DNA of 49,046 bases, taken from positions 1 through 49,046 of the IMG/VR virus record IMGVR_UViG_3300037467_000746. The stretch is one strand, 5' to 3'. Numbering within the stretch: position 1 is the first letter of the stretch; the number at the start of each line of letters is the position of its first letter. Below the pieces are notes generated by a model. That model did no database searches and was not told the origin of the DNA. It worked only from the letters and a program-made list of their open reading frames with translations. Position numbers and translations under genes: made by a program. Shown in pieces: positions 1-49,046 of this stretch. This DNA comes from a virus (Duplodnaviria > Caudoviricetes).

Positions 1-127
1 CACCCGTCGCCGTCCGCAAACGGTTACGGCCAGGCTGGCGGGTCACCATCACCGGCACCACCGGGGCGCTACTCAACAACAAAGACCGCGAACTACTCAC
101 CTTCGAAATCATCAAAGGACACCGACT
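1..127. repeat. 127-bp terminal direct repeat (copy 2 at 48920-49046); probably an assembly overlap of a circular or permuted genome
   Basis: Exact identity of both ends; 127 is a common assembler k-mer; the ORF starting at 48778 reads through to TAA at 129-131. Confidence 0.95.
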
Positions 128-130
128 GTA

Positions 131-301
131 ATGAAGCTACTAGGACAAGCCATGATCATCCTCGCCGTCGCGCTGCTCGTATCGGCGATATGGTCTATCG
201 GCAGCGGCCCGGACCTTCCATGGCAGTTCGCCGGCACAGCACTCGTTGCCTTGTTTGTTGGCGCGGCGATCCTCGGATCTAAGTCGAGGGCAAACAAATG
301 A
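131..301 (+). CDS. small membrane protein (56 aa, two hydrophobic segments)
   Basis: Hand-translated MKLLGQAMIILAVALLVSAIW...; TAATG overlap with upstream gene. Confidence 0.7.
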   Translation: MKLLGQAMIILAVALLVSAIWSIGSGPDLPWQFAGTALVALFVGAAILGSKSRANK

Positions 302-447
302 CCACCATCGCCTGGCTGCTGCTCGCGCTGTTGATTGTCGGGCCTGGGGTCGCGTTGTTCGTGACCCGGCCCCGCCCGACCCGTTGCCAGTGCGGGGCGT
401 TCAAGTTGCCCCGCGCGGCTGCTTGCTTCGACTGTTCGACCCGATAG
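298..447 (+). CDS. small membrane protein with Cys motifs (49 aa)
   Basis: MTTIAWLLLALLIVG...CQCG...CFDC; ATGA overlap. Confidence 0.6.
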   Translation: MTTIAWLLLALLIVGPGVALFVTRPRPTRCQCGAFKLPRAAACFDCSTR

Positions 448-468
448 ACTGTTCTAACCACTCAAACA
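423..468 (+). promoter_or_regulatory. SigA-like promoter with TGTT-N11-AACA operator
   Basis: TTGCTT-16-TAGACT; operator TGTTCTAACCACTCAAACA at 450-468. Confidence 0.6.
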
Positions 469-487
469 AAAGATAGGTTGCCAGACC

Positions 488-727
488 ATGCGAGAAACCC
501 TGCAAGACTCCATCCACAATTGGCAGGCCGACGAAGGCATCACCGAAGCGACCATGCTCACCGGCCAGCTTGAAGTTATCGCCGAAGAACTCCGAACCGC
601 GAACATGATCGCGTTCTACAACATGGACAACGACGACGCGGACAGGCTGATAAAACACGGCCTCATGACCAACGAGAAGTTCGAAGCCCTCGCGAAGAAC
701 ATCATCGAACGGCTCGGGCTGAAATGA
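488..727 (+). CDS. hypothetical protein
   Basis: ORF downstream of a promoter; ATGA overlap with next gene. Confidence 0.75.
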   Translation: MRETLQDSIHNWQADEGITEATMLTGQLEVIAEELRTANMIAFYNMDNDDADRLIKHGLMTNEKFEALAKNIIERLGLK

Positions 728-1092
728 GCGCGCAGCCGGCCGAGATCCCGGTACTCGAAGGGCAGTTGTCGATCGACGAAGTGTTGCCGCCGAAGCGTGT
801 CCAGCGCCGCCGCGTCAAGGGCTGGAAGATGCCCCCGAACACGGTCTATGTCGGCTGCGGGTCCAAATGGGGTAACCCCTACCGGGCCAACGGAAACCGG
901 GCAGAGGCAACCTCACTATTTGCCGACATGCTCTACCGCGCTCCTGCCGGCGACGGGACCTGGGGCAAGCGCGGCGAGACGGCAGAGGAAACCGTGCGGC
1001 GGGAACTGGTCGGCAAGAACCTGGCCTGCTGGTGCCCAGTCGACCAGCCTTGCCATGCCGACGTGTTGCTCGAACTGGCGAACGGGGCGTGA
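724..1092 (+). CDS. DUF4326-family protein
   Basis: RVQRRRVKGWKMP..VYVG.GSKWGNPY...GKNLACWC..DQPCHADVLLELAN signature. Confidence 0.85.
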   Translation: MSAQPAEIPVLEGQLSIDEVLPPKRVQRRRVKGWKMPPNTVYVGCGSKWGNPYRANGNRAEATSLFADMLYRAPAGDGTWGKRGETAEETVRRELVGKNLACWCPVDQPCHADVLLELANGA

Positions 1093-1095
1093 GTC

Positions 1096-1371
1096 ATGTC
1101 GTGCATGAAGCGGCCGTTCAACACTGAACGCGAAGCCCTCGCGAACCAGCGCCGGATAAACCGGCGTGTGGGGGAGGGGCCGACCCGTCAGGTCGCCTAC
1201 CCCTGCCCCGACTGCTCCGAGGATATGGGGCCGGAAACCTGGCACCTGCGCACCGAACGCCCCATCGAAGGGAAAATCGCCCGCGTCGTCAAACTGAAGA
1301 CCGGGCGCCGGCGCAGACCATCCGCACGACCCTGGGAAGACGAAGACCTAGAAGGAAAATGGGCAGCATGA
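1096..1371 (+). CDS. hypothetical protein with CPDC..WH motif
   Basis: ORF in operon; YPCPDC...WHL. Confidence 0.7.
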   Translation: MSCMKRPFNTEREALANQRRINRRVGEGPTRQVAYPCPDCSEDMGPETWHLRTERPIEGKIARVVKLKTGRRRRPSARPWEDEDLEGKWAA

Positions 1372-1697
1372 ACATCATCGAGTTCCTAGAAGCGCGCATA
1401 GCCGAAGACGAACAACAAGCCACTAAGCACCTGAAAGACGCAAGCGCCCGCGGCTGGGCGTCATACCCTGTCCGCATACTCGCCGAATGCGCGGCGAAGC
1501 GGGCGCTGATCGACACCCAGTACGCATACCTCGCGACGATCGACGGCGAATGGGGATGCGCGCATGACGAAGACCAAATACGCGCCGGGGAATGCGAGTA
1601 CTACCGCGACTTCAACCCGGGCACGTGGCCGATCGTGACTGCCCTCGCCGCAGTCTACAACGACCACCGCGACTACCGGCCAGAGTGGGCAGCATGA
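1368..1697 (+). CDS. DUF6221-like protein
   Basis: EFLEARIAEDE...RILAECAAKRALI...LAAVYNDHRDYRPEW pattern; ATGA overlap. Confidence 0.75.
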   Translation: MNIIEFLEARIAEDEQQATKHLKDASARGWASYPVRILAECAAKRALIDTQYAYLATIDGEWGCAHDEDQIRAGECEYYRDFNPGTWPIVTALAAVYNDHRDYRPEWAA

Positions 1698-1822
1698 CCG
1701 CGGGGGATCTGCGCTACCTGCTATCCCTTGGCCTTACGGTCGAGGAAATCGCGGCCCGCGCCGCTAGGACACCCCTCGCCATAACCAAAGAACTCGAAAA
1801 GGACGACCAAGACAATGAGTAA
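1694..1822 (+). CDS. small HTH-like protein
   Basis: LGLTVEEIAARAARTPLAITKEL; ATGA overlap. Confidence 0.55.
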   Translation: MTAGDLRYLLSLGLTVEEIAARAARTPLAITKELEKDDQDNE

Positions 1823-2231
1823 CCCGAACTGCTTCGACGACGTACCCGGTTGCAAGATGGAGACGTCGCATACGCATTTCGACGTCTACTACGGCGGGTC
1901 AAGGGACGGGCAGCGGTGGGAGCTTGACGGGAACTTGGCGGCTGACCGGATTGTTGACGCGGCCGGGGGCGTCTATGTGAGGCACCCTGATTTTGACACG
2001 GCTACGGAGCGGGCGTGGTTCTCGCTCCCGAACGACAAGCCCACCGCCGCGTCGGGTGTGCATGTCGAACCGCAGGCCGGGCGCAAGTACCTGACCCTCG
2101 CCGACCTTAGAACCCTTGTGGTAACCGCCGAGCGCATGGGCCACCACCCCGACGCAACCGTGCACGGCCGGGTCGCCTGGCGCGGACAAGCGTTGACGCT
2201 CGGAATCAAAGCCGAAGGAGACAAACCATGA
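1815..2231 (+). CDS. hypothetical protein
   Basis: ORF overlapping both neighbours; upstream AAGGA. Confidence 0.7.
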   Translation: MSNPNCFDDVPGCKMETSHTHFDVYYGGSRDGQRWELDGNLAADRIVDAAGGVYVRHPDFDTATERAWFSLPNDKPTAASGVHVEPQAGRKYLTLADLRTLVVTAERMGHHPDATVHGRVAWRGQALTLGIKAEGDKP

Positions 2232-2482
2232 CCTGCCAGACACTCGCTATCGGCGATAGCGTCGTCAACATAAACCGCGGCCCGGCAATGGTCGAAGTCG
2301 TAAACCGCCGCGACGGGGATGAACGCTGGTGCTTCGCCTGCAGGAAGCGCAGGGAGTTCCGCTATATCGTCATGGCCCCGGAAGAACCGGACTGGTACGG
2401 CCCGCACGCCGACGTCAAGTGCGGGCACTGCGGAACGTCCGACGGCGACCTGTTCCCCGGCCGTGAACGGGAGTGGGAATAG
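2228..2482 (+). CDS. small Zn-ribbon protein
   Basis: CFAC...CGHC; RBS GAAGGAG. Confidence 0.7.
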   Translation: MTCQTLAIGDSVVNINRGPAMVEVVNRRDGDERWCFACRKRREFRYIVMAPEEPDWYGPHADVKCGHCGTSDGDLFPGREREWE

Positions 2483-2565
2483 CTCGTGTAGGCTAGTTCG
2501 GCTGGGGATTGGGAGGGGTCGCTACTCGTTTGGGTGGCGGCCCTTTCGCGTTACCCGCGGGTAGG

Positions 2566-2654
2566 TATGTTAGAGCGGCGAAAACAAGGTACCGTGTCGG
2601 CGTGTTCAGGTGTTGACCCGCCCCGCCATGCAGTATGTTTGTCCGGTAGCAACA
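2566..2654 (+). promoter_or_regulatory. tandem promoters/operators (TGTT-N11-AACA at 2568-2586 and 2636-2654)
   Basis: TATGTT -10 boxes at 2566 and 2634, each overlapping a perfect TGTT-N11-AACA. Confidence 0.55.
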
Positions 2655-2699
2655 TTCTTGTTTGCCCTGTTGGGGGGCCATTTTTCGCGGAGGTCTCGA

Positions 2700-3368
2700 A
2701 TGTCTGTAACCCGGTGCTGCCCAAGCTGCACGAAGCGACACGCTCAACTCATTAGCCCTAACTGCCCTGTCTGCCAAGGCTACGGAACCGTCACACTCGG
2801 CGCCGCCGCCCTCTCCATGCACGAACCCGCAACCGTCGGCATAGCGGTTGAGATCGCCGTCGAAGCCGCAGCCAGGACCATCGACACGCAACTCACCCTC
2901 AGTGATGACCGGGTCGACCCTTTCCGTATGGTCATGGAAACCCTGACCGACGCCGGGATCATCGGCACCCCCACCGCGGGCCGGTCCAAGGCGCTGTCTC
3001 CGCGCCGGCACCTGCACGCCGTACCCGACAACGCCGCCACAAGCCTGGATCTCGCGGCCGAGTACATGCCAACCGTCACCGAACGCGACGCCGTCCTCGC
3101 CGCCGCCGACCCCTACGTCTACGCCGAGCACGAACGCCCCAACGCTAGGGGCCTGCCAGTGTTGAGCGCGAACGGGCACCCCTCCCACACCGCCCGGATC
3201 ACCGACCCCATGACCCCCGGCAACGACACCGCCGCAACCTACCGCGACCGCCGAGCGCAGCGCCGGTCAGCAGGCATCCTCATCGAAGCCGCCCCCAAAG
3301 TCGTATCCCTCAAAGCCCGCCAGGAAGCCAAAAAAGCAGCCGCAGCCGCACGCAAGGCAGCAGCATGA
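2700..3368 (+). CDS. hypothetical protein with N-terminal Zn finger (CPSC...CPVC)
   Basis: RBS GGAGGT before ATG 2700; typical GC3 bias. Confidence 0.8.
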   Translation: MSVTRCCPSCTKRHAQLISPNCPVCQGYGTVTLGAAALSMHEPATVGIAVEIAVEAAARTIDTQLTLSDDRVDPFRMVMETLTDAGIIGTPTAGRSKALSPRRHLHAVPDNAATSLDLAAEYMPTVTERDAVLAAADPYVYAEHERPNARGLPVLSANGHPSHTARITDPMTPGNDTAATYRDRRAQRRSAGILIEAAPKVVSLKARQEAKKAAAAARKAAA

Positions 3369-3478
3369 TCAAGTGGCTGCACCGGCTGTTCGGGCACGCG
3401 CAGAGCACGCATGAGTCGAAGCTGATTGACCATCGGGACTACTGTTTCTGTTCATGTGGGGCCGTGTTCAACCCGTAG
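3365..3478 (+). CDS. small hypothetical protein (37 aa)
   Basis: MIKWLHRLFGH...CFCSCG; ATGA overlap. Confidence 0.5.
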   Translation: MIKWLHRLFGHAQSTHESKLIDHRDYCFCSCGAVFNP

Positions 3479-3511
3479 ACTAGCGACGGCATGATGTTTC
3501 CGTAGCATGCA

Positions 3512-3545
3512 GAAAGGCCCGCACTGGTCACGGTGCGGGCCTTTC
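3512..3545. terminator. bidirectional hairpin terminator between convergent genes
   Basis: GAAAGGCCCGCAC / GTGCGGGCCTTTC 13-bp stem. Confidence 0.75.
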
Positions 3546-3577
3546 GCCGTGTAGCCGGGGGGACTACGGCTTTCAGT

Positions 3578-3892
3578 CTATACGCCGACGAGTGCCCGGC
3601 GAATGATCGGGGTGGGGGAGGTCACGTTTCCCCGGCCTGGCCGGTGTTTCTGCCATTCGTCGATCGTGGACCGGAACCAGAGGGGTGATTGGCCGGCGTA
3701 CCGGTCGGGTTCGGGCAGGTCACCGGGCCGGATGTGGGAGGGGTCGCCGGTGAGTGCGGCCTTTTTGCGGTGGTGGGTTGCGCGGGCGTTGTAGGCGCGT
3801 GCTGATTCGAGGGTCACGTCGATGTAGTCGGCGAGTTCTTCGTAGTCGAGCAGGTCGTCGGGTCGCCGCTGGGGCTGGTTTGTTAGAGCCAT
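3578..3892 (-). CDS. AlpA/excisionase-like HTH DNA-binding protein (104 aa, probably leaderless)
   Basis: LLDYEELADYIDVTLESARAY...DLPEPDRYAGQSPLWFRSTIDEW; TACAAT six nt upstream of ATG 3892. Confidence 0.8.
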   Translation of the reverse strand: MALTNQPQRRPDDLLDYEELADYIDVTLESARAYNARATHHRKKAALTGDPSHIRPGDLPEPDRYAGQSPLWFRSTIDEWQKHRPGRGNVTSPTPIIRRALVGV

Positions 3893-3904
3893 GTGAACAT
3901 TGTA
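3881..3904 (-). promoter_or_regulatory. -10 TACAAT plus operator TGTTCACATGGCTCTAACA covering the HTH start codon
   Basis: Perfect TGTT-N11-AACA at 3881-3899. Confidence 0.65.
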
Positions 3905-4190
3905 CCTATCTGTTGGGCGCAGTCGGTACGTTGAACGGTACAGCATTTGCGCACTTGGGGGGCATGCGCTAATGGCGTGTTTCGTCCTAACGTCGTAATA
4001 CCCAAGCTTTTCATAGGTTCCACCCCTAAAACAAACGGACAAACCCGTATCTGAGCGGCCTATTTGGGTGCAAACTATTACGGCCCCCACAGTAATCCTT
4101 GACACTTCAACGGGTTCCTAAGACCCCTTACCACAAGCCACACCAACCGTTCAAACAACCCACCGCTCAAAACGTTAAAACAAACCACCA

Positions 4191-4229
4191 TCCCACACCG
4201 CCACCCCCGGATCGGTCATGCTCAACCCC
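4191..4229 (+). promoter_or_regulatory. late-type promoter (terminase operon)
   Basis: TCCCAC-N20-CATGCT. Confidence 0.7.
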
Positions 4230-4261
4230 AAAGCACCGACTATGAAAGGGGACCGCCCACC

Positions 4262-4774
4262 ATGCCCCGCAACCCCAACCCGTCTGACGGGACACCCACC
4301 GAACGCACCCGCGTGACCCCCGGCAGCCTCGCCCGCGACGCCCGCCTCGAAGAAGCCCTACGGTTACGCCGCTGCGGGTTCGACTACCAACAAATCGCCG
4401 ACACCCCCTGGGCAGACTCCGAAAACGCTAGGGGCACCCTCTACTGCGACCGGCACGCCGCCCGCCGCGCCATCGTCGCCGCTAGGAACGACACCATCCG
4501 CGAAGCCGCCGACGAAGTCCGGCAACTCGAAGTCGAACGGCTCGACATGATCCTCGTCGGCCTCGCCGACAAAGGCCTGTTCGAAGGGAACGTGCAGGTC
4601 GTCAACGCCGCCATGCCCCTCATGGCCCGCCGCGCCAAACTCCTCGGACTGGACGCCCCAACGCAGATCGAATCGACCGGCGACGGCGTCATCAACGTAT
4701 CCTTCACCGACAAGCTCAAACCCTCCGGTGGCATGGCTGATCCCGAGCTAGACGTCGACCTGCCCGATGCCTAA
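4262..4774 (+). CDS. terS: terminase small subunit
   Basis: HTH (ALRLRRCGFDYQQIAD) and RRAKLLGLDAP motif; directly upstream of TerL. Confidence 0.8.
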   Translation: MPRNPNPSDGTPTERTRVTPGSLARDARLEEALRLRRCGFDYQQIADTPWADSENARGTLYCDRHAARRAIVAARNDTIREAADEVRQLEVERLDMILVGLADKGLFEGNVQVVNAAMPLMARRAKLLGLDAPTQIESTGDGVINVSFTDKLKPSGGMADPELDVDLPDA

Positions 4775-6209
4775 AACAGTCCGCTACGACTACACCCCAT
4801 CCCCCGGCCCGCAAACCCAAGCGCACCACACCTTCGTCGACGAAATGCTCTACGGCGGCGCGGCCGGTGGTGGCAAGTCGCGCATGTCCCGCGCCGAAGC
4901 CGTCCTGAACTGCCTCCGCGTCCCCGGCTTCAGGGCGATCATCTTCCGGCGCACCTTCCCCGACCTCGAACGATCCGTCGTCGAACCCCTCCTGCAGGAG
5001 ATCCCCCGCGAACTCGGCCGGTACAACTCCACGAAACACCTGTTCCGGTTCTTCAACGGCTCCATCCTCGAACTCGGCCACCTGCAACGCCGGGACGACC
5101 TCATGAAATACCAGGGCGCCGAATACTCTTTGGTGATCTTCGAGGAAGCAACCCACTTCACTTACGAAATGTTCGACTACATGCGCTCCCGCCTCCGCGC
5201 AGGCGGGCAGGTCGCAATCAAAATGGCCGAAATAGGTTTACGCCCCCGAGTCATCCTGACCGCGAACCCTGGCGGGATCGGGCATCACTGGGTCAAGCGG
5301 AACTTCGTCGACCCTGCGCCCCCGGGCAAGATTTGGCGACCGCGACCGACCGAGGATGAACCGAACCCGCCGACACGCTGCTATGTACCAGCCCGCGCCA
5401 CCGATAACCCGTACCTCGACAAGGGGTATATCAACCGGCTGAACTCGCTGGCACCCAACACTCGGGCCGCGCTCCGCGATGGTTCGTGGGATGTTCTCGA
5501 CGGTGTCCGGTTCCCCGACTTCAGCCGGAACATTCACGTCATCGAACCCGAGAAGCTGCCCATCCCGCATGTTGGCTACCCGCGGGTTATCGGCGTCGAC
5601 TACGGATCATCCGCACCGTTCAGCGCGCACTGGATGGCGCTCCTGCCCGACGGGCTGGTTGTCGTGTACCGCGAGCTTTACATGAAGGGCCTGACACCGC
5701 GGGAGCAGGCGTTGGCGATCCGTAACGCCGAAGCCCCCGATGAGCGCATGCCGGGCCGTCCGTTGCCGATCGTCCTCGACCCCTCCATGTGGGCCAGGTC
5801 AGTGAACAACCCCCTCGCCGTCGCGTCAGGTGATGTGCCGCCGCCCGGGTCGATCGCGCACGCCTACTACGAAGTGTTCGGGTCAGCCGTCAGTAAGGCC
5901 AGGAATGACCGGATCGGCGGTTGGGCTTTGCTCGAAGACCAGATGCGGGTACGGGAAGACGGCCTGCCCCGGTTCCTGATCTACTCGACCTGCACCAACC
6001 TCATTAGGACGCTGCCGGCCGCGCCCCGCGACCTCCGCAACCCCGACGATATCGACACCAAGTCAGATGACCATACTTTGGACAGCACCCGGTACGGGCT
6101 GATGGACCTAATCGGCAAGCCCCCGGCGTACAAGTTCGACGCGCAGCAATGGGCGAAGAACCGGAACGCGTCGACTGTTACGGGGGATCTGGCCGGGGCT
6201 CGCCTCTAG
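4767..6209 (+). CDS. terL: terminase large subunit
   Basis: Walker A YGGAAGGGKS, Walker B IFEEATHF, TANPGG, nuclease GVDYG and DDHTLDSTRY. Confidence 0.95.
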   Translation: MPKTVRYDYTPSPGPQTQAHHTFVDEMLYGGAAGGGKSRMSRAEAVLNCLRVPGFRAIIFRRTFPDLERSVVEPLLQEIPRELGRYNSTKHLFRFFNGSILELGHLQRRDDLMKYQGAEYSLVIFEEATHFTYEMFDYMRSRLRAGGQVAIKMAEIGLRPRVILTANPGGIGHHWVKRNFVDPAPPGKIWRPRPTEDEPNPPTRCYVPARATDNPYLDKGYINRLNSLAPNTRAALRDGSWDVLDGVRFPDFSRNIHVIEPEKLPIPHVGYPRVIGVDYGSSAPFSAHWMALLPDGLVVVYRELYMKGLTPREQALAIRNAEAPDERMPGRPLPIVLDPSMWARSVNNPLAVASGDVPPPGSIAHAYYEVFGSAVSKARNDRIGGWALLEDQMRVREDGLPRFLIYSTCTNLIRTLPAAPRDLRNPDDIDTKSDDHTLDSTRYGLMDLIGKPPAYKFDAQQWAKNRNASTVTGDLAGARL

Positions 6210-6210
6210 A

Positions 6211-6245
6211 TGGTATGTTTGAACCGTTAGAAACAGTCGCCAGAC
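6211..6245 (+). promoter_or_regulatory. extended -10 promoter, operator-like site and TCGCCAGAC box for the C5 MTase
   Basis: TGG-TATGTT, TGTTTGAACCGTTAGAAACA, TCGCCAGAC, RBS GAAAGG. Confidence 0.6.
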
Positions 6246-6264
6246 ATTAGAAAGGCATGACCCC

Positions 6265-7293
6265 ATGCAACAACTCAGATCCGGCGAAGTCTGCGCCGGA
6301 TACGGCGGACTCGCCCTCGCGATCGAAAAGGTATTCAACGCCGAAACAGCGTGGGTAAGCGAGTTCGACCCCGCACCCTCCAAGATCCTCGCCCACAGGT
6401 TCCCATCCGCGGTCAATCATGGGGACATGACACTGATCGACTGGGCAGCGATTGAACCCGTCGACGTCCTCGGCGGCGGCACCCCCTGCCAAGACCTCAG
6501 CACCGCGGGCAGGCGGGCAGGCATGACCGAAGGAACACGCTCGAACCTATGGGTTCACATGCGCGAAGCAATAGCCATTCAGCGGCCGCGATACGTGGTC
6601 TGGGAAAACGTTAGGGGAGCTTACAGTGCCGAAGCCAGTTGCGATCTGGAACAGTGCCCGGGATGTGTGGGAGACACCAGCGACGGAAGGACTTTTCTGC
6701 GAGCACTTGGACGTGTTCTCGGAGACCTTTCCGACCTCGGGTACGATGCTGAATGGCGCGGCCTACGCGCGTCCGACCTGGGCGCCCCGCACGGACGATT
6801 CAGGGTCTTTGTCCTTGCTGCCGACCGTAACTACCTCGGAGAGCACCGGTCCGGGCAATGGGCCGAACAAAACGGGCGGGGACAACTTACGCACGGCCGT
6901 GTCGCTGCTGCCGACGCCGACAACCCGGGACCACAAAGACAACACAATCAGGCGGGAACCACACCGGCCAGACGACACGGACACGCTAGCGAGGGCGTTG
7001 ACTGGGGTCAATACACCCGGGCTATTCGTCGATGGGAAGCCCTGCACGGAACCGCCCCTACCCCTGTTGAACTAAGCCCTACCGGCAAGCCGCGACTGTC
7101 AGCGAAGCTCGCAGAATGGATGATGGGCCTGTCCGATGGTTGGGTCACTGACGTGCCGGGTGTTAGCTGGGCTGACCAGCTGAAGGCATGCGGGAACGGG
7201 GTCGTTCCGCAGCAGGCCGCTGCAGCGCTGACGGACATGCTCGAAGCGTTCGAGGGTCGCCGGTTAGAGGCGCAGGCTCTCGTCGCCGCCTAA
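6265..7293 (+). CDS. C5-cytosine DNA methyltransferase (catalytic polypeptide)
   Basis: Motif I CAGYGG, IV GGTPCQD, VI WENV, VIII HGRFRVF, IX EWMMGL, X GNGVVP. Confidence 0.92.
   Translation: MQQLRSGEVCAGYGGLALAIEKVFNAETAWVSEFDPAPSKILAHRFPSAVNHGDMTLIDWAAIEPVDVLGGGTPCQDLSTAGRRAGMTEGTRSNLWVHMREAIAIQRPRYVVWENVRGAYSAEASCDLEQCPGCVGDTSDGRTFLRALGRVLGDLSDLGYDAEWRGLRASDLGAPHGRFRVFVLAADRNYLGEHRSGQWAEQNGRGQLTHGRVAAADADNPGPQRQHNQAGTTPARRHGHASEGVDWGQYTRAIRRWEALHGTAPTPVELSPTGKPRLSAKLAEWMMGLSDGWVTDVPGVSWADQLKACGNGVVPQQAAAALTDMLEAFEGRRLEAQALVAA
6626..7075 (+). CDS. overlapping-frame ORF inside the C5 MTase; putative target-recognition (beta) polypeptide
   Basis: GTG with RBS AGGGGAG; FSETFPTSGTMLNG motif and two LLPT(P/V)TT repeats. 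Confidence 0.65.
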   Translation: MPKPVAIWNSARDVWETPATEGLFCEHLDVFSETFPTSGTMLNGAAYARPTWAPRTDDSGSLSLLPTVTTSESTGPGNGPNKTGGDNLRTAVSLLPTPTTRDHKDNTIRREPHRPDDTDTLARALTGVNTPGLFVDGKPCTEPPLPLLN

Positions 7294-7297
7294 GCCT

Positions 7298-7336
7298 TCC
7301 CACAACCCGCCCCCGCCGTCTCGCATGGTGGGGGCA
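7298..7336 (+). promoter_or_regulatory. late-type promoter, leaderless (portal)
   Basis: TCCCAC-N20-CATGGT-N6-ATG. Confidence 0.8.
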
Positions 7337-8949
7337 TGGTTGTTAAAGCAGATCCCGAGATCGGGGTAACGGGCGGTCTCGCGCTCAACGGGGACTCGAA
7401 GTCGACGTCGTTCATCATTGAGCCGTTGGACCCGAACCCTGACCTGCACTTTCCCGCGTCGATTCCGGTGTTTGATGAGATGCGGACGACGAACGGGCAG
7501 ATCGGGTCGCTGTTGTCGTCGATCAACCTGCCGATCCTCGCCGCCCGCTGGCAGCTGCAGGGGACCGGTGTGCGGCCCGAGGTACTGAACTTCGTGCGTA
7601 CCGAACTGGGCCTCGACGTGCCCGGCCAAGCCCTCGAACGCCGCCGCAAGCAGGGTATCGTGTGGCTCGACCACCTCGAAACCGCTTTGCTGTGTCTGCC
7701 GTTCGGGTTCATGCCCTTCGAACAGGTCTATGAGGCTGGCCCGCCGCTGGCTGAGCAGGAGGGCGTCGGCATCCCGACGGTGTTGCATTTGCGGAAGCTT
7801 GCACCACGCCTGCCCCGCACCATCAGTCAGATCCACGTCGCCCGGGACGGCGGTCTCGCCGGGATCAGTCAGCCGCCATTGGACCCGAAGGCGAAGGACG
7901 ACATTTTCATTCCCGTCGAACGCCTCGTCTACTACTGCCACAAACGGGAAGGGGCCGACTGGTCCGGCCGGTCCATCCTCCGCAGCATCTACGCGAACTG
8001 GATGATCGGCGAAAAGGAACTGCGCCTCTCCGCGCAGATCCTCGAACGCAACGGCATGGGCATCCCCGTCCTCTACTACGACCCGCAGGTCATGGACAAG
8101 AATGAGGCCGAAGCCCTGGTGCAGGCCGTCCGTGCCGGCGCGACAGCCGGGGCGGCGATCCCGAACGGGGCGAAGCTGGAACTGCTGGGCGTGACCGGCT
8201 CGACTGTTGACGCGCTCCCGCACCTGAAGTACCACGACGAAAAAATCGCCGAATCCGCGTTGGCTATGTTCAAGACCCTCGGGCATGATGCCGGGGCGCG
8301 GTCGCTGGGGGATACGTTCGTTGATATTTTCACGCAGGCCGTGCAGGGCATCGCTGACTTCTTCGGCCGCGTCGCCACCGAACACGTCATTAGGGATCTT
8401 GTTGAACTGAATTTCGGGCCGGATGAACCGTACCCGGTGCTGGTCCCGGGCGACCTGTCCGCCAATAGGGCCATCACCACATCCGCCCTCAAAGAACTCG
8501 TCGACGCGAAGATCATCACCCCCGACGACAAACTCGAAGACTTCATGCGCGCCTCCACCGGCCTCCCCGCCGCCGACACCGGCACAGCCCGCGGTGAGCA
8601 GACAGCGGCCCTCGCCGCCGACCCGGCCGACGACCTGCTGAAACGTGCGAACATGGCCGGCACCCTGATCCGTTCCGGGTTCGACCCTGACGAAGCGATG
8701 ACCGCCGCAGGTTTGGACCCGGTCAAGCACCTGGGTCTGCTCCCGGTCACCCTGCAGCCCCCGGCCGCGGGCACCGACCTGAACAACGCCGTCGACCCGA
8801 ACGCGGCCACCGCAGGCCCGCAAGCCAGTAGTAGCGGTAGTAGTAATACTCCTACTCCTACTACCGCGCTGGCTGAGGGTGACGCGCACCTGACCCGACT
8901 CGAAGCGATCATGTCGGAACTGCGCGAGTACCGGAAGCCGGCCGCGTAG
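7336..8949 (+). CDS. portal protein (DUF935/Mu gp29-like)
   Basis: Position after TerL; GRSILRSIY..W..ERNGMGIPV, GARSLG motifs. Confidence 0.88.
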   Translation: MVVKADPEIGVTGGLALNGDSKSTSFIIEPLDPNPDLHFPASIPVFDEMRTTNGQIGSLLSSINLPILAARWQLQGTGVRPEVLNFVRTELGLDVPGQALERRRKQGIVWLDHLETALLCLPFGFMPFEQVYEAGPPLAEQEGVGIPTVLHLRKLAPRLPRTISQIHVARDGGLAGISQPPLDPKAKDDIFIPVERLVYYCHKREGADWSGRSILRSIYANWMIGEKELRLSAQILERNGMGIPVLYYDPQVMDKNEAEALVQAVRAGATAGAAIPNGAKLELLGVTGSTVDALPHLKYHDEKIAESALAMFKTLGHDAGARSLGDTFVDIFTQAVQGIADFFGRVATEHVIRDLVELNFGPDEPYPVLVPGDLSANRAITTSALKELVDAKIITPDDKLEDFMRASTGLPAADTGTARGEQTAALAADPADDLLKRANMAGTLIRSGFDPDEAMTAAGLDPVKHLGLLPVTLQPPAAGTDLNNAVDPNAATAGPQASSSGSSNTPTPTTALAEGDAHLTRLEAIMSELREYRKPAA

Positions 8950-9857
8950 TGTGCCAGGCGTGCGGGGCGCTGGCCGGTGAAGTGACGGTGCAGGTCATGT
9001 TGGCGGCGGCTGAGCGTGAACTGATCCTCGCGCAGGCCGATGCGGGCCAGTCGGTTCCGCACGCGACAAGGCCGTTGTCGGCGGCTGAGAAGCGGGCGAA
9101 GATGCGGTTCAAAGAGATCGACGATCTGCAGGTCACTGCGGCCCAAAAAGCGGCTAAGTTACTCGCCGGTAACGCGCAGGTTTACGTAATGGCCGTTATC
9201 GGCGCAATTTTCGGCGCGGAACGGACCCTTGAACCGGATCAGTTCGTCGAAGAATTTGACCGGCTGGCGCGCGGCGAAATGCCTGCCGACGTGGCGGCGG
9301 AAATCGAAGACGCGACCGGTTCCATAGCTGGCATTCTAGCAACAGTGTTCGCCGGGGCGTCACTGATCGCGATCGGCGAAGCACGACGCCAAGGCGCCAA
9401 ACAACTCCCCGACGGTTTACGCGCCGTCCACGGCCGATACGACACCCTGGCCCGGGCTGTTGCCCTGCACCCCTGGACCCGGCTCACATCCAAACTGCAA
9501 ACCGACCTGCTCACCCCGCGGAACCTCGCCGCCCCCATCACCCGGGACGACGTCGAAACCACGCTGAAAGCGATCCCCCTCGACGGGGCAACCGACCTCG
9601 CGAAACAGGCCATCCACACAGCCCACGGCCAAGGCCGGCACGAAACCATGCAAGAAGCCCTGCCCGAACCGCAGGAATGCTACGCGAGCGAACTGCTCGA
9701 CGGGGAAACCTGCGCCCGCTGCGCCGCCGTTGACGGCAAGGAATACGACACCCTCGCCGAAGGACTCGTCGAATACGAAACAGGCGGCTACGGGGCCTGC
9801 CTCGGCGGCGCACGCTGCCGCGGCACCCTCGTCAGCGTCTACGGCTACGCGGGCTAA
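8949..9857 (+). CDS. MuF-like head morphogenesis protein
   Basis: After portal; C-terminal SELLDGETCARC...DG...CLGGARCRG. Confidence 0.75.
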   Translation: MCQACGALAGEVTVQVMLAAAERELILAQADAGQSVPHATRPLSAAEKRAKMRFKEIDDLQVTAAQKAAKLLAGNAQVYVMAVIGAIFGAERTLEPDQFVEEFDRLARGEMPADVAAEIEDATGSIAGILATVFAGASLIAIGEARRQGAKQLPDGLRAVHGRYDTLARAVALHPWTRLTSKLQTDLLTPRNLAAPITRDDVETTLKAIPLDGATDLAKQAIHTAHGQGRHETMQEALPEPQECYASELLDGETCARCAAVDGKEYDTLAEGLVEYETGGYGACLGGARCRGTLVSVYGYAG

Positions 9858-9859
9858 TC

Positions 9860-9899
9860 TGCTATCTTTGTTCTATCCGTTCAAATAAAATCGCCAGAC
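9860..9899 (+). promoter_or_regulatory. extended -10 promoter, operator and TCGCCAGAC box for MTase 2
   Basis: TGC-TATCTT, TGTTCTATCCGTTCAAATA at 9869-9887, TCGCCAGAC at 9891. Confidence 0.6.
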
Positions 9900-9915
9900 G
9901 CGAAAGGCACCGCCC

Positions 9916-10614
9916 ATGCCGCTTTACTACCAAGACGATTACGTGACCCTCTACCACGGGGACTGCGCCGAAATCCTGCCCGCACTTAGTGTCACGGCTG
10001 ACCTTCTACTTACGGACCCGCCATATGGGGTGGACTTCAAAAGCGGTTGGAGTCAACACGCTAGGATTGCCAACGATGATGGGACCGCTGACGTGATGGG
10101 AATGATCGCCCTTGCCGTCAAGAAGCTGCGTCGTCACCGGCACGCCTACATTTTCGGTCCTTGGGACTTCACGGGCACTAACCTCACCGCCCACACGCAA
10201 CTCATTTGGGACAAGGGCATTGTCGGCATGGGCGATCTTTCGCTGCCCTGGGGGACGTCCCATGAGCCAATCACCTTCGCCGTCCACGAGGCATCAAAGG
10301 CAAACCGGGAACAGGGTAAAGGCCGCCTGTCCGCCAGGATGCGGCAAGGAACGGTTCTCCGCGTAGACCGCACTAACGGCGCGTCGAGCAAGAGACACCC
10401 CACGGAGAAGCCCGTGCCGCTCTTGCGGCAACTAATAGAGTCATCCTCCTGCTTCGGGGACGTGGTTCTTGATCCTTTCGCTGGTGTCGGCTCAACGCTC
10501 GTCGCCGCAACGCTGGAGGGGCGGAAATCCGTGGGCATCGAACTTGAAGAAAAATACTGCGAAATCGCTGCCACAAGGTGCTCGGAACTGAGCGAACTAG
10601 GAGTCATAGCATGA
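9916..10614 (+). CDS. beta-class N4-C/N6-A DNA methyltransferase
   Basis: TDPPY ... HPTEKP ... DPFAGVGST. Confidence 0.92.
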   Translation: MPLYYQDDYVTLYHGDCAEILPALSVTADLLLTDPPYGVDFKSGWSQHARIANDDGTADVMGMIALAVKKLRRHRHAYIFGPWDFTGTNLTAHTQLIWDKGIVGMGDLSLPWGTSHEPITFAVHEASKANREQGKGRLSARMRQGTVLRVDRTNGASSKRHPTEKPVPLLRQLIESSSCFGDVVLDPFAGVGSTLVAATLEGRKSVGIELEEKYCEIAATRCSELSELGVIA

Positions 10615-10910
10615 GCATTCCTGACGAAGCATTCGAAGCCGCGGCGATGGCTGTTATGACTGAGATGTTGGAGCGTCCCGGATCGGACGGCTACGTGGAC
10701 GGGCACAGGGAATACGCCCGAGCCGCCCTTGAGGCAGCGGCACCGTACCTCATGGCGGAAGCCGCTGTGGAAGCGGCGGTGTCTGCTGTCGCCCGGAACT
10801 ATGGTTACGCGGGGACCCCCGCTAACACTATCCTGTGGGCACGCATTGCGGTTGACGTGCGCGCCGCCCTTGAAGCCGCGGCCCCTATTCTGTTATCCCC
10901 TGACAGCTAG
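10611..10910 (+). CDS. hypothetical protein with tandem EAA..EAA...RAALEAAAP repeat
   Basis: RBS AGGAG, ATGA overlap; internal duplication. Confidence 0.7.
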   Translation: MSIPDEAFEAAAMAVMTEMLERPGSDGYVDGHREYARAALEAAAPYLMAEAAVEAAVSAVARNYGYAGTPANTILWARIAVDVRAALEAAAPILLSPDS

Positions 10911-10913
10911 CCT

Positions 10914-10957
10914 GGCTCCCGGTTTGATTGCTGCGGCCCCGGGGGCTGTTTCTGTTT
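10914..10957 (+). terminator. putative intrinsic terminator closing the MTase 2 cassette
   Basis: GGCTCCCGG...CCGGGGGCT followed by GTTTCTGTTT. Confidence 0.45.
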
Positions 10958-10974
10958 AACGCGCCGGTAAGCCT

Positions 10975-11013
10975 TCCCACACGCCCGGGCCTGCACCCGT
11001 CACCCTCACCGTA
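10975..11013 (+). promoter_or_regulatory. late-type promoter, leaderless (protease)
   Basis: TCCCAC-N20-CACCCT-N6-ATG. Confidence 0.8.
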
Positions 11014-12122
11014 TGACTATTGCGACTACGACGTTCAAGGACGTGCAGTTGGTGAAGGCGGGCACGTGGGGCGGAATGACGGGCCGGTCGACGATCACGT
11101 CCGAAGACCTGGCCGACGCCGTCGCCGCCTACGCTGACCCTGAGATTGACCGGGGCGTGATCAAGATCGGCCACGACGGTGACTTGAACCTCGCGACCGG
11201 GCAGCCCGCGTTGGGGTGGGTGGAGAACCTGCGCCTGTCCGAGGATCGGCAGACCCTGCTCGGGGATTTGACGAATATCCCGTCGAAGCTCGCGTCGATT
11301 ATTCCTAGGGCTTTCCGCCGCCGCAGCGTGGAGATGACCCTCGGGGCGAAGACCCCCAGCGGGAAGACGTACCGGGCGGCTTTGACCGGCCTCGCACTGT
11401 TGGGTGCGAAGGCCCCCGCCGTGAAGGGCTTGGACGACATTCTGAGCCTGTACGCGGCCGAAGGCGAACCCGTATCGGGCGACGCTGCTGTTGCGTTCGC
11501 GGTGGACGGGGATACGGACACGGCCCCCGTCCCACACGACCCCGCCCTGGCTGGTGATGGTGGTCCTGATGGTACTCCCAACGAAAGGACGGCCGACGTG
11601 GCCCTCTTGGACGAACTGAAGAAGACCCTCGGCCTGCCCGAGGATGCCACCGAGGCCGACGTGACCGCCGCCGTCGCAAAGGCCGCAGGCAACGACCCGA
11701 AGCCCGAAGCCGAACCGGCCCCCGCCGAGCCTGCCCCGGCCGCACCGGCTGCCGCCCCGGCCCCCGCCCCCGCTGCCGAGCCTGCCCCGGGTGTTGAACT
11801 CGGCGAAGGCGCCCCGGCGACCGTCGTGGTCTCCGCTGTGCAGTTCGCGGCCATGCAGGAACAGTTGGCCTCCCTGACCCAGTCCGCCGCCGCCGACCGT
11901 AAGGCCAAGGCCCTCGACGACGCGATCGCCACCGGCCGTATCAGCCCGGCCGAGCGTGTCCAGTTCGCCGCCGTCCTCGACGCGAACGAAGAAGCCGGAA
12001 CCAAGCTGCTCACCAGCCTCGCCCCGCGCGTCGCCGTGATCGAACTCGGCGCCGACCACGCCCCCAACGCCGACGCTGACATCGACGACCTGGAACGCCA
12101 GGCCATCGCAGCCGGACTCTAA
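11013..12122 (+). CDS. capsid maturation protease fused to scaffold (Mu gpI-like)
   Basis: KIGH, GWVENL, RSVE, LTGLALLGAKAPAVKGL; Pro/Ala-rich helical C-terminal part. Confidence 0.85.
   Translation: MTIATTTFKDVQLVKAGTWGGMTGRSTITSEDLADAVAAYADPEIDRGVIKIGHDGDLNLATGQPALGWVENLRLSEDRQTLLGDLTNIPSKLASIIPRAFRRRSVEMTLGAKTPSGKTYRAALTGLALLGAKAPAVKGLDDILSLYAAEGEPVSGDAAVAFAVDGDTDTAPVPHDPALAGDGGPDGTPNERTADVALLDELKKTLGLPEDATEADVTAAVAKAAGNDPKPEAEPAPAEPAPAAPAAAPAPAPAAEPAPGVELGEGAPATVVVSAVQFAAMQEQLASLTQSAAADRKAKALDDAIATGRISPAERVQFAAVLDANEEAGTKLLTSLAPRVAVIELGADHAPNADADIDDLERQAIAAGL
11530..11568 (+). promoter_or_regulatory. internal late-type promoter for the scaffold
   Basis: TCCCAC-N20-GATGGT; RBS GAAAGGA then in-frame GTG 11598. 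Confidence 0.7.
11598..12122 (+). CDS. scaffolding protein, in-frame nested product of the protease gene
   Basis: In-frame GTG with a strong RBS and its own promoter motif. Confidence 0.7.
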   Translation: MALLDELKKTLGLPEDATEADVTAAVAKAAGNDPKPEAEPAPAEPAPAAPAAAPAPAPAAEPAPGVELGEGAPATVVVSAVQFAAMQEQLASLTQSAAADRKAKALDDAIATGRISPAERVQFAAVLDANEEAGTKLLTSLAPRVAVIELGADHAPNADADIDDLERQAIAAGL

Positions 12123-12138
12123 GAAAGGCGATTAGACA

Positions 12139-12525
12139 ATGACTGCTTTCGCACCCGTAAACCCCACGTTCCAGGTTTTCTCCGACAACTCGGCGACCCC
12201 GTGCAAGGCGTCCGGCGCGATCACCGGTTCCCGGTTCGTGAAGCTCGTCGCCGGTGGCACCTTCCAGCAGCCCAAGGTCGCGCAGGCCGGTGCCGGTGAC
12301 CAGGTCTTCGGCGTCGCCGCCTACGACGCTGTCGACGGTGAGGTTTTCACCGTGCAGCACGTCGGAACGTTCACTGTGACCGCTGGCGCTGCCCTGACCG
12401 CCCCGGTCGAGGTCCAGTCCGACGCGAACGGTAAGGCCGTTGCCCTGTCGACCGGGAAGCGCGCCGGTTCGGTGTACTTCGACGCCGCCCTCAACGCTGA
12501 CGCCGCCGTGCGTCTGGCCCTCTAA
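12139..12525 (+). CDS. capsid decoration/cement protein (DUF2190-like)
   Basis: GVAAYDA...VTAGAALTA..VQSDANGKAV; between scaffold and capsid gene. Confidence 0.8.
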   Translation: MTAFAPVNPTFQVFSDNSATPCKASGAITGSRFVKLVAGGTFQQPKVAQAGAGDQVFGVAAYDAVDGEVFTVQHVGTFTVTAGAALTAPVEVQSDANGKAVALSTGKRAGSVYFDAALNADAAVRLAL

Positions 12526-12543
12526 CCAAGAAAGAACGAGGCT

Positions 12544-13428
12544 ATGACACTCACCTACCCGGCCGGCGCACCGTCTACCACCGGCACCCGCCTGACCGTT
12601 GACCGGCTGCTGAAGAACCCGACCGTTCTCGCGAAGCGGATCATCAACGACACGACCCCGTTCCTGTCCGAACTGCTGTTCCGTCAGGGCACCACCGATT
12701 CGGGCACGGTCATCTACTCCGAGTCCGCGATCGAGGATCTGTACCCGTCCCGCGGCGATATCGGCGAGGTGTCCCCGGGCGGCGCGTTCCCGATGATCGA
12801 CGTCGCCGAGGGCGGCGACAAAGTCGCCCTCGCGTCCAAGTTCGGCGCAGGGTTCATCGTCACCGACGAAGCCCGCGACCGGAACAACTTCGACGTCATC
12901 GCCAAGGGCAACATGAAGGTACGCAACGCCCTGCTCCGCCAGGACGCCGCCCGCTGCCTCACCCTGTTCCAGTCCAAGGCCCCCACCGTCGCATCCGTCG
13001 GCGCGTGGACGACCACGAAGATTTGGAAGACTGACCTGCTGAAGGGTGTCGGTCAGATTCAGGGCCTTCGCCTCGGCTACAGCCCTGACTCTGTGATCAT
13101 TTCCCCGGCGACGGCCACGAACCTGTTGCTGCTCGATGACCTGCAGAACTGGGCACCCCGGGAAAACAGCAGCCTGAACCCGCTGTACAACCCGTCCCTG
13201 TCCGGCCTGCTGGGCCTGAACTGGATCGTCAACGAGTTCGCCTCCGACGATCAGGCGATCCTGCTGCAGACCAAGATCACCGGCGCGAACATCACCGAGA
13301 AGCCGTACGGTGTCGAGGTTGACCGTGACCCGAAGGTGCAGGAAACGACCGTGATCGCCTCGAAGCGTTCCGTGCCGATCATCGACGAACCGGGCAGCGC
13401 CCTGGTCATCACCGGGATCTCGTCCTAA
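12544..13428 (+). CDS. major capsid protein
   Basis: Size, position, strong codon bias; EVSPGGAFP, PDSVIISP, GLLGLNWI. Confidence 0.85.
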   Translation: MTLTYPAGAPSTTGTRLTVDRLLKNPTVLAKRIINDTTPFLSELLFRQGTTDSGTVIYSESAIEDLYPSRGDIGEVSPGGAFPMIDVAEGGDKVALASKFGAGFIVTDEARDRNNFDVIAKGNMKVRNALLRQDAARCLTLFQSKAPTVASVGAWTTTKIWKTDLLKGVGQIQGLRLGYSPDSVIISPATATNLLLLDDLQNWAPRENSSLNPLYNPSLSGLLGLNWIVNEFASDDQAILLQTKITGANITEKPYGVEVDRDPKVQETTVIASKRSVPIIDEPGSALVITGISS

Positions 13429-13430
13429 CC

Positions 13431-13817
13431 ATGGCTCGTCAGGGTAGGGCCACCGATACCGGGGCCGAAGTGCAGACCAGCCCGCTGGAACAGGACGTCG
13501 CAACCGCTAACGCGGGCGCTGTCGCTGCCGCCGAAGTGGTGCCCGCAGGCGATCCCCGCGAGTCCGCGTTGGCTGCGCTGGTGTACGGCAACAGCACCCC
13601 CGCGCCGGTGGCCGACCCTGCCGCCGACGTGATCGTCGACGACTCCGAGATCCTCGACTTCGGGGGCCGGTCGAAGGCTGTCGTTGTGATCAGCTACTAC
13701 AACCAGTTCGTTGACGGCCTCGTCAAGTCAGCGCGCAAGGGGCAGGTGGTATCCACGGATGCCGAGTCCCTGAAGCGCGGCGAACGCATCGGCGCACTAA
13801 AGAAGTACGGGGAGTAA
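13431..13817 (+). CDS. hypothetical head-associated protein
   Basis: ORF immediately after the capsid gene. Confidence 0.7.
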   Translation: MARQGRATDTGAEVQTSPLEQDVATANAGAVAAAEVVPAGDPRESALAALVYGNSTPAPVADPAADVIVDDSEILDFGGRSKAVVVISYYNQFVDGLVKSARKGQVVSTDAESLKRGERIGALKKYGE

Positions 13818-13823
13818 ACCCTT

Positions 13824-14327
13824 ATGGCTGTCGAACAGACAGCCGATACCGACTGGGGCGTCACTGTCGAAGAAGTTTCGGCACTGGCGCCCCACGTCAC
13901 TATCGGCGAAGCACCGGCCGCACCGGTCGACGACACGTTCTATATACCCGCTGACCGGGCGATCACGGTCAACGAGGTTCAGGGGTTCATCAGGGACGCG
14001 GCCGCGCGCGTGTCGCTGCGTCTCGCGAACCTGACAAGGATCACCGACGCCGGCCAGTTGTCCACGGTGGCTAAGGCGGCGCATGACGCGACCGTGAACG
14101 GCGCCGCCTGGTACCTCGTCACCGCAGCCTTCCCTATCGGGCAGGTCAACGACAACAGCGCCTACGCCGAGGTCCTGCGCGCCCGCTTCGAAACCGCTTT
14201 GGACACTGCCGGGGGCGTCCTCGACGGCTGGGTGCTGGAACTGGCCAACGGCGGCGGCAGCACGCAGCCGCACACGTTCGCATCATCCTTCCCTGCGACG
14301 TCGTTCCCCGACGCTTTCAGGCTCTAA
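13824..14327 (+). CDS. head-to-tail adaptor (putative)
   Basis: Synteny; RBS GGGGAG. Confidence 0.6.
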   Translation: MAVEQTADTDWGVTVEEVSALAPHVTIGEAPAAPVDDTFYIPADRAITVNEVQGFIRDAAARVSLRLANLTRITDAGQLSTVAKAAHDATVNGAAWYLVTAAFPIGQVNDNSAYAEVLRARFETALDTAGGVLDGWVLELANGGGSTQPHTFASSFPATSFPDAFRL

Positions 14328-14329
14328 CC

Positions 14330-14800
14330 ATGACAACACTGCGTTTCGACAGTGACGGGGCGGATGCTTTCGCGTTGCAGTTGCGCCGGTTTGAGCACAA
14401 CATCGGGGACGCGACCCCGGCGTTTGAGGCTATGGCCCGTTTCCAGGTGGGCACGGTCAACGCCCGCCAGTTCAAGGAACGGGGCACGGTCGAGACCGGC
14501 CGTTGGGCGCCCCTGTCGCCGTTGTATGGGCGGTGGAAGGCGCGTGTCCGGCCGGGGAAGCCGCTCATGGTGTTCGACGGCGACCTCAAACGCAGCATGA
14601 CCGTGCCCGGGAAGGGTGTCTACATTGTCCGGTCGAACATGATGACCGTCGGCACCGCGATCCCCTACGCGAAATACCACCAGAAAGGCACCCCCACCAT
14701 GCCCGCTAGGAAGCTGATCGGCAAGCCGCGCAAAGCGGACACCCGTGAGTTCGCGAAGATCCTGCAACGCCACATCATCGGCCAAAGGGTGGGTGCCTGA
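14330..14800 (+). CDS. virion morphogenesis / tail completion protein (Mu gpG-like)
   Basis: WAPLS...G.L..S...VGTAIPYAKYHQKGT..MPAR. Confidence 0.8.
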   Translation: MTTLRFDSDGADAFALQLRRFEHNIGDATPAFEAMARFQVGTVNARQFKERGTVETGRWAPLSPLYGRWKARVRPGKPLMVFDGDLKRSMTVPGKGVYIVRSNMMTVGTAIPYAKYHQKGTPTMPARKLIGKPRKADTREFAKILQRHIIGQRVGA

Positions 14801-15204
14801 TGCTCGCGCTAGGGATCGTCCTCGCCCACCTAATCGGCGACTACCTCATTCAGTCGCACTGGATGGCAACCTGCAAAACCAAACAGTGGTGGCCCGCGAT
14901 CGCGCACGGCCTGACCTACACCATCCCGTATGCGTTCATCACACAGTCGACCCTCGCGCTGTTCGTGATCTGCTCAACGCACATCGTGATCGACAGGTTC
15001 AGGCTCGCCCGTCATTTCGCATGGTTCAAAAACCAGCTAGGCCCGAAGGCGAACCGCCCGCGATGGGCTGACGCTAAGGCGACGGGCTACCCGTCCGACA
15101 CCCCGCCTTGGCTGGCCGTGTGGCTCATGATCATCGCCGACAACACGATTCACCTACTGATCAACACCGCCGCTATCCTCTGGCTCGCAAAGGTTGGTGT
15201 CTGA
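14800..15204 (+). CDS. DUF3307-like membrane protein
   Basis: LAHLIGDYLIQSHWMA..K, HGLTY, THIVIDRF, ADNTIH. Confidence 0.75.
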   Translation: MLALGIVLAHLIGDYLIQSHWMATCKTKQWWPAIAHGLTYTIPYAFITQSTLALFVICSTHIVIDRFRLARHFAWFKNQLGPKANRPRWADAKATGYPSDTPPWLAVWLMIIADNTIHLLINTAAILWLAKVGV

Positions 15205-15818
15205 TGCTCGGCCCCGAAGGCGTCACCCGAGGCGTCACCCAACAAGCCAAAGCCACGTTGCCGGCGCGCCTTGCTGAGTTCCGCACTCGCTACGCCACGA
15301 CGGCCGAGTCGTTGCCGGACTTCCGTGAGGTCTACCCCGACGAGATCAACGCCCTGTCCATTGAGAAGTACCCGGCCCTGGCCGTGGTCATCCCCTCAAC
15401 AGTCAGCACCCGTTCGACGCAGGCCAGGCAGACCGACGTCGGCGACTCATATGAGGAATATTCCTACAGGTACAACGTGCAGCTGTACTCCTACGCCGCA
15501 GGCAGCACAACCGCCGAAACCTCACTCGCGATCAAGCGCTACACCCTCGCCGTCCGCGAAGCGTTCCTCGCCGACAAGATCCTCCCCACACCGGGAATGG
15601 ACGACGCGCAGGTCGACCCCGCCACCGTCACCGAGTCCTATTCCGAGCTCGACAAGCGCGATAACAAATTCATCGCCGCGTCAGTGGTGCAGTTCGAAGT
15701 CGTCACCCACGAACGCCTCTACTTCATCCAACGCTTCACCGACCCCGCCCAACTCGTCCTCGGCGCAACCCTCACCGTCTCCACGTCACCCGACCAGCAC
15801 CCCATCGACCTCGAGTAG
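15204..15818 (+). CDS. tail terminator/completion protein (putative)
   Basis: TGATG overlap at 15204; synteny before sheath. Confidence 0.6.
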   Translation: MLGPEGVTRGVTQQAKATLPARLAEFRTRYATTAESLPDFREVYPDEINALSIEKYPALAVVIPSTVSTRSTQARQTDVGDSYEEYSYRYNVQLYSYAAGSTTAETSLAIKRYTLAVREAFLADKILPTPGMDDAQVDPATVTESYSELDKRDNKFIAASVVQFEVVTHERLYFIQRFTDPAQLVLGATLTVSTSPDQHPIDLE

Positions 15819-15835
15819 GGCACTGCCCGGCGTCA

Positions 15836-15874
15836 TCCCACCTAGCAGGGTTGGCGCCGGGCACCATGCCTCTA
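15836..15874 (+). promoter_or_regulatory. late-type promoter, leaderless (MTase 3)
   Basis: TCCCAC-N20-CACCAT-N6-ATG. Confidence 0.75.
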
Positions 15875-17475
15875 TGCGCCCAAACATTCACTTGCAGACC
15901 GACACCGTCACCGTCTGGCACGGCGACAGCATCGCCACCATGCGCGAGTTGCCCGACAACTCGATCGACTCCATCGTCACCGACCCGCCGTATGGCCTAG
16001 GTTTCATGGGGGCCAAATGGGATGCCCTACCGCCCGGGGAAGACTGGGCGCGCGAGTGCCTGCGCGTGTTGAAACCGGGCGGGCACCTGCTCGCGTTCGG
16101 TGGGTCACGGACGTGGCACCGGCTCGCCGTCGCCGTCGAGGATGCCGGGTTCGAGGTCCGCGACAGCATCGCATGGCTCTACGGCAGCGGTTTCCCGAAG
16201 TCCCTCGACGTCAGTAAGGCGATCGACAAAGCCGCAGGCGCCGAACGAACTGAAGGCGCCCGGGAATGGTCTGGCGGGCAGCGGTCCGCGGGCGTAATGG
16301 GAAATAACCTCGGGACGCAGACGCTCACAAAGTACGACACCCCGGCGACTGAGGCCGCGCGGGAGTGGCAGGGGTGGGGGACGGCGTTGAAGCCTGCGTT
16401 TGAGCCTGTCGTGGTCGGGCGTAAACCCCTGCAGGGGACGGTCGCGCAGAACGTCCAGACCTACGGGACCGGGGCGCTCAATATAGATGCGACGCGGATT
16501 ACCGCCGACGGCCCGCATCCTTCGCAGCCCACTTTGCAGGGTTCCGCTGATAGTAGTCGCGCTGGTAGCACGGACTGCACATGCCCCGAGCGCGAAGACG
16601 TCCAAACCACCCGCAGCCAGAACACTCCGCTTCGGGCTTCGTCTGACGCTTCACCCGCAGGTCATAGTGACCTTCTTCCCAGTGCTCGCGAACATGCTTC
16701 GAGTTGTTTACGACTTCCAGGTTCTCGGGCCGGTTATCCGTCTTCACCTTGTTCTTGTGGTGAACGTGCTCAGTGCGAAGTAGTGGTCGACCTAGCATCT
16801 GCTCGGCAACTAGTCGATGCTCCCGCATCTGACGACCGTCAACCAGCAGGCACACATATCCGTGAGAATCAATCCAAGCCATGCTTCAAGTGTACAGCAG
16901 GCAATGTTGAGCGGGAAGCCCCTGCTGGTCGTTGGCCGGCGAATGTGGTGTTGGATGACACGACCGCCCAAATACTCGACCAACAAAGCGGGATCAGCAA
17001 GACTGCCCCACGCGGCAAACCGAGTCAGGGCAAGCCTATGGCTAAAGGTGAAGCAACCGATATTTCAGCGTCTCGCCTGTACCCAACCACGCCCGCCGAG
17101 TATGACGACATGGGCGGCGCGTCGCGGTTCTTCAAGGTCGTCTCAGATGAGCATGGCGCGATCTCCGAGCACTTCCCGCGCGAGTTCGACGATACTTTCA
17201 TGTACGCATCCAAGGCGCCGAAGCGTGAGCGGCCGGTAGTGGATGGTGTCGCTCACCCGACCGTGAAGCCACTCGCGCTGATGCGGTGGCTCGTCAAACT
17301 TGTCACGCCGCCCGGGGGTGTGGTCTTGGACCCGTTCGAGGGCAGCGGCACGACGTTGGAAGCGTGCCTGTTGGAAGGCTTCGACCATGTCGGGATCGAA
17401 CGCGAGCAGGATTACCTGCCCCTGATAGAAGCACGACTCGACCGGCAGGCGGGGACGCTCCCGACCGCGGCGTAG
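15874..17475 (+). CDS. beta-class N4-C/N6-A DNA methyltransferase with large in-frame insertion
   Basis: TDPPY, YGSGFPKS, LKPAFEP, GRWPANV, HPTVKP, DPFEGSGTT; start moved to 15874 by the promoter motif and similarity to the other MTase N-termini. Confidence 0.88.
   Translation: MRPNIHLQTDTVTVWHGDSIATMRELPDNSIDSIVTDPPYGLGFMGAKWDALPPGEDWARECLRVLKPGGHLLAFGGSRTWHRLAVAVEDAGFEVRDSIAWLYGSGFPKSLDVSKAIDKAAGAERTEGAREWSGGQRSAGVMGNNLGTQTLTKYDTPATEAAREWQGWGTALKPAFEPVVVGRKPLQGTVAQNVQTYGTGALNIDATRITADGPHPSQPTLQGSADSSRAGSTDCTCPEREDVQTTRSQNTPLRASSDASPAGHSDLLPSAREHASSCLRLPGSRAGYPSSPCSCGERAQCEVVVDLASARQLVDAPASDDRQPAGTHIRENQSKPCFKCTAGNVEREAPAGRWPANVVLDDTTAQILDQQSGISKTAPRGKPSQGKPMAKGEATDISASRLYPTTPAEYDDMGGASRFFKVVSDEHGAISEHFPREFDDTFMYASKAPKRERPVVDGVAHPTVKPLALMRWLVKLVTPPGGVVLDPFEGSGTTLEACLLEGFDHVGIEREQDYLPLIEARLDRQAGTLPTAA
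16499..16882 (-). CDS. HNH endonuclease (HNH_3-type) with C-terminal Zn finger, nested antisense in MTase 3
   Basis: EHRLVAEQMLGRPL..EHVHHKNKVKTDNRPENL; CSGC..CSPC; TACACT six nt upstream of ATG. Confidence 0.85.
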   Translation of the reverse strand: MAWIDSHGYVCLLVDGRQMREHRLVAEQMLGRPLLRTEHVHHKNKVKTDNRPENLEVVNNSKHVREHWEEGHYDLRVKRQTKPEAECSGCGWFGRLRARGMCSPCYQRDYYQRNPAKWAAKDAGRRR

Positions 17476-17493
17476 GGCCGGACACGCGCCCCG

Positions 17494-17532
17494 TCCCACA
17501 CGGCCGGGTGCTGCGCCGTGAAGGTGGGGGTA
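17494..17532 (+). promoter_or_regulatory. late-type promoter, leaderless (sheath/tube operon)
   Basis: TCCCAC-N20-GAAGGT-N6-ATG. Confidence 0.8.
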
Positions 17533-17741
17533 TGAGCGGCATACGGCTACACAACCCCGGGCAGTTTGAACAGGTCTACGACCAGGCAGGGCACGTCCTC
17601 GCGGGCGGCGAGTCCCGCGTCGTCGATAAGACGGACGCCTACACCGACGACCTTGTTGGCCGGGGCGTGATCCTGTCGGCGCCTGCCGAGCCGTCGCTGA
17701 TCGCACGGCGCAAATCAAAGAACACCACGGAAGGTAACTGA
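17532..17741 (+). CDS. small tail-associated protein
   Basis: MSGIRLHNPGQF...; starts at the predicted +1 and precedes the sheath gene. Confidence 0.7.
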   Translation: MSGIRLHNPGQFEQVYDQAGHVLAGGESRVVDKTDAYTDDLVGRGVILSAPAEPSLIARRKSKNTTEGN

Positions 17742-17743
17742 TT

Positions 17744-19195
17744 ATGACGTCGATCGGCGTACAAGTATCAACGAGCCTGTCGAGCGGCCCGTCGAATGTG
17801 GGCACCCCCTCGGGTCGTCTTCACATCGCCGGGTTGACCGCGTACGGCCCGGCCGACAGGTCGGTGACTGTGAACAGCATCGCCAAGTTCGAAGCCCTGT
17901 ACGGGGCACGCACCGCCTATTCATCGAACGCTTATGACACGGCGCGGCTGTACTTCCAGGAGGGCGGCAACGAACTCGTCATGTCCCGCGTTGTCGGCCC
18001 GGCCGCGACGAAGGGCGCACTGACGCTGAAGGACTCGGCCGATGTGAACACGGTCAAGGTCGAAGCGAAAGACCCCGGCGCCGCGTCCGCTGATTACACG
18101 GTCACGGTCACGAACAACGGCGCAACCTTCGATGTGACGATCCGCCGCCTTGGTGTTGCCCTGCGCACCTACACCGGCCTCACGTCCCCGGCTGATTTTG
18201 TGCAGAAGGCCGCGACCGACACCTACGTCACCGTCACCAGCCTCGGCAGCGTCACGGCAGCGCCCGGGGATAACCCGAAGACCCTCGCCACGACCGCACT
18301 CTCGGCCGGCACCGACGACCGCGCATCTGTGACCGCGCAGCACCACATCGACGCCCTCGCCAAGGGTTCCGGCGCTGAGGGTGGGGCCGTGGCCGTACCC
18401 GGTTACACCGTGTCGCAGATCGGTTCCCTGCTGCTCGCGCACGCCGCCGCTACCGGCAAGGTCGCACTGCTCGCGCTCCCCGCGACCAGCACCCCCGACG
18501 AAGCCGCAGCTGCCGCCGCTGACCTGACCGCCGACGCGAACGGCGCCTACGGCGGCATCTTCTACCCGCACCTGATCATCCCCGACGGCGGCGGCACCCG
18601 CACCATCAGCCCCGAAGGCTACGTCGCTGCGGCCCGCGCCCGCGCGCACCGCGACACCGGCTTCTGGCAGGTACCTGCCGGCGACCGGGCAAAGACCCGT
18701 TGGGCTTTGGGTACGAACGTGCAGATCGACACCGTGCAGAACGGCGCCCTGGCTGACGCGCTCGTCAACGGCATCGTCACGACCGGGAACAGTGTCCGCC
18801 TGTACGGCTGGCAGTCGCTCAGCACGGACCGTGAGAACCTGGGCCTGCTCACCGCGCAGGACGCCCTGAACAACCTCACCCTGCAGGCCAAAGCCGCGCT
18901 TGAACCGTTCGTGTTCGCCACGAACGACGGCAAGGGCCACCTGCGCGGGTACATCGAGTCCGCGATCGTCGGCGTCCTCGACCCGATCGCGAAGCGGAAC
19001 GGCTTCTACGCCCTGCTCGATTCTGAGGATCAGGAGATCGACCCCGGCTACCGGGTCGACGTCGACGAGGCCCTGAACCCTGTCACCGCGCAGGCCGAGA
19101 ACAAGGTCATCGTGCAGTTCAGTGTGCGCCTGGCCCCGACGGCGCAGCTGATTCAGGTCGAAATCATCAAAGTGCCCCTCGCAGGCACCGTCTAA
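17744..19195 (+). CDS. contractile tail sheath protein
   Basis: FEALYG, YFQEGG..L.MSRVVG, WQVPAG, VRLYGWQSL, PFVF..NDG. Confidence 0.9.
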   Translation: MTSIGVQVSTSLSSGPSNVGTPSGRLHIAGLTAYGPADRSVTVNSIAKFEALYGARTAYSSNAYDTARLYFQEGGNELVMSRVVGPAATKGALTLKDSADVNTVKVEAKDPGAASADYTVTVTNNGATFDVTIRRLGVALRTYTGLTSPADFVQKAATDTYVTVTSLGSVTAAPGDNPKTLATTALSAGTDDRASVTAQHHIDALAKGSGAEGGAVAVPGYTVSQIGSLLLAHAAATGKVALLALPATSTPDEAAAAAADLTADANGAYGGIFYPHLIIPDGGGTRTISPEGYVAAARARAHRDTGFWQVPAGDRAKTRWALGTNVQIDTVQNGALADALVNGIVTTGNSVRLYGWQSLSTDRENLGLLTAQDALNNLTLQAKAALEPFVFATNDGKGHLRGYIESAIVGVLDPIAKRNGFYALLDSEDQEIDPGYRVDVDEALNPVTAQAENKVIVQFSVRLAPTAQLIQVEIIKVPLAGTV

Positions 19196-19215
19196 CAGGA
19201 GAGGGCATATAGATC

Positions 19216-19623
19216 ATGGCTAAGACTACTAAGCGGCTTTATCTCGTCACCGTCGAAGGTATCCCGGGTACGTGGCGCACGTTCAGCGGCGGCGCCGGCT
19301 CCGCGTCGGTAACGAAGGATTATGACGGTGGAAGTGACCGGGCGGATCTGCTGTCAGGCCCGCCCGAGTGGGACGATATCGAGGTTGTCCGCACCGTCGA
19401 CCCGACCCGCGACGACGCCTGGATCGCGACTTTGCGGAAGCTGATCGGCCGTGGCCGGTTCAACGTCACGAAGCAGGCGTGTGACGCGAACTGGGCGAAG
19501 GTTGGTAAGCCGACGTCGTACCCGAACTGCTTGCTGATCGGTCTCGGCGAACCGGAAACGGACTCGTCCTCTTCGGATGCGGCGGAGATCAAGCTGACGC
19601 TGTCGACGTCCGGCCCCGCCTAA
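19216..19623 (+). CDS. tail tube protein
   Basis: 135 aa directly after sheath; strong RBS AGGAGAGG. Confidence 0.8.
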   Translation: MAKTTKRLYLVTVEGIPGTWRTFSGGAGSASVTKDYDGGSDRADLLSGPPEWDDIEVVRTVDPTRDDAWIATLRKLIGRGRFNVTKQACDANWAKVGKPTSYPNCLLIGLGEPETDSSSSDAAEIKLTLSTSGPA

Positions 19624-19638
19624 CCAGGCGGCATAGTC

Positions 19639-19680
19639 TCCCGGTCGGGGCCTGTTGGGCGCAGGTAGCCCCGGCCGGGA
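19639..19680 (+). terminator. hairpin after the tail tube gene
   Basis: TCCCGGTCGGGGC...GCCCCGGCCGGGA. Confidence 0.5.
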
Positions 19681-19743
19681 CCCCCAAGAGTGTGGGGCGG
19701 TGTGACCTCTCGTTCGGCCTGCTCAGTGCCAACACGTCACCCG

Positions 19744-19782
19744 TCCCACACTCGCGCCCGGCCAAAACAGAACCTTTCTACA
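19744..19782 (+). promoter_or_regulatory. late-type promoter, leaderless (MTase 4)
   Basis: TCCCAC-N20-GAACCT-N6-ATG. Confidence 0.75.
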
Positions 19783-20453
19783 TGCGCCCCTACTACTCAG
19801 ACGAACTCGTCACGCTCTACCATGGCGACAGTATCGACCTCGCAGATATGTGGACCGCGGCTGACGTGCTGGTCACAGACCCGCCCTACGGAATGGCCTA
19901 CCGTGACAGGCAAGGCGTATCGATAGCTAACGACGACACCCTCGATGCCCGCGACGCGGCCCTGAAGCTATGGGGATCTAAGCCTGCCTTGTGCTTCGGT
20001 ACGTGGAAGGTTGAACGCCCCGCCGCGACGAGGCAAGTCCTAGTGTGGGATAAGTGGGGCGGCGGCGGGACCGTCGGCAGCCCGTCCTCGCCGTGGGCGT
20101 ACTCGCACGAAGAAATATACATGCTCGGCGACTGGCCGAAGCTAAAGCCGGGCGGGCGGGCGCGCGAGGGCGGAAAGCCATCCCGAACGAGCGGTGTGCT
20201 TCGGGTAGCCAACTACAACACGCAGGCCCGAGATAGGCCAGACCATCCGACCCCGAAGCCGGTCGCGCTGATGGAATCACTGATTGAACGATGCCCTGAC
20301 GGCGTGATCGCTGACCCGTTCGCAGGGTCAGGTTCGACGCTGGTAGCCGCGAAGAATCTAGGTAGGCGCGCCGTTGGTGTTGAGCTAGACGAACGGTACT
20401 GCGAACTGATTGCGCAGCGGTGCAGCGCGTGGACGCTGGACTTCGCAGCTTAG
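19782..20453 (+). CDS. beta-class N4-C/N6-A DNA methyltransferase
   Basis: VTDPPY, HPTPKP, DPFAGSGST; start MRPYYSDELV matches the MTase 2 N-terminus. Confidence 0.9.
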   Translation: MRPYYSDELVTLYHGDSIDLADMWTAADVLVTDPPYGMAYRDRQGVSIANDDTLDARDAALKLWGSKPALCFGTWKVERPAATRQVLVWDKWGGGGTVGSPSSPWAYSHEEIYMLGDWPKLKPGGRAREGGKPSRTSGVLRVANYNTQARDRPDHPTPKPVALMESLIERCPDGVIADPFAGSGSTLVAAKNLGRRAVGVELDERYCELIAQRCSAWTLDFAA

Positions 20454-20466
20454 GACACAGGCCCCG

Positions 20467-20505
20467 TCCCACACGCTGGGGCGGGGCGTTGCCATGCTCA
20501 GCAGG
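20467..20505 (+). promoter_or_regulatory. late-type promoter (chaperone/tape measure operon)
   Basis: TCCCAC-N20-CATGCT; RBS AAAGGA before 20552. Confidence 0.75.
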
Positions 20506-20551
20506 TAGGGCCTGTTGACCCGCGACAGGGCACTGAGCAAAAGGACACATA

Positions 20552-21139
20552 ATGACTGTTTACGGATACGAAGAAGCGCCCGACCTGACCGACGGCGACA
20601 CCACGATCCGGCCGGCGAACGCCGAAGAAATCGGCTACAACCCGATCACCCCCGTCACGACCGGGGGCGCGCACGCGGGCGAGGGGTCGCTGTTCGATGA
20701 ACTGCTGTCCATGGCTGACGAGGAAGTCACCAACGTGCAGAAGTTCCCCGTCACCTACCGCCCGGGCGGCTGGGTGTTGGAGTTCAACTGCGTGTACACA
20801 GAGCGCGAGATCAAGCGCTACCGGAACACCGCGATCGGTAAGAAGAAGCGCGCCGAAGACGCCGACTCGTCCCTGTTCCACGCGATGCAGCTGCTCGACA
20901 AGAACACCGGCATCTACAAGCAGACCCCCGACGGCCTGAAGCAGGTCCTCGACGGCGACGAAGAACCCCTGCTGCTGAACTCCACCGAGTTCGTGACCGC
21001 GTTCGGCAAGGGCGGCACCGCCCACCAGGCGCTCGTCAAGTTCCTCGGTGACGCGGAAACGATCAACATCGGCGGGGCCGTCCTGAACGCGGCCGGTTGG
21101 GGCGAAGACCTCGAACCGCTGGACCCTACCGAAGCCTAA
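20552..21139 (+). CDS. tail assembly chaperone
   Basis: Between tube and tape measure; acidic; ends ...LDPTEA. Confidence 0.75.
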   Translation: MTVYGYEEAPDLTDGDTTIRPANAEEIGYNPITPVTTGGAHAGEGSLFDELLSMADEEVTNVQKFPVTYRPGGWVLEFNCVYTEREIKRYRNTAIGKKKRAEDADSSLFHAMQLLDKNTGIYKQTPDGLKQVLDGDEEPLLLNSTEFVTAFGKGGTAHQALVKFLGDAETINIGGAVLNAAGWGEDLEPLDPTEA

Positions 21140-21330
21140 CCCCTTGGCTCGCCGACCATGACGCCTTTATCCAGCAAGCACGTGTGGCGGAACGCCTCGG
21201 GCTGGACCCGGTAACGGTGTTGCGCGAGACGGACTGGCGGAACCGGGCCATCCGCACGGCGGCCGGGATCGTGGCATGGCGGGACGACGAAACAAGGGCT
21301 AAGGCACAAGCCGAAGCGAATAAACGATGA
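21124..21330 (+). CDS. -1 frame extension of the tail assembly chaperone (G-T type product)
   Basis: Open -1 frame (PYRSLTPWLADH...AERLGLDPVTVL) filling the gap to the tape measure gene, with no good start of its own. Confidence 0.6.
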   Translation, partial: PYRSLTPWLADHDAFIQQARVAERLGLDPVTVLRETDWRNRAIRTAAGIVAWRDDETRAKAQAEANKR

Positions 21331-21343
21331 GAAGGGGGCGCGC

Positions 21344-23812
21344 ATGGCAACTAACGAGACCGTGACGCTGACGGCGGAACTCAAAGACGAAATGAGCGCC
21401 CCCCTCGACGACGCCGCCAAGAAAGTCGACGACTTCACCAAGACGGTACAGAAGGGCGCGCAGCGGCAACGCGACGCTAACGGCCGGTTCATCAAATCGA
21501 CCGCGCAGATCAGCAAAGAGGTTCAAAAGCAGCGCAAGCAGTACACCGGCCTGCTCGGCATCTTCCAGAAGGTCGGGATCGGCGGACAGAAACTGTTCGG
21601 CGGGTTGTCGTCGTCCGTGTCGAAGTCCTGGCAAAGGATCGCCGGGGACGCTAATCGGTCAGGTAAGGACGCGGGCGACGCCTTCGGGAACGGGCTGCGC
21701 GCCACCCTGAAATACGCTGTCGCCGGGGCCGCAGTGATCGGCGCGGGAGCGCTTATGGCCGGGTTCGTGAGGGAAGCGGCGAACGCCTCGGACGCGACCG
21801 ACAAGTTCCGCGCGACCATGTCGTTCGCCGGCCTGAACACGACGGCGATTGATATGGCGGCGAAGGCCGCGAAAGCCTACGCCGACCAGACTGTCTACGA
21901 CCTGCCGACCATTCAGAACATGATGGCGCAGCTGGCATCGAACGGCATCAAGGATTACACCGGCCTGACCAAGGCCGCGGGTAACCTGAACGCCGTCGCG
22001 GGCGGCAACGCCGACACGTTCAAATCGGTCGCGATGGTCATGACGCAGACAGCCGGTGCCGGGAAGCTCACGACCGAGAACTGGAACCAGTTGACCGACG
22101 CGATCCCCGGCGCGGCAGGCCCCCTCATGAAAGCCATGAGCGCAGCCGGTGCCTATACCGGTAATTTCCGTGAGGAAATGGAGAAGGGCGAGATCACGTC
22201 CGACGAGTTCAACAAGGCGTTGATGAAGCTCGGGACGATGCCGGTCGCTGTCGAAGCGGCGAAGTCAACGGCCACGTTCGAAGGCGCGCTCGGGAACCTG
22301 AAGGCGACGATCAACTCGGGCCTGATGGTCGTGTTGGACGCCTTGAAGCCGAAGATCACCAAGACGATCACCCTGCTGTCCGATGGTCTCGGCGGGGCGG
22401 TGGACAAACTCACGACCGCGATCAGCGTGTTCAAGGGCGGCGGGACGACCGTCAACATCGGCACCGCCCTTGGCCTGTCCGGTAACAGCCTGAACATGTT
22501 CGTCACCGCGATCGCCTGGATCGAGAAAGCGCACGCCGCGTTCGACCGGTTCAAGACCATGATCGCCGGGTTCGGTACCGGGCAGTGGTCCGGCATCATC
22601 GGCGGCGCGCTGCTGCTGGTGGCCGCGTTCGGGAAGTTCGCCCCGATCATCGGACTGTTCGCGAAACTCGGCCCTGTCTTCACCCAGTTGGGCGGGGCGC
22701 TGAAGTTCCTGCTCGGCCCGATCGGGATCATCGCCGGCCTGTTCATCTACGCCTACTCAACGTCTGAGCAGTTCCGCAACACGATCAACAGCCTGCTAAC
22801 GACCGTCCTCGGACTGGTGGGCGGGCTGCTGACGTCGCTGATGCCCGTCTTCCAGCAACTCATTACCGCGATCATGCCGATCCTGACGAACCTGATGCAG
22901 CAGCTTGTCCCGGTTTTTACGATGATCCTGTCGGCCGTCGCCCCGCTGGCGGTCATGCTGATCAGCCAACTCGCCCCGGTGTTCCTGCAGCTGATCGGCG
23001 CCGTCCTGCCCCCGCTCATGGGCCTGCTGGGCGTCCTCGTCCCGATCTTCGGGCAACTGATCACCGCGATCGCCCCGATCATCCCCCCGATCGCCGAAAT
23101 CGTGGGTCTGCTGCTGAACCTGGCCGTTCAGATCCTCACCCCGCTGATCCCGCTGATCTCGTCGATCGCATCGATCCTCGCGACCATCCTCGGCGGCGCG
23201 ATCCAATACGTCCTGATGCCGGTCATCAAGTTCCTGATCGACGCCCTCGTCAACCTGGTGACCTTCCTCAAAGGCCCGCTGGGTGAGGCGATCAACTGGA
23301 TCGCGGGCCTGTTCGAGGGCCTTGGCGGGATGATCAAGGACACGCAGAAGAACATCGGCGACTTCGTGTCCAACCCGCTCGGCGGGATACAGGACATGCT
23401 TGGCATTCCGAAGAACAGCGGCGGGGGCGTGTACTCGGGCGGCGGTGTCGTCGGTGCTTTCGCGGGCGGCGGTGTCCTCGGCGGCTACGCACCCGGGCAT
23501 GATTCGATACTGGCACGGCTGTCCCCTGGCGAGTCCGTGCTGGTGCCGGAACTGACGCGGGAACTCGGGCCGCAGAACATCATGGCAGCCAACGCCGCCG
23601 CCAGTGGTGGCCGCCCCGCAGGCAGCGGTCCGGCGCTAACGTCCGGTTACTCGGGTAGGGGCGGCGGGAACTCGACCAGCCTCTCAATCGGGCAGGTAAA
23701 CCTGAACGTGCCTGTCAGCGCGGCGGGCACGGTCGACCTCGACGCCCTCCACACAGTCGCCGTCGGCGCGATGCAGGACGCCCTCGACGAACACAACCGC
23801 AGGAGCTACTAA
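21344..23812 (+). CDS. tape measure protein
   Basis: 822 aa; tape-measure domain (QTAGAGKLTTENWNQL) and amphipathic Pro-spaced repeats. Confidence 0.92.
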   Translation: MATNETVTLTAELKDEMSAPLDDAAKKVDDFTKTVQKGAQRQRDANGRFIKSTAQISKEVQKQRKQYTGLLGIFQKVGIGGQKLFGGLSSSVSKSWQRIAGDANRSGKDAGDAFGNGLRATLKYAVAGAAVIGAGALMAGFVREAANASDATDKFRATMSFAGLNTTAIDMAAKAAKAYADQTVYDLPTIQNMMAQLASNGIKDYTGLTKAAGNLNAVAGGNADTFKSVAMVMTQTAGAGKLTTENWNQLTDAIPGAAGPLMKAMSAAGAYTGNFREEMEKGEITSDEFNKALMKLGTMPVAVEAAKSTATFEGALGNLKATINSGLMVVLDALKPKITKTITLLSDGLGGAVDKLTTAISVFKGGGTTVNIGTALGLSGNSLNMFVTAIAWIEKAHAAFDRFKTMIAGFGTGQWSGIIGGALLLVAAFGKFAPIIGLFAKLGPVFTQLGGALKFLLGPIGIIAGLFIYAYSTSEQFRNTINSLLTTVLGLVGGLLTSLMPVFQQLITAIMPILTNLMQQLVPVFTMILSAVAPLAVMLISQLAPVFLQLIGAVLPPLMGLLGVLVPIFGQLITAIAPIIPPIAEIVGLLLNLAVQILTPLIPLISSIASILATILGGAIQYVLMPVIKFLIDALVNLVTFLKGPLGEAINWIAGLFEGLGGMIKDTQKNIGDFVSNPLGGIQDMLGIPKNSGGGVYSGGGVVGAFAGGGVLGGYAPGHDSILARLSPGESVLVPELTRELGPQNIMAANAAASGGRPAGSGPALTSGYSGRGGGNSTSLSIGQVNLNVPVSAAGTVDLDALHTVAVGAMQDALDEHNRRSY

Positions 23813-24478
23813 ATGGTGAGGGTACTCGTCGCCCGGTCAGCCGGCGCGAACAGCATGTACGTGACGAACACGGCGGGGAAGCGTTTCCCGCTGTACATGG
23901 CACCGACAACGTTCGAGCATTCCGAGGTTGCGAAGTGGGGAACTGTTGAGCGGGAAGGGTTGAAGCCTATTTCGACGATCATCGGCCCGTCGTTCCGTAC
24001 CCTGAAGTTCTCCCACCGCATCGGCTCACTCGACTACCGGGCGAGCATTGAGCATGTGATCCTGCCGCTGACGGACCTCGCCAAGTCGGGGCAGAAGGTA
24101 CGCTTCGTCGGCGGGTCGTCCGCCTACGAACAGTCGGTTTGGTGGAGGATTATTGACCTGCCGGTGAAGGTCGAGCAGCGCGCCGCGGACAACCGGATCA
24201 GCCGGGCGACCCTGGAGTGGTCCCTTGAAGAGGCCGGCAGTCTGCCCTCGAACCTGATCAAGGCCGGTGGTAAGCCGATCACCGCCGCACCCTCCGCGTC
24301 CAAGACCAGCGGCACTAGGACGTACAAGGTTGTCGCCGGGGACTCGCTGTCTGGGATCGCCTATAAGCTCTACCGCAACTATGCGCGATGGAGTGAGATC
24401 TGGAACCTGAACCGGTCGGCGATCCCTAACCCAAACGTGATCCGCGTCGGCATGATTTTGCGGGTGCCCCTCCGGTGA
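23813..24478 (+). CDS. tube initiator-like protein with C-terminal LysM domain
   Basis: YKVVAGDSLSGIAYKLY....W.EIWNLN...IPNPNVIRVGMILRVP. Confidence 0.85.
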   Translation: MVRVLVARSAGANSMYVTNTAGKRFPLYMAPTTFEHSEVAKWGTVEREGLKPISTIIGPSFRTLKFSHRIGSLDYRASIEHVILPLTDLAKSGQKVRFVGGSSAYEQSVWWRIIDLPVKVEQRAADNRISRATLEWSLEEAGSLPSNLIKAGGKPITAAPSASKTSGTRTYKVVAGDSLSGIAYKLYRNYARWSEIWNLNRSAIPNPNVIRVGMILRVPLR

Positions 24479-25854
24479 GTACCCTCATGAACGGCTCACG
24501 CCTGAAAAAGATCACCGTCTCCGGTTCGCGGCTCGGGAATAACCTCGAAGCCTCGTGCGTGGGCGCGTCGCTGTCGCTGTCGAACAGCCAGGTCACGGAG
24601 ATGTCGCTGCAGTTCCTCGACTCACCTGACCTTGATTTGTTCTCGTCGAACATGTTCCGCAACGGCGCGTCACTCCGCTACGACACCTGGCAACTGGCAT
24701 GTAACGGTGTGAAGCTCACGTCGGGGAAGGCGGGGCCGGTCGTCACCGTCACGGCCCCGTCACGGTTCGTTCTGGCGCTGCGGAAGCAGACCGGCGCGAA
24801 GTCCTGGGGCGACACCAACGTCTCTGCATGGGTGCAGTCGGTCGCCGCGTCGGTGGGCATGTCCCACCATGTGCAGCCCGGGTTGGGGACGAAGACGATC
24901 GCGCGGAAGAAGCCCGAGACCGGGCAGAAACCCGAATCAACATGGGACGTCCTCACGCAGATGGCGAAGGAAACCGGTGTTTGGCTGTTCGAGTACGGCA
25001 CGACGCTGGTCTTCGCGAAACCGTCCTACATGGTGCGTGCGCCGTGGCCGCGGAAGACGTGGTCGCTGGTCTGGAACCAGTGGGGGGATTATTCCTCGGG
25101 CATGACTGGGATGCCTGACTACACGAACGACCCCGACGCGGACTACCCCGAAACCCTGACTGTGAAACTGGTCTCCGCTGATGCTGACACGGCGAAGCCG
25201 GGCGACACACTGATCCTCCGTGGCAGGCATGTGGGGCCGATGGGCGGCACCTGGATTATCAAAGGGGTAGAGATGCCGTTGAAGGCCGCGCAGCCGGTCG
25301 TGGTGACCGCGCAGCGCCCGCTTGATCCGAAGATCGAGAAGAAGAAGACCTCGACGTCGACGACGCCGGGCAAGCTCGACAACCCGGTCCCGACCGCGTC
25401 CGGCGCTGAGGGTTCGGTCGACGTGTGGGTGCAGAACGTCAACGGCCGCGCGATCGACATCGACGGGGCGTACGGGGCGCAGTGTGTCGACCTCGCCAAC
25501 CACTTCCACCTGTACTGTGTCGGGGCGGGCACAAGGGTTATGGGTAACGGTAACCAGTGGTTCGATGCGGCCCCGGCGAACCTGTACAACAAGCTTGGCC
25601 CGTCCGCTACGGCGGCGAAGGGCGATATTGCGTGCTGGAACGGGTACTACGGTGTGATCGACGGTGTGAGTTATGGGCACGTCGCGATCGTCCTCGACGA
25701 CCTCGGCAGCAGCTTGAAGGTTATGACGCAGAACCCGGGCGGCGCCCACGTCGACACCCTCAGCAAGCAGGGCATTCAAGGCTACCTGCGGCCGAAGCGG
25801 TTCAGTTCAAGCACGCCCGCGAGAGCGACGGGCGGCCCGGTGAAGGTGGTCTAG
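24475..25854 (+). CDS. baseplate hub protein with C-terminal CHAP peptidoglycan hydrolase
   Basis: Hub-like N-terminus (ESTWDVLTQMA); DGAYGAQCVDL...GDI..W...YGHVAIV...QN. Confidence 0.82.
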   Translation: MSTLMNGSRLKKITVSGSRLGNNLEASCVGASLSLSNSQVTEMSLQFLDSPDLDLFSSNMFRNGASLRYDTWQLACNGVKLTSGKAGPVVTVTAPSRFVLALRKQTGAKSWGDTNVSAWVQSVAASVGMSHHVQPGLGTKTIARKKPETGQKPESTWDVLTQMAKETGVWLFEYGTTLVFAKPSYMVRAPWPRKTWSLVWNQWGDYSSGMTGMPDYTNDPDADYPETLTVKLVSADADTAKPGDTLILRGRHVGPMGGTWIIKGVEMPLKAAQPVVVTAQRPLDPKIEKKKTSTSTTPGKLDNPVPTASGAEGSVDVWVQNVNGRAIDIDGAYGAQCVDLANHFHLYCVGAGTRVMGNGNQWFDAAPANLYNKLGPSATAAKGDIACWNGYYGVIDGVSYGHVAIVLDDLGSSLKVMTQNPGGAHVDTLSKQGIQGYLRPKRFSSSTPARATGGPVKVV

Positions 25855-26256
25855 ATGAGTGTGTGGGCTGGTTTGATCGTCTCCCGGGTGCTGCGCCTGG
25901 CTGAGTCCCTGTCCCCTGACGGGGCCGAAGTCGACGCGCTGATCGCTACGGCGGGGCCAAGGTTGGAAGTCGCTGAGCCGTTGGCTGCTGCGGCGTCGGT
26001 GCATGGGATCGAGATCCCCGACACCGACGAGCACCTGCGCCTGTTCCTGGCCGTCCGCAACACCGCGGCGAAGGTGGATCTGAACGTGCGCGGCCTGATC
26101 GTCGCCACGGCCGATTTGCGGCTCGGGCTGACGGTGGGCCGTGGGCGCGTGGTCGAATCATACGGGGCGGGTCTGACAGTGATCCTCAACCCCGGCGCCG
26201 GCCGCTACGCCGAGGCGTTCCGCGTGCCCGGCGTGCAGACCCTCGGGGGCGCGTAG
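25855..26256 (+). CDS. hypothetical baseplate-region protein
   Basis: Contiguous ORF with typical codon bias. Confidence 0.7.
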   Translation: MSVWAGLIVSRVLRLAESLSPDGAEVDALIATAGPRLEVAEPLAAAASVHGIEIPDTDEHLRLFLAVRNTAAKVDLNVRGLIVATADLRLGLTVGRGRVVESYGAGLTVILNPGAGRYAEAFRVPGVQTLGGA

Positions 26257-26507
26257 TGGTTGCCCTGCGTATGCCTGAACAGCGGCCGGTCGCATCGTCA
26301 GGCCGTGGCGCCATCCCGTCGATCTGGCGCGGGAACATCGTCGAAGTCTATTCAGACCAGACCGTAGCGGCCCTCGTGCCGTCCCTGTACGGCGACCAGG
26401 CCCACCGCATGCCCTGCGTTGTTGCCGGCCTCGTTGTCGGCGACAGGTGCCTTGTGGCGGCGATAGAAGGCCGCGCCGACGACCTGATCGTCATCGCCCC
26501 GGGCTAA
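26256..26507 (+). CDS. short baseplate spike-like (OB-fold-like) protein
   Basis: WRGNIVEV....V..LVP.L....VGDRCLVA; synteny. Confidence 0.5.
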   Translation: MVALRMPEQRPVASSGRGAIPSIWRGNIVEVYSDQTVAALVPSLYGDQAHRMPCVVAGLVVGDRCLVAAIEGRADDLIVIAPG

Positions 26508-26511
26508 GCCT

Positions 26512-26550
26512 TCCCACACGGCCCCCCATATCACAGGCACCGTGTGGGTA
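26512..26550 (+). promoter_or_regulatory. late-type promoter, leaderless
   Basis: TCCCAC-N20-CACCGT-N6-ATG. Confidence 0.8.
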
Positions 26551-27512
26551 TGACCGTCTCTAATACGTTGCGTTTCCTGCTGAAGAAGTACAGCAGCGGC
26601 GGCGACCCGCACCCCACCCGCGAAGAACACAACGCGATGATCGACGCGGTCGAGAATAACGCGGTCATGGGCGCGCAGGGCATCACCGATGCCCGCCCGG
26701 CCGCGGGTAAGGGTCTCAGGTTTTTTTGGGACGAGACCGTCAAGCGGATGTGGTTCGATGACGGGTCGAACTGGAACGACCTGAACCCGAACGGCGGCGG
26801 CGGTGCCGGCACAACCATCGCCCCCGGCGTCGCGGCCGTTGAGGGATCGTCCGTCAGGGCTGCCAGGGCCGATCACACTCACCTGCTGCCGTTGGCTACG
26901 GCGTCCGCGCACGGCGCTATGGCCGCGTCTGACAAGGCGAAATTGGACGGTGCGGCATCATCCGCGACCCCCTCAACTTTGGCTGTCAGGGACGCATCAG
27001 GCCGCCTCAGCGTTGGCACCCCGACCGACCCGGCCCACGCCACCACGAAGGCGTACACCGACGGGCTGTCAACGGCGAACGCCGACTACACCGATCAGCA
27101 GGTCGGCCCCGGCCTGACCGCCCGTTCCTGGCCCCTCGGCGCCGCAGCCGGGTACGTGGTTAGCGGGAAGATCATTTCGGTGCCGTTCGCGAACAAAACC
27201 CACGTGACCGGCACGATCAAACTCGCCAAAGCCAACGGCGCGACCCCCGCCACCATCGCAGGCGGCGGCGACAAAGCGTTCGTCTCGTTGGGCGCGATCA
27301 TCCCCGCCGAGATCCGCGAAGCCTCGCAACCGGGTATCGACGCCGTCCGCATGCTGCACGGCGGCGCCGCAGCCGCCGCGATCCAAACCATCGTCGAACC
27401 GTCCAGCGGCCGTGTCATGGTCAGGGCGAACGACGCCGGGGGCCTCACCTGGGGGTCGAACGCCGAAATGAGCCTGAACTTTTCCTACTACGTTGAGACG
27501 GTCGTCGTATGA
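26550..27512 (+). CDS. minor tail / fibre protein
   Basis: ARADHTH, GAMAASDKAKLDG, PTDPAHATTKAYTD fibre-type motifs. Confidence 0.75.
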   Translation: MTVSNTLRFLLKKYSSGGDPHPTREEHNAMIDAVENNAVMGAQGITDARPAAGKGLRFFWDETVKRMWFDDGSNWNDLNPNGGGGAGTTIAPGVAAVEGSSVRAARADHTHLLPLATASAHGAMAASDKAKLDGAASSATPSTLAVRDASGRLSVGTPTDPAHATTKAYTDGLSTANADYTDQQVGPGLTARSWPLGAAAGYVVSGKIISVPFANKTHVTGTIKLAKANGATPATIAGGGDKAFVSLGAIIPAEIREASQPGIDAVRMLHGGAAAAAIQTIVEPSSGRVMVRANDAGGLTWGSNAEMSLNFSYYVETVVV

Positions 27513-27952
27513 CCCGCGTCTACCGGACCGTGAAGCGCCGGTTCACGAAGATCCTCGACCGGGTCAGCGAGCATGCGATCCCGCAGTTGTCGGCGTCCTC
27601 GATCGCCCTGTTCGCCCTGTTCCATGCGTTCAGCCTCGCCCTATTCACCGACCGCTACACGCCGCTGCCGGCGTTCAGTACGGTCTTTTGGGTAGCGCAC
27701 CCGGCTGTGTGGGCTGTCCTGTACGGGGCGACCGCGCTGATCCTACTCTACGGGTCGATCCGTGACCGCGACTTCACCCGCGGCGCCGTCCTCGGGGTCT
27801 GCGCGGTTCACACGGCGATCGGGTTCATGACGATCATCCCGATCGTCGGCCCGCTCGAAGCCCCTCCGACCGCGTTCAGCAGCTACGCCGCGCAAGCCGT
27901 CTGGTGCTACCTGACATACCTGACCTGGCGGGCGCGGGTAGCGAAGCGATGA
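27509..27952 (+). CDS. multi-pass membrane protein
   Basis: About four hydrophobic segments. Confidence 0.75.
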   Translation: MTRVYRTVKRRFTKILDRVSEHAIPQLSASSIALFALFHAFSLALFTDRYTPLPAFSTVFWVAHPAVWAVLYGATALILLYGSIRDRDFTRGAVLGVCAVHTAIGFMTIIPIVGPLEAPPTAFSSYAAQAVWCYLTYLTWRARVAKR

Positions 27953-28419
27953 AGCCGCTGCAGCTGACGTCATCGACGCACGCCTTCGCCTACGGCGTGT
28001 ACTCCAAGGCTGCAGGGTTCGGGGTTCTGATCCTGGCCGGCGCCGTGACCGTGAAAGCCATGTCGGCGATACTGTTCCTGCCCGTCATCGGCGTCGCGTT
28101 CCTCGCCGCGGGCGTGGTCGGGCTGTACTCGATCAGGGTCGCGTCGACGTCACCGAACCCCGACAGCGGCCTGCGCCTCGAACGGGTCGCCTGCTGGGTG
28201 CTGATGATCGTGAACTTCACCCTGTCACTGTCCCTGTTCATCGCCTACGGCCTGTCAGCCGCCCTGTTCGGGCAGGTCTACGTCCTCGGCGTCGCCTTCA
28301 GCTGCCTCGGCCGTATCCGGCAGATCAAACGCGACCGGGCACGCCTACGCGCCGCGCTCCACCAGGGCCGACCGGCCGATGACGCGACACTCGCGGAACC
28401 GCCACAAGACGACAAGTAA
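27949..28419 (+). CDS. multi-pass membrane protein
   Basis: About four hydrophobic segments; ATGA overlap. Confidence 0.75.
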   Translation: MKPLQLTSSTHAFAYGVYSKAAGFGVLILAGAVTVKAMSAILFLPVIGVAFLAAGVVGLYSIRVASTSPNPDSGLRLERVACWVLMIVNFTLSLSLFIAYGLSAALFGQVYVLGVAFSCLGRIRQIKRDRARLRAALHQGRPADDATLAEPPQDDK

Positions 28420-28435
28420 AGGGGGACCGGGGGAA

Positions 28436-28741
28436 ATGGATTGGTCCGCCATAGCTTTGTCAGTGGTAGCCGCTATAGGCACCCTGACGCCGTTGACGCT
28501 CGGGGTTCTCGCGCACTTCAAGGATAAGAAGAAGGACGCCGCCGCGCCGGCGCTGCCCGCGGCGACGATGGGCGAAACCGTCGACTTCGAATCGGTCGCT
28601 GTGCAGTCGTTGAACGCGCAGATCACCATGCTGACCGAGCAAGTCAAAGACCGCGACGCCCGCAACGCTGAACTGAAAGCCCAGCGCGACGCGAACGCGC
28701 AGGCCCTCCGCGACAACGGCATCCCGATCCCGTTCGTTTGA
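28436..28741 (+). CDS. single-TM protein with C-terminal coiled coil
   Basis: MDWSAIALSVVAAIG...LNAQITMLTEQVKDRDARNAEL. Confidence 0.7.
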   Translation: MDWSAIALSVVAAIGTLTPLTLGVLAHFKDKKKDAAAPALPAATMGETVDFESVAVQSLNAQITMLTEQVKDRDARNAELKAQRDANAQALRDNGIPIPFV

Positions 28742-28746
28742 AGCCT

Positions 28747-28785
28747 TCCCACCCAACCATGCCCCCGGCCGTCACGCTGGGGGCA
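28747..28785 (+). promoter_or_regulatory. late-type promoter, leaderless (nuclease-lysin-holin operon)
   Basis: TCCCAC-N20-CACGCT-N6-ATG. Confidence 0.8.
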
Positions 28786-29156
28786 TGCGACCGGTTGTGA
28801 GCTTCGTTTATAACGCCGTCGTCCTCGAATGGCACGACGGGGACACGGTGAAGCTTGACGTCGACCAGGGCCTCGAAGGTCACCGGCAGTCATGGTTCAG
28901 GCTCTACGGGATCGACTGCAAAGAACTCGCCACGGCTGAGGGTAAGCGGGCGCACGCCTACGTCACCGACGCATGGCCGGCCGGCAGCGCGGTCGTCGTC
29001 AGGTCATACAAGGCCGAGACGGTCCCGATCGGCAAGGAAAAGTACGGGCGCTGGCTCGCCGAGATCTGGCCCGCAGACGCCGACACCACGATCAGCGACA
29101 CCCTCACCGACGCATCCCTCGCCCGGCCCTACTTCGGCGGAAAGAAGACAGCATGA
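28785..29156 (+). CDS. thermonuclease (SNase-like)
   Basis: HDGDTV...RLYGIDCKE...EKYGRWLA. Confidence 0.85.
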   Translation: MRPVVSFVYNAVVLEWHDGDTVKLDVDQGLEGHRQSWFRLYGIDCKELATAEGKRAHAYVTDAWPAGSAVVVRSYKAETVPIGKEKYGRWLAEIWPADADTTISDTLTDASLARPYFGGKKTA

Positions 29157-30142
29157 GACCCGTTGACCCGAAGTTCGTCATCAGTCAGCACTTTGCCAGC
29201 ATGCCGACGGCCGGGGTCGCACCTGACCCTGACCCCGATTCGGGCGTCGGCTACTACGTCTACCTGTACGGGAACTATCAGCCCGACGGTCACGCTGGCT
29301 GCGATATCGCCTGCCCCGTCGGAACCCCGATTCATGCGATAGCCGGGGGGACTGTTATTTGGGCGGGCTGGGACACGGAACTACCGGGCGGGCCTGACGA
29401 CTGGTATGCACGCTGGTTCTTTTATCAGCACTTCGGCGGCAGGCTGACGCTGGTGCAGCGACCCTCGGGCGTCATTGACGTGTACGCGCATCAGTCGAAG
29501 TTCCTGACTACGGTCGGCGCGGTCGTGAAGGAAGGGCAGCTTATTGGGCTGTCCGGCGACAGTAGCGGCGGCGCCGACGGTGCCCTCGCCCCGCACCTGC
29601 ACGTCGAAAAGATCGTGAACACCGGCTACCCGACCGGGGGAGGGCTGATCTACGGCCGCACCGACCCGATCACCGACTTCACCGCGTACAAGCCCCTCAC
29701 CCTCACCACCCAATCCGTTGCCGTTGCGAAGGAAGACGATATGCCTACCATTCACCGCGTGCCCGCGATCGTCCGCCCTGCCGGGGCGACGAAGCTCGGC
29801 GCCAACAAAACCTGGTACCTGAAGGACAAGACCGGCCGGGCAAACCTGAACCTCGCCGGGAAGGGCGCCGGCATCTACGACGGGGCCGTGTTCGTGCAGG
29901 GCACCGGCCTGGCCCCCGGCGAAGTGATCACCGTGAACTTCATCGTCGTCACGAACGGCAAACGCTCGGGCTACTACGCGCAGGACGCCGCCCGCGGCAC
30001 CCGCACCGGGCAGTTCCGCGGCAGCGCTGTCCTGTCCGGCCTGCCCCTGACCAAAGGCCAGCTGCTCGAAGTGTCGGTCACGTCCTCGGCGACCGGCCCC
30101 GACCTGACCACCTACGGCGCCGACCTCAAAGTCTGGCAGTAA
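29153..30142 (+). CDS. endolysin, M23 peptidase plus C-terminal binding domain
   Basis: HAGCD (HxxxD), YAH, PHLH (HxH); upstream of holin. Confidence 0.85.
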   Translation: MRPVDPKFVISQHFASMPTAGVAPDPDPDSGVGYYVYLYGNYQPDGHAGCDIACPVGTPIHAIAGGTVIWAGWDTELPGGPDDWYARWFFYQHFGGRLTLVQRPSGVIDVYAHQSKFLTTVGAVVKEGQLIGLSGDSSGGADGALAPHLHVEKIVNTGYPTGGGLIYGRTDPITDFTAYKPLTLTTQSVAVAKEDDMPTIHRVPAIVRPAGATKLGANKTWYLKDKTGRANLNLAGKGAGIYDGAVFVQGTGLAPGEVITVNFIVVTNGKRSGYYAQDAARGTRTGQFRGSAVLSGLPLTKGQLLEVSVTSSATGPDLTTYGADLKVWQ

Positions 30143-30150
30143 AGGAAACC

Positions 30151-30525
30151 ATGTTCACTCTTGACACCCTGAAACCGTCAATCATCAGGACGCTGGTCCC
30201 CCTCGCCGTGGGCGCGATCGTCGCCGGCCTCGCCTACATCGGCCTGCCTATCGACAAGGCCGGGCAGGACGGACTCGCCGCGTTCCTCGCGCAGGTCATC
30301 GGCTGGCTGGTCTCAGCGCTCTACTACATTGTTGTGCGCTGGCTTGAACAGAACCGGCCGAAGTTCGGCTGGCTGCTTGGCCTGGCGAAGTCCCCTGATT
30401 CTTACAGCAACGACCAGACCATCCCGGGAGAAGTCGTAGCCGATCATGGGATTATCACTGACTACCCCGAGGTAGGCGCCGAAGTCGTTACCGTAGAGAC
30501 TCCCGGCCCTGACCACGCCGCCTAG
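30151..30525 (+). CDS. holin
   Basis: IIRTLVPLAVGAIVA..YY..VRWLE...P.FGWLLG; two TM segments; follows the lysin. Confidence 0.75.
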   Translation: MFTLDTLKPSIIRTLVPLAVGAIVAGLAYIGLPIDKAGQDGLAAFLAQVIGWLVSALYYIVVRWLEQNRPKFGWLLGLAKSPDSYSNDQTIPGEVVADHGIITDYPEVGAEVVTVETPGPDHAA

Positions 30526-30536
30526 CACCGGTCACG

Positions 30537-30574
30537 GAAGCCGCCCCTGCACGTCTTTGTGTGGGGGCGGCTTC
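30537..30574. terminator. bidirectional hairpin between holin and convergent tRNA
   Basis: GAAGCCGCCCC...GGGGCGGCTTC. Confidence 0.7.
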
Positions 30575-30575
30575 G

Positions 30576-30648
30576 TGCCCCGGGCGGGATTCGAACCCGC
30601 GACCGTAGGTTTAGAAGGCCTGCGCTCTGTCCGCTGAGCTACCGGGGC
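30576..30648 (-). tRNA. tRNA-Arg (anticodon UCU), no encoded CCA
   Basis: Cloverleaf GCCCCGG TA GCTC..GAGC G CAGGC CT-TCT-AA ACCTA CGGTC GCGGG TTCGAAT CCCGC CCGGGGC A. Confidence 0.88.
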
Positions 30649-30666
30649 GTGCGCCAGTCTATGCCT

Positions 30667-30705
30667 TCCCACACGGCGGGGGGTGGTCCGGTGACTATCA
30701 AGGCA
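30667..30705 (+). promoter_or_regulatory. late-type promoter, leaderless (baseplate operon)
   Basis: TCCCAC-N20-GACTAT-N6-ATG. Confidence 0.8.
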
Positions 30706-31022
30706 TGGCGTCTTTGAGTTTTCCGTTCCGGCTTACCCCGACGGGGTCTGTCGCGACCGTGGACGAGGGCAGCGACGCTTTGGTCGAGGAAGCGATCGCA
30801 GTGTTGTGCCTGACCCCGATCGGGGAACGCCCCATGCGCCCAACCTACGGCGTGCCCGACCCGGCGTTTGCTGGGTTGCATGTCGGTGACGTGCAGGTCG
30901 GGTTGGACGAGCACGGCCCCGAGGGCGTGACCGTCCTTAGTGTGACCTCTGAGCCGGTCAATAACAGCCAAGAAATAGCGGACATTCAGTGGACCCGCAC
31001 GAACGAAGGTGACGAGTTCTAA
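30705..31022 (+). CDS. baseplate wedge protein (gp25/W-like)
   Basis: LSFPFRL...T.IGERPMRPTYG. Confidence 0.85.
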   Translation: MASLSFPFRLTPTGSVATVDEGSDALVEEAIAVLCLTPIGERPMRPTYGVPDPAFAGLHVGDVQVGLDEHGPEGVTVLSVTSEPVNNSQEIADIQWTRTNEGDEF

Positions 31023-32153
31023 ATGGCCGATGAAGTGTTTGACGTTCCCGAGCTAGAGACGCTGAACCTGCTCAATGCGGGGACGGAAGTCGACTGGGCG
31101 GACGCCGCCATTAGCTACATTCAAAGCGTCATGCCTGAGTGGACGCCGCGGGGCGGGTCGACTGAGGTTGTGTTGATCGAAGCTTTGGCGGTCATGCTCG
31201 GCCCCGAGATCCTTTCCCTGCAGCTGCTTGGCCCGCGGGTCGTTGAACAGCTTGTCGGCCTGATGGGCACAACCAGGAGTCAGGGTGCTGAGGCGCGGGG
31301 CAGGGTCGAGTTCACCGTCACTAACAGCGCCCCGGTGCAGGTCATCCCCGCCGGCACCCGCCTGCGCCTGAACCTTGACCGGTCCCTGGAAACGGTTGAC
31401 CTGTTCACGACCGAAGACCTGTCGATCATCACGTCGGAGTCTTTGACGGGGCAGGTAAATGTGATCGCCGAGCAGGTCGGCTCACTCCCGAACGGGTCCC
31501 CATCCGGCGCCCCCCTGTCTGTGGTCGATAACCTTCCGTTCATCGAAGCAGCCGCCCTCTCCGCCGCCCTGCTCGGGGGCGCTGATGTTGAGGCGGATAG
31601 CCTGTTCAACGCCCGCGCAGCCGCCGCCCTCGCCCGGCAGAACAGCACACTGGTTCACAGTGAGCAGTTCGCCTACGCCGCCCTGTCGCAGGTCGGTATC
31701 GGCCGGGCACTGACGCTGGATAACTTCAACCCGGCCGCGCCCGGCGTCACCAGCTACGGGCATGTCACTGTGGCCGTCGCCGGTTTGGACGGCCTCGCCG
31801 TTGATAGTGCGGTCATGACCGACATACGCAACACGCTCGCCGAGCAGGCCCTCGCGTCCCTGAACATTCATGTGATCGCCCCGACCTACACCCCGGTCGA
31901 TATCGCGGTCACGGTCAGGGCTGCGGCGGGCTGGTCCGAGGCCGAAGTGCAGGCGTCAGTGCAGGCCGCGCTTGCGAAGTGGGTTGACCCGCTTACCTGG
32001 GGTTGGGACGACTCGGCGACGCAGTTCGAGATCGTCGCCGTCGTGTCCGCCGCCCCCGGCGTGCGGGAAGTGATTAGCGCGCCGACGGATATCAGCCTGT
32101 CCGGCGACGCGCCGTTGCCCACCCCGGGCCTGTTTACGGTCACGGTGGTTTAG
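31023..32153 (+). CDS. baseplate J-like protein
   Basis: PEWT.R.GSTEVVLIEA, IPAGT, GGADVEAD, GHVTV. Confidence 0.88.
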   Translation: MADEVFDVPELETLNLLNAGTEVDWADAAISYIQSVMPEWTPRGGSTEVVLIEALAVMLGPEILSLQLLGPRVVEQLVGLMGTTRSQGAEARGRVEFTVTNSAPVQVIPAGTRLRLNLDRSLETVDLFTTEDLSIITSESLTGQVNVIAEQVGSLPNGSPSGAPLSVVDNLPFIEAAALSAALLGGADVEADSLFNARAAAALARQNSTLVHSEQFAYAALSQVGIGRALTLDNFNPAAPGVTSYGHVTVAVAGLDGLAVDSAVMTDIRNTLAEQALASLNIHVIAPTYTPVDIAVTVRAAAGWSEAEVQASVQAALAKWVDPLTWGWDDSATQFEIVAVVSAAPGVREVISAPTDISLSGDAPLPTPGLFTVTVV

Positions 32154-32155
32154 GC

Positions 32156-33262
32156 GTGGCGGGTATTGACGCGGTCCCGGTGCACGCCTGGACGAAGAAC
32201 TGGTGGGGTACCCTGCCCGCATGCTATAGGGCTGCTGACGCCGCGCAGGAAGCCCCCGGCCTGCTCTACCAGGTGGGGTATAACGCCGAGCCGTTGTTCA
32301 TCAAGGGCCTGGACGGGTGGACCGTGTCGCCGGTCGAGCAGGCAACGGATTATGTGACGCTCAGGTTCCGCAGGGTCTTCAATGGCATCGACACCCGGAC
32401 GCCTGTCGTGTTTCAGGTGTGGTGGACGGCCGACGCTGCCGGCGCGGCCGTGTCGTTGAATTTGCGGGATGGTGTGGGCCGTGACCTCGGCACCCACGAC
32501 TACACGGATCTTGAACTCGGGGACGGCGACGACACCCTCGTCGGGACACTGGCTGGGTCTGAGCCGATCACGGCGACACTCACGTTTACGGCACCGATCG
32601 GTGACGGCGGGCTGCTGTTCAACATCAGGGGCGTCAACGTCGGCAGTCGGGCGGTATCGTTCGCGGCCCTGCCGGGGAATCTCGTTGACCAGCACTACCC
32701 GCTGCTGCGCTTCATGGAAGGTGTCGGGCAGATCGCCGGGCAGGTCCGCGACATATCCGACGGGTTCTGGGGCGGCGAATACCTCGACCCAGCCAATACG
32801 CCTGATTCGTCGTTGCGGTGGGTCGCGCAAATGATGGGCGTCAGCGCCACTATCAGGAACCAGCCCGTCACCGACCTCCGCGCCTATTTGGTGGATCTCG
32901 CCGAGAACGGACGCCCCGCGTCCGGTACGCGCAGGGATATCGCGAACGCGGCTAGGGCGTTCCTGACCGGGGCGAAGCAGACGGTCATGGTCACCCACCC
33001 GACAAGGCAGCACTGCCTCGTCATGTTGGTGCGGGAGGAAGAACTGCCCGGCGCCAGCGTCGACGCCCCCGCTGCGTTGGCCGCCCTTGTGGCCGGTGTC
33101 CGCTCGACTGGTGTTGTCCCTGCCGGGCATGAACTGGTCGCGCAGATCGTCGCCCCGACCTGGGACGACTGGGAAGCCGCTGCAGGCCCGACATGGGCTG
33201 ACCTGGAAGCGAACGCCCGCACCTGGACCGAGTCCGATTCCCTCGGCGTAACCATCGAATAG
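32156..33262 (+). CDS. baseplate/tail protein (P2 gpI-like with inserted domain)
   Basis: LP..YR..D...PLLRF...DP..TP...L.WVAQMMGV; follows J. Confidence 0.72.
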   Translation: MAGIDAVPVHAWTKNWWGTLPACYRAADAAQEAPGLLYQVGYNAEPLFIKGLDGWTVSPVEQATDYVTLRFRRVFNGIDTRTPVVFQVWWTADAAGAAVSLNLRDGVGRDLGTHDYTDLELGDGDDTLVGTLAGSEPITATLTFTAPIGDGGLLFNIRGVNVGSRAVSFAALPGNLVDQHYPLLRFMEGVGQIAGQVRDISDGFWGGEYLDPANTPDSSLRWVAQMMGVSATIRNQPVTDLRAYLVDLAENGRPASGTRRDIANAARAFLTGAKQTVMVTHPTRQHCLVMLVREEELPGASVDAPAALAALVAGVRSTGVVPAGHELVAQIVAPTWDDWEAAAGPTWADLEANARTWTESDSLGVTIE

Positions 33263-33274
33263 GAAGGCCCACGA

Positions 33275-33694
33275 ATGGCAGACAGTACAGGGGTTCAGGT
33301 CTTCGTCGGCCCCGCCAACCAACTCACGCTCGGCGACGTCACGGTCGGCGAGACCGCCGCCGCGACCCTCACCGCAACAGGGCCTAGCAGTCAGCGCCTC
33401 GACCTGACGATCCCCGGCCCGACCCTGGCTTTGCAGGATGCTGTGGACGCCTCGGCCGCGAACGCTGCCTCGTCCGCGTCGGCCGCTACCGCATCGCAGA
33501 CCGCCGCCGAGACCGCCGCTTCGAACGCGGCAGGGTCAAAGACGGCCGCGGAGACCGCCGCTACGAACGCCGCAGCGGCGCAGGCCGCGGCTGAGGCTGC
33601 GATCCCGACTCAGGCGCAGGTCATCGAAGCCGTCGACTACCTGATGCCGACCCGGATCGCGGTCGACACCGACGGCCGCCCCTACTTCTACTAA
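33275..33694 (+). CDS. tail fibre adaptor-like protein with Ala/Ser/Thr coiled coil
   Basis: ASQTAAETAASNAA repeats; C-terminal DTDGRPY. Confidence 0.65.
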   Translation: MADSTGVQVFVGPANQLTLGDVTVGETAAATLTATGPSSQRLDLTIPGPTLALQDAVDASAANAASSASAATASQTAAETAASNAAGSKTAAETAATNAAAAQAAAEAAIPTQAQVIEAVDYLMPTRIAVDTDGRPYFY

Positions 33695-33704
33695 GGCGCA
33701 GAGC

Positions 33705-34433
33705 ATGCCGATCGTGAATTTCGTACGCACCCGCCCCGCCGCTGATGGGGACGTGCCCGCGACAGGGTATTTCCGGTTCCGGCCGTCCCGGCCGCGGGTA
33801 CTCGACGGTGCCCCTGACGAGACGGTCCTGCCGGTCCCGTTCAAGGCGCTGCTTGTCGGCGGGGCGGCCGCGGTGAACCTGGCCCCGACTGATGTGTCGT
33901 GGGCGTGGGAAGTCCTCGAAAGTGTTGACGGCATCCCCGACGTCACCTACTACGTCACCGTCCCCGACGTTGCCGGCCCGCTCGATGACCCCGACCTGCC
34001 CCGCGTCAACCCGAAGACACTGTCACCCCGGGCCGTTCCCGAAGCGGCGTGGTGGCCGGTCGCGAACGCGACCATCACCGGGGCCGCAGTAGTCGGCGAC
34101 GATCTGATCCTGACCCGCCACGACGGTTCAACCGTGAACGCCGGCAGGGTCACCCCGACACAGCAGTCACTGGACACGGCAGCTACGGCGGCTGTTGACG
34201 CCGAACTCGACACGGCAGTCGACGCATCCGTGCAGGCCCGGCTCGGAACCGCGGTAGACGCTGCCGTCGGCGCGCAACTCCCCCCGGCAGTAACAGCAGC
34301 AGTAGGCCCCGCTGTGACGACCGCCGTCGCGTCGGCTGTCGGACCTGCCGCCGCAGCTGCCGTCGCTGCCGCAGCGACACCAGGCGCGCTCACATTTTTG
34401 ACCGACACCGACGGCCGCCCCTACATCGCCTAG
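33705..34433 (+). CDS. minor tail protein
   Basis: Ala/Val-rich repeats; C-terminal DTDGRPY. Confidence 0.65.
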   Translation: MPIVNFVRTRPAADGDVPATGYFRFRPSRPRVLDGAPDETVLPVPFKALLVGGAAAVNLAPTDVSWAWEVLESVDGIPDVTYYVTVPDVAGPLDDPDLPRVNPKTLSPRAVPEAAWWPVANATITGAAVVGDDLILTRHDGSTVNAGRVTPTQQSLDTAATAAVDAELDTAVDASVQARLGTAVDAAVGAQLPPAVTAAVGPAVTTAVASAVGPAAAAAVAAAATPGALTFLTDTDGRPYIA

Positions 34434-34445
34434 AAAGGCAAACTC

Positions 34446-36350
34446 ATGGTTGCACCCGCTAACAAACGAATCCTGCTCGAATCCGACAAAGGCATAGCTA
34501 ACGGCCTCGCTACCCTCGACGGGAACTCGAAAATCCCGGTCGGGCAGATCCCTGACCAGTCCGCGACGTATGTGGCGGCGACGCAGAAGGGTGCCGCGAG
34601 CGGCGTCGCGACCCTTGACGGTACTACAAAGATCCCTGCCGCGCAGATCCCCGACGCAGTCAAACCAGACAACCTCGGGAAGCCAGTCGGTAAGGGTGAA
34701 CTCGTCTTCAACGTCAGGGATTACGGGGCGGTAGGCGACGGCGCAACCGACGACACGACAGCCTGCCGCAACGCACTCTCAGCGGTTACGACCAACGGCG
34801 GCGGCATCCTGTACTTCCCCAAGGGAACCTACAGTCTGAACACGCTGTACGTCACCATCGGTCAAATCAAAATTGTGGGAGCCGGCGTCGGCGCTACCAC
34901 TCTCGTTCGCAGGGCCGGGGCGAACATTGATTGCCGCATCCTGGCGCTCAACTCAACGTCCAAGACCTTCACGCCGGCACCCGGGTCATACTTGACCGGC
35001 ATCACCGTGAGCGGCATGAGCATGGACGGGAACAACCTGAACGTCAACAGTGACGTCGGGTCAGCGACAGTGCAGGGCACCATCTGCGCCGTGAATGTCA
35101 AGGATTCAACCTTCACCGACCTCTACGTGAAGAACCCACGGGAAATCGGCCTGAACCTTTACGGTTGCATCGGCTCAAACATTTCAGGCGTCACCATCGA
35201 CGGGATGAAGGGCAGCAGCATTGTCAACTCCATCAACATCCAGGGCAATAACTATTCAGACGGCAGCGGCGGCACGTACCCGTCGATAGGAATCCGTGTC
35301 AGGGGATGCCGTATCGTCGCGAACTGGGCGATGGTCGGGGACAGCCCTGCCGGCGCTGGCATCGGGATCTGTGTTATCGGCTCCACGGACGTGTCCGTCG
35401 TTGATAACACAGCTGATTTTTCGGGCGAACCCGCGGCCCGCGGCCGGAACGGCTGGGGCATCGTGTTCGAGGGCGGCGGTAATACCGCCATGCTCTTGGG
35501 GCGCCGGTACACGGCAGCGAACAACAAAGCCTATTACTGCGCGGTTGGTGTGGGGGCGGTTGATTCTAGCGCCGTGTCGGCCACTACGGGCCTAATTGAC
35601 GGGCTGGTCCTGTCGGGCAACGAGGTACATGACTGCGTCGAGGGTATCAAGGCGGTAGGCCGGAACATCGCGATCACCGGAAATAAAGTCTCCGCCGACA
35701 CGTGCATCCTCATTGGCGCGAACAAGCCGTCCATTGAAGAAAATATCTCTGTCACAGGCAACACTTTGCTGCCACAGGTCAACCGGGCTATCTACGCCCA
35801 GAAACCCACATCGGCCGGCAGGATTGACGGTCTGGTCATCAGCGGCAACGTCATCGACGGCGCCGCCGTGCCCACCAAAACAGGGCTTGGCGTTTATCTT
35901 CAGGGCAACATCCAAAATTTCGTCGTGTCCGCGAACATGATCAAGAACACCGCCGCGGCCGGGATTTACATGCTGTCCAGTGCCTCCGACGCGCAGCCGA
36001 AAAACGGCAGGGTGATCGGGAATGAACTCACGAACGTGGTCCGTGTTGTCTCGGACTACCCGCAGTATTACGGGATCGCGTCAAGCGGCTGCACCGATGT
36101 GATGGTTGCGCTCAACCACATCGTGGGCGGCGCGAACATGACGAAGGGAACCGGCTCGGTAAACACCGGCAAGTTCACTGTGTTCGGGAACACCGGCCCG
36201 GCAGGTGTGGCAGCAACCGATGAGACCGGATCGCCGGCTATTCGCCTGGGCGGCACGGTGACAGGCGCTAAGGGCGGAAACGCGGCGGTCGCGTCGCTAC
36301 TCACGGCCTTGGTGTCCGCGCAGCTTGTCACGGACACCACGACCGCCTAA
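34446..36350 (+). CDS. tailspike / polysaccharide depolymerase (right-handed beta helix)
   Basis: VFNVRDYGAVGDGATDDT..ILYFPKGTY and many I.GN repeats; N-terminal KG.A.G.ATLDG..KIP..QIPD twice. Confidence 0.85.
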   Translation: MVAPANKRILLESDKGIANGLATLDGNSKIPVGQIPDQSATYVAATQKGAASGVATLDGTTKIPAAQIPDAVKPDNLGKPVGKGELVFNVRDYGAVGDGATDDTTACRNALSAVTTNGGGILYFPKGTYSLNTLYVTIGQIKIVGAGVGATTLVRRAGANIDCRILALNSTSKTFTPAPGSYLTGITVSGMSMDGNNLNVNSDVGSATVQGTICAVNVKDSTFTDLYVKNPREIGLNLYGCIGSNISGVTIDGMKGSSIVNSINIQGNNYSDGSGGTYPSIGIRVRGCRIVANWAMVGDSPAGAGIGICVIGSTDVSVVDNTADFSGEPAARGRNGWGIVFEGGGNTAMLLGRRYTAANNKAYYCAVGVGAVDSSAVSATTGLIDGLVLSGNEVHDCVEGIKAVGRNIAITGNKVSADTCILIGANKPSIEENISVTGNTLLPQVNRAIYAQKPTSAGRIDGLVISGNVIDGAAVPTKTGLGVYLQGNIQNFVVSANMIKNTAAAGIYMLSSASDAQPKNGRVIGNELTNVVRVVSDYPQYYGIASSGCTDVMVALNHIVGGANMTKGTGSVNTGKFTVFGNTGPAGVAATDETGSPAIRLGGTVTGAKGGNAAVASLLTALVSAQLVTDTTTA

Positions 36351-36368
36351 CCCCCCCCCGGCATGGCT

Positions 36369-36402
36369 GAAGGCCCGCACCCCCAATAAGGTGCGGGCCT
36401 TC
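36369..36402 (+). terminator. terminator ending the late block
   Basis: GAAGGCCCGCACC / GGTGCGGGCCTTC then GGTTT. Confidence 0.75.
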
Positions 36403-36467
36403 GGTTTACCCGACAGGGTTCATGTCGCCAGACATGTTCTCAGTGTAGCGCGGCGTGTTGCGCGCCT

Positions 36468-36506
36468 TCCCACCGGGCTGGGTGAATGCGCGGGATTGTG
36501 GCTTGC
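36468..36506 (+). promoter_or_regulatory. late-type motif pointing into the early block
   Basis: GCCTTCCCAC-N20-GATTGT. Confidence 0.55.
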
Positions 36507-36570
36507 GGTTATCGTAATAACCCGCTAAGTTTGTTCTAGCCGCTAAATACACATAGCGGCTCAAACAAAA
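36503..36570 (+). promoter_or_regulatory. SigA-like early promoter with operator and hairpin
   Basis: TTGCGG-17-TAAGTT; then TGTTCTAGCCGCTA...TAGCGGCTCAAACA. Confidence 0.7.
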
Positions 36571-36591
36571 ACCGTCAGGAAGGAAAACCCG

Positions 36592-36954
36592 ATGTTGCCA
36601 GACCGGGCCGACACCACCGCCATCATCGAAGAAGCCGTCACCCAAGCCGCCGAATACTGGGGCACCGAACACGACCAGGAAGCAGCCCTGCTCGCCGCCC
36701 TCCAACAACAAGGCGTGCACATCAAACGGAACGAGTTCGCCGAACTCGTCGAAGCGAAGATCGCGATCACCTGGGCCGACCAGCACGCCGACCTCTCCCG
36801 CTACGGCTGGGCCGACAACGAGGACTGGCCGAACCGTGCCGAGTTCATCCGCCAACAACGCGAAGAATGGTACGCCCCCACCCTCGATAGGGTTGTGTGC
36901 CGCACCCGCGAAACCCTCACCCTCACCCACATCGACGACCTGGCCGCGGCATGA
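36592..36954 (+). CDS. hypothetical protein
   Basis: RBS AGGAAGGA. Confidence 0.8.
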   Translation: MLPDRADTTAIIEEAVTQAAEYWGTEHDQEAALLAALQQQGVHIKRNEFAELVEAKIAITWADQHADLSRYGWADNEDWPNRAEFIRQQREEWYAPTLDRVVCRTRETLTLTHIDDLAAA

Positions 36955-37100
36955 CCCGCGACGAAGCCTACGCAAACTGCCCCGCCGGGTCGTATGTCGA
37001 GTTCTACGGGGGCCGGTGGGTAATCGTCCCCCTCGCCCCCGTAGTGCAGCCCGACTTCTTCAAGGTCACCCCCGCAGCTGTTGAAAGGCTGGCGGCATGA
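36951..37100 (+). CDS. small hypothetical protein
   Basis: MTRDEAYANCPAGSY...; ATGA overlaps at both ends. Confidence 0.6.
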   Translation: MTRDEAYANCPAGSYVEFYGGRWVIVPLAPVVQPDFFKVTPAAVERLAA

Positions 37101-37231
37101 TGCGCGGCCTGAAACTCACCAAACGCGGCGAACTCGTCAAAGACACCCTGATCGCCGCCGCCGTCGCCGGGCTGTTCTTCCCGACCATGACCCTCATCAT
37201 CGCCCTCGCCCACACGATCGGACTGAACTAG
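37097..37231 (+). CDS. small membrane protein (44 aa)
   Basis: MMRGLKLTKRGELV + TM segment. Confidence 0.65.
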   Translation: MMRGLKLTKRGELVKDTLIAAAVAGLFFPTMTLIIALAHTIGLN

Positions 37232-37233
37232 CC

Positions 37234-38061
37234 ATGAGCTTCCGTTTCCTGCACAAATCGCACCAGTACCGGCTCACCGAACTGCCCGGACCCGCCCACA
37301 AAGACACGAACCCCGAACTTCGGGTCAGCGGCGTCACGGCCCAACTCGGCGGCGGCATCCCCAAACCGAACCTGATCTACTGGGCCGGCAAAACCGTCGC
37401 CGAATACGTCCGCGACAACCCCGCCGAAATCGAACTGCTCCGCACCCGGGACGACCTCGACATGGTCGCCGAACTCGCGAAGGTCCCCAACCAGGTCCGC
37501 GACGCAGCCGGCGTCCGTGGCACCGCAGTGCACGACCTCGCCGAAAAGATCCTCCACGGCCAGGCCGTAGACGTCCCCGACGAACTCGCCCCCTACGTCG
37601 ATGGCTACCTGCGCCTGATCGACGACTGGGACATTCAGCCCATCCTCACCGAAACGTCGGTCGCGAACCGCAAAGACTGGTACGCGGGCCGGCTCGACTC
37701 GATCGCGACGATCGGGGCGCTGGGCGGGGCGCCGGTCCTGCTCGACTGGAAAACCTCGAAGGGCGTCTACGGTGAAACCGGGCTGCAGTGCGCCGCCTAC
37801 GCGAAAGCCGAGTTCTGGGTGACCGACGAAGACCCGAACACCGAACACCCCATGCCTGAGATTCAGCGGACGATGGTCTGCCACATCACCCCCGACGGGT
37901 CGTTCCTGTACGACCTCGCCCGCAACCCGGCCGAGATTGACCGGCACTACGACATGTTCCTCGCCGCCGCGTTCACCGCAAAGACGGCGAAGGAACGCGA
38001 CGGCATCATCACCGAACCACTCACACTCCCCACCGCCCACACCATGAAAGAAGCAGCATAA
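37234..38061 (+). CDS. PD-(D/E)XK exonuclease (Cas4/RecB-like), partner of the recombinase
   Basis: SGVT, RGTAVH, E, AGRLD, LDWKT, LQCAAY. Confidence 0.85.
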   Translation: MSFRFLHKSHQYRLTELPGPAHKDTNPELRVSGVTAQLGGGIPKPNLIYWAGKTVAEYVRDNPAEIELLRTRDDLDMVAELAKVPNQVRDAAGVRGTAVHDLAEKILHGQAVDVPDELAPYVDGYLRLIDDWDIQPILTETSVANRKDWYAGRLDSIATIGALGGAPVLLDWKTSKGVYGETGLQCAAYAKAEFWVTDEDPNTEHPMPEIQRTMVCHITPDGSFLYDLARNPAEIDRHYDMFLAAAFTAKTAKERDGIITEPLTLPTAHTMKEAA

Positions 38062-39101
38062 TGACCGCCATCGCACTCCCCACCCAGCCCGCCGCCCTTC
38101 CGGCCCCCGCCAACCCGACCGCCGCCGTCGTCGACCTGCAGGCATGGGCTGCCGAGCTCGGCGCCGCGTACACGATCGGGCAGTCACTCGCCTCGACCGA
38201 CTTCGTCCCCATGTCCCTGAAAACCCAGTCAGGCGGGCGCCCGAAAGAACCGCAGCAGGTCGCCGAGAACGTCGCCGCCTGCATCCTCGCCGGCAAAGCC
38301 CTAGGCCTCGACCCGATGAACAGCATTCAGAACATCTTCGTCGTCCACGGACGCCCGGCCATGTACGCCCGCACGATGGCCGCTTTGGTTCTCGCGGCGG
38401 GGCATGAGATCCGCCGCACCGTCTCGACCGAGCAGCGCGTCGTCTACATCGGCCGGCGCAAGGGCGAAACCGAGTGGACCGAAGTCGAATGGACGAAGGA
38501 ACGCGCCCGCAAAGCCGGGTACACCAACAACAAGAAGTACGACACGGACCCGATCGCGATGCTCACCGCGAAGTGCCAGTCGGAGATCTGCCGGGTCATC
38601 GCCCCTGACGTGCTGACCGGCATCGCCGCAACCAGTGTCGAAGAGGTTGAGTTGGACGACCTCGGCGAAGTCACCCCGCCCGAGGGGGTACGCGCTGAAG
38701 GCGTACCCCCGAAGGCGAAGGTGCAGCGGAAGCGCCGCCAGGCACCGGCCCCGGTCGCGCCCGCCGCCGTGCAGGAGGCGCCCCGGGATGAAACCCCCGT
38801 CGACCCCGAAGCCGACGCACTGGCCGAGCAGGCCGACACCGTGACCGGCGAACTGCCCGAAGCTGACCCTGAGGTATCGGAAGAAGCGACCTGCACGCCC
38901 GAGCAGCAGAAAGCTCTCGGCGAAGCCCTCAAAGCCGCAGGCTACGCAACCCGCGCCGTCATGATGTCCAAAGTCACCGACATGGTCGGCCGCGGCGTCG
39001 AGTCCTCCAAAGAACTCACCGAATCCGAAGCGATCGACCTGACCGCCCGGCTCTGGGACGAAGCCGACGCGAACCAGCCCGAGACTGAACCCGCCGCATG
39101 A
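38061..39101 (+). CDS. RecT-like single-strand annealing protein
   Basis: G.ALGLDPM.S.Q.I.VV.GRP...W..ERA.KAG...P.AML.AK...APDVL.G. Confidence 0.8.
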   Translation: MTAIALPTQPAALPAPANPTAAVVDLQAWAAELGAAYTIGQSLASTDFVPMSLKTQSGGRPKEPQQVAENVAACILAGKALGLDPMNSIQNIFVVHGRPAMYARTMAALVLAAGHEIRRTVSTEQRVVYIGRRKGETEWTEVEWTKERARKAGYTNNKKYDTDPIAMLTAKCQSEICRVIAPDVLTGIAATSVEEVELDDLGEVTPPEGVRAEGVPPKAKVQRKRRQAPAPVAPAAVQEAPRDETPVDPEADALAEQADTVTGELPEADPEVSEEATCTPEQQKALGEALKAAGYATRAVMMSKVTDMVGRGVESSKELTESEAIDLTARLWDEADANQPETEPAA

Positions 39102-39316
39102 CCCAACAAGACAAGGGGGGTCGCGCCTACCAGAAAGGGTCGGCGCGGCCCGCCGCGAAACTCACCGAAACCGACGTCCAACAAATCCGCCAAGACGCCG
39201 CGGGCGGGATGAAACAACGCGACATCGCCGACGCCTACGGCATCAGCCAAGGCCTCGTGTCCGGGATCGTCAACGGCAAACGCTGGCAACACGTCACCCA
39301 ACAGGAGCAACAATGA
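39098..39316 (+). CDS. HTH DNA-binding protein
   Basis: AKLTETDVQQIR...QRDIADAYGISQGLVSGIVNGKRW. Confidence 0.8.
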   Translation: MTQQDKGGRAYQKGSARPAAKLTETDVQQIRQDAAGGMKQRDIADAYGISQGLVSGIVNGKRWQHVTQQEQQ

Positions 39317-39558
39317 CCTTCCACCCCCGAGCGACATACACGCCCGGTATGCCGATAGACCCGTACCTGCACGCGATCGGCAGGCCCGTCACCTACTACC
39401 ACGCCGGAATGATCGAAGCAGGACAAATCGCAAAGGTGAGCAACGGCCCCGACGGTCTGCTGTACGACGTCAAGGTCATCAGCGGCGGAACCTTCCGCAA
39501 CGTCACCCTCGGCGATCTCAACAACCCCCAACCCAACACCTTCACCTACGCCCCGTAA
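39313..39558 (+). CDS. hypothetical protein
   Basis: RBS AGGAG; ATGA overlap. Confidence 0.7.
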   Translation: MTFHPRATYTPGMPIDPYLHAIGRPVTYYHAGMIEAGQIAKVSNGPDGLLYDVKVISGGTFRNVTLGDLNNPQPNTFTYAP

Positions 39559-39570
39559 GGAAATAGACAC

Positions 39571-40011
39571 ATGGCAGATATCAAGTTCACCGGCAACCTC
39601 GGCCGGGACGCAGAGTTGAAATACACGAAGAACGGCAGCCCGGTCATGTCCTTCAGTGTCGCCGACTCGAAGTCACGACGGCTAGACAACGGCGAGTACG
39701 AAACCCTCGCCGAGCAGTGGCTGAACTGCACCATCTGGGGCAGCCTGGCAGAGTTCTACGACGGCAAACTCACCCGCGGCACCCGCGTCACCGTCTACGG
39801 CGACTTCATGTCCCGCCCGTATGAGGCGAAGGACGGCTCGAAGGGACTCAGCCTCGATGTGAACGTCAAGGGCGTCGAGATCTTCCCGTCCCGCAACGGC
39901 GGCGGACAGCGGCAGCAGACCAGCGCAACGCAGCAGGGCGGCGGCTGGGGCGGTCAGCAGGACAACAGCGGCGGCTGGGGTAACGGCAACGACTCCGAGC
40001 CTCCCTTCTAA
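39571..40011 (+). CDS. ssb: single-stranded DNA-binding protein
   Basis: GNLGRDAELKYT; Gly-rich tail ending DSEPPF. Confidence 0.93.
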   Translation: MADIKFTGNLGRDAELKYTKNGSPVMSFSVADSKSRRLDNGEYETLAEQWLNCTIWGSLAEFYDGKLTRGTRVTVYGDFMSRPYEAKDGSKGLSLDVNVKGVEIFPSRNGGGQRQQTSATQQGGGWGGQQDNSGGWGNGNDSEPPF

Positions 40012-40130
40012 ATCGTGTCGTCCCCCAACCCGTAACCGAATACGCGCACCATCCTTTCAGAGACCCCGGCCAGTTGCCCCCAACACTGGCCGGGGTCTGG
40101 CCCACCCACCGACAGGAAGAAACCGCCGAC

Positions 40131-40451
40131 ATGGTCATTGAGAAAGCCCCCGTCATCACCGTCTACTCGAAGACGCCCTGCGTCCAGTGCACCGCCGTGA
40201 AGCGCCACCTGGGCAAGAAGGAAGGCGCCGTGTACACGGTCGAAGACCTGACGATCGACCCGGACAACCCGCAGCCGGACGACGCCGAGAAGCAGAACAA
40301 GCTCGACGCCCTGAAGGAACTCGGCTACACCGGCGTCCCGGTGACGTTCGTCAACGATGACCACTTCTACGGGTACGTCGCAGACAAGCTCGACGACGCC
40401 GTCGCCCGCCAGCGCCGCGCACAGCTGCATGTGGTTGAGGCTGCCGCGTGA
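40131..40451 (+). CDS. nrdH: NrdH-like glutaredoxin
   Basis: ITVYSK..CVQC...LGY..VPV; RBS AGGAAG. Confidence 0.85.
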   Translation: MVIEKAPVITVYSKTPCVQCTAVKRHLGKKEGAVYTVEDLTIDPDNPQPDDAEKQNKLDALKELGYTGVPVTFVNDDHFYGYVADKLDDAVARQRRAQLHVVEAAA

Positions 40452-40585
40452 CCCGCGTACTCACGCCGGGGATGATCTTCCGGCCCGAACCGAAGCCCGA
40501 CCCGAAGACGGCCGAGAAGGGCGAACCTTGCCCCGCGTGCGAGTTCATCACGACCAACTCCCAACCGGACTGCCGGTGTAGCTGA
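40448..40585 (+). CDS. small Cys-rich protein (45 aa)
   Basis: GTGA overlap; CPAC...CRC. Confidence 0.5.
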   Translation: MTRVLTPGMIFRPEPKPDPKTAEKGEPCPACEFITTNSQPDCRCS

Positions 40586-40602
40586 ACCAGGCCCGCAGAA
40601 CG

Positions 40603-40635
40603 CCGCCTAGCCCCTTTTGTGGGTTAGGCGGTTTT
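40603..40635 (+). terminator. intrinsic terminator
   Basis: CCGCCTAGCCC / GGGTTAGGCGG + TTTT. Confidence 0.7.
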
Positions 40636-40668
40636 CGGCGTTAGATTCGCAATGCGATACGAACTGTC

Positions 40669-40712
40669 TTGCGATATGCGAAACGTATGCTAATGTTTGA
40701 ACTGTTCGCCCA
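40669..40712 (+). promoter_or_regulatory. SigA-like promoter for the replication operon with half-operator
   Basis: TTGCGA-16-TAATGT (TGn extended); TGTTTGAACTGTTC at 40694. Confidence 0.55.
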
Positions 40713-40731
40713 ACAGTGAAGGAATCAAGCC

Positions 40732-41115
40732 ATGTCAATCAAGGTCACCAAGTCAGACCTCACGCAAATGCGCGTCTACCCTGACACGTTCAAACACCCC
40801 AAGATGCTCAAAGTCAGCGCCGACGCCCGATGGACAGCCTTCGAACTCTGGGCCTACTGCCACAAGTACCGCACCGACGGCCATGTCCCCAACGAAGTCA
40901 TCAAAGACATTCCCCTAGAACAGATCCGGGAACTCGTTCAGGCCGGCCTCATGGAGCAGGACAAGAACCGCGCCGCGTGGATGCACGACTACACCGACTG
41001 GCAGCCGTCCCGGGCACAACTCGAAGCCTACGAAGCGGCTCAGGCCGAAGCGGCACAGCGACGCAGCCAGGCCGGCAAGGTAGCCGCGGGCGCCCGCTGG
41101 CACAAGGCATCGTGA
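40732..41115 (+). CDS. Rep N-terminal-domain-like protein (paralog of the next gene)
   Basis: HPK..VS..A....LW.YC....TDG.VP...LV.AGL...HDY.DWQPS. Confidence 0.7.
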   Translation: MSIKVTKSDLTQMRVYPDTFKHPKMLKVSADARWTAFELWAYCHKYRTDGHVPNEVIKDIPLEQIRELVQAGLMEQDKNRAAWMHDYTDWQPSRAQLEAYEAAQAEAAQRRSQAGKVAAGARWHKAS

Positions 41116-41158
41116 CCCACCCGCACCGGCACCACAACACTCGAAGGGGGCGATCACA

Positions 41159-42001
41159 ATCACCTGGTTCAAAGTCGACGACGGCTTCGCATTCCACCCA
41201 AAAGCCATCATGGCGGGCAACGCCGCGCTCGGTCTCTGGGTACGCGCTGGGGCGTGGTGCGGCGCGAACCTAACAGACGGCGCACTCCCGAAGCACATGA
41301 TCGGCACATTCGGGGCACAAAAGAGGGACGCGAGAAAGCTCGTCGAAGTAGGCCTCTGGGTGGAAACCAAGGACGGATACCAGTTCCACGAATGGGCGCA
41401 GATGCAGCCCTCTAAGGCCGAAGTTCTCGCGGAACGGGCCAAGAACAAAGAGCGGCAGCAAAGGTTTAGAGACCGACAGCGTAACGGCGTTACGGATGGC
41501 GTTACGAACGACGTTACCGACGGCGTGACTAACGGCGCCCCGACCCGACCCGACCCGACCTTAAAAGAAAAAGCTTTTAAAAGATCTTCATCACCGGCTA
41601 CGCCGGACGATGCCGAGCCAGATTCGAACGAACCAGATCCGAAGCCGGTCATGTACTCGCGCGCCTTCGAAGCATTCTGGGACGCCTACCCCCGCAAGGT
41701 GGGGAAGAAAGCCGCGTCGGCCGCGTTCGACAAAGCCCGCAAGGTCGCCAGCCTGCAAACCATCTGCCAAGCCGCAGCCCGCTACCGCGACGACCCGAAC
41801 CGCGACGACGCCTACACGGCCCACCCAACGACCTGGCTCAACGAAGGCCGCTGGGAAGACCAGACACCGCTACCCAACCGCATGGCAGCACAAACCAAAC
41901 CCACAACCTCGCAGCTGCGGGCACAGGCCGGGATCGCCAGACTCGCCGCATACGACAACCACCAACAACAAATGCCCTTCCAACGAGAACTAGGAGCCTG
42001 A
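41159..42001 (+). CDS. replication initiator / replisome organizer, probable ATC start
   Basis: (M)TWFKVDD...HPK...GLWVRAGAW...TDG; FEAFWDAYPRKVGK, HPTTWLNEGRWED. Confidence 0.8.
   Translation: MTWFKVDDGFAFHPKAIMAGNAALGLWVRAGAWCGANLTDGALPKHMIGTFGAQKRDARKLVEVGLWVETKDGYQFHEWAQMQPSKAEVLAERAKNKERQQRFRDRQRNGVTDGVTNDVTDGVTNGAPTRPDPTLKEKAFKRSSSPATPDDAEPDSNEPDPKPVMYSRAFEAFWDAYPRKVGKKAASAAFDKARKVASLQTICQAAARYRDDPNRDDAYTAHPTTWLNEGRWEDQTPLPNRMAAQTKPTTSQLRAQAGIARLAAYDNHQQQMPFQRELGA
41480..41590. repeat. iteron-like repeats plus A/T tract within rep (candidate origin)
   Basis: About four (G)RCGTTAC-type units at 12-bp period, CCCGA x3-4, then TTAAAAGAAAAAGCTTTTAAAAG. Confidence 0.5.
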
Positions 42002-42004
42002 CCC

Positions 42005-42481
42005 ATGGAACTTCGCGAAGCCGCCGAAATCGTCATCGCAATCAACCAGTTCGACCCCCGCGTGCAGTCCAACGAAATCGCCGACGCGATCTGGGCCGAA
42101 GCCCTCGCCCCGTTCACCAAAGAAATCACCTGGGCAGCGGTCAAAGAGCACTACCGGCTCAACGACGACACCGCAGCAACCCCCGGCATGATCCGCAAAC
42201 GCGCAAGCATCATGACCGAACAGCAGAAATCCCGCGAACGCGCCATGGCCGTAGCCCGCGAACGCGAAGTGCTAGGCGAACGCGCCAGCGCAGCAGCAGT
42301 CACCCGGTACCGCGAACTCAAAGCGGAACTCGGCGAAGCCTTCAAAGTCCCCGACAGCCCTAAACCAGCCGATGCCGTGCTCGACCTGTACCACCGGCTC
42401 AAAAACTCCCCACAAGGCGAACTCGTCCAGTTCAACCGCCCCGAACACACCGACTGGGCAACCGACGAACCCGCCGCCTAA
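42005..42481 (+). CDS. putative helicase loader/inhibitor (G39P-like)
   Basis: Follows rep; D.R...W...L.....A..AV.EHY......PG.I pattern. Confidence 0.55.
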   Translation: MELREAAEIVIAINQFDPRVQSNEIADAIWAEALAPFTKEITWAAVKEHYRLNDDTAATPGMIRKRASIMTEQQKSRERAMAVAREREVLGERASAAAVTRYRELKAELGEAFKVPDSPKPADAVLDLYHRLKNSPQGELVQFNRPEHTDWATDEPAA

Positions 42482-42533
42482 GACGCCCGCCAGGCACCCC
42501 ACACCGCACACACACCCGACAGGACAACCAATA

Positions 42534-43037
42534 ATGGTTTACATTCACGGAAAGACAACCCGCCGCCCAGCGACCGAAGCGGACCTCGCGCAAGCCCGGC
42601 ACCACAACGCCCAACTCGCTGCCGAACTACGGCAGTTGGAAGCGATCGGCGAACGGTTACAGGCCGCTGTTGATGAGAAACGCGCCGCACTGGAAGCCGA
42701 CAGAGACGATGCACGGGCCGTCCTGGCCGCTCTGAAGGCCGAAACCGTGTCCCTGCGGGAGGAAACCCAACAACTCGTCGATTACCGCCGCAGAATGGCA
42801 CTGATGCCCCCGCCGATCTACGGAGGCCGTGACGGTCTGCTCGCCGCGACGGCTGAGATTGAGGCTTACGACAACCCGGCGAAGGCTGCCGGCCCGTCGC
42901 ATGGGACCAGGGCGCGCTACTACGCCCCGCATCATTGCCGGTGCGCTGCCTGTAACGCATGGCATGAAGACCACAAGGCCCGCGCCCGTCAGCGTCACCA
43001 TGCCCGCCCGGCCCGACACCTGGAACTCGCAGCGTGA
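42534..43037 (+). CDS. coiled-coil protein with C-terminal HGT..Y..CRC..C motif
   Basis: RBS AGGA; HGTRARYYAPHHCRCAAC. Confidence 0.7.
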   Translation: MVYIHGKTTRRPATEADLAQARHHNAQLAAELRQLEAIGERLQAAVDEKRAALEADRDDARAVLAALKAETVSLREETQQLVDYRRRMALMPPPIYGGRDGLLAATAEIEAYDNPAKAAGPSHGTRARYYAPHHCRCAACNAWHEDHKARARQRHHARPARHLELAA

Positions 43038-43420
43038 AGGTGGTGGAGTGTGGGTCGTATTCGGGGTACCGGGCGCACCGGACCCGGAAAGAACCGGCGT
43101 GCAGGCCGTGTAAGGATGCTGCGGCCGCTTATGAGCGTGAACGGCGTAAGGCGAGGATGGCGGCGCGGGCCATGGGTGAGGTCATCCCCGGGCGTGGGCG
43201 CCCCGCAGGCAGGACAAGCGCGGTTGAGCATTTCCTGGCCGAGGTTGAGCACCTGGCCGACAGTGGCGCGGGTTGGGGCCGGATCTGCGCCGCCTTCGGC
43301 ACGTCGCCGGTGAACCTCGAAAAACGCCTCATGAACCACGGCAGGCACGACCTCGCCGCCCGCGTGTTCGGGGCGGAGCGGTACGCGATCACCCAAGGCG
43401 ACAGAAAGCAGGCGGCATGA
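43034..43420 (+). CDS. Cys/His motif plus HTH-like protein
   Basis: CGSYSGYRAH....EPACRPC; WGRICAAFGTSPVNLEKRL. Confidence 0.65.
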   Translation: MKVVECGSYSGYRAHRTRKEPACRPCKDAAAAYERERRKARMAARAMGEVIPGRGRPAGRTSAVEHFLAEVEHLADSGAGWGRICAAFGTSPVNLEKRLMNHGRHDLAARVFGAERYAITQGDRKQAA

Positions 43421-44013
43421 CCCGGGACCGGCAGCAGGCGGCGTTGGACCGGCTCAGGGCGAAGGGGAACCACCTGGCCCCGGTCATGGTCGACGGGAAG
43501 GTTAGGCCGAAGGGTTCAAGCACAGTACCCGCTGGGCGGGGCGCTGGGCGGGGCGTGACGGCCTCGGAGGGTGCCCCTAGGGTGATTATTCCACCCGTCC
43601 AAAACAAAACGCTTAGCAAGCCCTTTCCCGGCGATGGGATCAGCTTCGCCATTGAAGGCGAACCGGTCTCGAAAGGCAGGCCGCGGTTCAGCCAACGCGG
43701 CGGCAAGGTCCGCACCTACACCCCCGCGAAGACCCTGAATGCCGAACAGGCTGTCGCCGACGCCTTCCGCGCAGCGGCCCCCGGCTACACCTACGCCCCC
43801 GACGGCGCCTATCAGGTCGACGTGGTCTTCGTTAGCGGCACGCGCCGGCAACGCGACGTCGACAACATGCTGAAACTCATCCTCGACGGCCTCAACGGCA
43901 TTGCTTGGGCCGATGACCACCAGGTGCTCAGGACGGTCGCTGAAAAGGGTTACGACCCGGGCAATGCTCGAACGGTCGTAACAATCCGGAGAGTTGACGT
44001 AATGGCCGCTTAG
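43417..44013 (+). CDS. rusA: RusA-like Holliday junction resolvase
   Basis: GEPVSKGRPR, YTP.KT, DVDNMLKLILDGLNGIAWADDHQV. Confidence 0.9.
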   Translation: MTRDRQQAALDRLRAKGNHLAPVMVDGKVRPKGSSTVPAGRGAGRGVTASEGAPRVIIPPVQNKTLSKPFPGDGISFAIEGEPVSKGRPRFSQRGGKVRTYTPAKTLNAEQAVADAFRAAAPGYTYAPDGAYQVDVVFVSGTRRQRDVDNMLKLILDGLNGIAWADDHQVLRTVAEKGYDPGNARTVVTIRRVDVMAA

Positions 44014-44017
44014 GGAC

Positions 44018-44065
44018 TTGCCAACGTCGTAATAAGGCCCTAAGTTTGTTTCAACGGGTCAAGCA
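44018..44065 (+). promoter_or_regulatory. SigA-like promoter with operator
   Basis: TTGCCA-17-TAAGTT; TGTTTCAACGGGTCAAGCA at 44047-44065. Confidence 0.75.
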
Positions 44066-44101
44066 AACAACCCGAACTGAAACCCCTCGAAAGGATCGAC
44101 A

Positions 44102-44383
44102 ATGGCAACCACCGCACGCGTCATCGCCCTACCCCAACAACAAGCCCTCCCCCACGTCGTGGGGTCAGTCGCAGCGCTCCGCAACCTCCCCCACATGACC
44201 ATCCTCATGGTCCAGTCCGGCAGCGCAGCCCAGATCATCAACCACCCCGACGAAGGCCACTACCTGTCCTACGCCGGCACCGACGAAACCGACTCCCTCG
44301 ACCCCACAGACCTGTTCTGGGACCGGTCAAGCATGGACTCACTCATCCGCATGCTGCCCGCCGTCATACTCGACATGCCATGA
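44102..44383 (+). CDS. hypothetical protein
   Basis: RBS GAAAGGA. Confidence 0.75.
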   Translation: MATTARVIALPQQQALPHVVGSVAALRNLPHMTILMVQSGSAAQIINHPDEGHYLSYAGTDETDSLDPTDLFWDRSSMDSLIRMLPAVILDMP

Positions 44384-44760
44384 GCGCACTCGAAGACCTT
44401 GCAGCCGCTTTATACCGCCTGCAATGGGACGCGGACCTCTACGCGACACCGCGAGGCCCTGAGACGAAGCAATACGAAAGGCGAGCGAAGAAACTAATGG
44501 CTGCCGGCTACTACAAGAAAGACGTCGATACACTGGCCGACCAGGAAACCAAAGAAGACGTGCTCGCACGCCACCGCATAAACCACCGCTACGACACCGC
44601 CCTGCATGAGGAGTGCACCTGCGGGAAGCGGTGGATGGTAGGCCCCGGCAAATTAGAGGCCCACCACGCGGAAGTCCTAGCCGCAACGCCCGCCCAACAA
44701 GCATCTAGCGCGCCACTCTGCGCAACCTGCGACGGCGGCGGCTGCGGCGACTGCATATGA
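44380..44760 (+). CDS. hypothetical Cys-containing protein
   Basis: CTCG..H.AEV, CATCDGGGCGDC. Confidence 0.7.
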   Translation: MSALEDLAAALYRLQWDADLYATPRGPETKQYERRAKKLMAAGYYKKDVDTLADQETKEDVLARHRINHRYDTALHEECTCGKRWMVGPGKLEAHHAEVLAATPAQQASSAPLCATCDGGGCGDCI

Positions 44761-44856
44761 CTGTGGGGCCGGGGAATTGCCCGCCCCGACCCCACAACAA
44801 GCAAGAACCCACATTCATTGACTTGAACCCCCAGCATAAACCGAAAGGCCCCGACA

Positions 44857-45324
44857 ATGACCACGCCAGACACCCAACAAGACGAAGAGACCTTCGTCGC
44901 CGCACTCGAAGACGCCTTCGCCGCGGCCGAGCACGAAGACGGACTGCCCGAAGGCACCGTGCTAACCGATCTGTTCATGGAACACCTGCGCCCCGCCCTC
45001 GCCGCGATCCGCCGCCAGGCAGCCGCCGAAGCGCTCACCGAACAGGCCAGCGCTTTCGACCGGCAGGCCGGGTTCTTCGTCAAGCAGCAGAACGCCATGC
45101 TCGCGAAGGGCGACCATGCAAGCGCCGACGTCTACACCGAGTACGTCGACCACGGACACCGGGCCGCAACCAAGCTACGGCAGGCTGCCGCCGACAAGCT
45201 CGCCGAAGGCTATGAATGGCAGTGCGCGTCCGGCCGCGGCTGCGACACGCCTGTTCCTGACGCTGGCGACGAGTGCGCCCGATGCCACGCCGAAGGCGAC
45301 GACGAAAACTACTGGGAGGAATGA
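44857..45324 (+). CDS. hypothetical protein with C-terminal Zn ribbon
   Basis: RBS GAAAGG; C....C...CARC. Confidence 0.75.
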   Translation: MTTPDTQQDEETFVAALEDAFAAAEHEDGLPEGTVLTDLFMEHLRPALAAIRRQAAAEALTEQASAFDRQAGFFVKQQNAMLAKGDHASADVYTEYVDHGHRAATKLRQAAADKLAEGYEWQCASGRGCDTPVPDAGDECARCHAEGDDENYWEE

Positions 45325-45468
45325 ATGCTGACCCCCGGCACCGCCCTGAACCGTGACGCTTACCTGATCGTCGACGGGTACTGGATACCCCGCCACATGA
45401 TCACCGGCCGCACCCAAGCCGGCGACTTCATCCTGAACAACGGCCTCGTCATCAAGGACAAACCATGA
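45325..45468 (+). CDS. small hypothetical protein (47 aa)
   Basis: RBS GGAGG; MLTPGTALNRDAYLIVDGYWIP... Confidence 0.6.
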   Translation: MLTPGTALNRDAYLIVDGYWIPRHMITGRTQAGDFILNNGLVIKDKP

Positions 45469-45779
45469 ACCTGCTGACCGTCCTCGCCGTCATCCTGTTG
45501 ATCATCATGATCATCGCCCCGTTCATCCTGCTCCGACGCCGCAAAGCCCGGCAGCAGCCCCCGACGCCCATCCGAGCTGAGTTTGTGGACTTCATCGAGG
45601 CGAACTACGCACACGCCCACGGCCTCACGCTCGACGTCTGGCAGTCGCTCCCGCCCGCGACCCGCGCTCAACTCCGCGACAACGTCGCCCATGGCGTGAA
45701 CCGGCGCCCAACGACCTCCATGCCCTGCCGCTGCAGCAAGTGTATGCAAGCCCTAATCGCCTACAAGAGGTCATCATGA
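45465..45779 (+). CDS. membrane-anchored protein
   Basis: N-terminal TM; CRCSKC. Confidence 0.7.
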   Translation: MNLLTVLAVILLIIMIIAPFILLRRRKARQQPPTPIRAEFVDFIEANYAHAHGLTLDVWQSLPPATRAQLRDNVAHGVNRRPTTSMPCRCSKCMQALIAYKRSS

Positions 45780-46063
45780 AGCACCTGACACAGGATATTG
45801 AGTGCCCTAGCTGCACGACCCTGGCCGGGCCGTGCGCGACCACTGAACCCGGCGTAGCGACCCCCGTCTACGCCCTCGACAACACCGCCAGCATGTCGAA
45901 GCAGGTCCGTGTCTGCCGCGCCCTGAAAGTCCTCTACGGGCACGGCATCACCTGGCACACCATCGGCTACCACCTGGTCTACTTCACGCCCGGCGACATG
46001 TGCGGCTGCACCGACTGCGCAACACGCCTCACCCACACCATCGAAAGGACAGCCCACACATGA
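45776..46063 (+). CDS. Cys-rich hypothetical protein
   Basis: CPSC, CGCTDC; ATGA overlap. Confidence 0.65.
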   Translation: MKHLTQDIECPSCTTLAGPCATTEPGVATPVYALDNTASMSKQVRVCRALKVLYGHGITWHTIGYHLVYFTPGDMCGCTDCATRLTHTIERTAHT

Positions 46064-46422
46064 GCAAGTACGCGGTGAAGTGCCCGGCGTGTGGCCTGTT
46101 CGCGCGTGAGGGGCACCGGTGCGGGGTTGATGACCACGACCCCGACGCCCGCCCCCTCGGTTGCAACGGCAAATACGGTGAGTCCGGTTTGCAGCAGCAC
46201 AAACGCGCCGGCACCGAACCCTGCGACGCCTGCCGGGAGTCGTACCGGCACAACCGCCGCGAACTCCGATCCGGCCGCATCAAACCCCGCACCCCGGCGC
46301 CCTGCGGGACCTACAACGCCGCCGCCCGCCACGCCTACAAGGGTGAACCCCTGGACTTCGCCTGCAGGATCGCCCGCGCAAAGTACCGGGCCGAACTCAA
46401 ACAACGAAAGGAAGCGGCATGA
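46060..46422 (+). CDS. protein with two C(G/N)...H...E(P)..C repeats
   Basis: RBS GAAAGGA; repeats as in 43034. Confidence 0.7.
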   Translation: MSKYAVKCPACGLFAREGHRCGVDDHDPDARPLGCNGKYGESGLQQHKRAGTEPCDACRESYRHNRRELRSGRIKPRTPAPCGTYNAAARHAYKGEPLDFACRIARAKYRAELKQRKEAA

Positions 46423-46610
46423 CACCCGACCAGCGCGACACCCTGCTCGACCTGCACCGGGCCGCGATGAAAGAGGCCGCGACGTTCTCAGCTAAGGCCA
46501 CCCTCGCGAACCTGGACGGGCATAGCTTCGCGAGGGCTGATGACATGGAAGCCGCGGATGATGCGTTCCGGGCGTACCTGTTCGCTTTACCCGTTTCTTC
46601 CCACACGTAA
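46419..46610 (+). CDS. hypothetical protein
   Basis: ATGA overlap; RBS AAGGAAG. Confidence 0.65.
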   Translation: MTPDQRDTLLDLHRAAMKEAATFSAKATLANLDGHSFARADDMEAADDAFRAYLFALPVSSHT

Positions 46611-46637
46611 ACGCTCCCGAGGGTGAGCATGCTCACA
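46599..46637 (+). promoter_or_regulatory. late-type motif inside the early block
   Basis: TTCCCACAC-...-GAGCAT at the exact 20-nt spacing. Confidence 0.55.
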
Positions 46638-46682
46638 CATGGCGCGTAGCCCACGCGCCCGCCCATAAAAGGACTGTCAACG

Positions 46683-46964
46683 ATGAACTCAGTCACCACC
46701 ACCCCCGCCACCCAACCCTGTGTTTGCGGCTGGAACACCCCCGACCACAACGCCAACAAGTACACCCCGGCTGAGTGCCCGGCCGTGAAAGCCGCCACGA
46801 AACGTTTGTTTGACCAGGGCCTCACCACGACATGCATGACGCGCTGGTCGAACTACTACATCGACCCGAACGACGTCGCCATAGTTGTTCTCGAAGCCGT
46901 CCACGCCGCCCAAGCCGCGGAGCACGCCGACCGGGCCGAAACCTTCGAACCCCTCGCCGCATGA
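46683..46964 (+). CDS. hypothetical protein
   Basis: RBS AAAGGA. Confidence 0.7.
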   Translation: MNSVTTTPATQPCVCGWNTPDHNANKYTPAECPAVKAATKRLFDQGLTTTCMTRWSNYYIDPNDVAIVVLEAVHAAQAAEHADRAETFEPLAA

Positions 46965-47152
46965 AAGCCGCCAAGCTCGCCGCCATCGAAGCCGCTGTTG
47001 CTGATGGTTGGCCGCTCCGCGAGATCTACCGCACCCACCACACCAGCGCCAGGTTCGTGAACAAACACTTCCCCGGCTACCGGGGCATCACCGCGCAGGA
47101 GGCCGGGGCGCTGTCAATGGCCGCACGGCATTGCGGCATCATCCTCGACTGA
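46961..47152 (+). CDS. small HTH-like protein
   Basis: ADGWPLREIYRTHHTSARFVNKHFPG. Confidence 0.6.
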   Translation: MKAAKLAAIEAAVADGWPLREIYRTHHTSARFVNKHFPGYRGITAQEAGALSMAARHCGIILD

Positions 47153-47218
47153 AGCCGGTTTGGCCGGGCGTCCCCCAAAGACCGCCCGGCCATTGCCATG
47201 CTAACCGTAATTACGATG

Positions 47219-47266
47219 TTGACGTATGCGCCCACATGCACTACGTTTGTTCTAACGCACCAAACA
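47219..47266 (+). promoter_or_regulatory. SigA-like promoter with operator
   Basis: TTGACG-17-TACGTT; TGTTCTAACGCACCAAACA at 47248-47266; preceded by a hairpin at 47161-47192. Confidence 0.8.
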
Positions 47267-47282
47267 AACGAAGGGCCAGACA

Positions 47283-47441
47283 ATGAACAAGCAGACCAAA
47301 GCACCCCGCGGCATCAACGGCAAGCAGCGCGAACTCTTCCTCGCCCTCAGCGCCGAACAGCAGGAAACCTACCTGCACCGCTACAACGTCATGGGCCAGC
47401 CCGCCGCACTCGCCTACCGCTACACCACCGAAGGCTACTAA
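47283..47441 (+). CDS. small hypothetical protein (52 aa)
   Basis: RBS GAAGGG; MNKQTKAPRGINGKQRELF... Confidence 0.65.
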   Translation: MNKQTKAPRGINGKQRELFLALSAEQQETYLHRYNVMGQPAALAYRYTTEGY

Positions 47442-47499
47442 CCCGCCCCGGCCGGCCCGCGGGCCGGCACCCACCCGCCAGACAAGGACACCCGCGCCC

Positions 47500-47745
47500 A
47501 TGACCCGCCAGACCACCGACAAAGCCCGCGCCCTCTACAACCGCCTCACCAACCGCTACCAGCGGCCCGAATCGCCCGTATGCCACCTGACCGTCGAGCC
47601 GCAACAAGACAGCATCAGTATTGACGTGGGCCTCACTAACGGCGGGCACCTGCGCCACGACCTCGACCCCACCCGCGGCATCCTCGACCTCAACCGACAA
47701 GTCGTCGCCCTCATCAACCAGCACACCGACGCAGGCCGGCAGTGA
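47500..47745 (+). CDS. hypothetical protein
   Basis: RBS AAGGA. Confidence 0.7.
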   Translation: MTRQTTDKARALYNRLTNRYQRPESPVCHLTVEPQQDSISIDVGLTNGGHLRHDLDPTRGILDLNRQVVALINQHTDAGRQ

Positions 47746-47897
47746 TCCCCGCGGCTGAGCGGAACGCTCAACAATCGACCGAGACGTTCGGGCTGTCCCA
47801 CGGCCAAACCGCGCTGATCGCCAAACTCCGGTTGGGTCTCGTCCCCGCCGACGTCCTCACCCGACTCCACCCAACCCAAGAGAAAGAAGCAGCATAA
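47742..47897 (+). CDS. small hypothetical protein (51 aa)
   Basis: GTGA and TAATG overlaps; ends KEAA. Confidence 0.55.
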   Translation: MIPAAERNAQQSTETFGLSHGQTALIAKLRLGLVPADVLTRLHPTQEKEAA

Positions 47898-48364
47898 TGC
47901 CGAAGCAGACCTATGTCCCGACCGAAGCCGACCGCCTGACCGGCCAGAATGTGCGCCGGCTCCGCCGTATGGCTGGTGAGACGCTGCAGGAAACCATCGA
48001 CCGGTCAGGAGTCGGCCTGCGTCAGTCGTCACTGTCCCGCACCGAACTCGGGCAACGGCAGCTGACCGTCCCCGAAGCCACAAAGTTGGCCGCGCACTTC
48101 AACACCACCGTCGACCGGATCATCTGCGAGACCTGGCCTGCCAGTGCAGCGCCCGCCGAACCCGAGACTGAGCAGGAATGGCTCGGCAACAAACCCACCC
48201 TCACCCCAGTCCCGGATCACATCGCTGACGAAACCGCCTACGTGAGGTCCCGCACCCTCGAAATAAACCTCGACGCGCCGTTGAGCTTGGCCGACTATCG
48301 TGAACAGGTTTGGATCCCCTACCTCGAACACCGTTACACGACCGACCTGAAACAGACAGGCTAA
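47897..48364 (+). CDS. XRE-family HTH transcriptional regulator
   Basis: GQNVRRLRRMAGETLQE.....LRQSSLSRTELGQRQLTVPEATKLA..F.TTVDRI. Confidence 0.85.
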   Translation: MPKQTYVPTEADRLTGQNVRRLRRMAGETLQETIDRSGVGLRQSSLSRTELGQRQLTVPEATKLAAHFNTTVDRIICETWPASAAPAEPETEQEWLGNKPTLTPVPDHIADETAYVRSRTLEINLDAPLSLADYREQVWIPYLEHRYTTDLKQTG

Positions 48365-48368
48365 GCAA

Positions 48369-48581
48369 ATGCCCCGCAAAACCGAGCACCTGGAAACCTA
48401 CTACCGCGGCCTAGCAGCCGACGGGACCATCGTCAAAGAATCCAAGTTCCTGAACACCGTCCAGCGGTACATGCGCGCCCACCCCGACGGGACCATCGAA
48501 ACCCGCGACCTTGTCGGCTACTACACCCCCTGGACACCCGACCCCGTCCTCATGGACCGCACAAAGGACAAACGCAAATGA
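48369..48581 (+). CDS. hypothetical protein
   Basis: Contiguous ORF. Confidence 0.7.
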   Translation: MPRKTEHLETYYRGLAADGTIVKESKFLNTVQRYMRAHPDGTIETRDLVGYYTPWTPDPVLMDRTKDKRK

Positions 48582-48781
48582 CAGAGAAAGTAAAAGCGCT
48601 GATCGCTGCCGTGATGGAAGTGCACGCCGACGGCGGCGCCTCGCAAGGCTACCTGCCTAATGGGAGCTACGGCGTACTCGATCACGCTTGCCTGACGTGC
48701 GGCGAACATGGCGAGTACGGCGTCGCGTGGCCCTGCCCGACCCATCAGCTGCTTAGCCAGGCATTAGGTGACGACCAGTGA
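48578..48781 (+). CDS. hypothetical protein with C..C...WPCPT motif
   Basis: H...CLTC...WPCPT; ATGA overlap. Confidence 0.7.
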   Translation: MTEKVKALIAAVMEVHADGGASQGYLPNGSYGVLDHACLTCGEHGEYGVAWPCPTHQLLSQALGDDQ

Positions 48782-49046
48782 CCGCGTTACCTGTTGAGCC
48801 GATGGGTGCGCCTATGACGGTTGTCTTCGACTCGGCAACGTCGTTCGCTGACGTGCCGAACCTGCTCGCCTACCACCCCGGCCCCACCGCGTTGCACGGC
48901 TGGCTGACGATGAAACTCGCACCCGTCGCCGTCCGCAAACGGTTACGGCCAGGCTGGCGGGTCACCATCACCGGCACCACCGGGGCGCTACTCAACAACA
49001 AAGACCGCGAACTACTCACCTTCGAAATCATCAAAGGACACCGACT
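48778..49046 (+). CDS. hypothetical protein spanning the circular junction (ends at TAA 129-131)
   Basis: GTGA overlap; frame stays open through the terminal repeat. Confidence 0.65.
   Translation, partial: MTALPVEPMGAPMTVVFDSATSFADVPNLLAYHPGPTALHGWLTMKLAPVAVRKRLRPGWRVTITGTTGALLNNKDRELLTFEIIKGHR

Follow-up and report, generated by a model that had tools for sequence, protein, structure and literature searches.

How can an intact endonuclease gene lie within a methyltransferase gene, on the opposite strand, without interrupting the reading frame of its host? The question is raised by a viral genome of 49,046 nucleotides, the whole of which we call the window. Its plus strand encodes a beta-class N6/N4 DNA methyltransferase of 533 amino acids (positions 15874-17475; Pfam N6_N4_Mtase, E 5e-28; phrog_67), and the frame of this gene stays open across a 142-codon insert (16501-16926) located between the conserved blocks GALNIDATRI (16471-16500) and GRWPANV (16927-16947). 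The catalytic DPPY motif (15982-15993) lies 5' of the insert, and the SAM-binding motif DPFEGSGTT (17329-17355) lies 3' of it, where it is reached only by read-through. The minus strand encodes an HNH_3 endonuclease of 127 amino acids with a C-terminal CxxC-x11-CxxC zinc finger (16499-16882; Pfam HNH_3, E 8e-11). A preliminary description, made from the letters of the window, had claimed an intact HNH and zinc-finger gene antisense to an uninterrupted methylase frame; both open reading frames confirm this, and the nested gene is real.

The window is a 49-kb myovirus resembling Arthrobacter phage Jinkies. Among the 35 ORFs scanned, the gene order is terminase, portal, head, neck, methylase with insert, tail sheath and tube, so that the methylase belongs to the late structural operon and precedes the tail sheath gene. 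Jinkies has the same gene order and, at the matching position, a 421-amino-acid methylase without insert, and so represents an empty allele. Four DNA methyltransferase genes are found amid the head and tail genes of the window (6265-7293, 9916-10614, 15874-17475 and 19692-20453), and Jinkies has at least the last two of these positions in common; no restriction nuclease partner was seen among the 35 ORFs. A contig possibly from the source sequencing run spans 16069-17900 and is identical to the window, of which it is not independent, and no joint across the insert, as expected of an empty allele, was among those listed for the same sample. We also observed a 23-residue extra segment, KVVSDEHGAISEHFPREFDDTFM, encoded at about 17135-17200, that is missing from the methylases of Jinkies, L001 and L002 and resembles segments in P0002 and P0016, which suggests a mosaic methylase.

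The methylase shows the beta-class signature, with DPPY ahead of FxGxG, and the fold of M.RsrI, M.PvuII and CcrM; the best Foldseek matches of its model are CcrM, M.BceJIV, M.RsrI and M.PvuII, all beta-class. The AlphaFold model, built with 87 sequences, is confident in the core at either end (pLDDT 80-97 over most of it) and only moderately so around GRWPANV (mean 65); the insert, predicted to be disordered, falls below 50 over residues 214-220 and 222-348. About 140 Ser/Cys-rich residues with atypical codons had been described between the two conserved blocks, and we indeed count 142, with 20 Ser and 8 Cys, and a methylase-frame GC3 of 0.44 inside the insert versus 0.82 and 0.74 outside. The GC content by codon position in the host frame (0.67/0.63/0.44) mirrors that of the HNH gene (0.67/0.43/0.63) read from the complementary strand, with the HNH wobble position facing host position 2 and HNH position 2 facing host position 3. 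The Ser/Cys/Pro-rich peptide is the shadow that the HNH gene and its promoter cast in the host frame. A role of the host-frame cysteines as a zinc clasp was not supported, since by eye CxC/CxxC is missing in L081 and L257 and partly in L255 and L339; these host-frame motifs are shadows cast from the reverse strand by an HNH Gly-Met-Cys and by the -10/ATG context.

Across 20 relatives, the HNH residues H41, H42, N44, D49, N54, H63 and C102/C105 are invariant, and C87/C90 are kept at 90% or more. A sequence search of the PDB gave a single weak zinc-finger match (E 0.009), and a profile scan of the genome collection returned no close-clade member (best match 42%). The HNH gene has no stop codon of its own: codon pairs of the host frame in the conserved motif supply it, at three positions across carriers. 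In the window the stop is formed by the host Ile codon plus the next base, a Thr codon provides it in six carriers, and in two carriers the HNH gene overlaps the motif. A putative terminator downstream of the HNH gene was not counted, as the two overlapping matches at 16489-16507 compare with 1.4 expected.

Alignment with insert-less homologues places the insertion in a loop between NID[AG]CR[IV] and GRWP that is hypervariable in empty alleles (median 36 amino acids, maximum 60, in 76 viral loci). The earlier suggestion of a tolerant loop therefore holds for the site itself, and that of a simple addition does not, as the insert largely replaces the native loop, over about 36-47 amino acids. 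In the window only REAPA, after NVE, remains of it, and from there on the DNA agrees with that of Jinkies in 47 of 48 bases. L092, L339 and P0033 retain some 30 native-like residues after the element, which argues for entry just after R[IV], with the loop shortened on entry or later. Target recognition resides in the variable part of beta-class enzymes; because the insert lies in this part, the activity or specificity of the methylase may suffer. The left flank of the window, codons LNIDATR (16477-16497, plus strand), corresponds in empty alleles to a conserved LNID[AG]CR, the predicted homing site. None of 16 carriers has D-x-C in this flank, versus 71 of 110 empty alleles; that the change gives carriers immunity would fit this count and is only a lead, because the overlap with the HNH stop codon explains part of it. 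In the nearest empty allele, that of Jinkies, this flank reads D-A-T-R, as in the carrier; the target predicted here may therefore not apply to it.

If the insert is read through, stop codons should be avoided in the host frame. Synonymous reshuffling of the window HNH gene produces a mean of 3.3 host-frame stops, with a probability of 0.005 of producing none (0.021 under a second null), and only 5 of 82 non-nested HNH genes from GC-rich loci are stop-free in the corresponding frame. An HNH codon that ends in TT, CT or TC gives rise to a host stop if the next codon begins with A. In ten carriers, such stop-making codons occur in 0 of 63 cases before an A-starting codon versus 165 of 339 elsewhere, and for Val alone in 0 of 22 versus 47 of 71; the carriers were chosen by HNH or promoter likeness and not by openness, and as they are related, the Fisher values (8e-17 and 2e-12) overstate their independence. 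Controls show no such avoidance: risky codons make up 265 of 810 before A versus 787 of 2441 elsewhere in 13 window genes, and the counts before A are 416 of 1141 in 131 non-nested GC-rich HNH genes and 428 of 997 in 85 AT-richer ones (33-43% over all controls). At several columns each of the two risky states is found in some carriers and no carrier combines them, as expected of compensating changes. These results bear out the earlier view that the host gene is left undisrupted, in the sense of an open frame.

Substitution rates separate the two readings of the same bases. Over 45 carrier pairs, the HNH frame has a mean pN of 0.28 and pS of 0.70 (60% identity), and the host frame has pN 0.41 and pS 0.27 (32% identity), which indicates that the inserted peptide matters only as a stop-free stretch. 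The C-terminal 58 methylase codons of ten carriers have pN 0.25 and pS 0.60. On these measures, the HNH gene and both methylase halves are under purifying selection, and the inserted host-frame peptide is not. DPPY is present in 13 of the 14 carriers with an N-terminus (DPPA in the other), and the SAM-binding motif in all 15 with a C-terminus. Such selection is consistent with a methylase that is active with its insert. For the window lineage itself, the ratio in the methylase core is 0.07 versus 0.05-0.10 in three empty alleles, and this purifying selection may predate the insertion.

An antisense gene at this location needs a promoter of its own, and the preliminary description had proposed TTCCCG, 17 nucleotides, TACACT, then six nucleotides to the ATG. 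The arrangement is as described, with a predicted -10 box at 16889-16894, a 17-nucleotide spacer at 16895-16911 and TTCCCG in the -35 position at 16912-16917, all on the minus strand. Conservation is limited to the -10 box, its distance to the ATG and some of the spacer: of 12 same-site carriers, 9 have TANNNT exactly six nucleotides ahead of the ATG, as six different hexamers. Host residues over the -10 box vary while the bases stay, which argues that the constraint acts on the DNA. In actinobacterial promoters, a -10 box at such a distance from the ATG gives a leaderless transcript, as is predicted here. TTCCCG was rejected as a conserved -35 box, since relatives lack it (two have TTGACT and TTGTCG), and a consensus scan found no sigma-70 site at the window HNH promoter. 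L257 has TTGACT-17-TATAAT, in L094 a Shine-Dalgarno sequence comes after TATAAT, and the promoters of L356 and L172 differ. A DNA pattern of the promoter alone gave six viral matches (three known carriers, one new carrier and two unrelated sequences); among its 12 matches in genome contigs, none was an element.

The spacer between these boxes resembles the insertion site. On the HNH strand it reads like the codons L-N-I-[AG]-C-R, an inverted near-copy of the empty-site motif lacking its Asp codon. We slid 134 conserved seven-codon consensus segments from 25 empty GC-rich alleles, with up to four nucleotides deleted, along both strands of nine carriers. The insertion-site segment ranks first of the 134, at -29 to -13, with a mean of 12.8 of 17 positions, a likeness that requires a 3-nucleotide gap and was noticed in the data before the test; the 128 segments without an AACAT box score 10.2 +/- 0.4 (maximum 11.4), and under an initial null none of 293 reached the score of the insertion-site segment. 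Measured against the carriers' own flank, the spacers score 10.2, less than the 12.8 that they reach with the empty consensus. The distant L094 scores 12 of 17 at an equal distance from its -10 box, and by eye the likeness was not seen in L356 and L172. The window alone scores 13 of 17, which is not significant, with 114 of 300 shuffles as high. The wobble positions of the host frame within the spacer (-26 and -17) are invariant in all nine carriers. A look-alike of the presumptive homing site overlaps the nuclease promoter, as in an operator of the I-TevI type, and by this analogy the spacer is a candidate operator for autorepression of the HNH gene.

The antisense HNH-in-methylase layout, first described from the window, recurs elsewhere. 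At least 255 loci with HNH matches, window included, were found; at least 36 of them have an antisense ORF of 250 amino acids or more in the same relative frame, and among the loci listed at least 15 have a codon-aligned antisense ORF and none has one in the third frame. Where an HNH gene has antisense methylase matches on both sides, all 14 loci are open in one frame among the matches listed; these include the window and one near-duplicate pair, with nine at the window's site and five (two near-identical) at a second site. L264 (868-1359) is outside the read-through layout and was left out of the 14: an antisense HNH gene lies at the start of its methylase, the frame is open across the HNH gene and then has a stop before the methylase matches, and the gene looks split. 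L257, L339 and L356 are further same-site carriers with an open frame. At least 12 other loci have a same-strand HNH gene inside an open methylase, the layout known as ShiLan. One carrier, Mycobacterium phage MKC-IRE-02, is cultured; its element sits in a different gene neighbourhood, and the methylase alone is annotated there.

Several related arrangements were observed alongside. Antisense HNH genes in an open host frame of this methylase family occur at the second site, the loop after GRWP, in L259, L268, L270, L176 and L137, and at a third, after GFPKSL, in L289. In L256 (1456-3627) and L176 (1557-4325, minus strand), one methylase ORF holds two hidden HNH genes, one same-strand and out of frame and one antisense, and both are read through; the same-strand gene of L176 directly follows NVNGCRV, where the window has its antisense insertion. 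The methylase of L092 has an extra antisense zinc-finger ORF after DPPY, apparently without the HNH core, and L172 has an intein-like insert with an out-of-frame same-strand ORF. Outside methylases, antisense HNH genes in the same relative frame lie in long ORFs of L082-L086, L125, L127, L133, L134, L136, L138, L147, L148, L150, L151, L195, L235, L277, L301 and L327, with terminase-, helicase- and primase-like hosts, several of them with intein-splicing matches. L316 (1321-3123, minus strand) has an antisense HNH gene in an open frame of an RtcB RNA ligase without intein match, the read-through layout in a non-methylase host. In L102, L117, L178, L260 and L265, codon-aligned antisense HNH genes lie in very long ORFs (GC 0.45-0.65), some with polyvalent-protein domains.

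Carriers are scattered among empty alleles. Of the 120 nearest proteins, 7 (counting that of the window) carry the HNH-shadow loop, and none of the 76 viral loci recovered with the methylase search carries an HNH insert. On a quick methylase tree of 129 rows, built from conserved columns and with five long branches, the 16 carriers (12 from DNA, four judged from the protein loop) need eight changes, at least five of which are forced by the starred branches. The window methylase groups with six empty alleles (97% support), 26 empty alleles are closer to it than any carrier is, and a single carrier clade is rejected (AU p 3.4e-5, 38 of the 129 rows). The window and L081 share 78% identity in the HNH and 72% in conserved methylase columns; their placement as sisters is not rejected (AU p 0.076), and HNH and methylase identities correlate (Spearman 0.48). 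Mosaic recombination and loss could also have caused the scatter. The earlier reading of the gene as a homing endonuclease finds support in an intact HNH active site under purifying selection and in the scatter of carriers on the methylase tree.

We consider the HNH gene probably to be a homing cassette that lies antisense, does without splicing and carries a candidate operator. The methylase would be translated straight through, carrying the roughly 140 junk residues as a floppy loop, and the HNH protein would be produced from its own, likely leaderless, antisense transcript. The preliminary description further suggested that convergent transcription could regulate the methylase, on which the sequence evidence is neutral. 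During mixed infection or in a lysogen, it would nick or cut an empty allele in the DNA that encodes LNID[AG]CR, and the element would be copied into that allele by repair off the carrier. By analogy with I-TevI, the HNH protein would also bind the inverted target-like 17-mer between the -35 and -10 positions and block its own promoter; this operator is predicted to be poorly cut because its two boxes lie 3 nucleotides closer together. More tentatively, and with doubt, such antisense cassettes may form a third route of homing beside introns and inteins, in which a 17-nucleotide spacer would be at once methylase codons, promoter and inverted decoy for self-shutoff.

Other explanations start from the open frame itself. 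The preliminary description saw neither intein ends nor an intron, and the searches agree: the insert has no Pfam intein match to E 0.1 and no NCBIfam match, its ends read T...A/G and not the intein C/S...HN-[C/S/T], and no group I or II intron was matched in Rfam to E 1. An intron of a new type or a ribosome bypass, closed by an inverted-repeat stem, could still take the insert out of the message, and the left flank does pair with the spacer in the minimum-energy fold of the window. We regard this as very unlikely, given a fold z of -0.12, which is nothing unusual, the mere 45 nucleotides or so that lie outside the HNH ORF, and the pairing of the spacer with the carrier's own flank (-3.8 to -17.3 kcal/mol), which is weaker than with empty alleles in six of nine carriers; excision would also make strict stop avoidance needless. 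Alternatively, the frame may be kept open against polarity, as a stop would cut transcription of the tail sheath and tube genes, with the long methylase dead or impaired. The location upstream of these genes in a polycistronic structural operon would suit such an effect, as would the four methylases of the genome, one of which may be dispensable, and the description of the ShiLan methylase as non-essential (PMC11855218, section 4.1). It is nevertheless unlikely: the catalytic motifs are intact, pN/pS of the C-terminal half is 0.21-0.64 in all 45 carrier pairs though their HNH genes are near synonymous saturation, and in MKC-IRE-02 the gene neighbourhood is different.

The remaining alternatives concern the nuclease. 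The tight linkage of a nuclease and a methylase that are both under purifying selection might point to a compact pair resembling restriction-modification, possibly tuned by convergent transcription, in which the domesticated HNH protein cuts unmethylated DNA of a competitor or host and the methylase protects. This is improbable, as most alleles lack the HNH gene, similar HNH genes are antisense inside inteins, RtcB and other hosts, and the promoter copies the insertion site like homing operators do. The chance appears slimmer still that the element is old, vertically inherited and immobile, that loss together with gene shuffling made its distribution patchy and that the likeness of the spacer is an insertion scar. 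The correlation of HNH and methylase distances would fit such a history, as would the frequent recombination of phage methylase genes stated in the title of PMC9957025. An unused nuclease would not keep its active-site and zinc residues invariant at a pN/pS of about 0.4, however, nor does a scar account for spacer wobble positions that are the same in all nine carriers, and simple loss would not rebuild the native loop that carriers have mostly lost and empty neighbours possess.

The homing cassette that we favour is not new in kind, as a same-strand version was published in 2025: the ShiLan domain, or 'hidden HNH', of mycobacteriophage DNA methylases (Arsenault, Gosselin and Gogarten, PMC11855218), first described in PMC9957025. 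Similar to the window, ShiLan lies in the same methylase family (Starcevich gp66 bears the motifs of the window methylase), with an HNH gene in another frame, a stop-free host frame, a predicted loop, a patchy spread and neither intein nor intron, and leaderless starts have been proposed for it (section 4.3). Its 5' end looks like the insertion site, and the likeness is greater in empty alleles, which its authors weighed as a sign of an intron (section 3.1); an operator would explain both this likeness and that of the window spacer. Unlike ShiLan, which is on the same strand in the third frame, the window HNH gene lies antisense and depends on a promoter of its own. ShiLan has 195 amino acids with zinc fingers on both sides and the window HNH 127 with one C-terminal zinc finger (46% identity over 89 residues), and the ShiLan site, GTALK/PAFEP, is about 30 codons ahead of that in the window, which follows NID[AG]CR (NIDATRI in the window). 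The window thus shares the general features of hidden HNH genes, an other-frame HNH in a stop-free host with patchy distribution, and departs from ShiLan in strand and site; judged by sequence, the element is an opposite-strand, new-site variant of a ShiLan-like hidden HNH and not ShiLan itself. The words 'antisense', 'opposite', 'reverse' and 'promoter' are absent from the main text of PMC11855218, and no antisense, intein-free HNH gene in a methylase was described in the literature searched, which lay mostly outside subscription journals and covered that paper by its main text.

Partial likenesses extend further. Antisense LAGLIDADG or VSR-like inteins of actinobacteriophages (Gosselin et al., bioRxiv 10.1101/2025.01.02.630785) likewise combine an opposite-strand homing nuclease with an open host frame; there a splicing domain removes the insert, whereas the window element has no splicing domain and its nuclease is an HNH. 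According to PMC2988022, a review, I-TevI of the phage T4 td intron has a copy of its homing site (15 of 20 nucleotides) over its own promoter, which it binds, cuts about 100-fold less and uses to repress itself, altered spacing preventing cleavage. I-TevI is a GIY-YIG enzyme of a group I intron with a non-coding, experimentally shown operator, whereas the candidate operator of the window doubles as methylase codons. The same review describes free-standing HNH mob endonucleases and nicking enzymes of the I-HmuI type, which have the same N-terminal HNH and C-terminal, presumably DNA-binding part and their own promoter; these are intergenic or intron-borne, whereas the window HNH gene is overlaid on an unbroken host frame. 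By analogy with them, the window HNH protein likely nicks DNA.

With direct evidence that both frames are under selection, the window carries the hidden HNH idea of 2025 over to the opposite strand. It provides a natural, repeated case for the origin and upkeep of fully nested antisense gene pairs, a long-standing question about overlapping genes. Annotation misses such genes, as the methylase resembles an ordinary long ORF. The cultured carrier MKC-IRE-02 and the syntenic empty allele of Jinkies open homing, read-through and autorepression to experiment, and if the spacer is indeed a decoy of the homing site, the targets of hidden nucleases would be readable from sequence.
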